Positions 1-64,000 of a stretch of DNA of 64,000 bases are shown in pieces. The position numbers were made by a program, and so were the translations under genes. Below the pieces are notes generated by a model. It saw only the letters and a program-made list of their open reading frames with translations. It had not been told where the DNA came from and did not search any database. The stretch comes from a virus. Positions within the stretch are counted from its first letter, which is position 1. The number at the start of each line of letters is the position of its first letter. Where the stretch lies: positions 29,723 to 93,722 of IMG/VR virus record IMGVR_UViG_3300013137_002966. The stretch is one strand, 5' to 3'.

Positions 1-192
1 AGCCAATCCTAAACTTATACCCATTTGTGATTCTTCCATTACAGGCATTTCTATTATTTTTTCTTTAGGTACATTATTAATTGTACCTGACATTGGATTT
101 CCGTACCATAGCAACTGTTGACCAATAAAAATAGTATCGTCTTTTTTTCCTAATTCTGTCATTGAATTAGTTAATCTTTCTTTATAACTCAT
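1..192 (-). CDS. TPP-dependent E1 beta / transketolase pyrimidine-binding subunit (runs off window edge)
   Basis: Not in ORF track; ATG at 192 gives MSYKERLTNSMTELGKKDDTIFIGQQ...IIEMPVMEESQMGISLGLA, matching the E1-beta PxxE-G-GLA pattern. Confidence 0.8.
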   Translation of the reverse strand, partial: MSYKERLTNSMTELGKKDDTIFIGQQLLWYGNPMSGTINNVPKEKIIEMPVMEESQMGISLGLA

Positions 193-206
193 CGTTTAAT
201 ATATTT

Positions 207-2285
207 TTAATTTTTAATTAGATTTATTAAAAATTTTCTATCATATTCTCCATATGACAATTCAATCATTTTGTTTTGATTTTTAATAAATCTTTCTTTA
301 TTTTTATTATAAAAGTCGATAAAAAATTCTTTATTACTATAAATTCTTTGTATTTCATTAAAAATTCTGAATAATCTTTCTCTAGGATTTTCTATATTAT
401 CATAATCATGATTAATTACATCATCAAAAAAATCAAAATCATATAATCTTTTCATCTCTTTAATGTGTTCGTGATTTGCTATGATAATTGGAAATTGTAG
501 AGCATAAAAAGGTTTAAATGATTTTTCAGTAATATGTATTGTATTTGAACAAAATTCTGTTTCAGTTGCAATATTTACATATGAATTTTCATACGTTTGT
601 TTTTCATAAATTATTCCCCAGTTAACTACAGTATAAAAATCTTCTCTATTATCAAACCAGGTTTTATCCTCTTCATATTTACTTTTCTTTTGATCTATAT
701 TTTTAAAATATTCTATTTCTGAAGACAAATCATTAATATCATTTTCATTAAAAACACAAGAATAAAAACCTTTAACATCTTTACTATCAAATAACCAACC
801 GTTTACTAATGACCAATCGACATCTTTTAATATGTCATATTTTTTTAATAGACAAAGTATTCCATATCTATGTGGTCTTGGCCTTTTATTATGACATAGA
901 AAAAACTCTCCTTTTTTATCAAGATTAAAATCAATCTTACCTATTGAATTTTCAAAAGATTTAGTGGTAAACTCTATTAATCTTTGAGTTGAATGCACAT
1001 TTATATCAGAATTTAATTCTATTTTATATTGATTCAATTTTGGATTATTATTTGATAACCATAATTGATTTTGATTTAAGTTTAATTTTTTTGTCCAATT
1101 ATGAAGTAATAAAAATGTTTGATATGACTCCGATTCTTGATCATTCATAAATATAATATTTAAATTTTTGAACGATTTCCAGTATTCAATAACTTCTGGT
1201 AATAAAGGCGATTCATTATTTAATAGTTTTTTTTCTATTAGATTTGGCATAATTGTAATAAAATAGAAGAAATTTTTATCTGGGTAATTTTTTATTTCAC
1301 TAAGTTTATACCTTTCGATATCATCATAAATATTAAACGATTTCATAATACTATCTATAGGCATTAATAAACTGTCTTCATATATAATTTTACAATTAGG
1401 TTCTAATGGACAATTATTTTTTTCATCCCAAGAATCATAAACTAAGTTAATTGTTTTTTTATTTAAATCGAAATTTATATCATTCTCTATTCTTTTTATT
1501 ATATTTTCTGCAATAATCTGATGACATTTTAATGATGGGTGATGGTCTTTTGGCGGATTAATAAAATGTTCAAAATCATTATTTATAGTTAATCCTTCAT
1601 TTTTATTCATCATATGTCTTATGCAATCATATATTTCATTATTATATTTTAACGGTATGAATCTATTATATAGCCATATATCATCTTTAATTAATTGCAA
1701 ATAGTCTTCTTCCCAACATAAGATTAATGTCTTAATTCCTTTATCTTCATAAAAATGCATTGCATTTCTTACATCATTTAGAATTCTTTCTGATAAATCT
1801 TTTTTCCAATCCTCAAAAGAACATTTCTTTTCTTCAAGTAGCCATTCATAAAAAGTATTTTTGGTGCTGGGTTCGTCTACACAAAAATGATGATTTTCAC
1901 CTTTAAAATTAAAGTAGTATCTATTTCTATGAGGTTGTGATGTTTGAATTATTATATATTCTATTTCATTATATGCAACTTTATCTTCAGCGAGCGATAA
2001 AATTGTATAATTATTTTCATTTTCTAAATTAAATAATTGATCTAAAAATTCTATAGTTTGTGTTTCGGAACCGCCATTTTTCTTAGATACAATTTCAAAG
2101 GTATTAAAATAATTTGCAACTAATCTTGGATATCTTAAAGTTGACATATATAGTCTATGAGCGTATGTTACTAAACTACCATCATATGTATCTGGTGCTG
2201 GTTCCTTTAGAGTTTCTAATCCAGAATAGTAATATAATCCTTGTCCCCAAGTAAACGAGCATCCACCAAAAATTATACCTTTCAT
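207..2285 (-). CDS. SGNH-like domain fused to a glycosyltransferase-like domain
   Basis: N-terminal GCSFTWG...DHHP; C-terminal domain with ITEKSFKPF motif shared with ORFs 5183, 7815 and 9043. Confidence 0.6.
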   Translation of the reverse strand: MKGIIFGGCSFTWGQGLYYYSGLETLKEPAPDTYDGSLVTYAHRLYMSTLRYPRLVANYFNTFEIVSKKNGGSETQTIEFLDQLFNLENENNYTILSLAEDKVAYNEIEYIIIQTSQPHRNRYYFNFKGENHHFCVDEPSTKNTFYEWLLEEKKCSFEDWKKDLSERILNDVRNAMHFYEDKGIKTLILCWEEDYLQLIKDDIWLYNRFIPLKYNNEIYDCIRHMMNKNEGLTINNDFEHFINPPKDHHPSLKCHQIIAENIIKRIENDINFDLNKKTINLVYDSWDEKNNCPLEPNCKIIYEDSLLMPIDSIMKSFNIYDDIERYKLSEIKNYPDKNFFYFITIMPNLIEKKLLNNESPLLPEVIEYWKSFKNLNIIFMNDQESESYQTFLLLHNWTKKLNLNQNQLWLSNNNPKLNQYKIELNSDINVHSTQRLIEFTTKSFENSIGKIDFNLDKKGEFFLCHNKRPRPHRYGILCLLKKYDILKDVDWSLVNGWLFDSKDVKGFYSCVFNENDINDLSSEIEYFKNIDQKKSKYEEDKTWFDNREDFYTVVNWGIIYEKQTYENSYVNIATETEFCSNTIHITEKSFKPFYALQFPIIIANHEHIKEMKRLYDFDFFDDVINHDYDNIENPRERLFRIFNEIQRIYSNKEFFIDFYNKNKERFIKNQNKMIELSYGEYDRKFLINLIKN

Positions 2286-2286
2286 C

Positions 2287-3219
2287 TTATAATAATTTTT
2301 TTTGTATAATTTCCTTATATTCTCTATTTACAATATAATTTCTAGTGCCATAATTATTTTCATAATCATCGTTATCATTTATAATATTTTCATTTGGATT
2401 ATTAGCTAAATCATAATTAGATAAATCTCTATTAATTCTATTAATTATATTTTTTGCCATAACTCTATGACATTTTAATGATGGATGATGATCTTTTGGC
2501 GGATTTTCAAAATGATCATAATCACTATTTATAGTTAATTCACTATTTTCATTCATCATATATCTGATACAATCATAAATTTTATTATTATATTCTAAAG
2601 GTATAAATCTATTATATAGCCATATATCATCTTTAATTAATTGCAAATAATTATCTTCCCAACATAAAATTAATGTCTTAATACCTTTATCTTCATAAAA
2701 TTTTAAAGTATTTTTTACCTTATTAATCCAATCTTTCTCATGTTCTTCTAACCAATTATCAAGAGAATAATGTTTTTCTTCTATTAGCCACTCATAAAAA
2801 TTTGCTTTTGTACTTTGCTCATAAGTAAGAAATTTATTTTTTTGACCTTTATGTGTATAAAAAAATGGATTTCTTACTGGATTTGATGTTTGTAATATAA
2901 TATATTCTACTTCATTGTAGCATAAAGAATCAGTTGTCAGATGTCCAAATCCACTTTCTAATCCAAATAATTGAGATAGAAAATTCATAGATGTTTCTTC
3001 AGAACCTCCATTTTGGTTCGATACTACTTCAAAAGTATTGAAATAATTTGAAACCAATCTAGGATACCTTAACGTTGCAGCATATTTTATATGAGCGGAT
3101 CTTACTAAATTAGCATCATATGTATCTGGTGGAGGTTCCTTTAAAGATTCTAATCCAGAGTAGTAGTATAATCCTTGACCCCAAGTGAACGAACATCCTG
3201 CGAAAACTAAACCTTTCAT
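2287..3219 (-). CDS. SGNH/GDSL-like hydrolase or acyltransferase
   Basis: GCSFTWG and DHHP motifs; close paralog of the N-terminal domain of 207..2285. Confidence 0.6.
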   Translation of the reverse strand: MKGLVFAGCSFTWGQGLYYYSGLESLKEPPPDTYDANLVRSAHIKYAATLRYPRLVSNYFNTFEVVSNQNGGSEETSMNFLSQLFGLESGFGHLTTDSLCYNEVEYIILQTSNPVRNPFFYTHKGQKNKFLTYEQSTKANFYEWLIEEKHYSLDNWLEEHEKDWINKVKNTLKFYEDKGIKTLILCWEDNYLQLIKDDIWLYNRFIPLEYNNKIYDCIRYMMNENSELTINSDYDHFENPPKDHHPSLKCHRVMAKNIINRINRDLSNYDLANNPNENIINDNDDYENNYGTRNYIVNREYKEIIQKKLL

Positions 3220-4187
3220 TTTTTAAATTCTTCTTTATTTTTTAGATACCATTCATATGTAGCTTTTAGAGCATCTTCAATGCTTGTTTTTGGTTCCCAT
3301 CCTAATACTTTTCTGATTTTGTCAGAATTAATTCTTCTTATTGGTATCATTGATGGTTTTCCTTGTATATATTCTATTGGGGTATTAAAATTTGCTAGTT
3401 TTTTGACAATATTTAAAACATCATTAACTGAGTATGTTGTGTTTGAGCCAACATTAAACACAGTATATTCTTCTTGTTTTTCCATTATTAATAATAATGC
3501 ATCAACAAAATCATCAATAAATAGTATATCTCTTAATTCTGTACCATCACCCCATACTGGAATTGGATTCATTTGATCTGCAACCTTACGTATAGTCGCT
3601 GGTGTTACATGACATTTATTAAAATCAAATTTGTCGTGTGGGCCAAATAGATTAGCAGGTCTAACAACTACAGTTAGCATAGGATTTGGTACAAATTTTG
3701 AATACATTTCGCATTGAACCTCAGCGTATCTTTTCATCCAACCAACTGGGTAATAAATTGGAAATGGTTCGTCAAATAAAAAATCTGATTCTTTGACAGG
3801 CTTATCCTTTGTATCAGGATAAACAGAGCTAGAAGATAGAAATATATATTTTCCTACTTTATTTCTATATGCAGCATCAATAAGATAATTATTTATAACT
3901 ACATTGCTAGTAACATGTGCTAATGGATCTAGTTGAGTATCAACAGCATTTGTAGTAAATGCTGCACAATGAAAAACAACATCCATACCTTTTGTTATTT
4001 CTAAACAATAGTCTCTACTGGTTAAATCTCCATGAAAATATTTAACATTATCATATAATATTCTAGGTGTAGTTTTATGTATAGATACAGATACGTTTTC
4101 GTATCCACTGCTAATTAATTTATTGGTTAAATTTTGACCAACTAATCCTGAAGCACCTGTAATTAAAATTTTTAATTCTTTATTCAT
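3216..4187 (-). CDS. NAD-dependent epimerase/reductase (GDP-L-fucose synthase-like)
   Basis: TGASGLVG, RPANLFGPHD, HVTPA, VWGDGTELRD. Confidence 0.85.
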   Translation of the reverse strand: MNKELKILITGASGLVGQNLTNKLISSGYENVSVSIHKTTPRILYDNVKYFHGDLTSRDYCLEITKGMDVVFHCAAFTTNAVDTQLDPLAHVTSNVVINNYLIDAAYRNKVGKYIFLSSSSVYPDTKDKPVKESDFLFDEPFPIYYPVGWMKRYAEVQCEMYSKFVPNPMLTVVVRPANLFGPHDKFDFNKCHVTPATIRKVADQMNPIPVWGDGTELRDILFIDDFVDALLLIMEKQEEYTVFNVGSNTTYSVNDVLNIVKKLANFNTPIEYIQGKPSMIPIRRINSDKIRKVLGWEPKTSIEDALKATYEWYLKNKEEFKK

Positions 4188-4195
4188 GTTTATAT

Positions 4196-5137
4196 TTATT
4201 TTTTATTTTGTTGCTCACTATAATATTTATATGTATTTTCTAATGCCTTATAAAATGTTGTATGAGGTAAAAGATTAAATTCTTTTTGTTTTTTAATATT
4301 CATTTGTCTTCTCATGTCACCATTTGGTTTTGTTGTATCCCATTCTACTTCTACATTTTTTTTACTTATATCTATTAAGTTGTGTATCATACTGTTAATT
4401 GTTATTTCTTCTCCTGAGCCAAAATTTATTGTGACATTTAATCTTTTTTTAAATAAATCTATGATAGCATTAGCAACATCTTCTCCATATACAAAATCTC
4501 TAATTGGTGTGCCATCTCCCCAAGCTGTAAGTTTACCATCTGATTCATATATTTTCTTAACCATAGTTGATATTACTGTACCATTACCAGAAAAATCATC
4601 ATATTCACCAAATATATTAGCAGGTCTAATTATAGACCATTTATCATAATTGTATTGTTGTTTATATGCTGTTAACAGTAATTCTCCAAATCTTTTGGAC
4701 CAGGATGGAAACCAATCAGCTTGTGATGGAAATAATTTCCAGAGATCATCTTCTATAAAGTTTTCTGATGGACCATATACACCAACAGAGCTAACAAAAA
4801 TTAGCCATGTGTCATTTAAATAACACTGATTAATTATTTCTGTATTAATTTTAATTGATGGATATAAAAAATCTACTGGCTGATTTTTTGCTTTTAATGG
4901 AGAACCCTTAACTCCAAAACAGTTGAATACAGCATCAAATTTATAATTTTTAAATAGGTATTTTATATTATCTTCTATTAATAAATCTAGTTTTTCAAAT
5001 ATATAATTTTCGTTATATATTTCTTCCTTAGGCTCCATTTTATCTACTGCTATTACTTTCCAGTTTTTATTTAGACAGTTTTTAGTTAAATAAGAACCGA
5101 CTAGACCACTAGAACCTGTTATTAATATTGTTTTCAT
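4196..5137 (-). CDS. NAD-dependent epimerase/reductase (GDP-fucose synthase-like)
   Basis: TGSSGLVG, RPANIFG, WGDGTPIRDF, KPNGDMRR. Confidence 0.85.
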   Translation of the reverse strand: MKTILITGSSGLVGSYLTKNCLNKNWKVIAVDKMEPKEEIYNENYIFEKLDLLIEDNIKYLFKNYKFDAVFNCFGVKGSPLKAKNQPVDFLYPSIKINTEIINQCYLNDTWLIFVSSVGVYGPSENFIEDDLWKLFPSQADWFPSWSKRFGELLLTAYKQQYNYDKWSIIRPANIFGEYDDFSGNGTVISTMVKKIYESDGKLTAWGDGTPIRDFVYGEDVANAIIDLFKKRLNVTINFGSGEEITINSMIHNLIDISKKNVEVEWDTTKPNGDMRRQMNIKKQKEFNLLPHTTFYKALENTYKYYSEQQNKK

Positions 5138-5182
5138 ATTTTGAATATAGTTTTTTTATTATATAATAAAAAATATTAAAAG

Positions 5183-7780
5183 TTATCTCTTTTCAATGTT
5201 TAAGCCTGACAAATCTATTAGAAAGTTTAGATCTGAATTATCTTTACTTTTTTCAATTATTTTTCTATTATTTTCCATAAATCTACTTTTATTATTAGCA
5301 TAAAATTTTATAAAAAAATCTTTATTTTCATTTATTCTTTTAATTTCATTAGCGAATTTGAAGAGTCTTTCTCTGTGATTTAATTCTTTATCATAATCAT
5401 GATTAATTACATCATCAAAAAAATCAAAATCATATTTTTTCTTAATTTCTTGTATATGATTAGGAGAAGCTAAAATAAGTGGAAATTGTAAAGCATAAAA
5501 GGCTTTAAATGATTTCTCTGAAATATGTATAAGATTTGAATTAAACTCTGTTTCTGTTGTTATATTAAAATAAGAATTTTCAAATGTTCTTTTATCATAT
5601 GTTTTATTCCATTCTATATCACTATTAGTATCTCTATTATCAAACCAATTATATTCGGTTTCGTATTTACTCTTTTTTTGATCAATATTATTAAAATAAA
5701 AAATTTCAGGTAATAAGGAATCCATATCTTCTTCATTAAATACATTTGAATAGAAACCTCTATATGGCTTATTTTTCATTTCCCAGCCATTAACTAAAGA
5801 CCAATCAACATCATTAAGAATATTATATTTTTTTAATAAGACAAGTAGACCATATCTATGAGGTCTTACTTTTCTATTTTGACACATAAAAAATTTACCT
5901 TCTTTTTCAATTTTGAAATCAATTTGACCGATACAACTTATTATAGGCGCAGCTATACTATTAGCTAATTTAACTGTTGAATGAGTATTTATATTACTAT
6001 TTAATGATTTTTTAAATTCTTCTAATTTAGAATTATTATTAGATATCCATAATTGATTTTGATCTAATTCCATTGATTTTGTCCAATTATGTATTGTTAT
6101 AAATGTTTCTTCTGTTTCAGATTCCTGCTCATTCATTATAACAATTATTAGATTTTTAAATTTTTTCCAATAATCTATGACTTCTTGAGGCATAGGTAAT
6201 TGATTAGTATCAATTTTTTCTTTTATTTGTCCAGGAAGTAATGTGATAAAATAGAAGAATTTTTTGTCTGGATATTTTTCTACATCACTTAATTTAAATC
6301 TTTTAATATATTGTTCAGGAAATGTAAGAGAGTTTACCACACTATCAATAGGCATAAAATAACAATTTGTATATAATTTTTTACAATTTGGTTCATTTGG
6401 ATAGTTTTTCTCATCATTGAAATTATCATAAACCAAATTGAAAAAATCATTGATTTTTTGCTGTTCTATAAGATTTTCTGTTTTTATTTGTTTTTGTAAT
6501 TGTTCTTGTGACTGTGGTTGTTCTTGTGATTGTGATAATTGATGTATATATTCTATCTCAATGTCTTGAGTAATCAAATTATTAAAAAAAGTAATATCAT
6601 AATCAAGATTTATCTTTTTTATTTTATTAAGGTTCTCTTCAAATCTTTTTTGATTATTTTTATAGAAATTAATAAAAAAATCTTTATTTTCCTGAATTCT
6701 TTTAACTTCCTCTACAAATTTAAATAATCTATCTCTAGAATTACTGATATTATCATAACTGTGGTTAATTATATCATCAAAGAAATCGAAATCATATATT
6801 TCTTTAAGAGTTCTGATATGATGCTTTGATGCTAATATTAATGGAAATTGAAATCCACAAAATGGCTTAAAAGATTTTTCAGTTATATGAATATCTTCAG
6901 AATTAAATTTCGTTTCAGTAGTTATATTAAAATAAGAATTTTCATATGATTTTTGTATAAAAGGTATATTTTGATTTTTATCGTTAAATCCGGTGAAGTC
7001 TAATTCATATTTACTTTGTTGTCTATTTATATTTGAAAAGAAAATCATTTCATTTCGAAAAATATTCATATCAAGATTTGTAAATATTTCTGAATAATAA
7101 TCATCTATTTTATAACTTTCTTTGAAACACACACCATCTACTAAAGACCAATCTGTATCATATAATAAATTATATTTTTTCATTAATACTAAGAGTGCAT
7201 ATCTATGCACTCTTAATGATTTGTTATGACATAAAAATAAATTTTCTTTTTCTTTTATGAAGTTTACACTAAAATTTGATAGAGCGTATCCAGATGCCCT
7301 TGATGTGTGAGTATTTATTTTGCTATTTAAGTTTTTTTTAAATTCACTTAAATTACTATTATTATTGATTATCCAAAATTGATTAGGATCTAAATTTCTA
7401 GATTCAAGTATTTTATCTAAAAAAATGAAACATTCTTTAGACTCAGACTCACATTGATTTATGAAAATTATTTTTAGATTTTTATTACTTTTTAATAATT
7501 CAATTACCTCATTTGTTAGTGGTAATTCATTTTTTGAAAAAAATGAATTAGTATAAGAATGTCTAAACCATTGTAGATAATAAAAATTCTCATTTGGATA
7601 TTTTATTATATCTTCAATTCTAAAATTTTTATAATTATTAAAATCAAAATCTTCAAGTACTTTGTAGCTTACCCTCCAAGATGATGGTTCGTGTGTATAA
7701 AAATATTTTTGACCGTTAGGATTTGGATTTTCGTTATTTATTTCCCAATCATCATATACTAAATTTAAATACATACTCAT
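5183..7780 (-). CDS. Protein with two tandem glycosyltransferase-like domains
   Basis: Two copies of the NLVYD...HRY...ITEKxFKPF domain joined by a Gln-rich linker. Confidence 0.55.
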   Translation of the reverse strand: MSMYLNLVYDDWEINNENPNPNGQKYFYTHEPSSWRVSYKVLEDFDFNNYKNFRIEDIIKYPNENFYYLQWFRHSYTNSFFSKNELPLTNEVIELLKSNKNLKIIFINQCESESKECFIFLDKILESRNLDPNQFWIINNNSNLSEFKKNLNSKINTHTSRASGYALSNFSVNFIKEKENLFLCHNKSLRVHRYALLVLMKKYNLLYDTDWSLVDGVCFKESYKIDDYYSEIFTNLDMNIFRNEMIFFSNINRQQSKYELDFTGFNDKNQNIPFIQKSYENSYFNITTETKFNSEDIHITEKSFKPFCGFQFPLILASKHHIRTLKEIYDFDFFDDIINHSYDNISNSRDRLFKFVEEVKRIQENKDFFINFYKNNQKRFEENLNKIKKINLDYDITFFNNLITQDIEIEYIHQLSQSQEQPQSQEQLQKQIKTENLIEQQKINDFFNLVYDNFNDEKNYPNEPNCKKLYTNCYFMPIDSVVNSLTFPEQYIKRFKLSDVEKYPDKKFFYFITLLPGQIKEKIDTNQLPMPQEVIDYWKKFKNLIIVIMNEQESETEETFITIHNWTKSMELDQNQLWISNNNSKLEEFKKSLNSNINTHSTVKLANSIAAPIISCIGQIDFKIEKEGKFFMCQNRKVRPHRYGLLVLLKKYNILNDVDWSLVNGWEMKNKPYRGFYSNVFNEEDMDSLLPEIFYFNNIDQKKSKYETEYNWFDNRDTNSDIEWNKTYDKRTFENSYFNITTETEFNSNLIHISEKSFKAFYALQFPLILASPNHIQEIKKKYDFDFFDDVINHDYDKELNHRERLFKFANEIKRINENKDFFIKFYANNKSRFMENNRKIIEKSKDNSDLNFLIDLSGLNIEKR

Positions 7781-7814
7781 ATACAAATTTTAGTTTTTAT
7801 TTATATATAGCTGC

Positions 7815-9050
7815 TTATATGTCCAAATGAATTAAACTGTCAAAAAAATTGTAATCATAATCAAGATTAAGTTTTGATATTTTATTGAAATTCTCTTCAA
7901 ATCTTTTTTTATTATTTTTATAGAAATTGATAAAAAAATCTTTATTTTCCTGAATTTTTTTTACTTCTTCAACAAATTTAAATAATCTATCTCTGTTGTT
8001 TTTGATATTATCGTAATCATGATTAATTATATCGTCAAAGAAATCAAAATCATATATTTCTTTGACTTTTTTGATATGATGTTTTGATGCTAGTATTAAG
8101 GGAAATTGATAAGCCCAAAATGGAATGAATGTTTTTTCTGTTATATGAATATCTTCAGAATTAAAATATGTTTCTGTGGCAATATTAAAATATGAATTTT
8201 CAAAAGTTTTTGGTAAATATGTTGACCTCCATGGTATATTTAGATCATCGTCAAACCAAGTAGTATCTTCTTCATATTTACTCTTCTTTTTATCAATTTT
8301 AGTAAAAAAAGACATTTCAGATTGAAGTTGTCTCATATCATAATCTGTTAGTAATTTTGAATAGAGATCATTAATTTTGGTTGAATTCTTTAATCTTTGA
8401 GCATCTAGAAATGACCAGTCAGTATCATCTAAAATATTATATTTTTTTAATAAAGTTAATAGAGTATATCTTTGTATTCTTGCTGAACGATTATGATTTA
8501 AAAATATATTTTCTTTTTTCGTTATAAAATCGATTTTTTTTCTTTCTGTCATCTCAAATCCTAATGCCTGGGTAGTATGTGTATTTATTTTGCTATTTAA
8601 GTTTTTTTTAAATTCACTTAAATTACTATTATTATTGATTATCCAAAATTGATTAGGATCTAAATTTCTAGATTCAAGTATTTTATCTAAAAATATAAGA
8701 CATTCTTTAGGTTCTATTTCACAATGATTCATGAATATTATTTTTAGATTTTTATTACTTTTTAATAATTCAATTACCTCATTTGTTAGTGGTAATTCAT
8801 TTTTTTCAAAGAACGAATAAGTAAATGAATGTCTAAACCATTGCATATAATAGAAATTTTCATCTGGATATTTTATTATATCTTCAATTTTATAATTTTT
8901 ATAATTATTATAGAAAAAAGATCGAATCGTACTATCACTATTTACCCAAGATGATGGTTCGTGAATATAAAAATTTTTTTGACCGTTAGGATTTGGATTT
9001 TCGTTATTTATCTCCCAATCGTCATATACTAAATTTAAATACTTATTCAT
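7815..9050 (-). CDS. Glycosyltransferase-like domain protein (paralog)
   Basis: Same domain as its neighbours. Confidence 0.55.
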   Translation of the reverse strand: MNKYLNLVYDDWEINNENPNPNGQKNFYIHEPSSWVNSDSTIRSFFYNNYKNYKIEDIIKYPDENFYYMQWFRHSFTYSFFEKNELPLTNEVIELLKSNKNLKIIFMNHCEIEPKECLIFLDKILESRNLDPNQFWIINNNSNLSEFKKNLNSKINTHTTQALGFEMTERKKIDFITKKENIFLNHNRSARIQRYTLLTLLKKYNILDDTDWSFLDAQRLKNSTKINDLYSKLLTDYDMRQLQSEMSFFTKIDKKKSKYEEDTTWFDDDLNIPWRSTYLPKTFENSYFNIATETYFNSEDIHITEKTFIPFWAYQFPLILASKHHIKKVKEIYDFDFFDDIINHDYDNIKNNRDRLFKFVEEVKKIQENKDFFINFYKNNKKRFEENFNKISKLNLDYDYNFFDSLIHLDI

Positions 9051-11031
9051 AGTTTTGTTTTAATTTAAAATGATAAATCTCACCTCCACCACAAAAATGT
9101 ATAGTTGGATATCTATGAATTAATTCAAATCCATTTTTGGTAGCAGCTGACATTAGTTTGTCAGTACGATTATTATTTACAATTAATAGAATGTCAGCAT
9201 CTTCTGTTATCTTACTGGTTATGTTATCAAAAAATTCTATATGAATTTTACAATTATCATCAACTCCCATTCTCACGTCAATATTCCATTTTAGTATCTC
9301 ATTTGTAGATGTTTTATTTTCATATTCTAACCTAGATTTTGTATATTCTTCTAGATTAAAATTACATGGTCCATTTCCGACGACTAAATCAAATAAATGT
9401 TCAACTGGTAATGACTTTACATTATCACTTATATATCCAAACACTTTATCTGAAACATTGTTATTTTTTGCATTATATAAGCAGTTTTCAATTGCTAAAG
9501 GAAGTATATCACTAAAATGTATATTTTCGCATATATTGTTTCCTAACATATCAAAACCAATAATACCAAATCCAGAACACCACTCATATGCGTGCTTATA
9601 TTTCTTTTTTAAATCTTTTTGTAATATATCTATGAAATCAAATCTTGCAGAAGAACCTCCACCATCCAATTGTGACGGATAAATTAAATGTATTCCAGAA
9701 TCTAAAGTTATTTCTATATCTGGTTCTTTATTAATGAATTGTTGATTTTTTAGTTTGATTGCTGTGCTTGACTCAATTGTAGTTGGCTCAATTGTAGTGG
9801 TTGGTTGAATTATTGTTTTTTCAATTTGCCAATTTATTAAACTATCAAAAAAATCATGATCATAATTAAGATTCATATTTTTCATTTTATTGAAATTTTC
9901 TTCAAATCTTTTTTGATTATTATTATAGAAAGTAATAAAAAAATCTTTATTTTCCTGAATTCTTTTTACTTCTTCAACAAATTTAAATAATCTATCTCTA
10001 TGATTACTAATATTATCATAATCATGATTAATTACGTCATCAAAAAAGTCAAAATCATATATTTCTTTAAATTTTTTGATATGATGTTTGGATGCTAATA
10101 TTAATGGAAATTGATAAGCACAGAATGGTTTAAATGACTTTTCTGTTATATGAATCTCTGGTGAATCGAAGAATGTTTCTGTGACAATATTAAAATATGA
10201 ATTTTCAAAAGTTTTTTTATTGTAGATTTCGCCCCATTTTATATTATTTTCATCATCAAACCAATCATATTCAGTTTCATATTTACTTTTTTGTCTTTTT
10301 ATTTGATTAAAATAATTTATTTCTGTTTGTAATAAATTTATATCATAATCTGTAAAAACTTCAAAGTATCGAACATTATCTGAATGATTAATCATAGACC
10401 AATCTGTATAATCAATTATATTATATTTTTTTAGTAAACATAAAACGCCATATCTGTGTGATTTTGGTGATCTATTATGACATAAGAAAATATTCTCTTT
10501 TTTTGTTATAAAGTCTAAATCTATCATATGCTGTTTTAATGCGTATCCTGTTGCCCTAGTTATATGAATATTAATTTCACTATTTAATTCATTTTTATGA
10601 TCTAACATTTTACTACTATTACTAATGAGCCAAAATTGTTTAGGATCTATATCATAAATTTTAAGAATTTTCTCTAATTGAATTAAGCTATTTTTATTTT
10701 CTGCTTCTTGCTCATTTATAAAGATTACTCTTAAATTTTTATTGTTTTTTATTAATTTAATTACATAATCACTAATAGGTAATATGTTATTATCGATGGA
10801 CAACCATCTTATTTCCCTATTCCACATTATATAATAAAAATTTTTATCTGGATTTTTTTCAACTTCTTCAATTCTATAATTTTTATAATTATTATAGTTG
10901 AATGTTCTCATTACATGATCACCGACTGCCCAGGAATTTTCTTTTGTAAAAAAATATTTTTCACCATTTGGATTTGGCTCATTTTTGTCTAGTTTCCAGT
11001 CATCATAAACAAAATTTAAAAAGTCACCCAT
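9043..11031 (-). CDS. GT-like domain plus class I SAM methyltransferase
   Basis: Shared N-terminal domain; C-terminal EWCSGFGIIG and DLVVGNGP; likely start MGDFLN at 11031. Confidence 0.65.
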   Translation of the reverse strand: MGDFLNFVYDDWKLDKNEPNPNGEKYFFTKENSWAVGDHVMRTFNYNNYKNYRIEEVEKNPDKNFYYIMWNREIRWLSIDNNILPISDYVIKLIKNNKNLRVIFINEQEAENKNSLIQLEKILKIYDIDPKQFWLISNSSKMLDHKNELNSEINIHITRATGYALKQHMIDLDFITKKENIFLCHNRSPKSHRYGVLCLLKKYNIIDYTDWSMINHSDNVRYFEVFTDYDINLLQTEINYFNQIKRQKSKYETEYDWFDDENNIKWGEIYNKKTFENSYFNIVTETFFDSPEIHITEKSFKPFCAYQFPLILASKHHIKKFKEIYDFDFFDDVINHDYDNISNHRDRLFKFVEEVKRIQENKDFFITFYNNNQKRFEENFNKMKNMNLNYDHDFFDSLINWQIEKTIIQPTTTIEPTTIESSTAIKLKNQQFINKEPDIEITLDSGIHLIYPSQLDGGGSSARFDFIDILQKDLKKKYKHAYEWCSGFGIIGFDMLGNNICENIHFSDILPLAIENCLYNAKNNNVSDKVFGYISDNVKSLPVEHLFDLVVGNGPCNFNLEEYTKSRLEYENKTSTNEILKWNIDVRMGVDDNCKIHIEFFDNITSKITEDADILLIVNNNRTDKLMSAATKNGFELIHRYPTIHFCGGGEIYHFKLKQNYE

Positions 11032-11648
11032 TTTCCTGTTCCGTAATGCGGCCATTTATTTTTATAATCATACCAAATAACATCACTTGGTATATCTCTT
11101 TTAATTCCACCCCAAGTTTCAATTGTTGGTGTATTTGTTGATACTCCATTATCTTCTACTACAAATCGAATTGGTAAGTTAAAATTGATAGCATATTTAT
11201 GCATTTCATAAAAATTACCAGTTTCAAATGCCATATCTCCAATAAAACACCATACTATATCATCATTTTTTTCTCTTTTATTTGACAATGCCACTCCAAC
11301 AGCGATAGCAATTGAAGAACTAACAATTGCAGTTGAATAAAATTTTTTTTCTTTATTTACAATAGTTATGGAATGACCTTTTAGAATTTCATTTTCTAGC
11401 CAGTCAGGAGAAATACCTTTAATTAAAGCGTGATAGTGTGATCTCCAAGTTGAAAAAACCCAATCACTGTGTTTTATTCTTTTACTTATTTCTATTAATT
11501 CATCTTCATTTCCGTTACTTAAATGTATTGGACCTTTAATCTTTCCTGTCTCCCAATAGCTAACCATTTTATTCTCAAAAGTAATTAATTCATCTTTTGT
11601 ATAATTTGCTTCTTTTACTATAGGGTATTGTTCTAAATTTTTAATCAT
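11016..11648 (-). CDS. TPP-dependent E1 alpha-like subunit
   Basis: GPIHLSNGNE, STWRSHYH, GDMAFETG...EDN TPP-binding motif. Confidence 0.85.
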   Translation of the reverse strand: MIKNLEQYPIVKEANYTKDELITFENKMVSYWETGKIKGPIHLSNGNEDELIEISKRIKHSDWVFSTWRSHYHALIKGISPDWLENEILKGHSITIVNKEKKFYSTAIVSSSIAIAVGVALSNKREKNDDIVWCFIGDMAFETGNFYEMHKYAINFNLPIRFVVEDNGVSTNTPTIETWGGIKRDIPSDVIWYDYKNKWPHYGTGKWVTF

Positions 11649-11649
11649 A

Positions 11650-12192
11650 TTATATATCTCTTTTTTGTAATATTGGATTGGTAGTCGGCCACTCCATATT
11701 AAATCTAGAATCATTCCATTTTATAACTCCTTGTGCATCAGTATCTACATATTCATCTTTATAAAATAGATTGTAATGAAATATACAATCTGTTAATGCA
11801 TAGTGACCGTTTGCAAATCCTGGTGGAACTAAAACTTGATTTCTATCTCTTTCTGATAGAATGAAAGATTCCCAGATTCCATAGGTTGGTGAACTATTTC
11901 TAACATCTAATACTACTAAATATATTTCACCAACAACTGCTTGTACTAACTTCCATGTTTTATCATCATAATGTAATCCTCTTAATACTCCTTTATATGA
12001 TCTGGAAAATCTTCCGTGAATGCTAATCTCACTTTTATCATAATGTATTTGCTTCATTACAGGGTGCTCTTCTGAATGAAAGGTCGTAAATATTTCACCT
12101 CTAAATTCCCTAAATATAGATGGTATGTATGTTATAACATTGTAGCCAAAATTTTTAGATGGTTTTTCTTGAAAATCGTTCCATTTGTTCAT
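11650..12192 (-). CDS. rmlC: dTDP-4-dehydrorhamnose 3,5-epimerase family
   Basis: GVLRGLHY, VLDVRNSSPTYG, VPPGFANGH. Confidence 0.9.
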   Translation of the reverse strand: MNKWNDFQEKPSKNFGYNVITYIPSIFREFRGEIFTTFHSEEHPVMKQIHYDKSEISIHGRFSRSYKGVLRGLHYDDKTWKLVQAVVGEIYLVVLDVRNSSPTYGIWESFILSERDRNQVLVPPGFANGHYALTDCIFHYNLFYKDEYVDTDAQGVIKWNDSRFNMEWPTTNPILQKRDI

Positions 12193-12197
12193 AACTT

Positions 12198-13166
12198 TTA
12201 TGTTGGATTTGTGTAGCCAAGAGGAAACCCATTTCTAAACTCAGATGACATCTTTGGAATTATGATCCTATAGGTTTTCATTAATTCTAAAATACCATCA
12301 TCTAAATTATACTTTGGTTTCCAGCCTGTTGCCTCTATTTTTTTATTAGAGACAATATAATTTCTTTTGTCAGGATCTTTGTAAAATGTTGAATAATTTA
12401 TAGCAAAATCTGGAATATATTTTTTTATAATATCTAATAATTCATCTTTTGATAGGTTAGCATCACTTAAGCCAACATTATATGAATTGTTTTTCATTAT
12501 ATTATAATTTTCTAACGAATATGCAAATACACTACCAACATCTTGAATATGTATAAAATTTCTTTTGAAATCTTTTTCAAATACTACAATATATTTATCT
12601 GTCATAGCTTTATAGACAAATTCATTAACCAATAAATCTGTTCTCATTCTTAATGATGTTCCAAAGACTGTTGCTAGTCTAAAGCAAATAGCAGAAGTAT
12701 TTTCTCTTAACACATTCTCAGCGGCAACTTTAGTTTCGCCATAAACCGAGATTGGAGTTAAAGGAGATTCTTCTGTGCATTCAGTATTTTCTTCACCTAC
12801 ACCATAGCCACTGTTTGTGTTTGGAAAAAGTATCAATTGATTTTTACTAATAGATTGTATTATATTTGTTATTTGTCTATAATTAATTTCCCAAGCTAAA
12901 TTTGGATTATTTGCGCAAGCTGGGAACCCGACAATTGCAGCTAATGGAATTATTACATCATGTTTTTGTATCTCATCTATCAGTAACTTTTCATTTCTGA
13001 CATCACCATAAATAAAATTATAATTTTTATTTGATGTAAATTCTAGTGCTGATATTTGATTGAATAATAAATTATCTAGAACAGTTACATTATGCCCTTC
13101 TTCTAGCATTTTTCGTGTGATAATAGAGCCAAGATACCCTGCACCACCTGTTATTAATATTTTCAT
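12198..13166 (-). CDS. NAD-dependent sugar epimerase/dehydratase
   Basis: TGGAGYLG, YGETK, RLATVFG. Confidence 0.9.
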   Translation of the reverse strand: MKILITGGAGYLGSIITRKMLEEGHNVTVLDNLLFNQISALEFTSNKNYNFIYGDVRNEKLLIDEIQKHDVIIPLAAIVGFPACANNPNLAWEINYRQITNIIQSISKNQLILFPNTNSGYGVGEENTECTEESPLTPISVYGETKVAAENVLRENTSAICFRLATVFGTSLRMRTDLLVNEFVYKAMTDKYIVVFEKDFKRNFIHIQDVGSVFAYSLENYNIMKNNSYNVGLSDANLSKDELLDIIKKYIPDFAINYSTFYKDPDKRNYIVSNKKIEATGWKPKYNLDDGILELMKTYRIIIPKMSSEFRNGFPLGYTNPT

Positions 13167-13232
13167 GATTTTATATATTAAAACTATTGTGTTTGGTTTT
13201 TATTTTTTTACTATATAAGTAGATTAATAAAT

Positions 13233-14051
13233 ATGAGTAAACCAAGAATTTTTACCTTTGGCTGTAGTTTTACTGATTATAGTTGGCCGACTTGGGCGGA
13301 TATTATTTTATATGGCAATTTAGGATATAATCTTGGTAGATCAGGAGCAGGTTATGATTATATATTATATCGTATAGTTGAAGCTGATAGAAAATTTAAG
13401 TTTACGCAAGATGATATAATTATAATTGTTCTAACTCAACCAATCAGACTTGATATCCTTCTTAATGATGAAAATGATTTATATTGGATAACTAAAGGTA
13501 ATGCACTTTCACATTTTTCTGATTATAATGATAAAATATTTTCTATAGACGGTTTATTATTCAAATCATATAATAATATTATACTAATGAATCAATATCT
13601 CAGCAGTAAAAGGTTGAATTATATTTTTGGATCAATAAGTGATTTATTTGAGTCTCCTGAGGGTATAAACAATATATTACTAGATAATATATTGTATGAG
13701 ACAAATGAATTAATTACTTATGTTAAGCAAAATATAGAAATAAAATTAATGTCGTTTGATAAATATTTATCGGTAGATGGAAAATTATGGGATTTTACTA
13801 AGATATATGAATTTGAAAAATTCAATGATTATCATCCACGACCGCGTATGTATTTTAATTGGATAAATGATGTATTATTGAAATGTGTTGACATAGATGT
13901 TAAAGCAACCATAGAAGATATAGAAAATATTGAAAATGCGATAGATGATATTAAGTATCTTAATGAATTAGGTGAATTAATAAAAAAATATCCTAATTTT
14001 TATAGCCATAGAATTTATGATGGCTATATTTCAGCTAAACGATTTATTTAA
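13233..14051 (+). CDS. SGNH-like protein
   Basis: FGCSFT...WPTWAD, DYHP. Confidence 0.55.
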   Translation: MSKPRIFTFGCSFTDYSWPTWADIILYGNLGYNLGRSGAGYDYILYRIVEADRKFKFTQDDIIIIVLTQPIRLDILLNDENDLYWITKGNALSHFSDYNDKIFSIDGLLFKSYNNIILMNQYLSSKRLNYIFGSISDLFESPEGINNILLDNILYETNELITYVKQNIEIKLMSFDKYLSVDGKLWDFTKIYEFEKFNDYHPRPRMYFNWINDVLLKCVDIDVKATIEDIENIENAIDDIKYLNELGELIKKYPNFYSHRIYDGYISAKRFI

Positions 14052-14929
14052 ACTTTATTTTTTAAAAAAGGAAATAGAATATTATCACACCAATTTGATA
14101 CTCCTAATTTACCTGGATGAAAGCCATCATTAGAGAAATATAATTTACCTTCATTTAGTTTTTTTCTTTCCTCATATGTAATATTTTTTACTTCATGCCT
14201 AGGTATACCTAATAGTGTGTGTATATATTCAAACATACCTTCTGTAATTATATTATTGAAGTCTAACTGCTTATATAAATAATTTATGATTTGATGATTT
14301 TTATTTTGTTCTATATCTTGATACACAAAATCCATAAAAAATTGTTGAAAAAATTTTATGTTATGAAGTTTGCAAAAATTTTGCAACATGATTATATTTT
14401 CTAGACTACTATGTGTTTTTCCAACTCCACCATAATATCCATCCAGTAAATAGTATTGTTGAACAAAATCTAATTTACAATCACTTCCATCTACTGTAAA
14501 ATACCAGCCACCTTCTGGATTATAATCAAAAAAATCGCCTGATTTTGTTTTAAAATAATTTGGATATTTTACTTGATTATTTTTCAAATCTAAGAATTGA
14601 CTTGTCATTCCACCTTGAAAGTTCGGCCATCCTTTAACCATTTCTTTTATTATATCTTTGTTGTCTATATACCATGCTTTTCTATATGTACCACTCCACA
14701 TAACAACCACTATTATTTCATCTTCTTTTATACCTGATTGTAGAGCATCCGTTATGGCAAGAGTGACTTTTTTTTGTATCATTTCTTGTCCTTGACTTCT
14801 GTATCCAGTATGTTCATATGTTAAATTTGGATTGTAGATTTTTAACCAATTAGTTAGATTAGTTATCCAACTATCTTCATCAGAGTAATGGCTAAAACTA
14901 CATCCGCCAGTGATTAAATGTTTAAGCAT
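14048..14929 (-). CDS. SGNH-like protein
   Basis: GGCSFS, DGFHP. Confidence 0.55.
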   Translation of the reverse strand: MLKHLITGGCSFSHYSDEDSWITNLTNWLKIYNPNLTYEHTGYRSQGQEMIQKKVTLAITDALQSGIKEDEIIVVVMWSGTYRKAWYIDNKDIIKEMVKGWPNFQGGMTSQFLDLKNNQVKYPNYFKTKSGDFFDYNPEGGWYFTVDGSDCKLDFVQQYYLLDGYYGGVGKTHSSLENIIMLQNFCKLHNIKFFQQFFMDFVYQDIEQNKNHQIINYLYKQLDFNNIITEGMFEYIHTLLGIPRHEVKNITYEERKKLNEGKLYFSNDGFHPGKLGVSNWCDNILFPFLKNKV

Positions 14930-15017
14930 GGTGAAAACTTTTTTTATATTTTATAATATTAGTAAAAAAAAAAGTTTAAAAATTAATTCTGACATACTAT
15001 CTGTTATATATAAGTAA

Positions 15018-15722
15018 ATGAATAAACTTTGGACATATGGATGTAGTTGGACTTATTCAAGACCTCATGAGGAAGACCTGGGTATTATATTTTGGCCTAG
15101 TTTTGTTGCTGAAGAACTCAATTTAGATTTAAAAAATAGAGCATATGGTGGACTTGGTGATTCTTCAATACAAAGACTTATTTCTGATTTACCAAAAATT
15201 AATAAAGGTGATATTGTGATTTTTCAATTTTCATATAGTAATAGATTGGATTTACCTTATCTTAATAATGATGGTGATGTATGGAACTCTTGCTATATTG
15301 AAATGAATTCACTAGAAAGAAATGAAAAACAAATAAAGTATATGGACTTTGTAATGGCATATGATACTGAATTACTATTAAAAAATTTTCAATATGTATC
15401 ATTAATTTTTGACTATTTAGAAAAAATTATCGGAGTAATTGTTAGATATTGGTTTTTACATTTATCTGCTAATTATGAAAATTTTATAAAAAGAAAAATA
15501 ACTACAAATAGAAATAGAAATATTGTGTTTTTTAGCGAACATAATGATTTATTTGCATATGCTGCTAATAATTTTATTAATGATAACAAACTTAGAATTT
15601 CAGATTATAATTATAATAGATCAGATTTAGAATATTTGAGGTATGATAGTCATCCAAATCAAGATGGACAGCAATTAATAGCAAAGTGTGTGATAGATTC
15701 ATTTAAAAAAAAATTAATATAA
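15018..15722 (+). CDS. SGNH-like protein
   Basis: YGCSWT, DSHPNQDG. Confidence 0.55.
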   Translation: MNKLWTYGCSWTYSRPHEEDLGIIFWPSFVAEELNLDLKNRAYGGLGDSSIQRLISDLPKINKGDIVIFQFSYSNRLDLPYLNNDGDVWNSCYIEMNSLERNEKQIKYMDFVMAYDTELLLKNFQYVSLIFDYLEKIIGVIVRYWFLHLSANYENFIKRKITTNRNRNIVFFSEHNDLFAYAANNFINDNKLRISDYNYNRSDLEYLRYDSHPNQDGQQLIAKCVIDSFKKKLI

Positions 15723-17360
15723 GTGTTCATAATAGGAATTTCAGCATATTATCATGATTCATCTGCATGTTTATTTGAAGATGATAAATTAATTTTTGCA
15801 TGTGAAGAAGAAAAATTTTCTGGTATTAAACACGATAATTCATTTCCAAAAATGACAATTAATTATATTTTCGAAAAATATAATTTAAAAAAAGAAGATA
15901 TAGAATGTGTTTGTTACTATGAGAATCCCATATTAAGACTAAAAAGAAAAAAATCTTTTTTTAAATCTATTAAAAATATAATAAAGGTCTGGTTTAATCT
16001 TAAAAAAGTATCAAAAAGCACACACTATACCAATCATCACTTATCACATATGACCTATTCTTATTTAAGTTCCAATTTTGATAAGTCTGTTATAGTTTCA
16101 ATAGACGGTGTAGGAGAAACTCAATCATTATCAATAGGTTATGGTTTTGGTGGTAAAATTGTTCAAATAAAAACTTCAGAATATCCACATTCAATTGGCT
16201 TATTTTACTCTGCAATGACGGCATTTTTAGGATTTAAACCAAATGAAGGTGAATATAAAGTAATGGGATTAGCATCCTATGGTAATTCAAGCACTTATTA
16301 TGAAAAAATTAAAAAATTGTTAGTATACGATAATAATGGTGGTATCTTATGTGATATGAATTATTTCAATTGGGATAAATCATCTACACTTATGTTTAAT
16401 CATAAATTAGAAGAATATTTAAATATAGAATGTAGGCTACCTAATACTAAACTTGAAGATAAACATAAAGATTTAGCAGCCTCAGTTCAAAGAGTATATG
16501 AGGAAGTTTTCTTCAGCATTATTTCTTATGCTAAAGATATTTCTAAGTATGATAGAATTTGTCTTGGTGGCGGATGTGCATATAATGGTTCTGCAAATGG
16601 AAAAATTGTAGAGAATGGTTTATATAAACATATTTGGATACCACCTGCACCTTCTGATGCTGGTTCATCAATTGGTTCATGTCTAAACTATTTAACAAAT
16701 AAACTTGGACGAAGCATTAGAATTAGTGCAAATCCTTTTCTTGGCCCATCGTTTACAGAAGATGAAATTTATAATGTTATCTCTAGCACAGAATCTATAA
16801 CATATTCTAAGCACTCTGAAAATGCTCTATTAGAAAAAATATCAAAAGAACTTAATTCTGGGCTGGTTGTTGGTTGGTTTCAGGATAAAATAGAATTTGG
16901 TGCAAGAGCTTTGGGTAATAGATCCATATTAGCTAATCCAACTTTACCTAATATGAAAGATAGAATTAATGCGGTAATTAAAAAAAGAGAAGGATTTAGA
17001 CCATTTGCACCTATGGTTTGTTATGATAAGCAATCTATCTATTTTGAATCAAATGAATTCATACCTTATATGAATCAGGTGGTAAAAGTTAAATCTGAGT
17101 ATAAAGATAAATTACTTGCAGTCACTCATGTAGATGGTACAGCTCGTGTTCAATCAGTTACACCATATAATTCTATTTATAAACTGTTAATAAAATTTGA
17201 GGAAAAAAGTGGTTATCCAATTCTACTTAATACATCATTTAATATTAAAGATAAAACTATGGTTTTAACACCACAAGATGCAATGGACACATTCCTAAAC
17301 ACTGATATGGATATATTGGTTATGAATAATTTTATAATAAAAAAAAACAAAATAAAATGA
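15723..17360 (+). CDS. Carbamoyltransferase (NodU/CmcH family)
   Basis: HDSSA, EEEKF, EYKVMGLASYG, EFGARALGNRSIL, KKREGFRPFAP, LNTSFN. Confidence 0.95.
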   Translation: MFIIGISAYYHDSSACLFEDDKLIFACEEEKFSGIKHDNSFPKMTINYIFEKYNLKKEDIECVCYYENPILRLKRKKSFFKSIKNIIKVWFNLKKVSKSTHYTNHHLSHMTYSYLSSNFDKSVIVSIDGVGETQSLSIGYGFGGKIVQIKTSEYPHSIGLFYSAMTAFLGFKPNEGEYKVMGLASYGNSSTYYEKIKKLLVYDNNGGILCDMNYFNWDKSSTLMFNHKLEEYLNIECRLPNTKLEDKHKDLAASVQRVYEEVFFSIISYAKDISKYDRICLGGGCAYNGSANGKIVENGLYKHIWIPPAPSDAGSSIGSCLNYLTNKLGRSIRISANPFLGPSFTEDEIYNVISSTESITYSKHSENALLEKISKELNSGLVVGWFQDKIEFGARALGNRSILANPTLPNMKDRINAVIKKREGFRPFAPMVCYDKQSIYFESNEFIPYMNQVVKVKSEYKDKLLAVTHVDGTARVQSVTPYNSIYKLLIKFEEKSGYPILLNTSFNIKDKTMVLTPQDAMDTFLNTDMDILVMNNFIIKKNKIK

Positions 17361-17470
17361 ACATTTTTAAATGGATTAAGAAAAGAATTGAAAAGAATAA
17401 ACGTAAAAAACAATTTGAAAAAAAATTAGAAGAATTAAGGAAAAGAGATCCTTTTATTTATAATCATTAG
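17357..17470 (+). CDS. Small basic protein (37 aa, ends RDPFIYNH)
   Basis: ATGA overlap with the carbamoyltransferase stop; fills the gap to the next gene. Confidence 0.7.
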   Translation: MNIFKWIKKRIEKNKRKKQFEKKLEELRKRDPFIYNH

Positions 17471-17473
17471 AAT

Positions 17474-17893
17474 ATGAAAGAAAGAAAATATTTACCCACA
17501 CTATCTGAATTAATTGATAGATTAAGTATATGTCAATTAAAAGAAGTTTTTATTCCTGAACATAAGGATGAATATGCTCAAGAAATACAAGATATATTAC
17601 ATGATATTGATATATGTCTAGAAGAAACTAAAGAGATAACATCTGAGACTATCAGAGCAATAGTAGTATTATCTCAAATGAATTTACATATTTGGTATAA
17701 TGAAGCCAATTATAGAAAAGGTATTAAAGATGGTAATAACTTGGAGTTAACACATGGATTAAATGGAATAAGAAATACTGCTAAGAATAAAATTCAGGAA
17801 TGGATTGGCGGTAGAAAAGATTATAAAATAGATTGCTTAGCATCTGAGTTTAAAGATTGGGAGATAAGTTGGAATTCTAAAAAAGACAAATGA
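17474..17893 (+). CDS. Hypothetical protein
   Basis: ORF in operon; TLSELIDRLSI motif. Confidence 0.7.
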   Translation: MKERKYLPTLSELIDRLSICQLKEVFIPEHKDEYAQEIQDILHDIDICLEETKEITSETIRAIVVLSQMNLHIWYNEANYRKGIKDGNNLELTHGLNGIRNTAKNKIQEWIGGRKDYKIDCLASEFKDWEISWNSKKDK

Positions 17894-18663
17894 AATCACT
17901 AAAACATTGGACAACTGACAATTTTGAAGTTTCTTCATATAAATATAATCTATCTGAAAGAGTTAATAAAACTTATAACGGCTCAGGTTCAGATAATACT
18001 GGATTATGCACATATACCTATAATGAATTGGGTTTTAGAGGTGATTCGATATATAAAGAAGGTTTCAGAGTTATGTCTATTGGTTGTTCCATAACAGAAG
18101 GTGTAGGTGTTAATAATAATGAAACTTGGACCTCAAAATTTTGTAGTCATATACCTAATGGTGTTAATCTTAATTTTGGATTCGGTGGTAGAAGTAACGA
18201 TTATATTTCTAGATGTTTAATTTCATTCTATGATTTAATTAAGCCGAATTTAGTATTAATAATGTATACCGAAATGCATAGAAGAGAGTTCTTTACAGAA
18301 AATGGCGGTATAGAACCGTTTCATATAAATAAATGGGGATATTTCAATGAAACATCAGAAGGCTTAGAACAATATGATGCTTTATTAAGATTATCTAATA
18401 ATGAAAACGATTTTCAGAACTGGTACAAAAATCATTTACTTATCAAATTTTTTCTAGAGTCTAAGAAATGTAATTGGTTATGGAATGGTTCTTTCATTAA
18501 AAATAATTTTACTGATGAATTTAGATTTGACGGTGATTATTATCCTTATATTGATTTTGGTGTAGAAGGTGTACATCCAGGACCAAAAACAAATGAAAAA
18601 TACGCATTAAATCTTTTTAATTATATACATATAAATTATAGAGATTTTTTATCTATTCATTAA
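17890..18663 (+). CDS. SGNH-like protein
   Basis: YNELGFRGD, GCSITEGVG, HPGP. Confidence 0.6.
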   Translation: MKSLKHWTTDNFEVSSYKYNLSERVNKTYNGSGSDNTGLCTYTYNELGFRGDSIYKEGFRVMSIGCSITEGVGVNNNETWTSKFCSHIPNGVNLNFGFGGRSNDYISRCLISFYDLIKPNLVLIMYTEMHRREFFTENGGIEPFHINKWGYFNETSEGLEQYDALLRLSNNENDFQNWYKNHLLIKFFLESKKCNWLWNGSFIKNNFTDEFRFDGDYYPYIDFGVEGVHPGPKTNEKYALNLFNYIHINYRDFLSIH

Positions 18664-18694
18664 ACATTTTTTTTATTATATCATATAATATCAT

Positions 18695-19147
18695 ATGATT
18701 TATTTATTTACAGGCCAACCAGGCTCAGGAAAAACTTCTATTGGTGGATTATTAGCCTCAAGTATGAAGAATGTTATACATATTGATGGTGATGACCTAA
18801 GACTTATATTTGATAACAATGATTATAGTGAAAGTGGTAGAAGAATTAATATAGAAAGAGCGCATGATATAGCATACTTTCTAAGTAAAAAAAATATTAA
18901 TGTCATAATAACAATGGTTTCTCCTTTTAGAGATTTAAGAGATAGACTTAGATTAAAATTGACTAATATTGATTTTATTGAAATTTATGTGCATACATCT
19001 GATCTTAGAGGAAAAGAAAACTTTTTTGTTAAAAATTACGAGAAGCCCTTAGATAATTTTATAGATTTAGATACAACTAATAAAACAGTCGAAGAATCTT
19101 TTGAAATTTTAAAAAAATCATTGAAAAATAATGATTTTAATCAATAA
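18695..19147 (+). CDS. cysC: Adenylyl-sulfate kinase
   Basis: FTGQPGSGKT P-loop, IDGDDLR, VSPFRDLR. Confidence 0.85.
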   Translation: MIYLFTGQPGSGKTSIGGLLASSMKNVIHIDGDDLRLIFDNNDYSESGRRINIERAHDIAYFLSKKNINVIITMVSPFRDLRDRLRLKLTNIDFIEIYVHTSDLRGKENFFVKNYEKPLDNFIDLDTTNKTVEESFEILKKSLKNNDFNQ

Positions 19148-19841
19148 TGACTTGATTTGGTTATCTGTTCCAAGATGTGCTAGCTACTCTATTGAATCAG
19201 CTTTATTTTCATCAGATTTAGATATAAAATACGCTGGTAATCATGATAAATTATTAGAGATAGAGTCTAAGGATAGTAGATATTCTGCACATTTACATTC
19301 CACAATAGAATATCTTTATAAATATTTTGGATATAAAGAAACTATCTGTATTTCAAGAGATTGGTTAAAAAGATTACTTAGTGCATTTCAGTATATGTTT
19401 ACATGTGTTGCTAAAGATGGTTTTACATCAATCGTTAATTTTGAAGATTTGAGTAATGATTTTATTTATCAGAATTTTGATATTGATTTTTCGAATAAAT
19501 TATATTCAGATGATATCGATGATAAAATTTATTGTTATTCAAAATTTGTAAAAGAAGATATTGAAGAAATAAAAAAAAAATCTGTTAAATATATTTCTGT
19601 AAAAGCACTTTCTTCACAAAATTATTATAAATCTAATCAAAAATGCACTTATGAATTTGATATAACAGAATTAGACAAATTTGAAGAATTTATAAGAAAT
19701 AGATATAATGTTGATTTTAATCTAAAAAAACTAAATGAATCTAAAAAAATAAATAGTAAAATTGTTATTGATGATGAACTGAAGAACTGGCTTTGGAAAG
19801 TTTTCGAATATCCATTTCAAAGAAAAATTACACTTATCTAA
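19131..19841 (+). CDS. Sulfotransferase-like protein
   Basis: VPRCASYSIE (5'-PSB-like) and SRDWLKRLLSAF (3'-PB-like); follows cysC. Confidence 0.65.
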   Translation: MILINNDLIWLSVPRCASYSIESALFSSDLDIKYAGNHDKLLEIESKDSRYSAHLHSTIEYLYKYFGYKETICISRDWLKRLLSAFQYMFTCVAKDGFTSIVNFEDLSNDFIYQNFDIDFSNKLYSDDIDDKIYCYSKFVKEDIEEIKKKSVKYISVKALSSQNYYKSNQKCTYEFDITELDKFEEFIRNRYNVDFNLKKLNESKKINSKIVIDDELKNWLWKVFEYPFQRKITLI

Positions 19842-19898
19842 TGAACTTAAAGCCGTTAATATATAAAAATTATTGAAAATAAAATTATAAAGTAAAAT

Positions 19899-19931
19899 AT
19901 GAAAATATTATTGATTGTTCCACAACTTTGA
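19899..19931 (+). pseudogene. Orphaned 5' stub of the downstream glycosyltransferase (MKILLIVPQL*)
   Basis: Matches MKILLICPHL at 20799; separated from it by the GIY-YIG gene. Confidence 0.75.
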
Positions 19932-20011
19932 ATCTTTTTGAATTATTGATTAAAAAATTAAAATAAGAATATATTAACAAATCTAACTACGGGTGTATAT
20001 GTTTTTTATAT

Positions 20012-20779
20012 ATGCAAATAAAAAACATTATGGTAATTTATAAAATCACAAATCTTATTAATAATAAATTTTATATTGGACAGGATATTAAAAATGATGA
20101 TAAATATTTTGGTTCTGGAAAGCTTATTATATCAGCAATAAAAAAATATGGTAAAGAAAATTTTAAAAAAGAAATATTAGAATATTGTACCGATGAAAAT
20201 CAAATGGATGAAAGAGAAATTTTTTGGATTAAAGAACTTAATGCTACAAATAGAAAAATTGCATATAATATTTGTGAAGGTGGTAAAACATATAGAATAA
20301 TGAGGGGTGAAAATCATCCTTGGTTTGGTAAACATCATACAGAAGAATCAAAAAAAATAATAAAGGAAAAACGAAAATCACAAAAGATGTCAGATGAACA
20401 AAAAGATGTTCTTAGGAAGAAATGGAAAGGTGATGAAAATCCTGGTAAAAATAAATCAAAAGAAACAATAAAAAAACTTAAAGATGCTGCAAAAAAATTA
20501 AATAGAAACGGTGAAAATCATCCATATTATGGAAAAAAACATTCAGAAGAAACTAAAAAACATTGGAGTGAAATAAGAAAAGGTAAAAATACTGGTATAA
20601 ATAATGCAATATCTATGAGATATTTTATAGAAGACCCCAAAGGTGAAATATTAAATATTGAAACAAAGAAAAATGTTAAAGAATATTTAGGATGTAGTGA
20701 TAATTTTTTTAATTCTAAAAAATATAAAAAATATAAACTTATTGGTAAAGAAAAAATACATGAAAATAAAGAAAAATAA
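20012..20779 (+). mobile_element. GIY-YIG homing endonuclease with NUMOD3 repeats
   Basis: VIYKITNLINNKFYIG, YFGSG, HPWFGKHHTEESK repeats. Confidence 0.9.
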
Positions 20780-20798
20780 AGAAGAATAAAGAAAATAA

Positions 20799-23261
20799 AT
20801 GAAAATTTTACTAATTTGTCCTCATTTATCAACTGGAGGGCAACCTTCTGTTGCACTAAAAAGAATAGAATCTTTAATAAAAGATAATGATGTATATTTG
20901 ATAGAATACAGACAAATCGCTTGGAGCTTTGTTGTTCAAAGAAATAAAATAATAAAATTATTAGGTGATAAATTTATTTCACTTGGAAATGTTTGGGGTG
21001 ATAATGAAGAAATTAGAGATAAATTTATAGAAATTGTTGAAAAGATTAATCCAGATATAATACATATGGAAGAAATTCCTGAAAAATTTATATTTGGAAT
21101 GCGAGAAGAGCATATTCAATGGTTATATAGAGATGCTAGAAAATATAAAATAGTTGAAACTACACATACTTCAACTTTTAATGTTAATGATAAAAAATAT
21201 TTTCCAGATAAATTTATCTTTGTATCACCTTATTCTGCTCAGGAATATAGTAAATTTGGAATACCCTATTCTGTAGTTGAATATCCTACTGAAAAATTAG
21301 AAAAAAACAAAAGTCAATCTATCAAGCATCTTAATCTGGATCCTGAATACTTTCATGTTTTAAATGTCGGATTATTTACAAGAGATAAAAATCAAGGGTA
21401 TCTTTTTGATATTGCAAAAAAATTATACGATTATAAGATACATTTTCATTTTGTTGGAAATCAGGCTGATAATTTTTCTGATTATTGGAAACCAATAATG
21501 GAAAAAAAACTGGATAACTGTTTTATTTATGGTGAACGTGAGGATGTAGAATTATTCTATCAGGCATCTGATTTATTAGTTCATCCTTCAATTTTAGAAC
21601 TTAATCCACTAGCAATAAAAGAAGCAACTTCATATGATTTACCGGTTTATTTAAACAATTTACCAACATATATCAACATGTATGATTCATATAAAAATGT
21701 TAAATATTTGAGTATGGATGTTGATAATGATGCTCAAATGATTCTTGATCATTTTAATATAAAAAGAAAGGATGATAATAAGACTTTTGGTAGTTTATTA
21801 ATAGATGAATATAAAAATGTATTAGGTGATACTAATAGATATGAACCTGAATATTTGGAGTATAATATAAATTTCACAGATGGTGCTAGAATAGAGGTTT
21901 TAGGTACAACTAAATTAAAATTTGGTGTTGAGATATTGGATAAAAATACTAATGATTTAATATACAAAACTGAGTTAGCTGCAAATACTTGGTGTGCAAC
22001 TAACGCAAAATATTATAAAGAATATAAAATCAATATTAAACATGAAAATACACTGTTATTAACACATAATTTCGATCTTAGAGATAAAGATGTCTTAATT
22101 CAATTAGATAGTAAATCAATTGGTGATACTTTAGCTTGGACACCTTATGCAGAGGAGTTCAGGAAAAAACATAATTGTAAAGTTTATCTTTCTACATTCC
22201 GAAATGATTTTTTTAGAGATCAATATAAAGATATTACATTTGTAGAACCTGGCTATAATAATCCAGATATTTATGCTAAATATACCATTGGTTGGTATCA
22301 ACCGATGGATATAAATAAAAATCCTTATGATTATAAAAAGCAACCAATGCAAAAAACTGCGAGTGATATATTGGGATTGGAATACAAAGAAATTAGACCT
22401 CAATTAAGAATTCCAGAAGGCGTAAGACCATTAAAAGAAAAATATGTTTGTATAGCACAATTTTCAACCGCAAATACTAAACATTGGCATTATCCTTGCA
22501 AAGATAGTAATAAGGGATGGCAAATATTAGTTGATTGGTTAAATGCTCAAGGATATAAAGTGATGATTATAAGTAAACAGAAAACTAATTTACAAAATGT
22601 TATTGATAAAACTGGTGACTTTCCAATCGAACATAGAATTAATGAAATTAAACACAGCGAATTTTTTATAGGTGTTGGTTCTGGCTTAAGTTGGCTCGCT
22701 TGGGCAATAGGTAAAAAGGTGGTTATGATTTCTGGTTTCTCAAATCCTATTTGCGAATTTCAAAATGATAATATCAATGTACACAATTTTAATGTATGTA
22801 ATGGTTGCTTCAATAAATATGCATTCGATAGAGGTGATTGGAATTGGTGTCCAGAACATAAGGATACAGAAAGACAATTTGAATGCTCTATCAATATAAC
22901 ACCAGAAATGGTGGTAAATAGAATTTTAAGTTCAAAATTAGTTGAGAATAAAATTCTATTTGATTTTAACAAATATAACATATCAATTAAATTAAATGGT
23001 GATGATATTAAAGTTTATTATAACAAAGAAGAAAACAAAATTTTGTTAAACTATAGTAATGAACAAGATACACCAGCAATTAACGTTGATATTAAAAATC
23101 CAGACTCAAATAAAATATATCATACATTAGCAGATTTTAAACTAAGTAAACAATATACATTATGGTGCATACCAAAAACTGAACTCCATAAAGAAACAGA
23201 TAAAATATTATTATCTTTTTACGAAAAAGATAAGATTTTGGATATGGAATTTGAATTATAA
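20799..23261 (+). CDS. GT4 domain fused to Aah/TibC-like autotransporter heptosyltransferase domain
   Basis: HLSTGG, KNQ, PSILELNP; SIGDTLAW, GVGSGLSWLAW, CNGC...WNWCP...FECS. Confidence 0.85.
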   Translation: MKILLICPHLSTGGQPSVALKRIESLIKDNDVYLIEYRQIAWSFVVQRNKIIKLLGDKFISLGNVWGDNEEIRDKFIEIVEKINPDIIHMEEIPEKFIFGMREEHIQWLYRDARKYKIVETTHTSTFNVNDKKYFPDKFIFVSPYSAQEYSKFGIPYSVVEYPTEKLEKNKSQSIKHLNLDPEYFHVLNVGLFTRDKNQGYLFDIAKKLYDYKIHFHFVGNQADNFSDYWKPIMEKKLDNCFIYGEREDVELFYQASDLLVHPSILELNPLAIKEATSYDLPVYLNNLPTYINMYDSYKNVKYLSMDVDNDAQMILDHFNIKRKDDNKTFGSLLIDEYKNVLGDTNRYEPEYLEYNINFTDGARIEVLGTTKLKFGVEILDKNTNDLIYKTELAANTWCATNAKYYKEYKINIKHENTLLLTHNFDLRDKDVLIQLDSKSIGDTLAWTPYAEEFRKKHNCKVYLSTFRNDFFRDQYKDITFVEPGYNNPDIYAKYTIGWYQPMDINKNPYDYKKQPMQKTASDILGLEYKEIRPQLRIPEGVRPLKEKYVCIAQFSTANTKHWHYPCKDSNKGWQILVDWLNAQGYKVMIISKQKTNLQNVIDKTGDFPIEHRINEIKHSEFFIGVGSGLSWLAWAIGKKVVMISGFSNPICEFQNDNINVHNFNVCNGCFNKYAFDRGDWNWCPEHKDTERQFECSINITPEMVVNRILSSKLVENKILFDFNKYNISIKLNGDDIKVYYNKEENKILLNYSNEQDTPAINVDIKNPDSNKIYHTLADFKLSKQYTLWCIPKTELHKETDKILLSFYEKDKILDMEFEL

Positions 23262-23297
23262 AATTTTATATATAATGGAAGAAAAAAACCATTGTAT

Positions 23298-25742
23298 ATG
23301 AGCTATATTAAAATTCAAAAGATAAAAAAAGAACAAGTTAAAAATCTAATTGAATTACCAGAGAAAGGTTATGTTTATTTAGGTTATGACGATACCACCG
23401 TAGGTGGAGATGGTCAAGGTCTCTGGATAATTGATGATGATGGTACAGTATTTTATGTATTAAGTGGAACTGGTTCAGCACCAACTATTACCAGCATATC
23501 TCCTGCTGGAAGTTCCTTCGTAGGTGATACAATAACAATTAACGGTACCAATTTTATTAACGGCTCTACCATAGTAACATTTGGTAGTGCATCTGGTACA
23601 ACAGTAAATGTTTTATCAACAGGTCAATTAACTGTTGTAGTACCTAATAATTTAGGATCAGTTTCAGTTGTTGTAACTACATCATATGGTGTAAGTAACT
23701 CTTCTAGCTATACAATTAATTATAGAGATATAAAACCTGTTATAGTTCCACCAATAATACCTGCAAGTGCATCTATTGGTTCTACTATAACCATAGGTGG
23801 ATACAACTTTGTACCAGGCAGTACTATCACATGGTTTAATGCTACTACTGGTGAAACAAGTGCAACAAGTTCAACAGTTTTATCAGCAGTGGTACCATCT
23901 ATGGCAACTGGATACACCATAGTATATTTAGAAACACCTTATGGTAAAAGCTCACCACCAATTGAGTATCTTGTTTCAGATAATAATCCTACATTTACTG
24001 GATTTTTTCCAACTTATGGATATATTGGTGATACAATTGCTATATCAGGAACTAACTTTAGGCAAGGACAAATACAGGTTCGATTTGGTAGTACACCAGC
24101 AACTGATATTACAGTAGTTACACCAGCATATATAACAGCAAAAATTGCAACTGGTACTCCACTCGGCGATACAAATATTAGAGTTCAAAATTTATCATTG
24201 TCTGGATTTACAATTTCAGGTTCAACTGCTGGCTTACTTCCAGCTGTTTATTCAATTTTATCAACGGGTGCCACTATTGGTCAAACAGTTACGGTAACTG
24301 GTACTAATTTTAATGGAACAGTTTCTATTTCATTTAGTAATGAAGTGGCTACTATACTTTCACAAGAATCAGCAACTCTTTCTGTATATTTAAGTAGTAA
24401 TTTAGTACCTGGTGTTAATTCTGTGGTGGTTAATAATCAATATGGTTCATCTACACCTTTTGATTATACTATCTCTCAAACAGGCTCAGGGCCAATAATA
24501 ACAAGTTTTAATCCTACTTCGGCATATAGAGGAAGACCTGTAAACTTAAACGGAAGTAATTTTAAAGTTGGAAGTGGAAATCTTGTTTATTATGGTAATG
24601 TTGCAGCTCTTGTTAGTGCTGATGCAACAACAATTCTTGTAAAAACTCAAATTGCAGCATCTTCACCAACAGGAACAGTAGATGTTAAAATTATTAACAC
24701 TTCTGGTAGTTATACTAAATCAGGATTTGTGATTACTCCATCTGGATCAACACCCACTATAACATCAGTTTCGCCTGTTTATGGTAAAGCAGGAGACACT
24801 GTTCATGTTTATGGTACAGTATTAAGTGGTAGTACAATTACATTTGGTACATCATATTCTGGCTCAGGTACAACAACTACTACAATAAGTGATACACATT
24901 TAGTAACAACTATACCTTCAGGACTTGTAAATGCAGGTCAAAATAAACTTGTAAACGTGTATGCAACTGGTACTAATGGTACATATACTTATACACCTTT
25001 CGAAATTTATTCTGCACCAACATCATATCCTAGCATTCTATCTTTTACACCAATATCAGGACCACAAGGTACATTAGTAACTATGAGTGGAACCTCATTT
25101 GCAAAGTATTTTACTGATGCCAGTATCTATATTGCAGGTTCATATTATTTATTAGATTCACAAAGTTATATTTCAGATACTGAAATAAGAGGTTATATAC
25201 CAGATACATACGGTAATTATGGTGTAGCAACAATTAAAATTGAAACTCCTGTTGGTACCGATCAACAAGCAATATTTACTATCACTGCACCTATAACTAG
25301 CACAACTACAACTACGACAGTTGCAGGTACAACAACCACTACAACTGCAGCAGGTACAACAACTACTACCACAACCGCAGCAGGTGGTACAACAACTACT
25401 ACCACAACCGCAGCAGGTGGTACAACAACAACGACAACAGCAGAACCTGGAACTACAACTACCACTACCGCACCAATAACAACAACTACAACCACAGCTG
25501 CATATTTGTATGAAGTTGAGGTTTATACTTGTCCAGCTTGTGGCGCACCAGCTGTTTATGAAATGACAGCAATATATGGAAGCTATTCTTCTGATGACTA
25601 CTATTATGTTTCAGATTCTGAAAGTCCATTATTTGGTAAGGTAATTAGAATGCTTGGCTTTGGTGGTGCTGGTGGTGATGGTCCTATTCCTGAGCCATTA
25701 ATCACACCATCTGCTGATTGCGCAACTGCTTGTATAGTATAA
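23298..25742 (+). CDS. IPT/TIG-repeat protein with Thr-rich linker (probable virion surface protein)
   Basis: About 7 PTITSxxP...G.TITI.GTNF repeats; poly-Thr tract. Confidence 0.8.
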   Translation: MSYIKIQKIKKEQVKNLIELPEKGYVYLGYDDTTVGGDGQGLWIIDDDGTVFYVLSGTGSAPTITSISPAGSSFVGDTITINGTNFINGSTIVTFGSASGTTVNVLSTGQLTVVVPNNLGSVSVVVTTSYGVSNSSSYTINYRDIKPVIVPPIIPASASIGSTITIGGYNFVPGSTITWFNATTGETSATSSTVLSAVVPSMATGYTIVYLETPYGKSSPPIEYLVSDNNPTFTGFFPTYGYIGDTIAISGTNFRQGQIQVRFGSTPATDITVVTPAYITAKIATGTPLGDTNIRVQNLSLSGFTISGSTAGLLPAVYSILSTGATIGQTVTVTGTNFNGTVSISFSNEVATILSQESATLSVYLSSNLVPGVNSVVVNNQYGSSTPFDYTISQTGSGPIITSFNPTSAYRGRPVNLNGSNFKVGSGNLVYYGNVAALVSADATTILVKTQIAASSPTGTVDVKIINTSGSYTKSGFVITPSGSTPTITSVSPVYGKAGDTVHVYGTVLSGSTITFGTSYSGSGTTTTTISDTHLVTTIPSGLVNAGQNKLVNVYATGTNGTYTYTPFEIYSAPTSYPSILSFTPISGPQGTLVTMSGTSFAKYFTDASIYIAGSYYLLDSQSYISDTEIRGYIPDTYGNYGVATIKIETPVGTDQQAIFTITAPITSTTTTTTVAGTTTTTTAAGTTTTTTTAAGGTTTTTTTAAGGTTTTTTAEPGTTTTTTAPITTTTTTAAYLYEVEVYTCPACGAPAVYEMTAIYGSYSSDDYYYVSDSESPLFGKVIRMLGFGGAGGDGPIPEPLITPSADCATACIV
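25300..25497 (+). repeat. Coding tandem repeats (TTTTTTAAGG)n
   Basis: Repeated ggtacaacaactactaccacaaccgcagca units. Confidence 0.9.
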
Positions 25743-25837
25743 ATTTATAATAAAATTTAATAAATAATGTTTTATTAATCTAATTAGTAAAACATTATTT
25801 TTTTTTATTTATATAAACAATAAAAATATATCTAAAA

Positions 25838-26788
25838 ATGAAGATAGTGTGTGCAACTTTTGATCACAATTATTATTTGTGGCAGTGTTTAGTATTAATT
25901 AATAATTTGATGAAATATGGTTATGATGAAGATGCAGTATTTATAATATCAACACAGGATCCAAGTCCAGCATTAAAAGCAATAATTAATAGTCCTCAAA
26001 TTAAATGTAAATTTTATTTATATAAAGATGAACGTAGAGGAATGAAATATCCAAGTTCATTGCGGTTACATCTTTTGAAAAAATTTTATATTGAACATCC
26101 AGAATATTCTAAGGAAACTATTTTTTTAGTGGATCCTGATATCGCATTTACTAAAAAATTAGATTTCTCTGAGATGTTAGAAGATGATTTTTGGCATGTA
26201 AGCGATACCAGACTATACATAAGTAGCCAATATATTAAAAGTAAAGGTGGTGATCAACTTTTTAATGAAATGTGTGATATTGTATGTGTTTCGCCAAAAG
26301 ATATAGAATCGATTGATGATAACGCTGGTGGTGCACAATATTTATTAAAAAATATTGATGTTAATTTTTGGCATAAAGTTTTATATGATGCTGAAAATCT
26401 TTATAATCATATGATATCTACCCTATCCATTTATAATAAAAATGGAGCTATTCAGCCTTGGACTGCCGACATGTGGTCTATTTTATGGAACGGTGTTTAC
26501 TTCAATCATAAACTAAAAATTAATAAGGATCTAGATTTTTGTTGGGCCGTTGATGATATTAAAAGATGGAAAGAAACTTATATTTTTCATAATGCAGGTA
26601 TTTCCGGTCCAAGTGATACACACTTTAGTAAAATTACGTATCAAATTTCACCCTTCAATCAGGAAATAAAAGTAAATTCAAATAATTGTACATATATGTA
26701 TGTACAAGAAATTAAAGAAACAGAGAATAATTTTAAGGATATAATTCCAATTTTTGAAGATTTAAGAAATAATACTATACCTCGTTAA
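25838..26788 (+). CDS. Glycosyltransferase resembling peptidyl-Ser/Hyp O-glycosyltransferases
   Basis: YYLWQ, DPD (DxD), GGAQY, WTADMW, FHNAG. Confidence 0.6.
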   Translation: MKIVCATFDHNYYLWQCLVLINNLMKYGYDEDAVFIISTQDPSPALKAIINSPQIKCKFYLYKDERRGMKYPSSLRLHLLKKFYIEHPEYSKETIFLVDPDIAFTKKLDFSEMLEDDFWHVSDTRLYISSQYIKSKGGDQLFNEMCDIVCVSPKDIESIDDNAGGAQYLLKNIDVNFWHKVLYDAENLYNHMISTLSIYNKNGAIQPWTADMWSILWNGVYFNHKLKINKDLDFCWAVDDIKRWKETYIFHNAGISGPSDTHFSKITYQISPFNQEIKVNSNNCTYMYVQEIKETENNFKDIIPIFEDLRNNTIPR

Positions 26789-26793
26789 TCATA

Positions 26794-27174
26794 TTATTTA
26801 TATAATAATTGAATTAATTCTTCTGTTAAAAAGGTAATCATTTTTTTACCTGGTATAACCTCAACATCAGGTATATTTTTTATAATAGAAAATTTATCGT
26901 TACCTTCTATATTTAGATTTTGAATATATTCAAATAACTTTTTATCTTTTTTATGATATTCTTTAAGTTGTTCGACAAATATTTTTAAATTAACACCCAT
27001 TTTATTATTATATTTGATGCATTGTAATTCATTTTCATCTTTCTCTATAAGAATATACCATAACTTCTTCTTATCAACTTTAACATTTTCTAAGAAGTTA
27101 TAAGCATTTCTAGCCTTTGTATTTCTTGGCATCTTAACTACTTTACCATAAAAACTCACTTTTTCGTTAGTCAT
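26794..27174 (-). CDS. Hypothetical protein, paralog of 44638..45093
   Basis: Shared KYN...FV..L..Y...GN..F.II.N pattern. Confidence 0.7.
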   Translation of the reverse strand: MTNEKVSFYGKVVKMPRNTKARNAYNFLENVKVDKKKLWYILIEKDENELQCIKYNNKMGVNLKIFVEQLKEYHKKDKKLFEYIQNLNIEGNDKFSIIKNIPDVEVIPGKKMITFLTEELIQLLYK

Positions 27175-27206
27175 TATAAATATTAATTTTAATTATATAT
27201 TAACAA

Positions 27207-28511
27207 CTAAAGGTTTCTTTTTTCTAAAAATGATTGAAGTTTATTTAAGATATTTTCATTATATTTTATTCTAATTAATGTGATATTATTATTAGCACAA
27301 AACTCTGTCTTAATTTTATCATGCGATTTTATTATTTCTAATGTTTTTTCTCCTCCGAAATACTCTATCGGTTTAAAATGCTGTAAGCCATCATATTCAA
27401 TACAAATGTTTAATTCTGGTAAAAAGAAATCAAATGGTAAATATCTTTCATTTTTACAATTTTCAAATATGTGCTGAGTACTAAAATTAATGTTATTTCT
27501 TTCTAAAAATAATCTTATTTCTTTTTCGCCTTTTGATGAATTACAGTCTAAGCATCCAACACCTCTAATATGAGCACCTGCATTTTGTTCAAATTCACCA
27601 TGTATAGGGCAAATAATTTTAACTTTTTTACTGCTATGTGTGTATTCTACTAAACTATAATCATAAAAGTTACCGTGTTTTAGTTTTGACAATTCTATAA
27701 ATTGTTCTGTGGAATATGTTCTTTTTTCATTATAACATTTTGGGCATTTGAACCCTTGTAAATGTGAATTTGCTTTTTGCTCAAATATACCATGTTTTTC
27801 ACAAATTATCTTTATTTTAGATTGACTATTTTTATAATCTGTTAAAGAATAATCATATAAATTATTGTGAATTATATTTGCTTTTTTAATAAATTCCTCC
27901 GTTGAATATTGATATTGTCCTGAGCATTTGATGCATCCTTCACCTCTTAAATGATTTGTTGGCCTTTGTTCAAAAATACCATGTTCCGGACAAATTATTT
28001 TTATTTTTTCTAGTGCTGTTTTATAATTAATTTTTGAATAATCATATTTATTATTATGAATTAAATTTGCTTTTTTTATAAATTCTTCTGTTGTATATAG
28101 AACATTATTTGCACATTTTGGACAACCTGATTTAGAATTAAGATGTCTATCTGGTCTTGTTTCAAATATTCCATGTTCTTTACAAATTACTTTTATATTA
28201 GTTTTATTATTTTTGTAATTTACTAAACTATAATCATAAATATTATTATGAATTTTGTTAGCTTTTTCTATAAATTCTGATAGTGTAGATCTTTTAACAC
28301 CTGCACATATTGGACAACCTTGACCTCTTAAATGATTGGCTGGTTCTTGTTCAAAAATGCCATGTTCTTTACAAATTATTTTAATCTTTTTTCTGGATTC
28401 CTCATATATAACCAGGGCTATTGGTGGTTACCTGCCCCTGGAGAAGGTGTACTCATATTTATTGTCATGTTTAATAATTGCCTTCTCGATGAATTTTTCT
28501 TGATTTGTCAT
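27207..28511 (-). mobile_element. Homing-type endonuclease with five Zn-binding (DUF723-like) repeats and a Vsr/PD-(D/E)xK-like domain; interrupted by in-frame TAA at codon 28
   Basis: Single frame from ATG 28511 to 27207 with FIEKA..H...YDYS...IIC..HG.FEQ...H..G.GC..C x5 and FDFFLP...IEYDG.QH; one stop at 28428-28430. Confidence 0.85.
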
Positions 28512-28603
28512 AAACTTTTATTTTATATGTATATATAAAAATATATAAGTCGAAAATGCTAAATGACTATAAATATCGCATTAAAAAAATAATAATTTAC
28601 ACA

Positions 28604-30088
28604 TTGTTAGTGGATGTAGAGTATAGGAGCAATAATTTGATCATTTCTTACATAGATAAATCTGGTCAAATTAAGTTAAAGTACAAAAATTGGCCAAGAC
28701 CCACGAAGTTTATTAAAACAAGTGATGATGATCGCGAAAAATCAGGACAATATGTAACTTGGGATGGAAGTGCTGTAAAAGAAATATACACTAAATATCC
28801 AAATAGATATTCAATTTATGATTTTATAGATAATTTGGCTGATGACGAAAAAGAAGAAATTTATAGTTATAACGAGCCTGATATATTCTTCGTTGATATT
28901 GAAAATGAGATTTTGGATAAAAAACCAGAACCTCATTTAGCTGAAAGTGCAATTCAAACAATATCTATTGTTAATAAAAATAAGATATTAGTAATTGGTA
29001 CAGAACCTTTATCACAGAATCAGATAGAATCTATAGAATCTGATATCAATTTACATTTCAAAAAATTTGAAACTAACTACGCATTTAAGTATATTCAGTA
29101 TAAAAACGAATATGATTTATTAAATAATTTCTTTAATAAATTGGTACCTAAGATGCCTGTTATTACAGGATGGAATTTTATAGAATACGACTGGGTATTT
29201 TTAGTGGCAAGAGCTAGAAAAATCGGCATTGATCCTGATGTTGCATCTTTTACTAGAAAAATGAATACTCCTTTTAATTTTAATTCAGCAGGTAAGCAAA
29301 ACTATGCTGAAATGCCAGCACATAGAGTTATAGTGGACTATATGGAATTATTTTCAAAATGGGATACCTCAGTTAAAGTAAAAGAAAGTTTATCTCTTGA
29401 TTTTGCTTCCGAAAAAATATTAGGTAAAGAAGTAAAAAAAATTAATTATGAAGGTGACTTAAAAAGACTTCATAGAGAAGATTATAAAAAATTCGTTTAT
29501 TATAACGCAGTTGACAGTTGTCTTGTTCAGAGAATTCATATAAAAATGAAATATATTGATATTCTGTATAGTATGGCAGTCTTAGGTAAAATTAAAATTA
29601 AAGATGCAATATCAACTCTTGCACTAACTGAAGGTATATTAAGAGAAAAATTAAGAGATCAAAAAAATATTGTTCTTGTTAGAGATGAACAAAGTGATGA
29701 ATATGGTGAAGGCGGTGGTTCATCAATTAAAGGTGGATGGGTTAAGGAACCAGTGAGAGGAATGGCAACCTGGACCTGTTGTTTTGATTTTGCTTCTCTT
29801 TATCCTACAACCATGCGTCAATTTAATATTTCAGCGGATTCATATAAAGGACAGAAAGTTAAAGGAAAAAACTATTCCATTTTTAATGGACATCAAATAC
29901 CGATAGAAGATGATGATATAGTGACTTTGAATGATTCTGTATTTCGGAAGGAGCAGGGAGTTGTGACACAAGTAATGGGTGAGGTTTATGCAGATAGAAA
30001 GAAATGGAAAAAAGTAATGATGCAAAAACATGAAGAACTTGAAAAATTGAAAGAAGAGTTAAAAAAATTAGAAGATACTCCTTTGTGA
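28604..30088 (+). CDS. polB: Family B DNA polymerase, N-terminal half (exonuclease plus motif A)
   Basis: VDIE, TGWNFIEYD, YNAVD, FDFASLYP; ends in the fingers helix with no KxxxNSxYG or DTDS; likely TTG start. Confidence 0.9.
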   Translation: MLVDVEYRSNNLIISYIDKSGQIKLKYKNWPRPTKFIKTSDDDREKSGQYVTWDGSAVKEIYTKYPNRYSIYDFIDNLADDEKEEIYSYNEPDIFFVDIENEILDKKPEPHLAESAIQTISIVNKNKILVIGTEPLSQNQIESIESDINLHFKKFETNYAFKYIQYKNEYDLLNNFFNKLVPKMPVITGWNFIEYDWVFLVARARKIGIDPDVASFTRKMNTPFNFNSAGKQNYAEMPAHRVIVDYMELFSKWDTSVKVKESLSLDFASEKILGKEVKKINYEGDLKRLHREDYKKFVYYNAVDSCLVQRIHIKMKYIDILYSMAVLGKIKIKDAISTLALTEGILREKLRDQKNIVLVRDEQSDEYGEGGGSSIKGGWVKEPVRGMATWTCCFDFASLYPTTMRQFNISADSYKGQKVKGKNYSIFNGHQIPIEDDDIVTLNDSVFRKEQGVVTQVMGEVYADRKKWKKVMMQKHEELEKLKEELKKLEDTPL

Positions 30089-30113
30089 AAAGTGGTAAAA
30101 TTACCACTTTTTT
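30088..30113 (+). terminator. Intrinsic terminator
   Basis: aaaagtggtaa-aa-ttaccactttt followed by T tract. Confidence 0.75.
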
Positions 30114-30140
30114 TATTTATATATAAATTAAAAATTTGTT

Positions 30141-31784
30141 ATGATTTTGTCTAAGTTTGTTAATATTAAAATTTCAAATAATCAAATTAAATATTATAGG
30201 GATAAGGGTTATAATGTAAATGACGATAATGAAGTATTATCAGTAAAGGTGTCTGATTTACCGACAGGATCTGGCGTAAAAATAAAAGCAAAGTGTGATA
30301 TTTGTGGAAATGAAACAGAAATCTCATTAAATAGATATTATTTAAATACTAAGAACTTGTCTACCTATTATGCTTGTAGTAGAAAATGCTCAGAAGAAAA
30401 AAATAAGTCTACTGTATTAAGTAAGTATGGTGTTAATAATGTATCAAATTCTGAAATAATAAAGGATAAAAAGATAGAAACTTGTTTAAAAAATTTTGGT
30501 GTAGAATATCCTCAACAATCTAAAGAAGTTTTTGAAAAAGGTAAAAAGACTAAGTTAGAAAAATATGGTGATGAAAATTATACAAATATTGAAAAATCTA
30601 AAATTACAAATTTAGAAAGGTATGGTGTAGAGTATCCAAGTCAGAATATTGAAATTTCTCGTAAAATGAAAGAGAATCAATTTCTGAGTTTTAAAAATTC
30701 TTTTGATAAGGGTTTATATAAGTCTGAAATAATAAAAAAATATAAAAATATTTTTATTGGTTATAAGTCAAATGGACAGTATGAATTTAAGTGTGATTGT
30801 GGTCAAGATCATAATTTTACTATTGATTATAAATTATTTTGGAATAGAATTAAAGCAAATAGTATATTATGTACAGAGTGTAATGAAATATCAAAAAATG
30901 TTAGTGGATTAGAGATACAATTGGTTAATTTTATATTAGAGAATTATAAGGGTGAAATTAAATTGAATAATAAGGATATAATTTCTCCTTATGAGTTGGA
31001 TATTTATTTACCTGATTTAAAATTAGCATTTGAATTTAATGGATTATTTTGGCATAACGAATTAAATAAAGAAAATAATTATCATTTAAATAAAACTGAA
31101 GAATGTGAGAAACAGGAAATACAATTAATTCATATTTACGAAGATGATTGGATATATAAACAAGATATAGTTAAATCTATAATTTTAAATAAAATTGGTT
31201 TAATATCAACAAAAATTTTTGCTAGAAATTGTGATATTAAAAATAACATTAATATTAAAGATGTTAAAAATTTTCTTGAAAAAAATCATATTGAAGGATA
31301 TATAAATTCTAAAATTAAAATTGGTTTATTTTATGATAATGAATTAGTTAGCTTGATGACATTTGGTAGTCGTAGAATTGCTATGGGTAAAAAGTCAACT
31401 AAAGAAAATGAATATGAATTGTTGAGATTTTGTAATAAATTGAATACTAATATTGTAGGAGGTGCAAGTAAATTGTTTAATTATTTTATTAAAAATTATA
31501 ATCCTTCAATAATAATTACATATGCTGATAGAAGTTTTAGTAAAGGTAATTTGTATAACAAATTAGGTTTTGAATTTGTTGAAAAGACTCAACCAAATTA
31601 TTATTATATAATTGATGGTATTAGAAAATATAGATTTAATTTTAGAAAAGATAAATTAATGAAAGAAGGTTATGATTCTAATAAAACTGAGCATCAAATA
31701 ATGCTGGAAAGAAAAATTTATAGAATTTATAATTCTGGTAATTTAAAATTTACATATAAAAATAAACAAAAATATGAAACTTGA
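30141..31784 (+). mobile_element. Hef-like homing endonuclease
   Basis: Zn ribbons, KYGVEYP.Q repeats, ELDIYLP...AFEFNG.FWH, C-terminal ELLRFC...GGASKL...YADR. Confidence 0.8.
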
Positions 31785-32115
31785 TAAGGATGAATATGAT
31801 TTAATCTATAAAAAGTTAGAATATAGATTTAAAAATTCTGGTAATGAACTTGTAAATAAAATTAAAAATCATGAAGATTTATCGGAGGATGATATTAAAT
31901 TACTTTTGAAAAAATTTGAATATACTTTTAGAAAAAGTAATCACGAAATCATAGGTAAGTTAGCAAAGAATATTGGTTTAGAAAATTATGCTCAGATTAA
32001 ATTTTCTAATATTAAAGCTAAACAACAGAAAGATATTAGAGATGAGGAAATTAAAAAATTAAAACATATAGAATCTTTTGACATATATAATAATAAAAAA
32101 AATTATGGAAATTAA
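31774..32115 (+). CDS. Hypothetical protein
   Basis: ORF with internal repeat KKLEYRF/KKFEYTF. Confidence 0.6.
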   Translation: MKLDKDEYDLIYKKLEYRFKNSGNELVNKIKNHEDLSEDDIKLLLKKFEYTFRKSNHEIIGKLAKNIGLENYAQIKFSNIKAKQQKDIRDEEIKKLKHIESFDIYNNKKNYGN

Positions 32116-32299
32116 ACAGAATAGATGCGACAATTGTATTCACTATCAAAAACAAACAAAGAAAATAGGGTGCTGTGAAACTAATGTAGTTAAAATTTTT
32201 GCAACTCCTTTATTTGATAAAAATGGAAAAGAAAAGAAATTTCATATTACAACTAAATGTTCTAATTATTGTGATCTTTATGTTGAAAAGATCTTATAA
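32105..32299 (+). CDS. Small Cys-rich protein
   Basis: CDNC...CC...C...C. Confidence 0.55.
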   Translation: MEIKQNRCDNCIHYQKQTKKIGCCETNVVKIFATPLFDKNGKEKKFHITTKCSNYCDLYVEKIL

Positions 32300-32311
32300 A
32301 AAAATTAATAA

Positions 32312-33193
32312 ATGAATAAATATATTATTGTATCCGTAAATAAATCTGAAGGTAGAGTAGGAAATGATTCTAATTCACTATTAATGTACTTTGAATTAGG
32401 TTGGGAAATGGTAACAACACATCTCTTATGTAAGAGATATTATAAAGAAGGTAAAATATCTAAAGATGATGTTATTGTTACACAAAAAGATAGAAAATTT
32501 CTATATCAGTCTGTTTTTAACAATGTTATATCATATGAGGAATATTTAGAAATAAAAAAATCAAATCAAGATATTTCGGAATTAAACTTAGTAGAAAAAG
32601 TTTTAGAATCTTGTAAAAATTATTTTAATTTGTGTTATTTTGAAGAATATTATACATCAAATAACAATCAAAATAGAGAATATAAATATTTTAATGAGGA
32701 TAAGGAAATTATAACCGATTTCTTAAAATGTGATACGACAGCAATTCATAATAATAAAAAATATATTTGTTTTGGAATTAGAAAAAGAGATCATGCATCC
32801 TTCAGAAACATGAGCGATGAATGGTCTTTTCGTCTAATTAATGAATTAAAAAATTATATTAATATTTTTGTCGTTGGTAAAGATTCTGAAAGATTTTGTG
32901 ATGGTGTTAAGGTTAAACATGTCAATCTTCAAGAGTATGCATCATTATGTAGTGATCCTCTTTGTATTGCTAATATAGGATCTTTAAGTGGTATTATGTT
33001 TATACCTGGATTTTTTTCTAAGGCTAAATATAATATTATAGTAGATTTTGGAGGATCTGGTGATGCTGAAAATGGATATAATAGCGGTCATCCATTATAT
33101 CTTGCAAAATGTGTCAGATATAGTGAATCCAAATTTATTATTAACGAAAATAATGTAAGAAATATAGCAAGAATAGTGTTAAGCGAACTATAA
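32312..33193 (+). CDS. Putative glycosyltransferase-like protein
   Basis: IRKRDHASFRN and GSLSG motifs; context. Confidence 0.45.
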   Translation: MNKYIIVSVNKSEGRVGNDSNSLLMYFELGWEMVTTHLLCKRYYKEGKISKDDVIVTQKDRKFLYQSVFNNVISYEEYLEIKKSNQDISELNLVEKVLESCKNYFNLCYFEEYYTSNNNQNREYKYFNEDKEIITDFLKCDTTAIHNNKKYICFGIRKRDHASFRNMSDEWSFRLINELKNYINIFVVGKDSERFCDGVKVKHVNLQEYASLCSDPLCIANIGSLSGIMFIPGFFSKAKYNIIVDFGGSGDAENGYNSGHPLYLAKCVRYSESKFIINENNVRNIARIVLSEL

Positions 33194-33224
33194 AAAAAAT
33201 CCTCTTAAAAAAGAGGATTTTTTT
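33192..33224. terminator. Bidirectional terminator
   Basis: aaaaaaatcctctt..aagaggattttttt between convergent genes. Confidence 0.85.
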
Positions 33225-33226
33225 GT

Positions 33227-34162
33227 TTATTTTAAGTATTCTTTATTCAGTTTATCAACTATTTCGTTGAATTTATTTAATTCTTCTTTCTGCTCAATAG
33301 GTGGTTTTACAGCATCTTTAATACTAATTTCAACTATTTTTGTGGGTTCATCTAAAGATTCAACATAAACTTTATTACCTTCGATTCTATTAATATAGCC
33401 TTTAACTTTCTCAGTATTAATAAATTGTCCAGCATTTAATATTGGTCTTTCTTTTGGTGTCTTTGGATCAATTACAAAATTATTAAACCAAGCAATTTTT
33501 TTATTTTCTTGATCTTTAACGGCTCCAATACCAAATAACGGATTTGATTTAGGCTCTTTTTCTTCACCCAATATTGTATATTCAGGTTGTTTAACCTCTT
33601 TTTTATCAACATCTTTAAGACTAAATGCTTCGAATGTTTTAACATTTTCATCAATATCATCTTCATCTTCAAATTCAAGTACATTATCATCTTCTAAATT
33701 ATCTAAATCATCAGTATCTAGACCTTCTAGATCTTCTAAATCTTCATCATCTAAATCTTCAACATTATAAAATGCTTCAAATTTTTCGACATCTTCTTTT
33801 AAAATATCTTTTGCAACCTCGGTTCTTTTGGTTTTTTTAGATTCTTCTGGTTTCCAATTTTTATCAAAATCTTGAAAACTTAATACATTATTGATTTTAT
33901 TTTCCATAATTTCTTTTTTATTTTCTTTAACTAATGGTTTATTAACTAATTTTGATTTAAATGCGATTGTTTGTAATTTATTATCACGCTTAGAAAATTC
34001 TTCCCAAGATTCAATTCCCATATCGACTGGATTACCTATGTATTGTAAATTTGGTAAGTTTTTATTCATTCTATCATTTACGGTTAAATCACCAATATCT
34101 TTTCCTTTGGTTTCTTCTCGCATTTTTTTCAATTGTCTAACGGTTGTTTCTCTCGGTAACAT
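33227..34162 (-). CDS. Acidic hypothetical protein (possible head-internal or scaffold protein)
   Basis: KRTEVAKDIL motif shared with 52440; acidic tract. Confidence 0.6.
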   Translation of the reverse strand: MLPRETTVRQLKKMREETKGKDIGDLTVNDRMNKNLPNLQYIGNPVDMGIESWEEFSKRDNKLQTIAFKSKLVNKPLVKENKKEIMENKINNVLSFQDFDKNWKPEESKKTKRTEVAKDILKEDVEKFEAFYNVEDLDDEDLEDLEGLDTDDLDNLEDDNVLEFEDEDDIDENVKTFEAFSLKDVDKKEVKQPEYTILGEEKEPKSNPLFGIGAVKDQENKKIAWFNNFVIDPKTPKERPILNAGQFINTEKVKGYINRIEGNKVYVESLDEPTKIVEISIKDAVKPPIEQKEELNKFNEIVDKLNKEYLK

Positions 34163-34264
34163 ATAAAAAATTTATTTATGGTATATATAAAAAAACTAAT
34201 TTCATTTTTTTTAATATAAAACCAATATAAAAAACTATATATTTTAATAAAATAATGTTTTTTG

Positions 34265-35383
34265 ATGAAAGAATGTTTCGTAATCACTTCATATTGTAAT
34301 ACGCAGGATAGAGTTGAAGAATTAATAAAATGCATAAATAATTTAAAGAATTTTAATATAGATATATTAATTCATGCTCACTATCCTTTAGATTTACAAG
34401 TTCAGAAGCTTGCAACTTTCTACATTTACGATTCAACCAATCCCATCATCAGAGATGGATCAAAATCAATTATAAGATGGAAGTGGTATAAAACAGCAAA
34501 TAAATTATTAACTATACCTAATCCTGATTATTCATATGCTGTTATGAATCAATGGGTTGAGTCTCTTAAATTTCTAAAAGCCAAAAATTATGAGAAAATA
34601 CATATAATTAATTATGATACCTTCATTAGTGATTTTGTTTTTAGAAAACATCAAAATTTTCTTGATGAGTATGATGCGGTTTTTGAATATACCAATATGA
34701 AGCCTAGAGATTTCTCAGCCAATCAAGTATCTGATGAAAATTTAATATTTATTGTATTTTTTTCTATTAAAAAAAGTTTTGTAGATGTTTTCACAAATGA
34801 ATTAACTCTAGAAAAATATTTAGCATCTAGAGATACGATGCTAGAAACTTATATAATGGAAGTAATCAAAAAAATTGAAGAAAGAGGAAATCAAAAAAAT
34901 ATATCAATAGGTTTAAATTCGTATAAAATAAAGAAATTTGATGATTCACAATTTAAACTTCATCTAGGAGATGCTGTGACTAAAAATTCAATTGAAAAGA
35001 AAGAAGATAATGATGTATATACTACTATATCAGAAGCTAATGGTTTCGATCTAATTAAAAAGAAATATAAAGATGAATTTGGTAACGAACATGATTGGTT
35101 TTTTATTTTTGGTGGTAGCAATCATGAGCATAATAGATTTGAGATTTTATTTTTTGAAATTACTAAACCAATAAATAAAATAGTAATTAGTATAAAAGAT
35201 GAAACTATAACCGCATTTAATATAACAGAAAAATATCATTCAATATTAACTAATTTCACTATAAATGAAATAACAAGAATAATAGATAATAAACAACTAT
35301 CAATTTCAATTAATGATGAGCCGGTACAAGATAATATAATTAATGTTATGAAATTTCAAAATATTCAGCCTAAATTTGATTAA
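34265..35383 (+). CDS. Putative glycosyltransferase (paralog of 38390)
   Basis: MKECF.I..YC.T..R..EL..C N-terminus; NYD/DFD DxD-like motif. Confidence 0.5.
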   Translation: MKECFVITSYCNTQDRVEELIKCINNLKNFNIDILIHAHYPLDLQVQKLATFYIYDSTNPIIRDGSKSIIRWKWYKTANKLLTIPNPDYSYAVMNQWVESLKFLKAKNYEKIHIINYDTFISDFVFRKHQNFLDEYDAVFEYTNMKPRDFSANQVSDENLIFIVFFSIKKSFVDVFTNELTLEKYLASRDTMLETYIMEVIKKIEERGNQKNISIGLNSYKIKKFDDSQFKLHLGDAVTKNSIEKKEDNDVYTTISEANGFDLIKKKYKDEFGNEHDWFFIFGGSNHEHNRFEILFFEITKPINKIVISIKDETITAFNITEKYHSILTNFTINEITRIIDNKQLSISINDEPVQDNIINVMKFQNIQPKFD

Positions 35384-35397
35384 AAAAATATATTAAA

Positions 35398-35964
35398 ATG
35401 ATAGATAAGTATGCATATGGTAGATATAATTATATTAATGAAATATCAGATTATAAAAATGTAGATATTTATTCAAATATTATTCTACAAATAGTTAAAA
35501 CAACCAATTGTAAAAAATACTTAGAACTTGGTGTAGCTGATGGTAATAATATTCATTTTATTAGAAATAGTGTCGAAAAATGTGTTGGTGTTGATATCTT
35601 TGATAAATTAATAGATAAAAATAATATAGAATATCACTTGATGACGACTGATGAATTTTTTTTAAGAAATACTGAAACATTTGATATTATATTTATTGAT
35701 GCCAATCATGATTGGCTTTATGTGAGAAGAGATTTTGAGAATTCGCTAAAAATTCTAAACGAATTTGGTATTATATTCTTACATGATACAGATCCAATTC
35801 ATCAAATAATGTTACTACCTGGATATTGTTCAGATTCATATCATATACATGATTATATTTATTCAAATCATCCAGAGTTAGATATAGTTACTCTTCCAGT
35901 ATGTGATATGGGATTAAGTATAGTTAATAGAAAAAAAGATAAAAGAATTTCTAAGTTTATATGA
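35398..35964 (+). CDS. Class I SAM methyltransferase (Methyltransf_24-like)
   Basis: YLELGVADG, FIDANH, LHDT. Confidence 0.85.
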   Translation: MIDKYAYGRYNYINEISDYKNVDIYSNIILQIVKTTNCKKYLELGVADGNNIHFIRNSVEKCVGVDIFDKLIDKNNIEYHLMTTDEFFLRNTETFDIIFIDANHDWLYVRRDFENSLKILNEFGIIFLHDTDPIHQIMLLPGYCSDSYHIHDYIYSNHPELDIVTLPVCDMGLSIVNRKKDKRISKFI

Positions 35965-37427
35965 TAACTAAGTATGATGATACAGATTTCGTGTATGTGA
36001 CATGTGGTGACTTATATTATATGGATATAATAGAGAAGCTTGTAATTTCTTTATCTAATGTATCATCTAGAAAAATTATAGTATATGGTATAAATTGTAA
36101 AGTACCTTTTGATTATCCAAATTTAATAAAAAAAGAACTTATATTTCCAATAAAAACTAGTCATGATAAATGGTTTTGGAAACAACAGGTCTGTATAGAG
36201 TCACTAAAAGAAGGATTTGATAATTATATTTGGATGGATGGTGATATAGTAGCAAATATAAATATAGAATTAGCATCTAATTATTTTTCTCAAATAGAAA
36301 ATTATCCAATTGGTGAAATTCATGTACATGATGAACAAATTATTAGATCTCCAGATGGTTCAGCTCAACATATGGGTGAAAAAATATGTGAATATTTTAA
36401 TTATCCTAGAAAAATTCTCAAAAAGGATCTGCATGCTTGCTTCTTTCTTTATAATAAAAATTGTGAATGGTTTTTTATGGAAATATTAGATATTTTTCAT
36501 GACATTTATAATAAAGGTTTATATGATAAATTATTAGCTTGGAATGATGAAAGTCTTCATAATTTTATGCATAATAAATATGGATTTACAAAAACTTTAC
36601 CATTATCTAATTTATCGCTCCTTTGTCAACACGATAAATATAATACAAATTCAAATATTTTAAAGTTTTTTTATACTTATTGGAATGGAAAAAGTCCAAA
36701 TAATTTCGGTAATAGATGGGGATGGAATTATATTCCAGAAGATAAAAATCAAGTCTTATATTTTCACGAAAATAAAAATTTAAAAGATGCTGATGAAATG
36801 ATAGAATTTATTAAAATGAAAATGAATGAAAGTTTTAATAATTCAAAATCATTTTTTATAAATAAATATAAAGTAATAAGTTTAGAACAAGATAGATCAC
36901 ATTCAGAACTAAATCAAAAATATGACGAATGTAGACTTTTTGAATATAGAGAATTACTAAATATAAATTCTGGTGATATTGTTCTCGATATAGGTGCCGA
37001 TATAGGTTTTTTTGAAAGATATTCGTATCTAAAAATGAGTTCAAAAATTATATGTTTCGAATCAGATTTAGAAAAATTTGAATTATTAAGATTAAATTCT
37101 TATAAGAATACGATTCTTTTTAATTCAGATATATCAGATGAAGTTAATGAATATTCATATACCATAGATTATTTATTTAATGCTGGATTAATAGATAATA
37201 TCGATTTTTTGAAAATAGATAATATGGGTAAAGAAGAAAAAATTATTAATGGTATTAACGAAACTAATTTATCAAAAATTAATAAAATATCAATAAAATG
37301 GTATAATTTTAATGATATGAATGACGAACAAAAAAATAATATTGTTCAGAACTATTTAAAAAGAGGATTTAATTGCTGGGTAAATTTAAATCCTGGTTTT
37401 GCTATGATATATTTTTATAAGCAGTAA
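35961..37427 (+). CDS. Glycosyltransferase fused to FkbM-like methyltransferase
   Basis: WMDGD, NDES; LDIGADIG, DFLKID. Confidence 0.75.
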   Translation: MITKYDDTDFVYVTCGDLYYMDIIEKLVISLSNVSSRKIIVYGINCKVPFDYPNLIKKELIFPIKTSHDKWFWKQQVCIESLKEGFDNYIWMDGDIVANINIELASNYFSQIENYPIGEIHVHDEQIIRSPDGSAQHMGEKICEYFNYPRKILKKDLHACFFLYNKNCEWFFMEILDIFHDIYNKGLYDKLLAWNDESLHNFMHNKYGFTKTLPLSNLSLLCQHDKYNTNSNILKFFYTYWNGKSPNNFGNRWGWNYIPEDKNQVLYFHENKNLKDADEMIEFIKMKMNESFNNSKSFFINKYKVISLEQDRSHSELNQKYDECRLFEYRELLNINSGDIVLDIGADIGFFERYSYLKMSSKIICFESDLEKFELLRLNSYKNTILFNSDISDEVNEYSYTIDYLFNAGLIDNIDFLKIDNMGKEEKIINGINETNLSKINKISIKWYNFNDMNDEQKNNIVQNYLKRGFNCWVNLNPGFAMIYFYKQ

Positions 37428-37445
37428 AAATTAATATAAATTATA

Positions 37446-38393
37446 ATGATTAAAAATAAAAGAATTTTTATAACTGGAGGTGCAGGTTATCTCGGAACAA
37501 ATATTGTTAATAGATATTATGACAATAATGAAATAACAATCTATTCTAGAGATGAAGCTAAACATTACTATCTTAAAAAGAATTTCCCAAAAGTAAATTG
37601 TATTATTGGTGATGTTAGAAATTTTGATTTATTAAAAAGAGCATCTAAAAATCAAGATATTGGAATATTTGCTGCCTCTCTTAAACAAATTGGTGCAGTA
37701 GATCAAAATTATGAAGAATCCGTTAGAGTTATTATAGATGGTGCTATAAATTCTCGTAGATGTGCAGAAGAAAATGATATGGAGTCCGCCTGCTTTATTT
37801 CTTCTGATAAATCCAGAGCTGCTACGACACTTTATGGATCTATGAAATTTGTTGCTGGTGAATTATTTATAGTTAATTCAGAAAAAAGTTCTACTAGACT
37901 ATCTTCGGCTATTTATGGTAATGTTTCTAATTCAACTGGAAGTGTTATACCATTAATTTGGGATAGTATTAAGAATAATTATTCATTAACATTGTATTCA
38001 GAAGAAATGACTAGATTTATGTTAGATGTTGATGATGCCATTGATGTTATAGAAAATGCACTAGGAGTAAATGGTTATAATGTTATACCTAATGCTAAAA
38101 GTTTTCTTATTAAGGATTTATTTGAAATTTTCAAAGAGAAATTCGAATTAAAATATACTCTTGGTGAACCTAGAATTTCTGAAAAAATTCATGAAATTAT
38201 GATAGCAAAAGAAGAATTACCAAGAACATACTATTCAAAAGATAAAAATTGTTATTTTATGCATTATCTTGATATTCAAAAGAATAATATGGTTGGTAAA
38301 TTTGTTGGTGATGAATTTTGTAGTCGAGATTTTACATATTCAAAAGAAGAGCTGAGCCAGATTTTATTAAAAAAAGATTTCTACAAAGTATGA
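37446..38393 (+). CDS. UDP-GlcNAc 4,6-dehydratase (PseB/FnlA/CapD family)
   Basis: YSRDEAK, GDVR, SSDK, YGNV..STGSVIP, MTRF, EKIHE. Confidence 0.9.
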   Translation: MIKNKRIFITGGAGYLGTNIVNRYYDNNEITIYSRDEAKHYYLKKNFPKVNCIIGDVRNFDLLKRASKNQDIGIFAASLKQIGAVDQNYEESVRVIIDGAINSRRCAEENDMESACFISSDKSRAATTLYGSMKFVAGELFIVNSEKSSTRLSSAIYGNVSNSTGSVIPLIWDSIKNNYSLTLYSEEMTRFMLDVDDAIDVIENALGVNGYNVIPNAKSFLIKDLFEIFKEKFELKYTLGEPRISEKIHEIMIAKEELPRTYYSKDKNCYFMHYLDIQKNNMVGKFVGDEFCSRDFTYSKEELSQILLKKDFYKV

Positions 38394-39361
38394 AAGAATG
38401 CTTTCTAATCGGTGCGTATTGTCATACAGAAGAAAGATTGAATGAATTAAGGAGATGTCTAAGTAATTTAAAAAAACACAATTTACCAATTCTTATTAGT
38501 TCTCATTATACATTACCTGCAGAGATAATCAAAGAGGTTGATGGCTTCGTTTATGATCCTGATAATGAAATTTTATATCAAAAAGATTTTGCTAAATATC
38601 AAACAGGTTTTTGGTATTTTTATGAAGATAGTAACATTAGAATAGATAAAGCATTTGATTTTCATCACGATTATGCATTTTGGACTCAACTCAGAAATGG
38701 ATTTGCTTTAGCTAAGGATAAAGGTTTTGATATGGTTTATTTTTTAGATTTTGATGTTGAATTGGATGATGAAACCTTTTCTGAAATCAGAGAAGGTTCA
38801 AAAAATTATGATTCTTGTTCTTATCCATTAGCAGATTTTATGTATTTAGTTGTTTTTTCTTGCAACCCGAATATTGGACTTAAAGTGACAGAAAGTATAC
38901 CTACATTTTACGACTATTTTTATAATAAACCAGGTGAAACTAATGTTGAGAAAGTTTTTCATAGAGGCTTAATGGCAAATAAAGCTAAAATTAATTTAAT
39001 TTCAAAAAAATTAACAGAAAAATCTAATTTTCAAAACTTTACATCGGCTTTAAACTATATAAATAATAATTATTTTATAGATAATAAGAGATTAGTCGCT
39101 GGTATTTTTCCTTGTTGTGATGAAAGTGATAATATTTATTTATTTTCAAATATTGTTGATAATTCAAATAATTTTACAATTTATATTGAATATAATGGAT
39201 GTTTTATAAAAAGAGAGCAACTTCTTACACTATTAGGTAAAAATAAAAATAATAAATCTATAAATATATATGCTGATGGTAAACTTTTTTATACTAAAAC
39301 TATTGAAAATACCGAGCAATTTAAATCAATGAATATATTAAAAATAAAAAATAAATTATGA
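38390..39361 (+). CDS. Putative glycosyltransferase (paralog of 34265)
   Basis: Shared N-terminus; FLDFD. Confidence 0.5.
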   Translation: MKECFLIGAYCHTEERLNELRRCLSNLKKHNLPILISSHYTLPAEIIKEVDGFVYDPDNEILYQKDFAKYQTGFWYFYEDSNIRIDKAFDFHHDYAFWTQLRNGFALAKDKGFDMVYFLDFDVELDDETFSEIREGSKNYDSCSYPLADFMYLVVFSCNPNIGLKVTESIPTFYDYFYNKPGETNVEKVFHRGLMANKAKINLISKKLTEKSNFQNFTSALNYINNNYFIDNKRLVAGIFPCCDESDNIYLFSNIVDNSNNFTIYIEYNGCFIKREQLLTLLGKNKNNKSINIYADGKLFYTKTIENTEQFKSMNILKIKNKL

Positions 39362-40077
39362 AAATATTAATTTTAGGACACAATGGCTTATTAGGAAATA
39401 TGGTATATTCATATTTCACTTCTAAGAATTATGATATAGTTACAACAGATTTAAGATGGCCTGATGAGGATTTTAAATCATTTGTTTCCGAACAAAAAGT
39501 TGATTATATCATTAACTGTATTGGTATGATACCTCAAAAAAAACCTAGTGATGATCTCTATAATTTAATAAATTATGAACTACCAATATGGCTTGATTCT
39601 CTCGGTGTTAAGATTATACATCCAGACACAGATGAACCATCAGATACACCTTATGGAGAATCCAAAGAGATGGCTAGACAATCTCTTTCAGATAACACTA
39701 AAATTATAAAATCATCTATTATAGGCTTTGAAAAAGAGGGAAGTTATTCTTTTCTAGAATGGTTTTTGAATTCAGAAGGAACAGTTAATGGATTCACAAA
39801 TCAATATTGGAACGGAAATACGACTTTAGAGTGGTCTAAATGGTCAGAAAAAATAATGAAAAGTTGGGATCTCTATAATCATGTTACAATTTTATCAAAT
39901 CCATACTGTCTATCCAAATATGAAATTTTAGAGAAGATTAAGCAAATATTCAATAAGGATATTGAAATTGTACCTGTAGAGTCTTCTATATCAAAAAATA
40001 ATTGTATGCAAGGTGATTTTATGACTCCAAATTTAGTCATTCAATTAAAAGAAATGAAAAATTTCTATTCTAAATAA
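39358..40077 (+). CDS. RmlD-like NDP-4-keto sugar reductase
   Basis: LGHNGLLG, INCIG, YGESK, WNGNTT, SKYEIL. Confidence 0.8.
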   Translation: MKILILGHNGLLGNMVYSYFTSKNYDIVTTDLRWPDEDFKSFVSEQKVDYIINCIGMIPQKKPSDDLYNLINYELPIWLDSLGVKIIHPDTDEPSDTPYGESKEMARQSLSDNTKIIKSSIIGFEKEGSYSFLEWFLNSEGTVNGFTNQYWNGNTTLEWSKWSEKIMKSWDLYNHVTILSNPYCLSKYEILEKIKQIFNKDIEIVPVESSISKNNCMQGDFMTPNLVIQLKEMKNFYSK

Positions 40078-40091
40078 ATAAAAAACTCTGA

Positions 40092-40310
40092 TTAATCAGA
40101 GGTTTTTTTATTTTCTTCAATTTTATTTATTTTTGCTTTCCTGTCAAGTAATAATTTACTTTTTTTTGTTAATTCTATATCAGTATAATCCCTTCCACAG
40201 AGAGGACATTCTATTGCTATTGCTAACAACTTAACCAATAAGCTTTGATATTTGTTATCTCGAAAAGGTGGTTCAAAAATGCATCCGCAATGTTTACAAA
40301 CGTATTCCAT
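40092..40310 (-). CDS. Small Zn-ribbon protein
   Basis: CKHC...CPLC; TAATG overlap with upstream gene. Confidence 0.7.
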   Translation of the reverse strand: MEYVCKHCGCIFEPPFRDNKYQSLLVKLLAIAIECPLCGRDYTDIELTKKSKLLLDRKAKINKIEENKKTSD

Positions 40311-41080
40311 TATATATGACAATCTACAACTGTTAATAACGTATCTTCTGGCAATGATAATATAAGTTTATTAAATTCTTCTTTCCAATTTTCATTTTCA
40401 TGTATAGAAATACCCCACCATCCCATTTCACCTTTTTCATACCATTCTCCTTCTTTTAATAATGCATATGTTGAAAAATCAGAATTTCTTTCAATATATG
40501 ATTCTTTGGTATCATCTTTCTTCACATCATACATCCAATAAACATCATCATTATTATTAGCAATTTTTGCTTCAATTTCAACCCAATTTTTTTCTAGATT
40601 CTCTAGTTTTTCTTTTTTCATACCTTCAAAATCAATATCGCAAATTCTGGCACTATCTGCATAACCTATTTTAGCATTTTCTGTCATTAAACCAGGACGA
40701 CCTACATAAACATCTTCAGGGTATTTAGGATTTTCTTTAATTTTGAGCATTCCCGTCCACCTACCACCTATTGAATACCAATCCCATTTTGAATTTGGAT
40801 TTGTATATCTTCCCCACATTTCAGTTTCTCCGATAGTTTCCTTAATATATCCATGATATGAGTTTGCAAAATCATCTATGTTTTTATAATATAGATCAGG
40901 ACTTTCATCTTTTACTCGCAAGAAATCCTTTTTCATTTCTTGTTGATTCATTTCTGAAATGAATTCTGCACGCGGATCATTACGCATTTCGTTCTGATTC
41001 ATTGATTGTTCAAGTTCATAAAAAGCATCTAATTGCTCTTCAAAATTTTCACCAATAACTAAAACTGTAAAATGTGACAT
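40310..41080 (-). CDS. Conserved phage hypothetical protein
   Basis: MSHFTVLV, NPNSKWDWYSIGGRW, VVDCHI. Confidence 0.75.
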   Translation of the reverse strand: MSHFTVLVIGENFEEQLDAFYELEQSMNQNEMRNDPRAEFISEMNQQEMKKDFLRVKDESPDLYYKNIDDFANSYHGYIKETIGETEMWGRYTNPNSKWDWYSIGGRWTGMLKIKENPKYPEDVYVGRPGLMTENAKIGYADSARICDIDFEGMKKEKLENLEKNWVEIEAKIANNNDDVYWMYDVKKDDTKESYIERNSDFSTYALLKEGEWYEKGEMGWWGISIHENENWKEEFNKLILSLPEDTLLTVVDCHI

Positions 41081-41116
41081 ATTTTATGTATTTATTTTAT
41101 ATTATATATTTATTTT

Positions 41117-42451
41117 TTAAAGTAATTCATTCGCTAAGTTTGCTAAATCTGATCTTTCACCTTTTTCTAATGTTACGTGTGAATATAGTGAATGACCTTT
41201 TATTTTATCTATCATATGTGATAAACCATTACTTTGTGCATCAAGATAAGGTGTATCAATTTGTTGAATATCACCAGTAAATACCATTTTTGTACCTTCA
41301 CCAGATCTTGTGATGATTGTTTTAATCTCATGTGGAGTTAAATTTTGTGACTCATCAATGATGAAAAAAACATTTGATATGCTTCTACCTCTTATGTACG
41401 AAAGTGGTGCAATGATAATTTTTTCATCCTTAATACATTCATTTATAAATTTAAATTCCTTGTCAGCTTCTCTAAATTGGCTTTGAATAAACTTGAGATT
41501 ATCAAATAAAGGTTCCATAAACGGTTGAAGTTTACTATCCAAAGTACCAGGTAAAAATCCTGTATCACGATTACTTAATGGAACGATTGGTCTAGCAAGA
41601 AAAATTTGTTTGAAATTTCTTTTTTGATGAAGGGCACTAGCAAGTGCTAAAAGTGTTTTTCCTGTTCCTGCAACGCCCTGAAGTGAAACTAATCTAACAT
41701 CATCATTTAATAAAGCATGCAGAGCAAATACTTGTTCGGAGTTTCTTGGTGTGATTTTATAACAAGTTTGTTTATCAATTTTTTCAACCTTTTGTGTTTT
41801 TGCATTGAAATATGCCAAAACCGAAGAAGAACTACCCTTGATGATTAAATAATGATTGTTTTCAGTATTTTTTAATGATATGTCTCCTGGAAGGCAGAAT
41901 CCTTCTTTATAAATATTTGTAATAAGTGCATCATCTACACCTTCTATTGTTGATTTTCCTGTGAATAAATCTGAAGTATCTTTTATTTTACCTGTTAAAT
42001 AATCCTCAGAATTAATATTTAACGATTTTGCTTTTAATCTTAGATTTATATCTTTTGTTACAAGTGTAATTTTTTTATTTGGTTCTTCATTTATTAAAGT
42101 GAGAGTGGCATTGAGTATATGATGATCTGGCTTATTATCTTGAAAAATTTTAATAGCATTAATCACAGGATTTGGATTTTCTGTCATAATAACTTTAAAT
42201 CTACCCTTACTTTCATTTAAGGTTACCCAATTATTAAGAGTGCTCTTAAGTGCGATTTTATCTATACTTCTGATAAATTCTCTTGCTTCAAAATTAATAG
42301 TGTCATTTCCCTTTTTAAAATTATCTAATTCTTCAAATACCGTAATAGGTATTGCTACATCATTATCCTCAAAATTGAAAATTGCATTGTGATCATAAAG
42401 AATCACTGAGGTGTCTATTACAAAAATTTTATTACTTTTGGATTTAGTCAT
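41117..42451 (-). CDS. phoH: PIN-PhoH family protein
   Basis: N-terminal PIN domain (DTSV, TKDINLR); GVAGTGKT, RGRS, DESQN, GDIQQID. Confidence 0.95.
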   Translation of the reverse strand: MTKSKSNKIFVIDTSVILYDHNAIFNFEDNDVAIPITVFEELDNFKKGNDTINFEAREFIRSIDKIALKSTLNNWVTLNESKGRFKVIMTENPNPVINAIKIFQDNKPDHHILNATLTLINEEPNKKITLVTKDINLRLKAKSLNINSEDYLTGKIKDTSDLFTGKSTIEGVDDALITNIYKEGFCLPGDISLKNTENNHYLIIKGSSSSVLAYFNAKTQKVEKIDKQTCYKITPRNSEQVFALHALLNDDVRLVSLQGVAGTGKTLLALASALHQKRNFKQIFLARPIVPLSNRDTGFLPGTLDSKLQPFMEPLFDNLKFIQSQFREADKEFKFINECIKDEKIIIAPLSYIRGRSISNVFFIIDESQNLTPHEIKTIITRSGEGTKMVFTGDIQQIDTPYLDAQSNGLSHMIDKIKGHSLYSHVTLEKGERSDLANLANELL

Positions 42452-42453
42452 TA

Positions 42454-42975
42454 TTATAAATTATTTTTTCGATTATATATTTGATATGTGTGGTCAAATT
42501 CATTTTTATCATCTTTAGACTTGAATTCTTCTGATACTAATTTCCATTCATTTTCGTTTATTTCCGGAAAAAATGTATCACCATCTATATTAACATGAAC
42601 TTTAGTTAAGTATATAGAATCAGCATATTTTAAGAATTGTTTATAAACCATTCCACCTCCTATGATAAAGATGTCATTATCAGAATCTTCATGTTGTTTA
42701 GTAGAAGCAATAGCAATTTCTAAAGATTCTGGTACACTACGAACAGTAATTGCATCTTTTGCAATAAATTTAGGATCATCTGTTAAAACAATATTTACAC
42801 GATTTGGTAAAGCGCCATTAGGTAAAGATTCAAAAGTCTTTTGACCCATTATAACAGTATTCCAAGAGGTTAATTCTTTGAATCTTTTAAGATCATTACT
42901 TAATTTCCATAATAACTTGTTATTCTTACCTATGACCCAGTTTTCGGATACGGAAACTATTATGTTTATCTTCAT
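42454..42975 (-). CDS. folA: Dihydrofolate reductase
   Basis: IGKNNKLLW, MGQKT, LPNR, IIGGG, GDTFFP. Confidence 0.95.
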   Translation of the reverse strand: MKINIIVSVSENWVIGKNNKLLWKLSNDLKRFKELTSWNTVIMGQKTFESLPNGALPNRVNIVLTDDPKFIAKDAITVRSVPESLEIAIASTKQHEDSDNDIFIIGGGMVYKQFLKYADSIYLTKVHVNIDGDTFFPEINENEWKLVSEEFKSKDDKNEFDHTYQIYNRKNNL

Positions 42976-43025
42976 TCTTATAAATTTTTATTATACATAT
43001 AAAATATGGTAATTAAAGTTTAAAT

Positions 43026-43059
43026 AAAAAATGTGGATATCTTTATCCACATTTTTTTT
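43026..43059 (-). terminator. Intrinsic terminator downstream of nadE
   Basis: aaaaaatgtggata..tatccacattttt. Confidence 0.75.
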
Positions 43060-43885
43060 ATTTTAAAGTTATTGTCGGTGGGTTGTTTCTTTTATGATTG
43101 TTTATAACAATTCTTTTTTCAATTTCATCAATCACATTATCTTCAAAGCTAATTTTAGCTTGTTTGGCTCTAAATTTCATATTCTCTCCATGATTCTTAT
43201 ATCGATTAATATTGAAATGATCAGTAAGTCCTTCACGAAATTCCAAATATTTATCAATTTCTTTATAAGTAATACCGATTTCACTTTCATCTGTCTGTCC
43301 ATCAAATAATCCAGCTGATGGAGCACGATTGATAATTTCTTCAGGAATATCACATAATTCTCTTGCGATTTCATAAACTTCATATTTAAATAAATCAGCA
43401 ATTGGCTCAACATCAACACCAGCACCACCATCACCTGCTTTTGTGTAATATCCTAAGTATTCTTCTGTTTTATTGGTCGTTCCAAGAACAAGACAATGAT
43501 TTGCTTCTGCATATGCACGAATGGCTGTCATTCTAAGTCTTGCCTTAATATTAGAAAGAACTAATTTACCTTCAACTGATGTGACATTTTTGATATTTTT
43601 GAATAGATCTTCAGCAGGTATATCTAACCTGACTGTTACAGTTTTAATATCAAGATTATTAGCTAGTTCAGTTGCTAATTTTACATCTTCAGTTCTATCT
43701 CTTTCACCGGTGATTGTACATGGTAGAAGAATTCCAAGTACTTTTTCTTTACCAACAGCTCTAACAGCAAGTGAAGCAGAAACTGCGGAATCAATTCCAC
43801 CACTAAGTCCTATTACATAGCCATCAAAGCCTTTTTCAGTGGCAAATTCAGATAACCATGTTGAGATTTTGTCTATTTTTGTCAT
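43058..43885 (-). CDS. nadE: NH3-dependent NAD+ synthetase
   Basis: GLSGGIDS, NIKARLRM, GYYTK.GDG, PSAGL..GQTDE. Confidence 0.95.
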   Translation of the reverse strand: MTKIDKISTWLSEFATEKGFDGYVIGLSGGIDSAVSASLAVRAVGKEKVLGILLPCTITGERDRTEDVKLATELANNLDIKTVTVRLDIPAEDLFKNIKNVTSVEGKLVLSNIKARLRMTAIRAYAEANHCLVLGTTNKTEEYLGYYTKAGDGGAGVDVEPIADLFKYEVYEIARELCDIPEEIINRAPSAGLFDGQTDESEIGITYKEIDKYLEFREGLTDHFNINRYKNHGENMKFRAKQAKISFEDNVIDEIEKRIVINNHKRNNPPTITLK

Positions 43886-44016
43886 ATAGTTTTTATTTGA
43901 TACAAATATAAGAAAATTTTATTAAATAAAAAAACGATATTTTTTATTTAATATATAGATAAAATAATTTTAAGTTATTAAAATTAATATATAGAAGAAA
44001 AAATAATTTTTAAAAA

Positions 44017-44538
<522 letters not shown>

Positions 44539-44637
44539 TTATGTTATTAAATAATCAAAAAATCCGAATTTATTTCGGATTTTTTGTTTTAAAAACGACT
44601 TTTAATTATTAATATATACTAAAAATAAATTAGGCAC

Positions 44638-45093
44638 ATGTCTCTTAGAAAGTATAGTGATTTTGAAAAAACATCTGAAGTTAATAGTGGTCCTATTAAA
44701 GAAGATGTATTATTGAGTCCGAACGATAAATCTAATATTGGTATTGAAATATTAGAAGATAGAATTATTAAGTTTAACAACTTTAATCTCAAAGATATTT
44801 TAGAAACCTTAAAAAATAAATATTCTGAAACTGATTATTATTTTAGAAGTAAAGATAATGAATTGCACGTTGTTAAGTATAATGAAAAATTAAGTATTAA
44901 TATTAACGATTTTGTTAATTCTTTATTGAAGTTTTATTCTACTAAGCCTGGCATTAAGAATATTACAGATGGAATTAAGGTTAAAGGAAATGGTAATTTT
45001 TGTATTATTGAAAACCTTAAATCTGTTTATAGTGAGAGACTTATAGATGATTTGACAAAATTATTATCAAAAAAAAAGGATGATTTTAGATAA
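44638..45093 (+). CDS. Hypothetical protein, paralog of 26794..27174
   Basis: Shared motif pattern. Confidence 0.7.
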   Translation: MSLRKYSDFEKTSEVNSGPIKEDVLLSPNDKSNIGIEILEDRIIKFNNFNLKDILETLKNKYSETDYYFRSKDNELHVVKYNEKLSININDFVNSLLKFYSTKPGIKNITDGIKVKGNGNFCIIENLKSVYSERLIDDLTKLLSKKKDDFR

Positions 45094-45868
45094 AAAAATA
45101 GAAGTTACTATAATTAATCATAACATTCAACATTATAAAGATTTAGGTTTTGACGTTAAATGTAAAGATAAAATTTTTGTTAAACCGCAAGAATTAACTT
45201 CTGGGTCTCATTGTAAAGTTAATTGTTCATGTGACGAATGTGGATATGAGACATTTATTAAATATCAGGATTATTTGAAGGCTTTTAACAAGAATCAGAA
45301 ATATACTTGTGAAAAATGTAGACAGATTGAATTTTCAAATTTTAATAATACTAAAAAGCAATTGATGAAAACAAATAGAATAACTGCAGTTAAAAAAAAA
45401 TATGGTGTTGATAATATGTTTCAAGTTGAATTTGTGAAAGAAAAAATGAAAGAAACATTTATAAAAAAATATGGTGTCGAGCATCCGTCACAAAATGAAG
45501 TTGTAAAAGAAAGATTAAAGCAAAATAGAATAAAAAATGGTACTCAAGTATCAGACGATAATCTATCTGATTATGAAAAATATAGAAAAAAAGTTAGTTA
45601 CTATACACGTAAATATAAAAAGGAACTTTATAATAATTGGAATGGTTTAGATTATTATGATAATGAATTAATTATTGAGAATAGAAAATATAATTTTAAT
45701 GATGAGAGATATTTAACAATTGATCATAAGATTTCAGTAAAAAAAGGTTTTGAAAATAATATAGAACCAATCGTTATTGGTAATATAAACAATTTGTGTA
45801 TAACAAAAAGATGTAATAATTCATCTAAAGGAAGTTTATATGATATACCAAAAAGATTAAAAAATTAA
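45080..45868 (+). mobile_element. HNH homing endonuclease
   Basis: CDEC/CEKC, KKYGV repeats, IDHKIS...NL.IT...NSSK. Confidence 0.75.
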
Positions 45869-45877
45869 AAACATATT

Positions 45878-47776
45878 ATGATAATAAATTTTAAATTATT
45901 TGAATCCGCACCTAGAATACCTAAAAGTGAGGAATACTGGAAAAAGAAAGGAAAATCCGGCAAAAATATATGTCTTATATTTCACGATGATATGGATGGT
46001 ATAGTTTCTGCTATTATAATGAAGAATTATTTAATAAATCAAGGATTTAAAATTAAACAATATGGTATTATAAATTATCAAGAAGGATGGCAAGCATTTA
46101 GTATTAATCCCGAATTAATAACAATTGCTTTGGATTTTGCTAATGATATACCTGGTGTTGATGTATATGTAGATCATCACGGAAAATTTTCTGAAGAATT
46201 AAAATTAACTCAAAAAAGAGCAAGTGTAAAAACTGAGACAGGTTCGGCTGCCGAAGGTATTGCTCAACAAATAGGCGTACCATTTTCAAAAGAAACAAAA
46301 GATTGGATTGATATGATAGATTCAGCAAAATATAGTGAATATGATGTTGATATTAGAAGTATTCTTGATTTTGATTTGTCAACCATAGCAAAAAGTGAAA
46401 ATGCAAAACTCAATTTTGCTGCTGCTATGAATCAATTAATAAAAAGAAGTGATGATAGAACTTTCATTGAAGTAGTGAATGCATGTAATCAACCTTCAAT
46501 TTATAATATCTATAGACTATTTAAATTATTTTATCCTAAAAACAATCCAGATACAAAAGGAGAAGAGCCAGAATTTGTTTCATCTGGACGAGAAAGATTA
46601 CGTCAGATGGAATTAAGAACTAAGGGTAGAGGTTTTGAAGAACAAGGCTTTGATAAAAAAGGTAATAAGATTAGATATACCGACCAACTAGATTTTTGGC
46701 GTGATTTTGCTAAAAAATTACCTTATACTGATGTGGATCCTGATGGTTATGCGATTGAAACCGGTAAGGTGAAATTTCAATTAAAACCAGGTGTATATCA
46801 AATTATTGGAAATCTAATGTATGTTCCTTCTGGTACATGGTCTAATGCACTTAGAGCAAAAGCACTATTTCATCAGGATCTTGATAATGGTATTGTACCT
46901 GATGATCCTAAATTAAATTTTGTCTTATTACAATATGGAAACACTTTACAAATTGCTGATTTAAGAACAAAAATTAAAAGTATGAAAGAAGAAGATTTAC
47001 CTAAGGATAAAAATGGTAATCCAATTGATGATTTAAGCAAATATTGTGAATCTTTACTTAAAAATTTTCAAGTTTATTTGGGATATAAAGACGATAGAAC
47101 TGTTTCAGGTGGACATTATGGTATTGGAACGATATCAAATATCTTTGGAAAATGTAAAAGAAGTCCATATCAGGGTGTTAAATATTTAGATATGTTTAAA
47201 AATAAAATTATTAATGATATATCTGGTGTTAAATGGAGTATAACGATGCCTTGGAATGAAGAGGAAGAAAGAAGAAGAACAGTTAAACCTGAAGATATTA
47301 ATAAAAAACTTATGGATATAGATAGACTTCGTAGTGAAGAAGAAGCGAAAACTGAAAAAAATGAAAAAGAAATATTAAATTATTTAATATCTAACGATAT
47401 AGAAGAAAGAGAATATATTAAAAAATTTAAGAATCCTGTAATGAGAAAAATTTACGATATCTGGTTAGAAACTCACTTTAATGAAATTGAAAATGGATCT
47501 ATTAATTCTAGAAACCTGGGTTCATTGCGTTTCAATGCAGATGGTAAAAATCGTTTAGAAGAAAGTGAATTATTTCAAAGGGTAGTTGAAAAATTTGGTT
47601 TTGATGATCTTTATGTTCAACAAGAGGCTGGAAAACCAAAAGTAGATCCAACTCTTAATCAAAGAAGACAGAGAAATGAACTTAAACGAACTTTTAGACT
47701 TATGTTTGACATTTACGAAGATAAATATCTAAGTAAAGATAGTGAACAGAAGTTTATGAAATGGCTTAAAAATTAA
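45878..47776 (+). CDS. DHH-family phosphoesterase-like protein
   Basis: FHDDMDG, LDFA, VDHH, later GGH. Confidence 0.7.
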   Translation: MIINFKLFESAPRIPKSEEYWKKKGKSGKNICLIFHDDMDGIVSAIIMKNYLINQGFKIKQYGIINYQEGWQAFSINPELITIALDFANDIPGVDVYVDHHGKFSEELKLTQKRASVKTETGSAAEGIAQQIGVPFSKETKDWIDMIDSAKYSEYDVDIRSILDFDLSTIAKSENAKLNFAAAMNQLIKRSDDRTFIEVVNACNQPSIYNIYRLFKLFYPKNNPDTKGEEPEFVSSGRERLRQMELRTKGRGFEEQGFDKKGNKIRYTDQLDFWRDFAKKLPYTDVDPDGYAIETGKVKFQLKPGVYQIIGNLMYVPSGTWSNALRAKALFHQDLDNGIVPDDPKLNFVLLQYGNTLQIADLRTKIKSMKEEDLPKDKNGNPIDDLSKYCESLLKNFQVYLGYKDDRTVSGGHYGIGTISNIFGKCKRSPYQGVKYLDMFKNKIINDISGVKWSITMPWNEEEERRRTVKPEDINKKLMDIDRLRSEEEAKTEKNEKEILNYLISNDIEEREYIKKFKNPVMRKIYDIWLETHFNEIENGSINSRNLGSLRFNADGKNRLEESELFQRVVEKFGFDDLYVQQEAGKPKVDPTLNQRRQRNELKRTFRLMFDIYEDKYLSKDSEQKFMKWLKN

Positions 47777-47789
47777 ATACATTAATCAT

Positions 47790-47815
47790 AAAAAAGAGCC
47801 GAAAGGCTCTTTTTT
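47790..47815. terminator. Bidirectional terminator
   Basis: aaaaagagcc-gaaa-ggctcttttt. Confidence 0.9.
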
Positions 47816-48431
47816 ATTTTCTTTTATCTTGAAGAATTTTATCAATAGATTTATTAATATCTCTATCCGTAATTCTCATGTCTCTAAATTTAGTTTTATC
47901 CTCATGCTCTCCTGTATTTATCTCTTTCAGTTCACCTTTTAATTCTCTAAAAAATTCTTTCATATTTTTTTGAAGTTTGTACAGAGCCTCAATACCTTCT
48001 TTCATTTCTCTTTGAAATAGTGATACAGCTGTATATAAATCAGCATTTACACTACCATTATCAATTTGTCTCATTAAATTAATTAAACCTCTTTTAGAGC
48101 AGGAAATAGAAAATTTTAAATCAGAAAGAGCTAACGCATCATTTGTGATAATATTATTTATATTTTTGTTTTTCATAGTTTCTTCATCTAAATATAAATT
48201 AGCAAGACACTCTAATGTTTCTTTAGATTCATCTCGTATTGTTTCTAAATCTCTCTCATAATCATGCATCTCAATACTCATATTAAGATCCACTCCGTTC
48301 ACCTCCGGAAAGAAATCAGATGGATTAAAGTCTAATTCATCTTGTACTTCTTGAATTTCATTTTTTAATTGCTCTATATTTTCTTGAAAGTGTTCTCTAT
48401 AATCACTCGGTTTAGCATTATCCTTAGACAT
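47814..48431 (-). CDS. Coiled-coil hypothetical protein
   Basis: ORF. Confidence 0.65.
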   Translation of the reverse strand: MSKDNAKPSDYREHFQENIEQLKNEIQEVQDELDFNPSDFFPEVNGVDLNMSIEMHDYERDLETIRDESKETLECLANLYLDEETMKNKNINNIITNDALALSDLKFSISCSKRGLINLMRQIDNGSVNADLYTAVSLFQREMKEGIEALYKLQKNMKEFFRELKGELKEINTGEHEDKTKFRDMRITDRDINKSIDKILQDKRK

Positions 48432-48482
48432 AAAAAATAGTTTTATTTTTTTAATATATATATAAATAAAATAAGATTCAAT

Positions 48483-49124
48483 ATGAAATATATCAAGTTT
48501 TTTGAAGCTGTTCTAAGAAAGCACCAAGGTGGTAACCTATTTTCCAATAATCATAGATTTCCAAATCTACCTAAAAATTGTCCAATGATTGATATTGATA
48601 ATATTGGTAAGATTAATAATGCTATTAGTGCTATTATAGAAGATAAATATACTTTTGAATCATCTCTAGGTAATCCAATAACGACTAAAACTTGGCAGAA
48701 ATCACAATTTCTTAATATATGTGAACTTACGGGTCTTGATCTAATATTTTACGAAACTAGTACAAAAATTGCTAAAAAAGCAATAAATAATTATAAATCA
48801 ATTGATTATAATAATTATAGTGATTTTGATGTTATTAATACTTCAGATAGAATTTATGTAGAAATTAGAAACAATACTCCTGCTGCTTTGATGTATAGAA
48901 CAGAAAATTTAAGAGCTGAGAAATTATTAAATGATCAAATATTTCAAATTTCAAAGCAATTAGCAGATTTATTAGAAGTTGATTTGTATTTGGTTAATGA
49001 TTCAGTTGGTGTAGATAAAAAAATATATATTAAAAAATATCTATCAAATGAGCATGTTATTATTCAGAATCCTTTTAATAGTAAAGATTGGATTGATGCA
49101 TATGATAAACTTAAATTATTGTAA
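48483..49124 (+). CDS. Hypothetical protein
   Basis: ORF with MKYIKFFE N-terminus. Confidence 0.65.
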   Translation: MKYIKFFEAVLRKHQGGNLFSNNHRFPNLPKNCPMIDIDNIGKINNAISAIIEDKYTFESSLGNPITTKTWQKSQFLNICELTGLDLIFYETSTKIAKKAINNYKSIDYNNYSDFDVINTSDRIYVEIRNNTPAALMYRTENLRAEKLLNDQIFQISKQLADLLEVDLYLVNDSVGVDKKIYIKKYLSNEHVIIQNPFNSKDWIDAYDKLKLL

Positions 49125-49139
49125 AAACTAATTAGTATT

Positions 49140-49694
49140 ATGCAAAAATATAGCAATAAATTTTCAGAGCCAATTACAAAAGAAATAATTAAAGATCAAT
49201 TAAGAACGGTAATTGATTTTCCTAAACCTGGTATACATTTTAAAGATATATCTCCTATTTTAAAGGATCCTACTTTGGTAAGATATATCGTTAATGATAT
49301 TGTAAATCATATTAAAAACGATAATATTGATATTGTTGTTGGATTAGATGCTAGAGGTTTTATTTTAGGACCTATGATAGCAGATAAATTAGATATTGGA
49401 TTTGCTATGATTCGTAAAGCTGGTAAACTTCCACCTCCTTATGTTCAGAAGGAATATGATTTAGAGTACGGGAAAAGTAAAATTGCAATATCACCAGATA
49501 TTATTCAGGAAGGAATGAATGTACACATACATGATGATCTCTTAGCTACCGGAAATACAATAATAACAACTATTAAGCTAATTGAGGATTTAGGATCTAT
49601 GGTATCGTCTATTTCAGTAATTGTAGAGTTATCAGAATTACATGGTATTGATAAATTAAAAAATTATAAAATTTATTCTTTTTTAAAAATTTGA
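49140..49694 (+). CDS. apt: Adenine phosphoribosyltransferase
   Basis: DFPKPGIHFKDI, DARGF, RKAGKLP, LEYG, DDLLATG. Confidence 0.95.
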   Translation: MQKYSNKFSEPITKEIIKDQLRTVIDFPKPGIHFKDISPILKDPTLVRYIVNDIVNHIKNDNIDIVVGLDARGFILGPMIADKLDIGFAMIRKAGKLPPPYVQKEYDLEYGKSKIAISPDIIQEGMNVHIHDDLLATGNTIITTIKLIEDLGSMVSSISVIVELSELHGIDKLKNYKIYSFLKI

Positions 49695-49767
49695 TCTAAC
49701 TTTTGAACTAAATTAATAAGAATTAGATATGATGAAAATATATAATTAAAATAAAATTAAAGATTGA

Positions 49768-50709
49768 ATGATTAAGAACTATAATTTATTTTTATTAAAA
49801 GAAAATGTGAAATTATCAAGTGATGATATTATTGATATTATTAAATCATTAAGCACTGATGATAAGAATTCTAAATTAGTCAACAAATTAGTAAATTATG
49901 TTGATGAACAAGGTAAAACTATATTAATGGATTTAGTTCAAAAAAATAAAATTGATTTAATAGATTATATTCTAAAATTTAATATTGATATTAATCATAA
50001 AAATAAAAAGAATGAAAATGTTCTTTTTTATTGTAAGAATATCAATATGTTTAATAAATTTTATAATATGGGAGCAGATAGTACATTAATCAATTCAGAT
50101 GAAAGAAATATATTATTAGTGTTATCAAATAAAAAAATTTTTAATGTAGATTTATATAAAAAATTAATTAATGATGGTGTTGATATAAATAAAAAAGATT
50201 TATGGAACAATAGTATTGTATTTTATAGTATTTATAATCAAAAAATATTAGAATTACTTATAAGTGAAAATGTAGAATTTGATAATATTAACACTCTATC
50301 AATTATTAATGAATTATTTAATAGATTCAGATATTGGGATAAAGATAGAAAAATGATAATTAAAAAAATTAAATATTTATTTGAAAATGGATTAAAAATA
50401 TCAAATAAAATGCTTCTTGAAGCTATTAAAGATCGACTTATTTGGTCAACCGCAAGTGATAAGTATGATATTGTCAAAGATTTTTTAATGCCACTATCAG
50501 ATTATATTGATGATGATATGATAAAACAATTAATCACAGACAATTCAAATAATGCTAATCTCTTAATGAAAATCATGAAAAATCTTCCACATTATTATCC
50601 ATATATTAAACAATTATATGGAAGTTCTCCAGATTCTTTTAATTATTACTTTGGTGAGTTTTTAAAAAAACATACTCATCTAGAAGCAGCAGATAAATAT
50701 AACTTATAA
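49768..50709 (+). CDS. Ankyrin-repeat protein
   Basis: G.T.LM, GADSTL, GVDIN..D repeats. Confidence 0.7.
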   Translation: MIKNYNLFLLKENVKLSSDDIIDIIKSLSTDDKNSKLVNKLVNYVDEQGKTILMDLVQKNKIDLIDYILKFNIDINHKNKKNENVLFYCKNINMFNKFYNMGADSTLINSDERNILLVLSNKKIFNVDLYKKLINDGVDINKKDLWNNSIVFYSIYNQKILELLISENVEFDNINTLSIINELFNRFRYWDKDRKMIIKKIKYLFENGLKISNKMLLEAIKDRLIWSTASDKYDIVKDFLMPLSDYIDDDMIKQLITDNSNNANLLMKIMKNLPHYYPYIKQLYGSSPDSFNYYFGEFLKKHTHLEAADKYNL

Positions 50710-50743
50710 ATATAAATATATACCAGAAAATAAGATAAATAAA

Positions 50744-51223
50744 ATGGAATATTTAGATGAAGAATATCTTAAATTATTCAAACAAATCAAGAATGAAAAT
50801 CAAACAATAGTTGAAACCAAAGATTACTCATTTGATCAACTAAGAGGTAATGTTAATCAGATTAATTATCAGATGATTACCGAAACACCTAATTATGCTA
50901 ACTATGATAATTTTAGAAATCAAAATATAAATGAAGTTAGAAGACAAAATTATTCACAAGATTTTAATCTGAATGAATTCAATATTGAAACTAGAATTAA
51001 TGGTGAAAATATTAATGAGGTTCGTAGACAAGAGAAAGAAGATAGATTAAATGAGGTAATGAAAAAACTTCGTGAAGATAGATTGAATGAGATTAAACAG
51101 ACAGAAGAAAGACAATCATTAAATGAAGTTATTAATTTCAAAGATGCAAATGTTGTAACATTAGATATGTTTGAAAAAGCTAGATTTAATTCAATGATGA
51201 ATGTATATAAAACAATAAAATGA
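50744..51223 (+). CDS. Hypothetical protein with repeated INE/LNE motifs
   Basis: Multiple (I/L)NE sites. Confidence 0.65.
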   Translation: MEYLDEEYLKLFKQIKNENQTIVETKDYSFDQLRGNVNQINYQMITETPNYANYDNFRNQNINEVRRQNYSQDFNLNEFNIETRINGENINEVRRQEKEDRLNEVMKKLREDRLNEIKQTEERQSLNEVINFKDANVVTLDMFEKARFNSMMNVYKTIK

Positions 51224-51224
51224 G

Positions 51225-51542
51225 ATGAAACATATTAATTCAATCAATGAATGGTTTGGTAACTCTGATAAATTTGAATTTATAAAAAATATTTTAGATA
51301 TTGTTGAAAAAGATAACATTGAAATTGTTTATAAACATTTAAGTTATTCGGAACATACTTCTTTTGAAGTTGTTGTTGATGGTAAAAAATATATCTTTGA
51401 ACATTTTGATGGAAATTTTGATTATACTTTAAAATATGATGATAAATATCTTTCTATACCTGCTAAATATTATAGACAAATAAAGAAACTATATAATAAA
51501 AGAGAGGAAATAAAAATATCTGCACGAAAATATAATTTATAA
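51225..51542 (+). CDS. Hypothetical protein
   Basis: MKHINSINEW start; ARKYNL end. Confidence 0.65.
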   Translation: MKHINSINEWFGNSDKFEFIKNILDIVEKDNIEIVYKHLSYSEHTSFEVVVDGKKYIFEHFDGNFDYTLKYDDKYLSIPAKYYRQIKKLYNKREEIKISARKYNL

Positions 51543-51572
51543 AATGAAATATCAAAATTAAATTAAAGTAAA

Positions 51573-51860
51573 ATGAAAAATTTAAAAATATACGAAGAAT
51601 ATAAACTTGATCCAGAAGGTGATATAGAACAAGAATATGTAAAAGCCATAATTTCACATTATATTGATCATATGTTAGAAGGTGGAACACTTCAAAACAG
51701 TTTTGATTTTTATTGTAAAGTAGATTTAGATGAAGATTTAAGAAGTATTGCTGTTAATGAACTTAATTGGTTTATAAATGATCTAAAAAAAGAAGCTAAT
51801 CATTTGATATATACTGATAATGATTATATAAGGAATAGCGCTGAAAAATATAATCTATGA
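51573..51860 (+). CDS. Hypothetical protein
   Basis: MKNLKIYEEY start; AEKYNL end. Confidence 0.65.
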   Translation: MKNLKIYEEYKLDPEGDIEQEYVKAIISHYIDHMLEGGTLQNSFDFYCKVDLDEDLRSIAVNELNWFINDLKKEANHLIYTDNDYIRNSAEKYNL

Positions 51861-52078
51861 TGTTTAAAGATTTCTATATAGGAAGAAAAGGTTTATATCA
51901 CAATAAAAATGTGACAATAATATCAACTAATTATGATGTTCTTGAATATCAAGATTTTGGTTTCAATTTTGATAATTTTGAGATAACACTTTATTTTGAA
52001 GATGGATCAAAAAAAATTGAAAAATTAAAAGGAAATCTTATTAAAAAGAGTTTAAAATTATACGAAAATAAAAATTGA
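51857..52078 (+). CDS. Hypothetical protein
   Basis: ORF overlapping the previous stop. Confidence 0.55.
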   Translation: MMFKDFYIGRKGLYHNKNVTIISTNYDVLEYQDFGFNFDNFEITLYFEDGSKKIEKLKGNLIKKSLKLYENKN

Positions 52079-52148
52079 CCATATTTTAATAATATATAAA
52101 AAAAATCAAATTAAAATAATTATATATATATAAAAATAATAGCAAATT

Positions 52149-52394
52149 ATGATTAAAAATTTTTCACAATTTAATGAAAGTTTAAATGAAAAATTATCTG
52201 GTTTACAAAAAGAATATAGAGAGTTTTTTAGATTTATGCTTGATTGTTATGAAGTTAAGTCTCCAGCTAAACTTTCAGAAGAAAAGAAGAAGGAATTTTT
52301 TGACAATATAAATAAATATTGGATCAGAGGTAAAGGTCCAACAAAAGACCTTGATAAGATTAAAGAAGATATTTGTAGTGTTGAAAAAAAATAA
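52149..52394 (+). CDS. Hypothetical protein
   Basis: MIKNFSQFNESLNE start. Confidence 0.65.
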   Translation: MIKNFSQFNESLNEKLSGLQKEYREFFRFMLDCYEVKSPAKLSEEKKKEFFDNINKYWIRGKGPTKDLDKIKEDICSVEKK

Positions 52395-52439
52395 TTTTGA
52401 AAATTAATATATAACATATAAAAAATAATTTTTATAAAA

Positions 52440-52850
52440 ATGAAAGAAACTAAATTAAATAACCTTTTGAGTATGGAAGAGTATTCAGAGAAGGATGTAT
52501 TCAAGAAGTCTAAAGCTACTAAAAGAACAGATGTAGCAAAAGATGTTCTTATGGAATCAGAAGTTACTGGTAAAGATGTTAATACCGAAAAAATGAAAGA
52601 TAAAGAAGTTGTTGTATCAAAAGAATTAAACAACTTATTTAGTATTGATGATTTTTCAAAAGAAATGACGGCTGAACCTAAAAAGTCTAAAAAAACTGAA
52701 GTTGCAAAAGATATTTTAGAGAAAAAAGAAGAATGCTGTGATGAAGATGAAAAAGAAGAAGAAGAAGAAAAACCTAAAGGTTTAACTGCTGCACAGAAGA
52801 AATTACCAGAAGCTTTACAAAAAGCTATTCTAAAGAGACAAAAAAAGTAA
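52440..52850 (+). CDS. Charged repeat protein (possible head-internal protein)
   Basis: Two LNNL.S...S...K.T.VAKD.LE repeats; QKKLP..LQKAILK end. Confidence 0.7.
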   Translation: MKETKLNNLLSMEEYSEKDVFKKSKATKRTDVAKDVLMESEVTGKDVNTEKMKDKEVVVSKELNNLFSIDDFSKEMTAEPKKSKKTEVAKDILEKKEECCDEDEKEEEEEKPKGLTAAQKKLPEALQKAILKRQKK

Positions 52851-52857
52851 TAACTAA

Positions 52858-53310
52858 ATGGTAGGTGACTTACTACAAGGTGGAATTGTATTTTACTCAG
52901 GTGATACACTTGTTCTTATCGCTGCATTAAAAGATATTGAGATACCTCTTTATTGGGATAATTTTAAGAATGCTGTTAGTGGAACTTCAACTAGTCTTGG
53001 ATCAGGCTCAACTAATACAGATATTATCATTAGTGTTTGTACTGGTAATACAATGATAGCTGCAAGTGCATGTACTAATTATTCATATGGTGCTTATAGT
53101 GATTGGTTTTTACCATCAAAAGATGAATTGAATGAGATGTATTTGCAAAAAGATGTAGTTGGTGAATTTGATGAATATACCAATTACTGGAGTTCTTCAC
53201 AAAATACACCCGAAACTGCTTGGTTGCAATTTTTCTTAAATGGCACACAAAGCGCATCTGGTGGAAAGGACCAGCTATATAAAGTCAGACCTATAAGAAT
53301 AATGACTTAA
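52858..53310 (+). CDS. DUF1566/Lcl-like domain protein
   Basis: GGIVFY, DWFLPSKDELN, YWSSSQ, VRPIR. Confidence 0.75.
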   Translation: MVGDLLQGGIVFYSGDTLVLIAALKDIEIPLYWDNFKNAVSGTSTSLGSGSTNTDIIISVCTGNTMIAASACTNYSYGAYSDWFLPSKDELNEMYLQKDVVGEFDEYTNYWSSSQNTPETAWLQFFLNGTQSASGGKDQLYKVRPIRIMT

Positions 53311-53428
53311 AAAATAAGATTAATAAATATAATGAATCTTAAAAAACCCAAAATACTTAAATTATAAAGAAAGCCCTAAATGGGCTTTTTTTATTTTAAA
53401 GTATTTTATAAAAAAATAATTATTAACT

Positions 53429-53818
53429 ATGATCCGTAACAAAGCAATTGAAGATGTAATTTCGAGAAAACCTGTTTTTACTGATATATCATCAAATATA
53501 TCTGAATATTATGGTATATTCACTTTTAATTTAGAAACTATGAAAAAATACTTAACATCAGAATCCTATAAGAATGTTGAAAATTCTATTAATTCATGGG
53601 GACATATTGATAAAAAAACTGCTAATGAAGTAGCTGCCGCAATGAAAACATGGACAACTAATTTAGGCGCAACACATTATACACATTGGTTTCATCCTTT
53701 AAATAATGTTAAGCCTTACTTAGAAGAAATTAGATATCATATAGATAAATTAGAGTTAATTGTTGACGATGAACTTTGGCCTTTACCTAAATATAGAGAA
53801 TTACTTTTTGTGAGATAG
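53429..53818 (+). CDS. Internally deleted glutamine synthetase III (N- and C-termini fused)
   Basis: GATHYTHWFHPL joined directly to IRYHIDKLELIVDDELWPLPKYRELLF. Confidence 0.8.
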   Translation: MIRNKAIEDVISRKPVFTDISSNISEYYGIFTFNLETMKKYLTSESYKNVENSINSWGHIDKKTANEVAAAMKTWTTNLGATHYTHWFHPLNNVKPYLEEIRYHIDKLELIVDDELWPLPKYRELLFVR

Positions 53819-53846
53819 AAAAAAAGCCTCGTTTGAGGCTTTTTTT
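53819..53846. terminator. Bidirectional terminator
   Basis: aaaaaagcctc-gttt-gaggctttttt. Confidence 0.9.
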
Positions 53847-54258
53847 ATTTTAAATGTATTCTGGTTCGACCATCATTCCAATAATTTATATTACCATAAT
53901 AAACTAATATTTCCTCATCTTTTTCAATTCTTTTATTTGATTTAAAAACAAAAATTTCATTTTGGTCATCTGTATACCAAAAAGCATTAGGCATTTCTGA
54001 GTGATTATAATAACAAGCAAATCCCATAGGTAAAACTTGATATTTCCAGTCAGCAGTTGGAAAATTAAATCTATAATCTATAAAAAGAGGACTTAAATCA
54101 CCTTTATTTATAGGTAAAATTAGAAAAGGTACTTCTTCTAATATTTCATTTTCAAAAATTACATCCTTAGCAAAAACACCCCAACCATGAATAGTTGATT
54201 TTCGTAATTGTATTTTGGAATTAAAAAAGAGACTATCTTTCATTTTTGATAAATCCAT
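53845..54258 (-). CDS. SET-domain protein
   Basis: IHGWGVFA, YNHS..PN, EEILVYYG. Confidence 0.9.
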   Translation of the reverse strand: MDLSKMKDSLFFNSKIQLRKSTIHGWGVFAKDVIFENEILEEVPFLILPINKGDLSPLFIDYRFNFPTADWKYQVLPMGFACYYNHSEMPNAFWYTDDQNEIFVFKSNKRIEKDEEILVYYGNINYWNDGRTRIHLK

Positions 54259-54848
54259 TTTTCACCATCATAAATAAATGTAGCAATTTGTCCTGTCTGA
54301 ATTGTTAAAGAATTTGGTAAATCAGTATTATAATTTTGTATCATCATGCTCCAAGTTGAACCACACTTTATAGCAAGTGATGTGTCTTTCCTATTAGATA
54401 AAAAATTATTATTTTTACTTGGTATCGGAAGAATTAAATTATGATAATTTATACCATCATAGGTGCTGAATTCTTTAACATAATCTTCTATTAAATAAGA
54501 ATCATCTAACGAGATTTTTTGTTCATTATTATCTCTTATATCTGCAATTAATGTTTCTCTAGTTTCTAACCATTCTTTCTCCACTTCCATCCATTTATTA
54601 TGAGGACAAGAGCCACCGGGATCTCTATATGTTGCAGAAGTAAACATTTTTGATCTTAATGCACAGCCACAAACTTTACATCTTGTAAGATATTCAACTA
54701 TTTGTGGATCTGGATTAGGAAGCTGAATTACATCTTTAAATTCACAAGAATCACATATAACTATTCTTTTAGATGCAATATCAAAATTGGTCTCATCAGG
54801 ATTGTAAACTATTTTCCAGGATTTGAAAAGTTCTTCTACACTATTCAT
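54240..54848 (-). CDS. Hypothetical protein with Cys-rich N-terminus
   Basis: CDSC, CKVCGC, CPHNKW. Confidence 0.65.
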   Translation of the reverse strand: MNSVEELFKSWKIVYNPDETNFDIASKRIVICDSCEFKDVIQLPNPDPQIVEYLTRCKVCGCALRSKMFTSATYRDPGGSCPHNKWMEVEKEWLETRETLIADIRDNNEQKISLDDSYLIEDYVKEFSTYDGINYHNLILPIPSKNNNFLSNRKDTSLAIKCGSTWSMMIQNYNTDLPNSLTIQTGQIATFIYDGEKWIYQK

Positions 54849-54909
54849 ATTTTTTTATTATTTTTTATTCTATATATTGTCTTTTTGTGAGTCAAAAATT
54901 ATATTAGAA

Positions 54910-54938
54910 TAAAAAAAGACCCTTTCGGGTCTTTTTTT
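54910..54938 (-). terminator. Intrinsic terminator
   Basis: aaaaaaagacc-ctttcg-ggtcttttttt. Confidence 0.85.
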
Positions 54939-54955
54939 ATTCCCAAAACATTATG

Positions 54956-57463
54956 TTATTGTAACACAATCTTTTTAACACTCATTTCTGAACCATCATT
55001 TATTTTTAAATAATAAATACCTTTTGAAAAACTTGTAATATTAATTTGCTCATCATGATTTTGAATATTTTTTAATTCGTTATAATATACAACTTGTCCA
55101 GATGCATTAATCATCTGAATTTTCATATCAGTACTCTTATTATTTATAAAACTAATAGTAAATTTATCATCAACCGGATTAGGATAAACATTAATTCTAT
55201 TTTCTAATGTATAATCATTGACACCAGTACCATAATTAACAATTACAAAATATTCAACAAATGAACAATTTTCTGCCCAAACAGTATAAACAACAGGTGT
55301 AATAAAATCATTAACAGTAACTCCATTAACCTGAGTAATATTATTATGCGTCAACACTGAACCATCACTAGTAACAAAACTAGCTACTAAATTAGTTTTC
55401 TCTATTCTCGTAGGAATTAACAATTCAATAGTCTTACTAGTTTCATTAATGGTTCCAATTATATCAGTGCGTAGTTCTCTGTTATTATCAGAATCAAACC
55501 AATAATTAAGTAATTTTTTTTCACTATTTTCTGGTCGAACCACTGCAGTAACTGTATAAGTTTTAGAAACACCAGATTCTGATGTAATGATAATATTAAT
55601 TGGATTAGTCAAATCAATAACACCAGATGTTCTTGAAGAAGTAGCGCCATCACTAATAACAAAAGAAGAAAATAAAGTTGATAAATTAGTACCATATTTA
55701 ACAGAAACTGTAATATTATTATCAGTGTAAACACCTGGTACAATATATCTAACACCAAAACAATCAGTTAAAGTCAATTTAAAGTCAATTAAATCGTTAC
55801 CAGTCTTGGCAGGTATTTTAGAAACTATAACCTCATATCTTTCTTGAGTTCCATCTTCAGCAGTAACAACATATGTTAAAGCATTAGAATAATTATTAAT
55901 ATTAAAATCACTTATTTGTGGCGTAAAAGTACCATTACTTTCAGCAATAGATACACAAGAATAAATACTACTAGTAAAATATGCTCTTAATTGATAAAGA
56001 TTAGTATTATAAGGAACAATTACATTAATTCTTTTAAGATTCTGATCAATTGAGCCAGAATAAATTGAATCAGGCCATGAAAAACCCCATCCAGTATTTG
56101 TAGCCTTATTAAATCCAAAAGTTAAAATTTGTTTAGTATTACTAGGTACTCCAGCATTAATAATAACAGAATATGTCTTAGTTGTAATACCATCTTCAGC
56201 AGTAATTACAATTGTATTATTGCTAGAATTAAGAACCGTACCAATAGGATCAGAAGTACGAGCCAATAACGAAAAAGTCTCACCATGAATAGTTAAACTG
56301 TTAACACCATAAGGAACATTAAATGTAATAGTATTAGTTCCAATTACACCTAAAACATTACCAGTATAATTCACACCACATAAATTAACTTTAGAATAAT
56401 TTGCATCAATTGAAATTAAATCGCAACCAGTTTTAACAATATCTTTAGTAACAGTTAATGTAAAATCTGACACTTCACTTTTTAATTCAGCTTGAACCCA
56501 AAAATGTAAAACTGTCACGTCACCAGTCAAAGGAAATGATGTACCCGAGCAAATTTCATTGGTTAATGTAGATTCACTAAACATATGTGCATATGGTGAA
56601 ATTGCCCAAACAGGAGCAATAATTGTTGCAGAATATGGAACTACAGCCGTAATATTTTGTGTATTATAATTTACAACAGCTGGTGTTACAGCATTAGGAA
56701 CAATAAATGATAATAAATTATCCTGAATACTAGCAGGTCCCACAATTGGGAGAACAGAATAATTGTGCGCTACACCAGATTGTGAAGTAACAACAAAAAT
56801 CTTTGCTTCTGGAATACCATTATTATCAATATCAAAATCTTGAGCGGTAAAAGAGGTAAAATTACAAGTCGCATAAGGACTAATTGTAAAACGAACCGTA
56901 AGATCATCTAACCTAGCACCAAACGGAACAGGAAAAGTTATATTATCACCAGAAATAGTACCAGGTTCTGTTTGTAAAAACGTACCATTAGGTTCACATG
57001 GACCTGTCCAATTTTTAGCCCAAGCACCACTAAAAGTCAATATACTATTTTCTGTTGATGGAGGTCTAGTAGATATTGTTACTACATAATTTTCATATGA
57101 TAGATTTTCAGCTTGAACAGTCAAAGTTACTGGTTGAGTATAATTCCAACTCGTAATATTTGATACTGCTAATATACCTAATGTTGGATTAGCACCAAAA
57201 AATACCTTAGAAAATTCACTAGAAGTAAAAGTTGCCTTTAATGCAGTAACATTAGTAGCATAAGGTACTGTAATAGCTACTGTACGATTTGCTTGATTAA
57301 TAACTCCTGATATATCAGTTTGTAATTCAGAATTAAATGTTGTTTCAAATCCAAATGTCAACAACATTTTTGCAGAGCTTAAGTTTTGAGCCGATCCCCA
57401 AGAAAAGCTTAGAGCCAACATAATGGCTAGTAAACTAAAAAATTTTCGTAAATGTTTAATCAT
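54956..57463 (-). CDS. Secreted Ig-like repeat (DUF5018-like) protein with T9SS C-terminal sorting domain
   Basis: Signal peptide; VTAEDG/VTSESG repeats; VYPNP...GIYYLKI...KKIV C-terminal domain. Confidence 0.85.
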   Translation of the reverse strand: MIKHLRKFFSLLAIMLALSFSWGSAQNLSSAKMLLTFGFETTFNSELQTDISGVINQANRTVAITVPYATNVTALKATFTSSEFSKVFFGANPTLGILAVSNITSWNYTQPVTLTVQAENLSYENYVVTISTRPPSTENSILTFSGAWAKNWTGPCEPNGTFLQTEPGTISGDNITFPVPFGARLDDLTVRFTISPYATCNFTSFTAQDFDIDNNGIPEAKIFVVTSQSGVAHNYSVLPIVGPASIQDNLLSFIVPNAVTPAVVNYNTQNITAVVPYSATIIAPVWAISPYAHMFSESTLTNEICSGTSFPLTGDVTVLHFWVQAELKSEVSDFTLTVTKDIVKTGCDLISIDANYSKVNLCGVNYTGNVLGVIGTNTITFNVPYGVNSLTIHGETFSLLARTSDPIGTVLNSSNNTIVITAEDGITTKTYSVIINAGVPSNTKQILTFGFNKATNTGWGFSWPDSIYSGSIDQNLKRINVIVPYNTNLYQLRAYFTSSIYSCVSIAESNGTFTPQISDFNINNYSNALTYVVTAEDGTQERYEVIVSKIPAKTGNDLIDFKLTLTDCFGVRYIVPGVYTDNNITVSVKYGTNLSTLFSSFVISDGATSSRTSGVIDLTNPINIIITSESGVSKTYTVTAVVRPENSEKKLLNYWFDSDNNRELRTDIIGTINETSKTIELLIPTRIEKTNLVASFVTSDGSVLTHNNITQVNGVTVNDFITPVVYTVWAENCSFVEYFVIVNYGTGVNDYTLENRINVYPNPVDDKFTISFINNKSTDMKIQMINASGQVVYYNELKNIQNHDEQINITSFSKGIYYLKINDGSEMSVKKIVLQ

Positions 57464-57574
57464 AATTAAAATTGTTTTTTTTTGTTAATATTAAAAAATC
57501 TATTATTGTATTCGCATAATAGATTTCAATCTTATATAAATAAATTTATAAGAAGTTTAAAAAAAGTGAATTTG

Positions 57575-57648
57575 TGCATTCAGAGAGATTCGAACTCTCA
57601 TCTATATCATTCGCAATGATATCCTCTATCCAATTAAGTTATGAATGC
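57575..57648 (-). tRNA. tRNA-Arg(GCG)
   Basis: Cloverleaf; anticodon arm TATCA-TTGCGAA-TGATA; TTCGAAT T-loop. Confidence 0.85.
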
Positions 57649-57675
57649 GTTATTTCAAGCTACAGATATATTTTG

Positions 57676-57747
57676 TGCACCCAGCAAGATTCGAACTCGC
57701 ACACGATGGGTCGAAACCACCGATCCTTCCATTTAAATGATGAGTGC
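57676..57747 (-). tRNA. tRNA-Arg(TCG)
   Basis: GGTGG-TTTCGAC-CCATC; TTCGAAT. Confidence 0.85.
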
Positions 57748-57753
57748 ATTTTT

Positions 57754-58236
57754 TTAGACAGAGCCAAATATGGAAGCATCAACTTTTCTTAACTTATCTC
57801 TCCTTAAAATTATATTCTTATATTTTTTAATATCCTTATTACCTTCATCTAAACACTGTTCCAATAAATCATTAGTTTCATTCATCACAATTTTTTTTGT
57901 CCAATTTGAGCTATTATCACCATAATGATTAGTATCAAATCCAATCATCCAATAACCATCAAAATTTTTATAATTTTCTAATGTTATATCACCATCAAAC
58001 TCTCTATCACCTATCCATTCTAGAAAATATTCAGCTTCAAATTTTTGTGCAAAAGTCAATCCACCATGTATTCTTACATCATTTATATTATCATAATCTT
58101 TTCCATAAAAAGGATGATTTGGAGGTAATAAAACATAACCAGTACCCCAACCGTAATCAAAACCAATATCAAACATACTAAGTTTTGACTTGCTTAAAAT
58201 ATTCTCAATTATTAATGTGTATATTCCATATTTCAT
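57754..58236 (-). CDS. Conserved phage hypothetical protein within the tRNA array
   Basis: GYV..P..HP.YG, IHGGLTF, GFDTNH; TATCTTTG element at 58241-58248 just upstream of the ATG. Confidence 0.75.
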   Translation of the reverse strand: MKYGIYTLIIENILSKSKLSMFDIGFDYGWGTGYVLLPPNHPFYGKDYDNINDVRIHGGLTFAQKFEAEYFLEWIGDREFDGDITLENYKNFDGYWMIGFDTNHYGDNSSNWTKKIVMNETNDLLEQCLDEGNKDIKKYKNIILRRDKLRKVDASIFGSV

Positions 58237-58317
58237 AATACAAAGATAATAAAAAAAATTAATATTGGTGAATTTTTTTATGTAACGCACAATTTGTTAA
58301 AAAAATTGTTAAAAATG

Positions 58318-58391
58318 CGTGAGTGGAGGGTCACGATCCCCCAACCTTTTGATTAACAGTCAAATGCTCTAACCAATTGAGCTACACTCAC
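58318..58391 (-). tRNA. tRNA-Asn(GTT)
   Basis: TTTGA-CTGTTAA-TCAAA; G73; T-loop ATCGTGA. Confidence 0.9.
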
Positions 58392-58405
58392 TTATGTAAA
58401 ATTTG

Positions 58406-58488
58406 TAGTGTCGATGGGACTCGAACCCATATTTGCAACATACCAAATTACAGTTCTCGAAAGTATCAGTTTCGGCTGGTACGACACC
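58406..58488 (-). tRNA. Non-canonical tRNA-like RNA, anticodon GAT (Ile), no D-arm at the normal position
   Basis: Acceptor GGTGTCG/CGACACT; CGAAA-CTGATAC-TTTCG follows directly; canonical T-arm. Confidence 0.75.
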
Positions 58489-58494
58489 ATATTG

Positions 58495-58575
58495 TACTGG
58501 AGGTTGGATTCGAACCAACGTTTTCAACTTCCCACTACGTGTATAGAAGGTATAAGCTTCCAACGGTACCCCAGC
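58495..58575 (-). tRNA. Non-canonical tRNA-like RNA, anticodon TAT (Ile), same architecture
   Basis: GCTGGGG/CTCCAGT; GGAAG-CTTATAC-CTTCT; T-arm GTTGG-TTCGAAT-CCAAC. Confidence 0.75.
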
Positions 58576-58584
58576 ATAATTTTG

Positions 58585-58658
58585 TGGGTATGACAGAACT
58601 TGAATCTGTGACCTTTTGATTATCAGTCAAATGCTCTAACCAACTGAGCTACACACCC
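58585..58658 (-). tRNA. tRNA-Ile(GAT)
   Basis: TTTGA-CTGATAA-TCAAA; A73. Confidence 0.92.
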
Positions 58659-58662
58659 ATAT

Positions 58663-58764
58663 AGATTAAATGTGAAAGATTCGAACTTATCACCACCTCG
58701 TACCTGCCGAGATATTACGGATTGATTACCGTAAGTACTAACCACTTATACGAACATTTAATCT
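58663..58764 (-). ncRNA. tRNA-like RNA with 11-bp acceptor-type stem, 8-nt anticodon loop and variable arm
   Basis: AGATTAAATGT/ACATTTAATCT; D-loop AAGTGGTTA; TTACGG-TAATCAAT-CCGTAA; CTCG/CGAG; TTCGAAT. Confidence 0.7.
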
Positions 58765-58766
58765 TG

Positions 58767-58851
58767 TACCGTGAGTGGGAGTCGAACCCACGATGTCCTT
58801 ACGGACGGAGGCTTATGAGGCCCCTGCGATAGCCACTCCGCTCACCACGGT
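58767..58851 (-). tRNA. tRNA(CAT) (Met or Ile2) with long variable arm
   Basis: GGGGC-CTCATAA-GCCTC; V-arm GTCC-GTAA-GGAC. Confidence 0.85.
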
Positions 58852-58856
58852 ATTTG

Positions 58857-58941
58857 AGACGCTGATCGGACTCGAACCGACATACCCTTTCGGGATTGAC
58901 AGTTTTGCAGACTGCTAGCTAAACCATTCACCCACAGCGTC
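58857..58941 (-). tRNA. tRNA-Cys(GCA) with long variable arm
   Basis: GCAGT-CTGCAAA-ACTGT; V-arm CCC-GAAA-GGG; U73. Confidence 0.88.
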
Positions 58942-58956
58942 ATATAAAAAAATTTG

Positions 58957-59038
58957 TGGGAATAGATGGACTCGAACCACCGAACTCATACGAGAGCTGA
59001 TTTACAGTCAGCCGCAATTGCCACTATGCGATATTCCC
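58957..59038 (-). tRNA. tRNA-Tyr(GTA)
   Basis: GCTGA-CTGTAAA-TCAGC; V-arm; A73. Confidence 0.93.
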
Positions 59039-59110
59039 GTGGTATAAAGGTATCAGTAGCTTTCCTTTATCTTTCACTTTTTATCACCATTGCTACTATG
59101 TTGTGATAAA
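59039..59110 (-). ncRNA. Two-hairpin element with complementary loops
   Basis: TTTATCAC/GTGATAAA and ATAAAGG/CCTTTAT stems; loops contain AGTAGC and GCTACT. Confidence 0.55.
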
Positions 59111-59117
59111 CTCAGAG

Positions 59118-59192
59118 CACCCCTGAACGGTTACAATCCGTTTATTTTACTAAAGTGACAGTCTAGTTCTCCATCAAGGAGCCTACAAGGGT
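59118..59192 (-). tRNA. Divergent tRNA-Asp(GTC)
   Basis: ACCCTTG/CAGGGGT, G73, CTAGA-CTGTCAC-TTTAG; atypical D- and T-loops. Confidence 0.7.
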
Positions 59193-59199
59193 AATTTTG

Positions 59200-59267
59200 T
59201 GCCACCGGAAGTATTCGAAACTTCGAGCTGGGGTTTTACAGACCCGTCTTCTCCCTGGATCGTTGGC
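59200..59267 (-). tRNA. Short (68 nt) tRNA-Tyr(GTA)-like RNA with reduced D-arm and no V-arm
   Basis: GGGT-CTGTAAA-ACCC; GAAGT-TTCGAAT-ACTTC. Confidence 0.7.
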
Positions 59268-59272
59268 ATTTG

Positions 59273-59346
59273 CGGGGTTGACGGAACTCGAATCCGCGAC
59301 CACTTGAGTGACAGTCAAGTATTCTAACCATCTGAACTACAACCCC
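59273..59346 (-). tRNA. tRNA-Asp(GTC)
   Basis: CTTGA-CTGTCAC-TCAAG; G73. Confidence 0.93.
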
Positions 59347-59688
59347 TTAAAAACCAAATTCATTATAAATTCTAAGCCAATTTTTAATTGAATTACCAGT
59401 TACTCCATATTTTCTACCAGTTCCTTCTAAACCTAAAAGGTTTATTTCTTCAACTAATTTTTCATAAGGTGGTCTTTCAACTTTTCTTTGATTTATATAT
59501 GATTTTATTTCTTCTTTTGTAAATCCTTTATCATTTCTCTCTTTTTTAATATATTTTTTTGTTTCATATACAATTCCAACTTTTATTTTTTCAACTTTAT
59601 CGTTATTAGTAAGTTTAAATTTTAATATCTCAATTACATTTTCAATGTTATTTTTTACTTCATTTTCTGATACTCTAATCAATAGCAT
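59347..59688 (-). CDS. Truncated endonuclease remnant with HTH (DUF559-like tail)
   Basis: LIRVSENEVKNNIENV resembles a Vsr/DUF559 C-terminus; GRKYGVTGNSIKNW HTH. Confidence 0.5.
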   Translation of the reverse strand: MLLIRVSENEVKNNIENVIEILKFKLTNNDKVEKIKVGIVYETKKYIKKERNDKGFTKEEIKSYINQRKVERPPYEKLVEEINLLGLEGTGRKYGVTGNSIKNWLRIYNEFGF

Positions 59689-59712
59689 CTCATTGTAATC
59701 TCACACCTCCTG

Positions 59713-59783
59713 TACTCCCAGCGGATCCTGAGACCGCATCTTATCCTTGAAGGGGATATATCCTGCCTTTAGAAGATGGGAGC
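59713..59783 (-). tRNA. Divergent tRNA-Glu(TTC)
   Basis: GCTCCCA/TGGGAGT; TATCC-CCTTCAA-GGATA (C33); atypical T-loop. Confidence 0.75.
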
Positions 59784-59892
59784 ATGTTAAGGAAAACAGA
59801 ATACATTTTTTATTTGAATAAACGGTTCAATTTTTTTAGAATTGCTGTACGTATTCTTTATTTCCTTAATATTTTTCAAAAATTCACCAATA

Positions 59893-59903
59893 TGTCAAAG
59901 AAC
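59893..59903 (-). promoter_or_regulatory. rrn-type boxA antitermination element
   Basis: GTTCTTTGACA between the attenuator and the first tRNA. Confidence 0.65.
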
Positions 59904-59930
59904 CCTCACTTTATCAACTTCACTAAAAAC

Positions 59931-59963
59931 AAAAAACCCAGTCTTTTTTTGGACTGGGTTTTT
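59931..59963 (-). terminator. Attenuator 1 terminator
   Basis: AAACCCAGTC-CAAAAAAA-GACTGGGTTTTTT. Confidence 0.9.
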
Positions 59964-59983
59964 ATAATTTTTTTATAATTAGA

Positions 59984-60076
59984 TTATGATACTTCCAGTC
60001 CATATAGAGCATAATCCTCACATTCATTAATATTATTAATGTTGCGATAATCACATATGTTCATTCGGTTTTTCAT
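59984..60076 (-). CDS. Leader peptide 1 (MKNRMNICDYRNINNINECEDYALYGLEVS)
   Basis: 30-aa ORF; contains TGGACTGG, complementary to the terminator 5' arm. Confidence 0.85.
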   Translation of the reverse strand: MKNRMNICDYRNINNINECEDYALYGLEVS

Positions 60077-60139
60077 AACTCTTTTCTTTCTATTAATTTG
60101 TTTTATTTCTTACTTTATTTTTACTTCTCTTATAGAATA

Positions 60140-60170
60140 CAAATATACAAAAGTTTTTTTAATTTACAAA
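60140..60170 (-). promoter_or_regulatory. Bacteroidota sigma70-type promoter
   Basis: TTTG (60170-60167), 19 nt spacer, TATATTTG (60147-60140). Confidence 0.75.
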
Positions 60171-60199
60171 TATATATTAAATATTTTTTTCGTTTTTTT

Positions 60200-60490
60200 C
60201 TACTTTTTTTTATTTAGTTGATATTTAGATAATTTTATTATTCTTATAAATTTTTTATTGACTTGGTTTTTAGGTACTGTGTATAAAAATATAATTCTTT
60301 GTAACCATTTTATGTTTCTAAGAGTAATCAGATTATCTAATTTAATGAATAAGTGATATTTTCTGATTTGTTTTTTAGTAAATTTTTTTCTTTGTGTATA
60401 AAATTCACTAAATATTCTTTTATGAAAATAGTTAAAGTGTATTTTTTTCCACCACCAAGTTCCTCTATAAGTAATTAAAATTTTAAAAAT
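60200..60490 (-). CDS. Possible 96-aa basic protein with ATT start
   Basis: 97-codon open frame with no ATG/GTG/TTG; AAGGAG directly before ATT. Confidence 0.4.
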   Translation of the reverse strand: MFKILITYRGTWWWKKIHFNYFHKRIFSEFYTQRKKFTKKQIRKYHLFIKLDNLITLRNIKWLQRIIFLYTVPKNQVNKKFIRIIKLSKYQLNKKK

Positions 60491-60509
60491 ATTCTCCTTT
60501 CTTATTTAG

Positions 60510-60583
60510 TTGCGAATGGTTGGATTCGAACCAACGACCTCGAGCTTATGAAACTCGCTAGCTGACCACTGCTACACACCGCA
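60510..60583 (-). tRNA. tRNA-Met(CAT), initiator-like body, divergent
   Basis: CGAGT-TTCATAA-GCTCG; extra nucleotide in the acceptor stem. Confidence 0.8.
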
Positions 60584-60599
60584 ATATTCTTTTATTTTG

Positions 60600-60672
60600 T
60601 TGCGGGAGAAGGACTTGAACCTCCGACCTTCAGGTTATGGGCCTGACGAGCTACCAACTGCTCTATCCCGCG
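60600..60672 (-). tRNA. tRNA-fMet(CAT)
   Basis: C1:A72 mismatch; TCAGG-CCCATAA-CCTGA. Confidence 0.9.
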
Positions 60673-60680
60673 ATATATTT

Positions 60681-60779
60681 TTATGTCAAATGTCCAACTG
60701 AACCAAATGAATCACCAGCTTTTTTCTTAGCAACTATCATCAAAACAAATAATGCTATTATAATACCTATTACTATCAT
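60681..60779 (-). CDS. Small single-TM protein (32 aa)
   Basis: MIVIGIIIALFVLMIVAKKK...; starts just after the stop of 60782. Confidence 0.5.
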   Translation of the reverse strand: MIVIGIIIALFVLMIVAKKKAGDSFGSVGHLT

Positions 60780-60781
60780 TT

Positions 60782-61138
60782 TTATACTTTTTTCAAATTT
60801 GTTATAAAATCTTCTGTAGATATTTTATAATCTGAATAATCACAAATTACCTGATAATTAATATTTACAAATTCTTTTATCTTTTCTAGTACTTCTGTTG
60901 TTATTAATTTATTGTTAACCTCTCCAATTATTTCAAATTTCGGTATAGTAAGAACAAAACTATCAGATGGATCGAATGAATTTTTAACATTACAAACTTT
61001 AATTCTTCTCCAATGTTTACCAGGATTAGGTCCTATCCATAAAACAACATCTTTTATACCAGTTGTTTTAGAAGAAACGTTAGACATTTCTAATAGTTCT
61101 TGTTCCTGATATTCTTTATATTCTAATATTTTTTTCAT
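60782..61138 (-). CDS. Hypothetical protein under attenuator 2
   Basis: MKKILEYKEY...LLEM N-terminus. Confidence 0.75.
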   Translation of the reverse strand: MKKILEYKEYQEQELLEMSNVSSKTTGIKDVVLWIGPNPGKHWRRIKVCNVKNSFDPSDSFVLTIPKFEIIGEVNNKLITTEVLEKIKEFVNINYQVICDYSDYKISTEDFITNLKKV

Positions 61139-61332
61139 TTTTTTTTCTCTTCTTTTTCCAGTTTCTTTTTTATTTTTTCCATTAGTTCTTCAACTTTTGT
61201 ATTCATACCTTTTTCAGTTTTTGGAACATCTTTATCGTCTATGTTCAACTGGTCTGCTAATTTAATAAATTTTTCTGTTAACTCGGACTTTTTTTTAAGT
61301 TCTTCGTAATTTTTTTGTATTTTTTCAGCCAT
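61135..61332 (-). CDS. Small charged protein directly after the attenuator 2 U-tract
   Basis: ORF; ATG abuts the terminator. Confidence 0.65.
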   Translation of the reverse strand: MAEKIQKNYEELKKKSELTEKFIKLADQLNIDDKDVPKTEKGMNTKVEELMEKIKKKLEKEEKKK

Positions 61333-61363
61333 AAAAAAACCCAGTCATTTTTTGTGGCTGGGT
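61333..61363 (-). terminator. Attenuator 2 terminator
   Basis: ACCCAGCCA-CAAAAAA-TGACTGGGT-TTTTTT (one mismatch). Confidence 0.85.
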
Positions 61364-61390
61364 ATATATTGAAGGCTTTCGCCTAGAGTT

Positions 61391-61459
61391 TTATCCAGCC
61401 AATTGAGAGGTATCATTAATCATCTCATAACACATCTCTATATATAAATTACGATACAT
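61391..61459 (-). CDS. Leader peptide 2 (MYRNLYIEMCYEMINDTSQLAG)
   Basis: 22-aa ORF; contains TGGCTGG, complementary to terminator arm CCAGCCA. Confidence 0.8.
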   Translation of the reverse strand: MYRNLYIEMCYEMINDTSQLAG

Positions 61460-61573
61460 CTTCTTTCTTTCTTGTTTTATTTTTTAATATTAGTAACTCT
61501 TTTTAGTAAGGTTTAATTTTTGTTATATATTTCTTTAAAAATGTCGTTTTTTCTATTTTTATATCTTCTTTTA

Positions 61574-61604
61574 CAAAGATAGGATATTATTTTAATACTA
61601 CAAA
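61574..61604 (-). promoter_or_regulatory. Bacteroidota sigma70-type promoter
   Basis: TTTG (61604-61601), 19 nt spacer, TATCTTTG (61581-61574). Confidence 0.75.
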
Positions 61605-61607
61605 ATA

Positions 61608-62735
61608 TTATTCATTTTTTAATTGTTCTAAAAACTTATATGCTTTCTTATGATAATCTCTATCTTTATAATTGCTTGTCATTAGGTATGTGATATAGCA
61701 GAAATATAATAATTTACTAATTATTAAGTCTTTATTTACCTGTCCACCAACAAATCTATATTCAACATAGTTTTTTGTCTTAAGATAGCCGATATTAAAA
61801 CCAAAATGTTTAACACCTATTTTATTAATATAATCAACTAAGAAATTATTAAAAAAGGTTTCTACTTCCCGTAGGTTATGAAGGTCTAGAGAATCAAATT
61901 TTGCTTTTTGTTTAGCAGGTAAAAATAATAAAGATCTTTTAACTGATGTACAGAATTTACTATTTAATCTTTCAATCATATCTCTAAACACAAAAGGTAT
62001 ATCATCAAAATCATAGTCATCTAATATAACTAAACCTTTGAGAGCATTAAAATCCTCATATTTCTTTCCTTTAATTCCAATGTTTATATGTAATCCTGTG
62101 GTTTGAGTAAATTTCCAATAGTTTTGTTTATCAAAATCATTAAAGAAATCTTCTAAAAGTTTTAAAGTTGTATCTAATCCTAGCAGATAAGTTTTTGGCT
62201 TGAATTCTATACCTCTTTCTAGTGTTGCATCTAATACAAATTCTAGATCGTTGCTATATTTTGCGTAAAAATTGGGTAGATACCTTTCGACATTTTCTTC
62301 GAGATACTCTCTATTTTCTCTTAATAATAGCGTTTTTATGGCTTTTTCCATACCTATTATTATATTTTTCTCAATTTCTGTAGAATATAATTGTGGATCC
62401 AGAAGCTTATTAATTTTGCTTTCTAATTTTTTAGTGCTAAGTTCTTGATATAGATAAGACTCTATAGTATCTACTATATTGTTAATAAAAGGTTTATTTT
62501 TCTTGACTTCTGATTGGTTGAGATCAATATTATATACTGTTAATTCTTTGAGACATATTTCTCTGAATTCATCAACATCATCATAGTCAAAATTATCGTA
62601 GGTTATATCGTGATGTTCTAAGTCGTTGGTTTCCAATTCAAATTCAATAGCAATAGTAAAATCCTTAGCTATTTCTTCTGATTTAATTCGCTGAATGTCT
62701 TTGATATTAAATTCGTAGAATTTTTCTATTTTCAT
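61608..62735 (-). CDS. Putative amidoligase (COOH-NH2 ligase type 2)
   Basis: AIEFELET, GIEF, TGLHINIG, VEYRF.GG. Confidence 0.7.
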   Translation of the reverse strand: MKIEKFYEFNIKDIQRIKSEEIAKDFTIAIEFELETNDLEHHDITYDNFDYDDVDEFREICLKELTVYNIDLNQSEVKKNKPFINNIVDTIESYLYQELSTKKLESKINKLLDPQLYSTEIEKNIIIGMEKAIKTLLLRENREYLEENVERYLPNFYAKYSNDLEFVLDATLERGIEFKPKTYLLGLDTTLKLLEDFFNDFDKQNYWKFTQTTGLHINIGIKGKKYEDFNALKGLVILDDYDFDDIPFVFRDMIERLNSKFCTSVKRSLLFLPAKQKAKFDSLDLHNLREVETFFNNFLVDYINKIGVKHFGFNIGYLKTKNYVEYRFVGGQVNKDLIISKLLYFCYITYLMTSNYKDRDYHKKAYKFLEQLKNE

Positions 62736-62744
62736 AAATAGAAT

Positions 62745-62945
62745 TTATTTTTTAATTTTGCTTTTAAGTTTATCTATTAATTCGTTAGCTTTATTTATTC
62801 CTAGTTTTGCCTTCATAGAGTGGTATAAATTATAAAACTTTTCAGCAAATTCATCTTCGACTTCCATATTCATTGGTGCATCTTCTGAATCTCCAAATAA
62901 GCTATCTGCTAAATTATATTCTTCAAATGTTTTAACTTTTTTCAT
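62745..62945 (-). CDS. Hypothetical protein
   Basis: MKKVKTFEEY start. Confidence 0.65.
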   Translation of the reverse strand: MKKVKTFEEYNLADSLFGDSEDAPMNMEVEDEFAEKFYNLYHSMKAKLGINKANELIDKLKSKIKK

Positions 62946-63118
62946 AATAGAATTTTTTCTACTATATATAAAAAATAAAAAGGATAATTTCTTATCCTTT
63001 TACTTAAATTACTACAGGTATTTATTTCCACTATGGTAGCCCGAACCTTATCTTTTTTGGATTAAGTGACACTTATGCCTTGTGATCTTTTTAGTCCTGC
63101 ACCGACAGTTTCTATTTT

Positions 63119-63463
63119 TCAATGGAACAGATTTCCACTTCGGTTAGTAATTTGTTTAGCAAAAATATTAATAACTAAATTATTAGATTTCTTACTACTT
63201 GGAATTAAAGAATTTAATTGGATTTGGTTATTATCATATTCATAAGTAGCACTCACATTATTAAAATAGAGTTTACCTTGTTCAAAAATTCTTTCATTAT
63301 CAGTCATAGAGAGAAAATCTAATTTTTGAAGTGTATCATTCATTTTATCATAAAAGAACCACTGATATAATTTTGATTTATCAGTTTCTTTTGAATAATG
63401 ATATTTTATTTCAAATAGTGTGTATAATTCGTTATCAAAGATATATTTAATAGTATTTTCCAT
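63119..63463 (-). CDS. Hypothetical protein
   Basis: ORF. Confidence 0.6.
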   Translation of the reverse strand: MENTIKYIFDNELYTLFEIKYHYSKETDKSKLYQWFFYDKMNDTLQKLDFLSMTDNERIFEQGKLYFNNVSATYEYDNNQIQLNSLIPSSKKSNNLVINIFAKQITNRSGNLFH

Positions 63464-63466
63464 TTT

Positions 63467-64000
63467 TTAATGTTTACTAATTCTAACATGTTTAAGTTTA
63501 CGGAAAAGATCACCATGTTCAAGTGAGGATTCATATTCGCCATCATTATCAGAATACTCAAAAATATAAAGTGCAAAATCTGGTAGTTCACCATTTATTC
63601 TCTTAAGTTTATTTTTTCTAATGTTAAGAATATCATTAAGTTTTTTATTGCCATATTTTATACAAGCTTTACGATATTCTTCCCATCTTTTTTGTCTATC
63701 ATTTATATATTCAAAATCATCGTAATCTGGTGCGTCATAATCATCCGCTATACCGCTACTAAGTTCTTTAGAAGCTTTTTCAAAATCATTTTTAGTTTGA
63801 TTACAAATATCATTCCACACTGTAGTTGCAACATTATTTATGCTCCAACTATTATCATCAAAATGAGGACTATTATAAACTCTTTGTTTTTTATCAAAAA
63901 GCATATCTCTAACATCTTCCATAGATTTAGGTTCTCTCGGAAAGATTACAATAAAGCTACTTGAGCTACTATTACTTACAAATCCATTTCTTATTTTCAT
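63467..64000 (-). CDS. Conserved phage protein (MKIRNGFVSNSSSSSF family)
   Basis: Characteristic N-terminus. Confidence 0.75.
   Translation of the reverse strand: MKIRNGFVSNSSSSSFIVIFPREPKSMEDVRDMLFDKKQRVYNSPHFDDNSWSINNVATTVWNDICNQTKNDFEKASKELSSGIADDYDAPDYDDFEYINDRQKRWEEYRKACIKYGNKKLNDILNIRKNKLKRINGELPDFALYIFEYSDNDGEYESSLEHGDLFRKLKHVRISKH

Follow-up and report, generated by a model that had tools for sequence, protein, structure and literature searches.

Two paralogous units lie in series on the minus strand of a giant freshwater phage, within the 64-kb stretch of DNA analysed here (64,000 nucleotides, hereafter the window). Judged from their sequences, both are likely to be ribosome-mediated (leader-peptide) transcription attenuators that gate the entry of host RNA polymerase into phage tRNA genes, so that the phage would probably make the tRNAs of its array only when ribosomes read the matching codons slowly. 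The initial annotation had described a single unit; that unit (unit 1) is real, but a second one (unit 2) lies upstream of it, and the array would be gated by the two in series.

Anatomy of the two leader units

In minus-strand order, unit 1 comprises a promoter, a 30-codon ORF and an intrinsic terminator, followed by tRNA genes, and the coordinates originally given for its promoter, ORF, terminator and antiterminator all match the sequence:

60140–60170, minus strand: Bacteroidota-type promoter, TTTG-N19-TAtaTTTG (pattern match)
59984–60076, minus strand: leader ORF, 30 sense codons and a stop (ORF list), with the sensor run at codons 3–22
59995–60002, minus strand: antiterminator 5′ strand TGGACTGG, complementary to CCAGTCCA at 59957–59950
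59931–59963, minus strand: intrinsic terminator, CCCAGTC-N8-GACTGGG and a T6 run (sequence and fold)

Unit 2 has its own promoter, ORF and terminator:

61574–61604, minus strand: promoter of the Bacteroidota −33/−7 type, TTTG-N19-TAtcTTTG (pattern match)
61391–61459, minus strand: leader ORF, 22 sense codons and a stop (ORF list)
61395–61401, minus strand: antiterminator 5′ strand TGGCTGG, which pairs with CCAGCCA at 61361–61355
61373–61384, minus strand: small AGGC-GAAA-GCCT hairpin within the antiterminator loop (minimum-free-energy fold)
61333–61363, minus strand: intrinsic terminator, a 9-pair stem with one C·A mismatch, and T7 (sequence and fold)

Codons 3–22 of the unit 1 leader are restricted to N, R, M, I, C, D, Y and E, and this 20-codon run is the longest drawn from the eight-residue set in the six frames of the window, the runner-up being 15. 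The eight residues account for 0.436 of the long-ORF residues in the window, which corresponds to 0.436^20, or about 6e-8, per start position. The Arg codons of this leader, CGA and CGC, make up 4.6% and 0.6% of the window's Arg codons, of which AGA accounts for 81%, and they correspond to tRNA-Arg(TCG) and tRNA-Arg(GCG); codon usage thus confirms the earlier remark that they are uncommon and match the Arg tRNAs of the array. In the unit 2 leader, 14 of the 15 codons following the start come from Y, R, N, I, E, M, C and D, with CGT as the Arg codon. A conserved Leu codon in the same leader has no matching tRNA.

Homologues of the unit 1 leader (G006, L115, L116, L119, L121, L123, L125 and L128) draw 0.77–0.95 of their sensor residues from the eight-residue set, and in homologues of the unit 2 leader, from about 12 metagenome contigs, the sensor region is 0.88–1.00 from the set with the residue order scrambled. 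The full promoter pattern has just two minus-strand matches in the window, each preceding a unit, and occurs upstream of 21 of 50 units, compared with 1.2% of background 200-nt windows.

The tRNA array and its neighbouring genes

The genes between the units and downstream of unit 1 are arranged as follows:

60509–61332, minus strand: genes between the units, three ORFs and then two CAT tRNAs
61332–61135, 61138–60782 and 60779–60681, minus strand: inter-unit ORFs of 65, 118 and 32 aa (ORF list)
60672–60599 and 60583–60509, minus strand: CAT tRNAs (tRNA calls)
59712–59785, minus strand: probably decayed tRNA-Glu(TTC) remnant (alignment to intact Glu(TTC) tRNAs of relatives)
59347–59688, minus strand: 113-codon ORF inside the array (ORF list)
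58317–59346, minus strand: main tRNA block (ARAGORN and Rfam)
57754–58239, minus strand: 161-codon ORF, PHROG 2164 (unknown function), with its own TAtcTTTG box directly upstream
57574–57747, minus strand: tRNA-Arg(TCG) and tRNA-Arg(GCG), corresponding to leader codons CGA, CGC and CGT
57493–57525, minus strand: possible, weak AT-rich hairpin and T-run closing the array (read from sequence)

ARAGORN gives solid calls for nine genes past the unit 1 leader (Asp, Tyr, Cys, CAT, an odd 98-nt gene, Ile-GAT, Asn, Arg-TCG and Arg-GCG), and Rfam backs eight of them; the 98-nt tRNA-like gene, which carries an 8-nt anticodon loop, has no Rfam tRNA match. A Tyr-like gene (28.2 bits) and Ile-TAT (29.8 bits) are borderline by Rfam, and three candidates are doubtful, the 'Glu' at 59785–59712 among them. 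The tRNA inventory of the initial annotation was slightly generous. Within the main block, the order runs Asp-GTC, Tyr-like GTA (borderline), Asp-like (doubtful), Tyr-GTA, Cys-GCA (86 nt), CAT (86 nt), the 98-nt gene, Ile-GAT, Ile-TAT (borderline), an Ile-like gene (doubtful) and Asn-GTT.

The array 'Glu' tRNA is probably a decayed remnant: it carries C33 (U33 being lost), its variable arm is absent, its T-loop is non-canonical, and it is called by neither Rfam nor ARAGORN. Intact Glu(TTC) tRNAs are found downstream of the homologous leader in G006, L119, L123 and L125. Glu codons persist in the unit 1 leader even though the Glu tRNA of the window itself appears defunct. Between the unit 1 terminator and the first solid tRNA lie 585 nt, which contain the decayed tRNA and the 113-codon ORF, and an internal promoter may be located in this interval.

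Between the units, a C1·A72 mismatch suggests that the CAT tRNA at 60672–60599 is an initiator tRNA. The inter-unit gene order is shared with the closest relative, G006, and with about 15 metagenome contigs. For the inter-unit genes, no Pfam family passed the threshold and fold comparison produced no clear match; for the 118-aa protein, which yielded a good model (pLDDT 81.6), no PDB match was found at E ≤ 0.001. The 113-codon ORF could be assigned to no family, and nothing among solved structures matched it significantly. Proteins in or beside the array generally had no Pfam family above threshold and matched PHROGs of unknown function; a match of one of them to tail-chaperone PHROGs at E = 0.009 was discounted. 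A 375-aa neighbour has a single viral relative (L003, 84% identity), downstream of which neither tRNAs nor units occur.

Covariation and folding of the alternative helices

The complementarity between the unit 1 antiterminator strand and the terminator arm, noted initially, is borne out, and it is accompanied by compensatory covariation across 19 homologous units of one class (alignment A4), which were analysed by a column-wise covariation count with 500 shuffles and slid-partner controls. The antiterminator helix is 97.7% paired in this alignment, and four of its seven pairs have changed on both sides. None of the 500 shuffles matched the covariation score, the percentage paired or the count of doubly-changed cells; for the number of pairs altered on both sides, five of 500 did so. 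Pairing collapsed in the slid-partner controls. The terminator helix is 98% paired across the 19 units. Relative to unit 1 (GGACTGG/CCAGTCC), the antiterminator of unit 2 represents a compensatory change, with the stop codon 1 nt beyond the strand. In unit 2 and L120, the antiterminator pair is preserved and the mismatch falls in the terminator, in unit 2 at the position where the antiterminator pair stays G–C. Small hairpins equivalent to that of unit 2, with changed stems, occur in homologues L118, L120, L123, L126 and L131. The column-wise count on one homologous class replaced a simple duplex-energy test because the arm definitions of the latter were crude; that test had detected significant antiterminator complementarity in 13 of 34 units from all classes, and none in the short Gln leader.

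In all 19 units, the antiterminator strand is followed within 0–8 nt by the stop codon, so placed that a ribosome terminating there would cover the strand, and the spacer before the terminator measures 22–30 nt. With ribosome footprints masked in ViennaRNA, the nascent unit 1 RNA is predicted to form 7–8 antiterminator pairs when the P site is at codons 5–20 and none when it is at codon 22 or the stop. The modelled folds thus reproduce the switch that had been anticipated and, with the stop placement, agree with the trp/his-type attenuation geometry put forward for unit 1.

The naked nascent RNA of both units is likewise predicted to fold into the antiterminator. Folding of both units revealed no clear region-1 (1:2) protector hairpin, so untranslated RNA would default to read-through, unlike the trp attenuator; full-length unit 1 RNA folds with a leader hairpin that lacks covariation support. 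Since the unit 1 terminator is thermodynamically favoured in the full-length RNA, the switch would have to be kinetic.

In the mechanism that we propose, RNA polymerase would initiate at the Bacteroidota-type promoter and transcribe the short ORF, whose middle consists of nearly only codons decoded by tRNAs encoded downstream and whose final codons hold a 7–8-nt strand complementary to the 5′ arm of the intrinsic terminator, 22–30 nt beyond the stop codon. A lead ribosome keeping pace would cover this strand at or near the stop codon as the terminator emerges, whereupon the terminator would fold and transcription would stop; slow decoding at any sensor codon would leave the strand free to pair with the terminator 5′ arm and allow read-through into the tRNA genes. 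The outcome would be negative feedback on the supply of those same decoders, with units 2 and 1 acting in series and both sensing one eight-amino-acid set. Translation of the leader, the dependence of read-through on stalling and the kinetic coupling of RNA polymerase and ribosome are predictions of this model.

Leader content and tRNA content in related phages

The initial annotation had proposed to test, in related jumbo phages, whether the codon sets of leaders vary together with the anticodons of their arrays, and such co-variation was found. Behind seven homologous leaders, the tRNAs called by ARAGORN all fall within the eight-amino-acid set (45/45). In G001–G005 and LR756501, every block of tRNA genes comes with a separate leader, enriched in the amino acids of that block; the block classes in five related giant-phage genomes are Gln, Ser/Arg, Phe/His/Lys/Trp, Glu/Tyr and Gly/Ala/Ile. 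The real leader-to-block pairing ranks first of 5040 permutations in G002 and G003 and first of 120 in G001 and G004, the related genomes in these leader and block comparisons being non-independent samples. Downstream anticodons can read 90% of the amino-acid-matched leader codons. In each of the four different array contexts that include Gln tRNAs, the leader has Gln codons alongside codons of the co-resident amino acids. Among the relatives, 50 units contain a short ORF.

Both units are unchanged in contigs from four other lake-water metagenomes, which hold no informative variants, and exact-word searches of viral contigs with both leaders returned G006 as the sole match. A scan of Prevotella phage Lak-B5 found no leader/terminator units beside its tRNAs; the system is thus not universal among megaphages.

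The switch could also be real and yet act as a general translation-rate gauge or timing device, opening on any slowdown (late infection, host shut-off or amino-acid starvation), with the codon match a by-product of phage-supplied codons. In the absence of a protector hairpin, read-through would follow whenever the lead ribosome is delayed or fails to initiate, leaders that pool up to eight amino acids would integrate the total delay, and the trn operon of Anabaena, the nearest published system, is reported to be switched on by translational stress of a general kind (PMC8421152, PMC10272220). We nevertheless regard this reading as improbable, since a general gauge needs no block-specific leaders, yet every genome carries 5–7 leaders that differ from one another and match their respective blocks, and codon choice in the leaders follows the anticodons.

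It is very unlikely that the short ORFs are free-standing micro-genes, each with its own promoter and an ordinary terminator, beside independently transcribed tRNA genes. Mid-leader residue order is scrambled among homologues while composition is kept, in at least seven classes this composition follows the tRNAs encoded downstream, and the antiterminator covaries with the terminator. The promoter and terminator at every unit and the fairly conserved N-terminal residues within each class would fit such genes. The window itself has space for another promoter before the first tRNA, with a sigma-70-like match at 59898–59871, but in many relatives the first tRNA begins 8–21 nt past the terminator, which leaves no such space.

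An RNA-only switch with an incidental ORF (T-box-like direct tRNA binding, or a protein-bound leader) would share with T-box leaders the link from tRNA status to the antiterminator/terminator choice, but is scarcely credible given many sensor codons in place of one specifier, an in-frame ATG and a stop codon 0–8 nt past the antiterminator strand in 19 of 19 units, leaders of ~70–100 nt without conserved multi-stem architecture, and no T-box or other Rfam cis-regulatory family at either unit (the T-box model gave nothing at E up to 1 over 55000–64000, nor at E up to 10 over 58395–59930, excluding both units).

Discussion

Enterobacterial attenuators include multivalent leaders, such as that of thr, which senses Thr and Ile, and that of ilvGMEDA, which senses Ile, Leu and Val, as well as those of his, trp, leu and phe. 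Leader-peptide attenuation as proposed here shares with them a short leader rich in regulatory codons, mutually exclusive hairpins and a decision by the position of the lead ribosome, leader translation being predicted in our case. The phage units differ in that they would regulate tRNA genes and not biosynthetic enzymes, their output being the decoder and not the amino acid, in that one leader would sense up to eight amino acids, and in that they show no clear 1:2 protector hairpin; they are also phage-encoded, bear Bacteroidota-type promoters and number 5–7 genome-wide, partitioning the amino acids. In Escherichia coli, the pheST attenuator, with its pheM leader, controls phenylalanyl-tRNA synthetase. 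It likewise uses leader-peptide attenuation to control part of the translation machinery that acts on the sensed codon, but it is a cellular system that responds to a single amino acid and regulates a synthetase protein. T-box riboswitches resemble the phage units in that tRNA status selects between antiterminator and terminator ahead of translation-related genes; the T-box, however, binds tRNA directly through one specifier codon, ribosome-free, whereas the phage units have an ORF with fixed stop-codon geometry.

The trn operon of Anabaena sp. PCC 7120 is described as a 26-gene tRNA array that is normally silent and is induced by translational stress (PMC8421152), and TrcR is reported as its repressor (PMC10272220). 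As there portrayed, it too is an accessory tRNA array held off and turned on when translation is impaired, but through a repressor protein, as one array-wide switch on a cellular megaplasmid, and not through leader peptides in amino-acid-matched units. A full-text literature search (subscription journals lay outside its scope), for which the initial annotation had seen a need, found no published leader-peptide control of tRNA genes and no description of trp-operon-style control over them. The Lak megaphage paper makes no mention of attenuators, leaders or terminators.

The natural trigger of the proposed attenuators may be host tRNA cleavage and not an ordinary imbalance of supply and demand or a general slowdown of translation. 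Bacteroidota giant phages might run a genome-wide, amino-acid-partitioned tRNA supply in which each block opens only when its own decoders are short, including through host anticodon nucleases or the decay of host tRNAs after shut-off, which would amount to an inducible counter-defence that replaces the attacked tRNAs.

Control of tRNA genes is usually ascribed to the strength of their promoters and to signals of growth rate. An attenuator of the leader-peptide type placed before them would constitute direct feedback from decoding speed to decoder supply, a logic for which no earlier description was found, and such compact (about 150 nt), modular units could possibly be used to sense how well specific tRNAs are supplied. 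The leaders offer a readout, from sequence only, of the codons that a phage treats as limiting. Attenuated tRNA blocks would also explain why giant phages sort their tRNA genes by amino acid, and the long-debated role of phage tRNAs, in compensating codon usage or in replacing tRNAs destroyed by defence, becomes testable by simple reporters.

Two leader units in series upstream of the tRNA genes

The window covers the final 64 kb of an IMG/VR virus record of 93.7 kb, for which a CheckV completeness of 18% implies a genome of about half a megabase. The window has a GC content of 26%, and its DNA occurs in lake-water metagenomes. The gene directly downstream of the tRNA array encodes a repeat protein of 835 aa (54956-57463, minus strand) that ends in a C-terminal sorting domain for type IX secretion, an indication that the host belongs to the Bacteroidota. 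Inspection of the window sequence located the promoter, leader ORF, terminator and complementary strand that the initial annotation had described upstream of the array (unit 1), while a self-search of the record revealed a further terminator copy 1.4 kb upstream, belonging to a second element (unit 2) of the same architecture.

Features of the two units
61604-61574, minus strand: unit 2 promoter, TTTG-N19-TAtcTTTG
61459-61391, minus strand: unit 2 leader ORF, 22 codons
between the unit 2 leader ORF and terminator: small GNRA hairpin
61363-61333, minus strand: unit 2 terminator
60170-60140, minus strand: unit 1 promoter, TTTG-N19-TAtaTTTG
60076-59984, minus strand: unit 1 leader ORF, 30 codons
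60002-59995, minus strand: unit 1 antiterminator strand TGGACTGG, 8 nt, complementary to the terminator 5' arm
59963-59931, minus strand: unit 1 terminator, CCCAGTC-N8-GACTGGG-T6

On the minus strand of the 64-kb window, the full Bacteroidota promoter pattern matched only at the two unit promoters. At loci L094-L105, the unit promoters share an extended consensus, roughly TTTGG..A.TAAAA....TAnnTTTG, that exceeds the usual Bacteroidota -33/-7 boxes.

Codons 3-22 of the unit 1 leader are indeed restricted to eight amino acids (N, R, M, I, C, D, Y and E), and this 20-codon run is the longest in the six frames of the window, the runner-up being 15. Together the eight residues account for a fraction of 0.436 in the window's long ORFs, and the probability of such a run is about 6e-8 per start. 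The claim that the leader uses uncommon Arg codons also held: CGA and CGC, both present in the leader, account for 4.6% and 0.6% of Arg codons in the window (AGA, 81%), and are the codons decoded by tRNA-Arg(TCG) and tRNA-Arg(GCG) of the array. In the unit 2 leader, 14 of the first 15 sense codons after the start fall in the same set, the Arg codon being CGT. One conserved Leu codon there is matched by no tRNA, which weakens this instance.

Downstream of unit 2 lie three small ORFs and then two CAT tRNAs. As no terminator was seen between these genes and unit 1, the two units would act in series. One of the ORFs in the interval between the two attenuators (60782-61138, minus strand) encodes a 118-aa protein with 44-81% identity in about 20 contigs, in every one of which a CAT tRNA adjoins the gene; it matched no Pfam family and no fold in the PDB, although its structural model is confident (pLDDT 81.6). 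The tRNA at 60672-60599 carries a C1.A72 mismatch. Lake-metagenome contig depth is >100-fold higher across 60596-60711, over this tRNA, implying that it is close in sequence to tRNAs on many other community contigs, from which it differs at about 8-12 sites across roughly 55-60 nt.

Conservation and folding of the predicted switch

Homologous units came from two scans, one for the terminator pattern in viral contigs and one of metagenomes using the 118-aa protein. Between them they gave G006, the closest relative, and some 15 other contigs in which the gene order is the same. Residue order in the central part of the homologous leaders is scrambled, yet 0.77-1.00 of the residues there belong to the eight-residue set. 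This set had been picked in the initial annotation after viewing the window sequence; however, each of the 45 tRNAs identified by ARAGORN behind seven homologous unit 1 leaders has one of eight identities (Tyr, Ile, Glu, Asp, Asn, Cys, Met or Arg), which fixes the set independently of that post-hoc choice.

In an alignment of 19 homologous units, the antiterminator helix is 97.7% paired, with four of its seven pairs changed on both sides. Its covariation score was reached in none of 500 shuffles, and pairing fell to <50% when the partner was shifted by one column. The terminator helix is 98% paired. The window itself contains a compensatory change, with TGGCTGG/CCAGCCA in unit 2 against GGACTGG/CCAGTCC in unit 1. 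Moreover, unit 2 and one homologous locus (L120) retain a G-C pair in the antiterminator and have a C.A mismatch in the terminator, which suggests selection on the antiterminator itself. In all 19 units the stop codon lies 0-8 nt past the antiterminator strand and the spacer to the terminator measures 22-30 nt. A switch operating through RNA alone would leave this fixed stop-codon geometry unexplained and thus fits poorly.

Folding the nascent RNA with the ribosome footprint masked reproduced the switch that the model predicts. In unit 1, the antiterminator forms with the P site at codons 5-20 and is absent at codon 22 or the stop; in unit 2, the switch falls between codons 14 and 17. In the full-length unit 1 RNA the terminator is more stable than the antiterminator, and the choice must therefore be kinetic. 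No convincing protector hairpin was found in the units, so that untranslated RNA would read through.

Leaders match their tRNA blocks across related giant phages

tRNA regions were taken from five large related records (G001-G005), three of them 95-97% complete at 385-476 kb, and from LR756501, a published phage genome of 735 kb. A short ORF and a terminator stand ahead of nearly all tRNA blocks, and the ORF is enriched in the amino acids of the block that it precedes.

Leaders and the tRNAs they precede
Five-Gln-codon run: three Gln tRNAs
Ser-rich with Arg: Arg and Ser tRNAs
His/Lys/Phe/Trp: His/Lys/Phe/Trp tRNAs
Tyr-Tyr-Tyr-Glu: Glu/Tyr arrays
Ile/Ala/Gly: Ile(TAT), Gly and Ala tRNAs
Asn/Leu/Met/Thr/Val/Ile: a block of up to 18 tRNAs
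Leu-rich: five Leu tRNAs

In within-genome tests, the true leader-to-block pairing outranked all others among the 5040 permutations in G002 and in G003, and came first among 120 in G001 and G004. Under standard wobble rules, a downstream anticodon can decode 90% of the codons that match by amino acid. Gln tRNAs occur in four contexts across lineages (alone, with Asp/Pro, with Met/Ile/Glu and after Asp/Pro), and in all four the leader contains Gln codons together with those of the co-resident amino acids, a case of co-variation rather than simple co-inheritance. The predicted co-variation of leaders with arrays is thus borne out in related giant phages. In many relatives the first tRNA begins 8-21 nt past the terminator and would be reachable only by read-through. 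A full host-type promoter was found upstream of 21 of 50 units, compared with 1.2% of background windows. The gut megaphage Lak-B5 displayed no such units. G002 also carries a lone tRNA with a CTA anticodon (L100, 3133-3205; an amber suppressor, labeled Pyl by ARAGORN), hinting at TAG recoding in that genome.

Physiologically, the leaders may serve as a general gauge of translation rate, but this possibility leaves unexplained why every block has its own matched leader. Free-standing micro-genes fit poorly, since they account for neither the covariation nor the tRNA matching.

Irregular tRNA genes in the window array

The proposed tRNA inventory was sustained in part: ARAGORN calls nine genes solidly, another two are borderline in Rfam, and three are doubtful. 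The "Glu" gene aligns with intact Glu(TTC) tRNAs behind the homologous leader in relatives and is probably a dead copy, as U33, the variable arm and the T-loop have all been lost from it. This instance is weakened by the Glu codons that the leader keeps despite the probable loss of their tRNA, by a 585-nt gap, including a 113-codon ORF, ahead of the first solid tRNA, and by a possible internal promoter ahead of the Arg tRNAs.

Long variable arms in bacteria are normally confined to Leu, Ser, Tyr and Sec tRNAs. The Cys (GCA) and CAT tRNAs of the window (58766-58941, minus strand) are 86 nt with long variable arms, as also seen at L106, L119, L123 and L125, and in the relatives tRNAs for Glu, Asn, Met, Lys and Thr often measure 85-91 nt. 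tRNA-like genes with an 8-nt anticodon loop were found in the window (58664-58761, minus strand) and at two further loci (L095, 4918-4990; L099, 9450-9522); ARAGORN assigned such genes four-base anticodons, 'atca' in the window and 'acat' beside Met tRNAs in G002 and G003. Two neighboring Ile-like RNAs (58405-58575, minus strand) have TAT and GAT anticodon loops and a non-standard D region, and scored only 29.8 and 16.6 bits with Rfam.

Probable attenuation of tRNA operons

Ribosome-mediated attenuation of the classical kind, here acting on tRNA operons, is the best reading of the established anatomy, helix covariation, geometry and leader/array co-variation; within it, we infer leader translation, stall-dependent read-through and the natural trigger of block opening. 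The initial annotation knew of no described multi-amino-acid attenuator for a phage tRNA array, and full-text searches of openly accessible papers, as well as the Lak megaphage paper, gave no account of tRNA genes controlled through a leader peptide. The nearest published system, the stress-induced tRNA operon of Anabaena, is reported to be under a repressor protein (PMC8421152; PMC10272220), whereas the phage units are predicted to act by leader-peptide attenuation. The mechanism of attenuation is already known; its target, the tRNA genes, and its logic appear to be new. A ribosome decoding the leader would enter a kinetic race with the choice between terminator and antiterminator, and slow decoding at any sensor codon in the leader would leave the antiterminator strand free and open the tRNA block.

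Follow-up and report, generated by a model that had tools for sequence, protein, structure and literature searches.

Two predicted isoleucine tRNAs in a phage tRNA array carry a D-loop-like segment behind the anticodon arm

Within the tRNA array of a genome fragment from an AT-rich lake-water phage we identified two neighbouring genes, both on the minus strand, that very probably encode functional isoleucine elongator tRNAs with a rewired core. The window, by which we mean the whole stretch of DNA that was analysed, is the 64-kb end portion of an IMG/VR virus record of 93.7 kb and has a GC content of 26%. Copy 1 (58495-58575, 81 nt) has the anticodon TAT at 58554-58552, and copy 2 (58406-58488, 83 nt) has the anticodon GAT at 58467-58465; each retains a 7-bp acceptor stem, a 5-bp anticodon stem with a 7-nt loop, and a canonical T arm, and each is without a D hairpin. 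The first-pass annotation had described a tandem pair of tRNA-Ile-like RNAs in which the D-loop was apparently moved 3' of the anticodon arm, and our reading of the sequence agreed with it on both the layout and the position of the two RNAs.

Read 5' to 3', copy 1 begins with the acceptor strand GCTGGGG (paired with CTCCAGT) and continues with TAC, CGT, a single T, the anticodon arm GGAAG-CTTATAC-CTTCT, ATAC and ACG; there follow an 18-nt D-loop-like stretch, the T arm GTTGG-TTCGAAT-CCAAC, the acceptor strand CTCCAGT, and A73. Copy 2 is composed likewise of the acceptor strand GGTGTCG (paired with CGACACT), TAC, CAG, C, the anticodon arm CGAAA-CTGATAC-TTTCG, AGAA, CTG, a 20-nt stretch, the T arm ATGGG-TTCGAGT-CCCAT, CGACACT, and A73. 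The stretch of 18-20 nt contains TGG and GTTG.AAA in both copies, and both have a G1-U72 pair. The D-arm hairpin expected between positions 9 and 26 is absent, as only 7 nt separate the acceptor and anticodon stems.

The unusual region resolves into two short helices, H and M, with a bulge between them. In helix H of copy 1, CGT (58563-58565), in the role of D-stem strand 22-25, pairs with ACG (58538-58540), in the role of D-stem strand 10-12; in copy 2, CAG (58476-58478) pairs with CTG (58453-58451). That the stems covary between the two copies had been claimed previously, and recomputing the comparison gave the same result. Across the family the three pairs of helix H are, in turn, invariantly CG; GC, AU or CG; and GC, AU, UA or CG. 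The bulge that follows is TAGTGGGAA in copy 1 (58529-58537), a match to the canonical D-loop consensus that reads U, A14, G15, U, G18, G19, G20, A21, A, and TAATTTGGTAT in copy 2 (58440-58450), with A14, A15, G18 and G19. Generally, the stretch after helix H begins U-A-R-U-(U)-G-G-N-A, which is the order of an ordinary D-loop from A14 to A21. The TGG motif that had been singled out as D-loop-like belongs to a U-A14-R15-..-G18-G19-..-A21 run, after which a GAAAAY linker leads to the T stem.

Helix M, which was absent from the first-pass annotation, consists of 2-3 bp between the bases after U8 and the bases before GAAAA. In copy 1, A9 and C10 (58566-58567) pair with GT (58528-58527), and the linker TGAAAAC (58520-58526), with its conserved GAAAAY run, ends in C48 and adjoins the T stem. 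In copy 2 the 3' strand of helix M and the linker TGCAAAT together occupy 58431-58439, with GT (58439-58438) paired to A9 and C10 (58480-58479). G15 of copy 1 covaries with C48 at 58520, and A15 of copy 2, together with T48 at 58431, represents the alternative state of the same R15:Y48 pair.

We propose that in the folded RNA the strand A9-N13, following U8, would connect the acceptor stem and the anticodon stem without interruption. Its partner would come from the 3' side of the anticodon arm, where three bases pair with N11-N13 as helix H; the bulge with D-loop sequence (A14, R15, G18G19, A21) would then emerge, the two bases past it would pair with A9-N10 as helix M, and the GAAAAY linker would lead into the T stem. 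The cloverleaf segment 10-21 would in effect have moved behind the anticodon arm, with the strand after U8 assuming the role of 22-25. The stack under the elbow would be of about the usual length, at 5 bp plus the 26/44 layer as compared with the normal 4 bp, and the bulge should still be able to engage in the contacts on which the L shape depends, namely U8-A14, R15-Y48 and G18G19/T-loop. U8, A14 and the GG are conserved in the family, and we infer that the contacts of U8, A14, R15:Y48 and G18G19 are actually made.

The evidence for the fold is comparative. For the first viral search we used a motif composed of the unusual stretch and the T loop, which yielded 21 loci, 18 of them with the same architecture, and from these we built an alignment of 16 distinct sequences, A2. 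In A2, 99.4% of the cells that should pair do so, 15 of 20 pairs show compensatory changes, 0 of 500 shuffles scored as high, and every slid register fell well short. RNAalifold, applied to 16 relatives, recovered the same four helices de novo. A larger alignment, A4, contains 44 distinct Ile-type sequences; here 98.5% of cells are paired and 19 of 23 pairs are compensatory, as compared with 34-42% of cells paired when the registers are slid. Compensatory changes occur in all seven pairs of the acceptor stem, in which 99% of cells pair, and the anticodon stem pairs in 100% of cells. The earlier claim that the fold is conserved rather than decayed is thus upheld, there being homologues with compensatory changes in every helix.

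Beyond the helices, the R15:Y48 positions are complementary (G/C or A/T) in 81 of 82 members, a level that 0 of 10000 shuffles reached. In A4 the pair is GC in 34 sequences and AU in 10, and both states are present inside the GAT class and likewise inside the TCT class. Helix M is 3 bp long and covaries clearly in the Arg members, which are introduced below (AGC/GCT, AAC/GTT, AGT/ACT and AAT/ATT); overall, 83 of 102 of its pairs form, against 59.6 +/- 3.0 in shuffles. It varies little in the Ile type, where pair 10:52 in A4 is CG in 33 of the 41 scored cells, with the remainder UG (4), AU (1), UA (1) and two others that are unpaired. We also considered a 3-bp pairing of TAC with the GTA of TGGTA and rejected it, since three members have GGA and there is no covariation.

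The proposed fold is not the thermodynamic optimum of either single sequence. For copy 1 its energy is -16.0 kcal/mol as compared with -23.2 kcal/mol for the minimum free energy (MFE) structure, for copy 2 the values are -15.3 and -19.9 kcal/mol, and the addition of helix M costs energy. The MFE folds lack the anticodon hairpin, and for this reason we judged the structure from covariation instead.

To search more widely we built a covariance model of the rewired layout, R1, that includes helix H, the D-loop-like bulge, helix M and the GAAAAY linker. The two window genes score 97.5 bits (copy 1) and 89 bits (copy 2) with this model, any other sequence in the first 23 sources scores at most about 33 bits, and the cloverleaf tRNAs that we checked score no more than 31 bits. 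Applied to viral loci fetched with a looser pattern, R1 identified at least 71 members in at least 46 loci among the 79 loci listed. The identical pattern applied to a prokaryotic set with one genome per species gave a single R1 match, on a 9-kb MAG contig, among the 80 bacterial and archaeal loci listed. A covariance-model search of phage and bacterial DNA, which had been suggested at the outset, returned dozens of viral homologues with the conserved fold, and the rewired-tRNA family is, on the strength of these sequence comparisons, real and strongly phage-associated. The relatives were fetched by patterns that fix the GAAAAY/T-loop or the anticodon-loop/TAGYGG motifs and leave the helix positions free, so that conservation of GAAAAY, the T loop, the anticodon loop and TAGYGG is partly by construction. 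A third viral scan, with the anticodon loop and TAGYGG, was set aside because the pattern was too AT-rich and its matches were mostly chance occurrences in coding DNA.

The anticodons found on the rewired layout are TAT and GAT for Ile; CAT; TCT, TCG, ACG, CCT and GCG for Arg; and a single CCA. The same layout therefore also serves predicted arginine tRNAs, which the first-pass annotation had not mentioned. As one example, we point to the cultured Vibrio phage D260, in which an Arg(ACG) member (OZ195864, 66332-66411) lies unannotated between annotated tRNAs. Vibrio, Caulobacter and Brevundimonas phages have relatives of this gene, in 329 GenBank records in total, and in a spread sample of 40 of these records the gene was annotated in only one; cultured phages with the Arg type should also include phiCbK-like Caulobacter phages such as CcrRogue. 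An Ile(TAT) member is present in the huge phage LR756502. BLAST of copy 1 against the GenBank phage set gave no match; BLAST of a relative against the same set gave one full-length match, to LR756502, and many further matches limited to the 3' part around the T arm.

Two variants were noted among the sequences retrieved. A subfamily of rewired Ile(TAT) genes, with members at L295:8578-8667, L302:4102-4190, L325:1901-1989 and L031:11715-11803, has a small extra hairpin (TTGA-loop-TCAA) within the GAAAA linker, resembling a short variable arm. A 53-nt element without any anticodon arm, found at L008:2478-2530 (minus strand) and also in L013 and L014, has as its only parts a 7-bp acceptor stem, a T arm and a stretch that resembles a D-loop and shares the TGG...GTTGAAAAT motif; it scores 32.7 bits with R1.

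Apart from the core, the two genes have the features of tRNA-Ile. The anticodon loops are CTTATAC and CTGATAC, with U33 and A37 kept across the family, and the T loops TTCGAAT (copy 1) and TTCGAGT (copy 2) fit TTCRANY and close on a 5-bp T stem. A73 is present in both copies and in all Ile-type members, and with the anticodons GAT and TAT and A37 it completes a set of tRNA-Ile identity features. In E. coli the determinants in the body of tRNA-Ile are C4:G69, U12:A23 and C29:G41. Position 4:69 is G:C in both copies, neither of which has a conventional 12:23 pair, and the E. coli determinant set may not be that of the host. Arg-type members keep an A directly after the GG, the position at which ArgRS reads A20.

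The gene context is also that of tRNAs. Family members sit in tRNA arrays with spacers of 6-14 nt. In arrays whose ordinary tRNAs encode CCA, 30 of 34 members likewise have CCA encoded after the discriminator, as compared with 0 of 59 in other arrays. The suggestion that the pair are functional tRNAs accordingly looks probable from the homologues with compensatory changes, the kept R15:Y48 pair and an encoded CCA that follows the local convention. Rewired members mostly fill anticodon slots for which the locus has no ordinary tRNA: a cloverleaf tRNA with the same anticodon is present in the locus for 2 of 20 TAT, 0 of 9 TCG, 1 of 10 ACG, 5 of 29 TCT and 6 of 15 GAT members. Within the window, ATA is used 39 times per 1000 codons and makes up 42% of Ile codons. 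We predict that both RNAs are made from the phage tRNA array and are processed and charged like ordinary tRNAs, with the TAT copy reading AUA and the GAT copy reading AUU and AUC, and the likely benefit would be a supply of AUA readers to a genome of 26% GC. The L shape, processing, charging by IleRS and decoding are what we infer for these RNAs. Because the anticodon of copy 2 is that of the adjoining canonical tRNA-Ile(GAT), supply alone is an insufficient explanation of copy 2.

Standard tools overlook the genes, as had been anticipated. ARAGORN found neither copy, whether introns were allowed or not, and when run with introns, mitochondrial models or relaxed thresholds it proposed nothing better than poor models whose stems contain mismatches, which we rejected. 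The Rfam tRNA model RF00005, with a gathering threshold of 29 bits, scored copy 1 at 29.8 bits with permissive filters only and copy 2 at 16.6 bits; in its alignment of copy 1, 4 nt stand against the model's 15 for the D arm, and a 22-nt insertion precedes the T arm. With the tmRNA model the sole match was to the T arm of copy 2 (7.9 bits). Counts of phage tRNAs would be too low, particularly where AT-rich phages have the greatest need, in AUA and AGA readers.

That the Rfam model just reaches its threshold for copy 1, and that the MFE folds differ from the one proposed, might be taken to mean that we have misread an ordinary cloverleaf whose D arm lies in another register, or appears after removal of a short intron or rearrangement of the transcript. 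We regard this as highly improbable: the 7 nt between the acceptor and anticodon stems are too few for a D hairpin, ARAGORN with introns reports nothing at normal thresholds and mismatched stems when relaxed, and covariation favours the H and M pairings and not the slid registers. It is hardly credible that the genes are decaying tRNA pseudogenes or chance tRNA-like sequence, a view that could appeal to their rejection by standard finders and to the score of copy 2 below the Rfam threshold. Dozens of diverged relatives keep every helix by compensatory changes with the anticodon loop intact, and the divergence of these relatives excludes recent copying of one sequence. The sequence is, in addition, identical across independent metagenome assemblies: contigs from four other lake-water metagenomes match the stretch exactly, one of them covering 58250-58665, although their identity makes them uninformative on population variation.

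More attention is due to the idea that these are tRNA-shaped RNAs that are made but do not decode, and that act, for example, as decoys or sponges for host enzymes that cut or modify tRNA-Ile, or as regulators of the array. Copy 2 shares its anticodon with the canonical tRNA-Ile located 8 nt upstream of copy 1, the 6 of 15 GAT members noted above have such a cloverleaf partner, and the changed core could conceivably hold a nuclease without feeding the ribosome. Nevertheless, a decoy could do without a discriminator, without a CCA that tracks the local tRNA convention, and without keeping R15:Y48 and the G18G19/T-loop set; in most cases no other gene in the locus has the member's anticodon, and the identity features differ by class, with A73 in Ile members and the A after GG in Arg members. 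We consider decoys improbable, and we favour the reading of both genes as functional isoleucine tRNAs.

Comparison with known RNAs helps to define what is different about the layout. Bacterial and phage tRNA-Ile of the canonical kind shares with the rewired RNAs the 7-bp acceptor stem, A73, the 5-bp anticodon stem, the 7-nt loop with U33 and A37, the anticodons GAU and UAU, the canonical T arm, the nucleotides U8, A14, R15, G18G19 and Y48, and, in all likelihood, the job of reading AUU/AUC and AUA. The canonical form has a D hairpin, whereas the rewired RNAs have a three-way rather than a four-way junction, with the partner strand and the D-loop placed 3' of the anticodon arm. Canonical bacterial tRNA-Ile also includes the lysidine-CAU tRNA-Ile2. 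In the permuted tRNA genes of Cyanidioschyzon merolae, the order of segments along the gene is likewise non-standard, but there the permutation is circular and involves the entire gene, and a normal cloverleaf results from processing; in both of our copies the 5' acceptor strand comes first and the 3' strand last, and the new connectivity would be in the mature RNA itself. The tRNA-like domain of tmRNA has an acceptor stem, a T arm and a single-stranded D-loop analogue that touches the T-loop, without a D hairpin and without an anticodon. The D-loop analogue is 5' in tmRNA, whereas in the rewired tRNAs it lies 3' of a true anticodon arm.

Closest in structure is the D-armless mitochondrial tRNA-Ser(GCU/AGY) (PMC9427863). 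It too has no D hairpin, and its 5' connector pairs with the would-be variable region, lengthening the anticodon stem; its tertiary core is lost and its T-loop remodelled (PMC9427863). The rewired tRNAs, which are found in phages and measure 81-83 nt, differ in that G18G19 is kept within a D-loop-like bulge, the T-loop is canonical, and R15 and Y48 covary as a pair. A rare tRNA-Ile with the UAU anticodon is known from Mycoplasma mobile (PMC3575796). The first-pass annotation had supposed that similar rearranged tRNAs may already be reported; a full-text literature search found no published description of the rewired layout, and a 2020 review of non-canonical tRNAs mentions neither phages nor this layout (PMC7609411). 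Judged by its predicted structure, the rewired layout is a new structural variant of tRNA.

All tRNA matches of the whole record fall within an array at 57574-60672 (minus strand), and, as had been noticed, the rewired pair lies beside a canonical cloverleaf tRNA-Ile(GAT) (58584-58658, minus strand; called by ARAGORN, Rfam 76.1 bits), 8 nt upstream of copy 1. CheckV estimates the record to be 18% complete, which indicates a genome of several hundred kb, and a type IX secretion sorting domain on the protein adjoining the array suggests a Bacteroidota host. The sequencing runs listed for the locus are lake-water metagenomes, and no RNA run was among them. Among 27 window proteins searched against Pfam there was neither an aminoacyl-tRNA synthetase nor an enzyme for tRNA repair or CCA addition, a result that says little given that the record is only about 18% of the genome. 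Both leaders had been said to contain ATA. The one upstream leader ORF that we read, of 30 codons (60076-59984, minus strand), contains one ATA codon and is abundant in Asn, Arg, Met, Ile, Cys, Asp, Tyr and Glu codons; a strong terminator-like hairpin (59963-59932, minus strand) stands after it and upstream of the tRNA array.

Several other genes of the array, all on the minus strand, are unusual in their own right. One of them, a tRNA-like gene of 68 nt at 59200-59267, has a Tyr anticodon loop (CTGTAAA) and a good T arm, forms 6 of 7 acceptor pairs, and is reported neither by ARAGORN nor by Rfam. In it ATCCAGGGAGAAGA replaces the D arm, and the GAG there can pair with a CTC immediately 5' of the T stem; the gene is kept, with compensatory T-stem changes, in a viral relative, L276, and the CCAGGGA motif is common to about ten viral contigs of 125-136 kb. 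The tRNA-like gene at 58664-58761 measures 98 nt; its acceptor stem is 8 bp long, its T stem short and its variable arm long, and TCA lies within an anticodon loop of 8 nt, TAATCAAT. Its product could read UGA in the manner of a Sec tRNA or an allo-tRNA, or could decode four-base codons; among the stop codons of 50 long window ORFs, TGA occurs 10 times and TAG 0 times. Long variable arms in bacteria are normally confined to Leu, Ser, Tyr and Sec tRNAs, and two 86-nt tRNAs with anticodons CAT (58766-58851) and GCA (58856-58941) also have them. A 72-nt tRNA with a CAT anticodon and a mismatched acceptor stem (60511-60582; Rfam 50.1 bits) was missed by ARAGORN and adjoins an initiator-like tRNA-Met at 60599-60672.

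Elsewhere in the window we observed several NAD-dependent sugar epimerases, glycosyltransferases and one carbamoyltransferase (3216-23261), a 510-aa piece of a family B DNA polymerase with the exonuclease domain and only the start of the polymerase domain (28556-30088), a PIN-PhoH protein (41117-42451), an ankyrin-repeat protein (49768-50709) and a SET-domain protein (53845-54258).

As to why a phage would carry so odd a core, escape from tRNA-targeting enzymes is plausible, as one guess. A broader reading, which we put forward tentatively and with some doubt, is that a distinct phage-borne three-way-junction tRNA architecture, in which the D-stem strand and the D-loop have been relocated to follow the anticodon arm, has spread through Ile and Arg isoacceptors by anticodon shifts (for example, UCU to UAU) and has been kept because its altered core hides it from enzymes that recognise the normal D arm or variable loop. 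If evasion is the true reading, those enzymes could be host defence nucleases, or they could be the phage's own tRNA-degrading machinery, in which case the phage would be telling its own tRNAs from those of the host.

To our knowledge, the cloverleaf with its D hairpin is regarded as near-universal outside mitochondria. The genes described here appear to keep the same tertiary contacts with a different connectivity, and selection acts on the design in many phages, among them cultured phages of Vibrio and Caulobacter. An L shape would then be buildable from another strand order, which is relevant both to tRNA evolution and to the design of orthogonal tRNAs, and, if the rewired core serves escape from tRNA-targeting immunity, it would represent a new counter-defence principle.

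Follow-up and report, generated by a model that had tools for sequence, protein, structure and literature searches.

A probable ribosome-mediated transcription attenuator at the entrance of a phage tRNA operon

Background

Leader-peptide attenuators of enterobacteria include trpL, hisL, leuL and pheL, as well as multivalent leaders such as those of thr and ilvGMEDA, which respond to two or three amino acids. Attenuators can also stand in succession, as in the Bacillus subtilis pyr operon, where three PyrR-dependent attenuators in series multiply the regulatory range. Why and when phages use tRNA genes has been debated for decades, with codon compensation and escape from tRNA-targeting immunity as the main ideas. 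A general model of leader-peptide attenuation is available (PMC1183508), and a survey published in 2010, when such systems were known only in Proteobacteria and Actinobacteria, added the Firmicutes (PMC2965389). In Anabaena sp. PCC 7120, the trn operon forms a supernumerary tRNA array of horizontal spread, which stays silent while translation is intact and aids survival once it is impaired (PMC8421152). It is controlled at the promoter level, via direct repeats that cover the -10 box and the start site and are bound by the RHH repressor TrcR, and the two reports on it mention no leader peptide, attenuation or terminator for this operon (PMC8421152, PMC10272220). Two further reports, according to their abstracts, propose or show that phage tRNA sets stand in for host tRNAs removed by anticodon nucleases, retron effectors and similar systems (PMC10264068, PMC11555353). 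A search of the full-text literature, with most subscription journals outside its scope, returned no published leader-peptide (trp-operon-style) attenuation of tRNA genes.

Here, a 64-kb stretch (the window) of the 93.7-kb genome (GC 25%) of a lake-water phage with a Bacteroidota host was analysed, for which a preliminary description had proposed two attenuators, attenuator 2 lying upstream of attenuator 1. All elements of attenuator 2 map to the minus strand, and positions are given in window coordinates. Judging from its sequence, attenuator 2 is very probably a ribosome-mediated (leader-peptide) transcription attenuator and the first gate of a phage tRNA operon, into which transcription is probably admitted only when ribosomes read the codons of the phage tRNAs slowly.

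Results

Promoter and upstream region

Reading of the sequence located every feature that had been named for attenuator 2, beginning with a Bacteroidota-type promoter (61574..61604; -33 TTTG, 19-nt spacer, -7 TAtcTTTG) that starts directly after the stop codon of an upstream 375-aa gene. The motif is rare (three matches to TTTG-N17-21-TAnnTTTG in the window, two of them preceding the two leaders), and it recurs in strict form before the orthologous leaders of the related contigs L004, L017 and L018 and discernibly by eye in L013, L014 and L023, which bears out the promoter as first described. A generic sigma-70 scan did not rise above chance, and its consensus is unsuited to a Bacteroidota host. 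Downstream of the promoter, a presumed 5' UTR block (61511..61560; A-run, YGAS, T-run, then ATATATAA and TTAAAC) is more strongly conserved than any other stretch when eight orthologous upstream regions are aligned, and a similar block lies upstream of the promoter of attenuator 1 at about 60203-60171. This A-run/T-run element, which accompanies both promoters, may bind a protein and might thus provide a second input at the level of the promoter.

Leader reading frame and codon composition

The leader ORF (61391..61459; 22 codons and TAA; sequence MYRNLYIEMCYEMINDTSQLAG) carries its sensor codons at codons 2-16 (61412..61456), which read Tyr, Arg(CGT), Asn, Leu, Tyr, Ile(ATA), Glu, Met, Cys, Tyr, Glu, Met, Ile, Asn and Asp. 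As had been claimed, 15 of the first 16 codons belong to the Met/Tyr/Arg/Asn/Ile/Glu/Cys/Asp set, Leu-5 being the exception, and 14 of the 15 sensor codons are decoded by tRNAs encoded downstream. A census was taken over all six frames of the whole 93.7-kb genome, using ORFs that start with ATG and have at least 18 codons (n = 592). Just two ORFs, the leaders of attenuators 1 and 2, reached 15 set codons in 16, the next best reaching 12, at a background frequency of set codons of 0.394; the composition of the attenuator 2 leader is therefore far beyond chance. Pooled over 12 leaders, tRNA-set codons make up 243 of 291 sensor codons (83.5% vs 39.4% background), Arg is encoded by CGN in 13 of 16 cases (12% in the genes of the genome), and Lys is depleted (2% vs 8%).

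The leader frame is open in all ten distinct orthologues of attenuator 2 (18-29 codons), and reading of the peptides found all eight set amino acids in nine of them. The last sensor codon is separated from the antiterminator strand by a spacer of non-sensor codons (61402..61411; Thr-Ser-Gln running into Leu), and a non-set spacer of two or three codons (T-S-Q/K, E-S-K, M-S-Q or T-S) recurs at this place in the orthologues; its length would keep a ribosome stalled at the last sensor codon off the antiterminator strand. Alignment of the leaders with their homologues, proposed earlier as a check, found the leader ORF, the codon set and the antiterminator/terminator alternative kept in the relatives.

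Antiterminator and terminator

The 5' strand of the antiterminator, TGGCTGG (61395..61401), lies in the last three sense codons, ahead of the stop codon (61393-61391), and pairs with CCAGCCA (61361-61355) in the 5' arm of an intrinsic terminator (61333..61363; 5' arm ACCCAGCCA at 61363-61355, loop CAAAAAA, 3' arm TGACTGGGT at 61347-61339, T7 run). An antiterminator helix of 7-10 bp was present in all 12 attenuators examined, with 95% of cells paired vs 3-44% in slid registers. Folds of the nascent RNA gave the antiterminator with an internal hairpin in all 12 copies (-10 to -19 kcal/mol), and when the strand was blocked as by a terminating ribosome, the terminator formed. In nine of ten orthologues the strand is read in the leader frame (L-T-G/E, then stop), and in all copies the stop codon lies inside the strand or at most about 10 nt after it, with one to three non-sensor codons as a spacer ahead of the strand. 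With generally known sizes of the ribosome footprint, this geometry is such that a terminating ribosome would mask the antiterminator strand, and one halted at the sensor codons would leave it exposed.

Three positions of the antiterminator helix show compensatory changes (A-U to G-C, G-C to A-U, U-A to G-C), and the 3' arm of the terminator did not follow some of them, namely in attenuators 2 and 1 of the window and in attenuator 1 of L001. The compensatory change TGGCTGG/CCAGCCA, earlier derived from comparison with attenuator 1, is real when set against the orthologues, which read TTGACTGG/CCAGTCAA, and the 3' arm in the window is still TGACTGG. Among attenuator 2 orthologues alone, the helix is nearly invariant, with one compensatory event and a covariation score reached by 46 of 500 shuffles; hence the support for the antiterminator comes mostly from conservation, the slid-register controls and the other leader classes described below. 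For these comparisons an anchored table and an alignment of the attenuator 2 type were used, as a MAFFT alignment of the 12 tails had misregistered four attenuator 1 strands.

The terminators of the orthologues form a perfect stem of 9-11 bp (99% of cells paired), in which one position appears as C-G, A-U or U-A, and of 500 shuffles just one scores as high in covariation as the observed stems. The terminator motif CCCAG...CTGGG has just two matches in the 93.7-kb genome, both in the attenuators. In the window, the terminator has its stem and T7 run where they had been placed, but the stem is interrupted by an internal C·A mismatch (-8.7 kcal/mol with RNAfold), and a generic terminator scan missed it. 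Since the equilibrium fold of the full attenuator 2 leader is also the antiterminator, the folds suggest that the window copy may be leaky or mostly open.

A small hairpin, AGGC-GAAA-GCCT (61373..61384), sits inside the antiterminator loop. It had been described as a GNRA hairpin; a hairpin at the same place was predicted in all 12 nascent-RNA folds, with varying stems (AGGC/GCCU, AGGU/ACCU, GGCA/UGCC, AGGCU/AGCCU, and AU-only stems in the attenuator 1 copies), but the GNRA loop is not kept, relatives having UUAU, GAAU and others. By sequence and folds, no leader segment is complementary to the antiterminator strand, i.e., there is no trp-type 1:2 protector or pause hairpin, and the small independent hairpin downstream of the leader stop takes its place. 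Without such a protector, an untranslated leader would default to read-through.

A reading in which the ORF encodes a functional micropeptide or is untranslated, and hairpin and T-run are an ordinary, possibly bidirectional, terminator or RNA-stability element ending the upstream transcript, could draw on the fairly well conserved N-terminus among attenuator 2 orthologues (M-Y-R-N-L-Y-I-E-M-C) and on the terminators, which can also be read as such on the plus strand. We consider it extremely improbable: the peptides of attenuators 1 and 2 share their composition and not their sequence, at leader lengths from 18 to 43 codons with the frame maintained, a promoter stands between the upstream gene and the leader, and changes in the 5' arm of the terminator are matched in its complementary strand upstream.

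T-boxes are known tRNA-sensing attenuators, and as the signal appears to be tRNA, the leader RNA might sense tRNA directly, in a T-box-like manner and without translation. A single leader would then need to bind eight different tRNAs, and the kept frame and the placement of the stop codon indicate translation. An Rfam cmscan of positions 54000-64000 at E-values up to 1 gave tRNAs and sub-threshold chance matches and no cis-regulatory or leader family, T-box (RF00230) included, which leaves direct sensing with scarcely any probability. When the terminator pattern was searched in bacterial genomes, ordinary terminators and no codon-matched leader were found among the at least 120 loci listed.

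Downstream genes and tRNAs

The first gene behind the terminator (61135..61332, minus strand) encodes a Lys/Glu-rich protein of 65 aa, its ATG at 61332 abutting the T-run. The protein had no family match in PHROG, Pfam or Atlas; it is found with attenuator 2 in most relatives, and its homologues follow the orthologous terminators in L001, L004, L013, L014, L017, L018 and L066. It is followed on the same strand by a 118-aa ORF (60782..61138) of a viral family with 65 homologues, weakly DUF4160-like by Atlas features and structure, and by a 32-aa hydrophobic ORF (60681..60779) with no family match. Next comes a tRNA(CAT) gene (60599..60672, minus strand) with initiator-like C1·A72 and A11:U24, supported by ARAGORN, Infernal (61.6 bits) and its fold, whose anticodon loop CCCAUAA has C33 in place of the usual U33, a change found in two tRNA genes of the window. 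A second tRNA(CAT) gene (60511..60582, minus strand) was detected by Infernal (50.1 bits) and by ARAGORN at a lowered threshold. The two tRNA-Met genes described earlier are thus both present, although ARAGORN at default settings calls one. Among the genes said to be under control, the 118-aa gene does not always belong to the unit, since L004 has it on the upstream side of the attenuator. Distant relatives of its product (L005-L012) come without the attenuator.

Attenuator 1 and the series arrangement

Attenuator 1 (59931..60076, minus strand) has a 30-codon leader (60076-59984), the antiterminator strand TGGACTGG and a terminator at 59963-59931. Behind it lies a tRNA array (57574..59783, minus strand) of Glu(UUC)-like, Asp, Tyr, Cys, CAT, Ile(GAT), Ile(TAT), Asn, Arg(TCG) and Arg(GCG) genes with two ORFs in the same interval, in which the Glu(UUC)-like gene (59783-59713) is atypical and was called by neither ARAGORN nor Infernal. 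Between the two attenuators there are only tRNA(CAT) genes and small proteins, so the match of the attenuator 2 leader to eight amino acids depends on read-through into the array of attenuator 1. The claim that both attenuators lie in series holds in L004, L017 and L018, where the strict promoter motif occurs upstream of attenuator 2 and not between the leaders, but in the window attenuator 1 has its own host-type promoter (60140..60170, minus strand), so here the attenuators would act both in series and in parallel. As L001 has no strict motif match anywhere in the scanned region, it is uninformative on this arrangement.

Related loci and independent leader classes

At least nine further phage contigs contain the unit of host-type promoter, leader, small hairpin, terminator, 65-aa gene and tRNA(CAT) genes. 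When viral contigs were searched for an exact 21-mer from attenuator 1, the L001 contig alone matched. A distant blastn search of GenBank phages gave tRNA-sized matches and no relative of the locus, and a search for the locus by a neighbouring 113-aa protein gave no match. Sequencing runs matching the locus were of lake-water DNA, with no RNA run among them, and the contigs of four runs, which cover the locus patchily, showed no attenuator variants.

Related contigs contain four further leader classes, each before tRNA genes with matching anticodons, and this match, which reaches down to synonymous codons, is the strongest evidence. Three of them occur in L037/L089: a YYYEAYEE-type leader in front of Glu and Tyr tRNAs, a Gly/Ala/Ile-rich one in front of Ile(TAT)-like, Gly(TCC), Gly(GCC), Ala(GGC) and Ala(TGC), and one with the codons CTA, TTG, CTC, TTA, AGA, ACA, AAT and TGT in front of Leu(TAA), Leu(AAG), Leu(TAG), Arg(TCT), Asn, Thr(TGT) and Cys. 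An alternative frame of an L037/L089 leader (M-K-R-M-R-N...) was rejected, as the sole difference between the contigs at that place leaves the peptide unchanged when read in the YYYEAYEE frame and alters it in the alternative. The fourth class, in L027/L075, combines nine Ser codons from all three isoacceptor groups with CGC and CGA and stands before Arg(ACG), Ser(TGA), Ser(GGA) and Ser(GCT). The terminators of these classes are unrelated, and each has its matching upstream strand (e.g., GTTCGGGTT/AACCCGAAC and GGTTCGA/TCGAAC). Across the five leader classes, each matches its own tRNA set best, and 1 of 120 permutations reaches the observed sum. The isoacceptor-level match in five independent classes sustains the earlier argument that selection acts on codon identity and not on the peptide.

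A classical amino-acid starvation sensor like the multivalent thr/ilv leaders, tuning phage expression to the amino-acid supply of the host, would have the same architecture as attenuator 2, and uncharged tRNA would stall ribosomes likewise. The regulated genes, however, are tRNAs, which are unable to relieve an amino-acid shortage, and synonymous choice tracks the downstream isoacceptor, with Arg written as CGN in front of arrays that carry Arg(TCG/GCG/ACG) and as AGA in front of those that carry Arg(TCT), for which an amino-acid sensor would have no reason. This makes a starvation sensor very unlikely. The set said to be sensed is kept in the relatives, but since the match extends to synonymous codons, the sensed quantity is better described as tRNA availability than as amino acids.

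The attenuator could also be coupled to translation in general and report the global translation state only (ribosome supply, or general shut-off by phage or host), leader composition being incidental, as without a protector hairpin any failure to reach the stop codon would result in read-through. In L027, L075 and L105, moreover, the same terminator/antiterminator cassette stands before protein genes with a leader that is not enriched, so codon-specific sensing is not a property of every copy. We regard this reading as unlikely for attenuator 2, as leader codons follow the downstream anticodons in the five classes, including synonymous Arg, Leu and Ser codons, both window leaders are extreme genome-wide outliers, and the rare GC-rich codons CGC, GGG, GCG and TCG appear, at a genomic GC content of 25%, at precisely those places that are followed by their tRNA.

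Discussion

The anatomy, the conservation, the alternative pairings and the codon-to-anticodon match of attenuator 2 are demonstrated here, and they suggest the following course of events for a codon-specific, ribosome-mediated attenuator. Host RNA polymerase would initiate at the Bacteroidota-type promoter, and a ribosome would translate the 22-codon leader, in which the 15 sensor codons sample those read by phage-encoded tRNAs (Met/Ile-ATA (CAT), Ile, Asn, Asp, Glu, Tyr, Cys and Arg-CGN). If decoding is fast, the ribosome at the stop codon would cover TGGCTGG and probably melt the small hairpin, by which the 5' arm of the terminator would be freed for its 3' arm and transcription would end at 61333. 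If any sensor codon is slow, the ribosome would stall upstream, and TGGCTGG would be free to pair with nascent CCAGCCA, so that the terminator would be blocked and transcription continue. Read-through would span the 65-aa gene and the tRNA(CAT) genes and, in most relatives, also attenuator 1 and the main tRNA array. The outcome would be a demand-driven and self-limiting supply of phage tRNAs, and two similar gates in series would sharpen the response. We infer ribosome stalling as the signal, and pausing or loop closure as the role of the small hairpin; the physiological trigger, equally inferred, could be the codon demand of the phage or a host defence that cleaves tRNAs.

A wider and tentative reading is a distributed surveillance of the tRNA pool that resolves isoacceptors, with each tRNA block standing behind a leader written in its own codons. 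Loss of particular host tRNAs, by anticodon nucleases, other tRNA-cleaving defences or the AT-rich codon demand of the phage, would then switch on the exact replacements. Attenuator 2 would be the master gate, also activating the initiator-type tRNA(CAT) and the conserved 65-aa protein, which may itself be a counter-defence or tRNA-related factor, and C33 anticodon loops and extra variable arms would protect the replacement tRNAs from host nucleases.

If the proposed attenuation holds, a phage gauges how fast individual codons are decoded and produces tRNAs as they are needed, a textbook mechanism gains tRNA genes as a new regulatory target, and leader-peptide attenuation occurs in a phage of Bacteroidota, with the most multivalent leader known (eight amino acids). 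The leaders would state which tRNAs the phage expects to be short and could therefore predict which host tRNAs an infection depletes, and they might be put to use as small, naturally occurring biosensors of tRNA pools.

Compared with known systems, attenuator 2 resembles the enterobacterial leaders in its short translated leader rich in regulatory codons, in the 5' arm of the terminator that alternatively pairs with an upstream strand, and, as far as sequence and folds indicate, in the selection of the structure by ribosome position. In contrast to those leaders, which regulate biosynthetic enzymes, it would regulate tRNA genes, spreads its 15 sensor codons over eight amino acids (mostly one to three for each, with no run), and matches at the level of codon and isoacceptor. 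It also differs in having a small hairpin inside the antiterminator loop and no 1:2 protector hairpin, and in being encoded by a phage with a Bacteroidota host and matching no Rfam leader family. With the pyr operon it shares the succession of several attenuators for the same signal in one operon, but pyr senses by an RNA-binding protein with UMP and not by a translating ribosome. Like a T-box riboswitch, it is a transcription attenuator whose input would be the state of tRNA, whereas a T-box binds one specific uncharged tRNA directly, without translation, and controls aminoacyl-tRNA synthetase and amino-acid genes. The reports on counter-defence phage tRNAs describe anticodon-loop changes, with C33 in two genes as the counterpart here, and their abstracts do not mention a tRNA-shortage sensor that regulates phage tRNA genes (PMC10264068, PMC11555353). 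The Anabaena trn operon is, like the phage unit as proposed here, a tRNA array brought into use when translation is impaired; it is controlled by a repressor at the promoter, the phage unit very probably by a translated leader.

Organization of the locus

The window forms the final 64 kb of a single 93.7-kb contig (G+C 25%) from a lake-water metagenome, which encodes a phage-type DNA polymerase, PhoH, and homing endonucleases. Window positions 54956-57463 encode an 835-aa repeat protein whose match to PF18962 (E = 5e-17), a C-terminal sorting domain of type IX secretion, points to a Bacteroidota host; such cargo is unusual for a phage.

All parts of attenuator 2 were found on the minus strand at 61604-61333, in the layout given by the preliminary description. 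A Bacteroidota-type promoter (TTTG-N19-TAtcTTTG, 61604-61574) lies directly 3′ of the stop of a 375-aa gene and is followed by about 108 nt of A-rich leader RNA, the 22-codon leader ORF (61459-61391), a GAAA-capped hairpin of 4 bp (61384-61373), and the terminator (61363-61333), whose T-run adjoins the ATG of a 65-aa ORF. On the same strand, this gene is followed by ORFs of 118 aa and 32 aa (the latter hydrophobic) and then by a pair of tRNA(CAT) genes. Attenuator 1 (60076-59931, minus strand) comes next and precedes the main tRNA array. The cluster encodes tRNAs CAT (three copies), Asp, Tyr, Cys, Ile(GAT), Ile(TAT), Asn, Arg(TCG), and Arg(GCG), as well as an atypical Glu(UUC)-like gene.

Relatives and conservation

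No relative of the locus was found among GenBank phages, and relatives were present in IMG/VR and metagenome contigs (loci numbered L001 onwards). The full unit, i.e., promoter, leader, hairpin, terminator, 65-aa gene, and tRNA(CAT), was recovered in L001, L004, L013, L014, L017 (which also stands for at least seven further loci with an identical leader peptide), L018, and L066; L023 and L087 retain the unit with a different or divergent first ORF. As the 118-aa gene is located upstream of the attenuator in L004, it is not a fixed member of the regulated unit. Ten distinct leaders of 18 to 29 codons were obtained, all of them open, and nine include every one of the eight amino acids in the set read by the phage's own tRNAs (M/Y/R/N/I/E/C/D). 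The antiterminator strand (TGGCTGG in the window) is read in one shared frame (Leu-Thr-Gly/Glu, then stop) in 9/10 leaders; in the tenth, a one-base shift places the stop codon within the strand.

The proposed arrangement in series with attenuator 1 holds for part of the family. In L004, L017, and L018 the strict promoter motif occurs upstream of attenuator 2 and nowhere between the attenuators, so that the two are truly in series, whereas in the window attenuator 1 has its own promoter (60170-60140, minus strand). L001 is uninformative here because it lacks any strict match to the motif.

Leader composition and codon match to the downstream arrays

Codons of the set occupy 15 of the 16 opening positions of the attenuator 2 leader, against a background of 39.4% in long ORFs of the 93.7-kb genome. 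In a six-frame census of every ATG-ORF of at least 18 codons in the genome (592 ORFs), only the two leaders reached 15/16, the runner-up having 12/16; the composition originally noted is thus confirmed and lies beyond chance. The CCCAG...CTGGG terminator motif is likewise confined to the two attenuators. The promoter motif TTTG-N17-21-TAnnTTTG has three matches in the 64-kb window, no more than in shuffles, and two of them lie ahead of the leaders; given this rarity, consensus host promoters probably serve the tRNA operon and not most phage genes.

Pattern scanning and use of a generic attenuator finder revealed further leaders in related large phage contigs. In L037 and L089, a leader with YYYEAYEE precedes tRNAs Glu(TTC), Tyr, Glu, Glu(CTC), and Tyr; a second, rich in GGG, GGC, GGT, GCG, GCA, and ATA, precedes Ile(TAT)-like, Gly(TCC), Gly(GCC), Ala(GGC), and Ala(TGC); and a third (CTA, TTG, CTC, TTA, two AGA, four ACA, six Asn codons, one TGT) precedes Leu(TAA), Leu(AAG), Leu(TAG), Arg(TCT), two Asn, Thr(TGT), and Cys. 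In L027 and L075, nine Ser codons covering all three isoacceptor groups, together with CGC and CGA, stand before Arg(ACG), Ser(TGA), Ser(GGA), and Ser(GCT). When leaders and arrays were compared in a matrix, every leader matched its own array best, and the observed sum was reached by 1 of 120 permutations, the identity alone. Arginine is spelled CGN with Arg(TCG/GCG/ACG) arrays and AGA with the Arg(TCT) array; among 12 window-type leaders it is CGN in 13 of 16 cases versus 12% in the genome. This match at the level of synonymous codons supports the proposed selection on codon identity. Neither AT bias nor sensing of amino acids can account for it, whereas sensing of the tRNA pool fits.

The same terminator/antiterminator cassette (TTGACTGGG / CCCAGTCAA / TTGACTGGG-T-run) is present in L027 (minus strand), L075, and L105, where it precedes protein-coding genes and is itself preceded by a short leader (M-K-A-L-H-T-Y-K...) showing no enrichment for any tRNA set; these copies have additional local CTGGG/CCCAG pairing.

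RNA structures

Nascent RNA was folded after truncation before the terminator 3′ arm for seven attenuator 2 and five attenuator 1 copies. In all 12, the terminator 5′ arm pairs with the strand located within the last leader codons, enclosing the small hairpin (-10 to -19 kcal/mol); when the strand was blocked, as by a terminating ribosome, the terminator folded. The small hairpin is variable in sequence and always kept, the GNRA loop noted in the window not being conserved.

An anchored pairing table of the 12 copies gave 7-10 contiguous antiterminator pairs in each, and three positions of the helix showed compensatory changes. At position -1, 11 copies have A-U and attenuator 2 of the window has G-C, which bears out the compensatory TGGCTGG/CCAGCCA change described before; here the terminator 3′ arm retains A, so that C·A stands unpaired in the stem. 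Two attenuator 1 copies have A-U at position -2 and all others G-C; in one of the two, the terminator has only G·U. Position -3 is U-A or G-C, with the terminator unpaired there in two copies. The 5′ arm has thus in several cases co-evolved with the upstream strand and not with its partner arm in the terminator. When attenuator 2-type copies were aligned with MAFFT, the antiterminator was 95% paired (3-44% in slid registers) with one compensatory event, a score reached by 46/500 shuffles; the terminator was 99% paired, with one stem position alternating between C-G, A-U, and U-A, a score reached by 1/500. Judged from this alignment, the antiterminator in the attenuator 2 family is backed mainly by conservation; covariation is supplied by attenuator 1 and by the other leader classes, which use unrelated helices. 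Because of the C·A mismatch, the window terminator is weak (-8.7 kcal/mol); the equilibrium fold is the antiterminator, and a simple terminator scan did not detect the attenuator 2 terminator.

Proposed mechanism

Attenuation is considered a likely mechanism for attenuator 2, and the original interpretation is supported, subject to the qualifications set out so far. Host RNA polymerase would start at the promoter, with a ribosome following along the leader. With ample cognate aminoacyl-tRNAs, the ribosome would reach the stop codon, located 1 nt 3′ of TGGCTGG, and mask this strand, so that the terminator forms and transcription ends at 61333. If any sampled tRNA is short, the ribosome would presumably stall upstream, held off TGGCTGG by a three-codon spacer without sensor codons; the antiterminator would then form and allow read-through into the 65-aa gene and the tRNA(CAT) genes and, in most relatives, on to attenuator 1 and the array. 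Build-up of phage tRNAs would shut the gate again. The small hairpin may pause the polymerase or merely close the antiterminator loop. Since the terminator 3′ arm and T-run directly precede its start codon, translation of the 65-aa gene may also be limited by the terminator.

Additional elements around the locus

A block of TAGA, A-run, YGAS, and T-run, followed by ATATATAA and TTAAAC, is conserved at window 61560-61511 and ~60203-60171 and in L017. Its placement relative to the promoters differs: 3′ of that of attenuator 2, 5′ of that of attenuator 1, and on both sides in L017. Such variation is more suggestive of a DNA site, such as an operator or UP-like element, than of an RNA element. Directly 3′ of the attenuator 1 terminator, TTCTTTGACATATTGG is conserved (window 59902-59887, L001, L004, L018; variant in L017), followed in relatives by a variable hairpin and the first tRNA. 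It may be a processing site or, as it contains TTGACA, a promoter for another sigma factor. In L017, an inserted GIY-YIG-like ORF (~5300-5890, read by eye from the sequence) separates the 65-aa gene from a duplicated tRNA(CAT) pair.

Several tRNA features were also recorded. U33 is near-universal in tRNA anticodon loops; two tRNA-like genes have C33 (60672-60599, CCCAUAA; 59783-59713, CCUUCAA). In the second of these, the Glu(UUC)-like gene, the T loop is non-canonical as well; neither ARAGORN nor Infernal called this gene, although both L004 and L018 have homologues that are called. An extra variable-region arm, in bacteria normally limited to Leu, Ser, Tyr, and Sec tRNAs, occurs in many tRNAs of 84-90 nt with CAT, GCA, TTC, GTT, and GTC anticodons (window 58766-58941; arrays of L001, L004, L013, L017, and L018). 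Between tRNAs, a non-tRNA spacer without an Rfam match is conserved (window 59105-59035; L004 1845-1922), with apparently compensating stem changes. A repeated inter-tRNA element with complementary ends AAAGAAAAC ... GTTTTCT (window 59856-59797; L001 ~5185-5250 and 7160-7300) scored 33.4 bits against Rfam Dictyostelium class I RNA, below the gathering score of 41.5 and probably by chance.

Comparison with known systems

Attenuator 2 matched no Rfam family, and a full-text literature search returned no account of leader-peptide control of tRNA genes. In work on phage tRNAs as counter-defence, the abstracts are silent on a sensor regulating phage tRNA genes (PMC10264068, PMC11555353). Functionally, the closest parallel in print is the Anabaena trn array, induced under translational stress (PMC8421152) and controlled at its promoter by the TrcR repressor (PMC8421152, PMC10272220); leader peptides, attenuation, and terminators are all absent from both papers. 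In architecture, attenuator 2 is the same as the leader-peptide attenuators of amino-acid operons. It differs from trp in lacking the protector (1:2) hairpin, so that an untranslated leader would be expected to give read-through by default.
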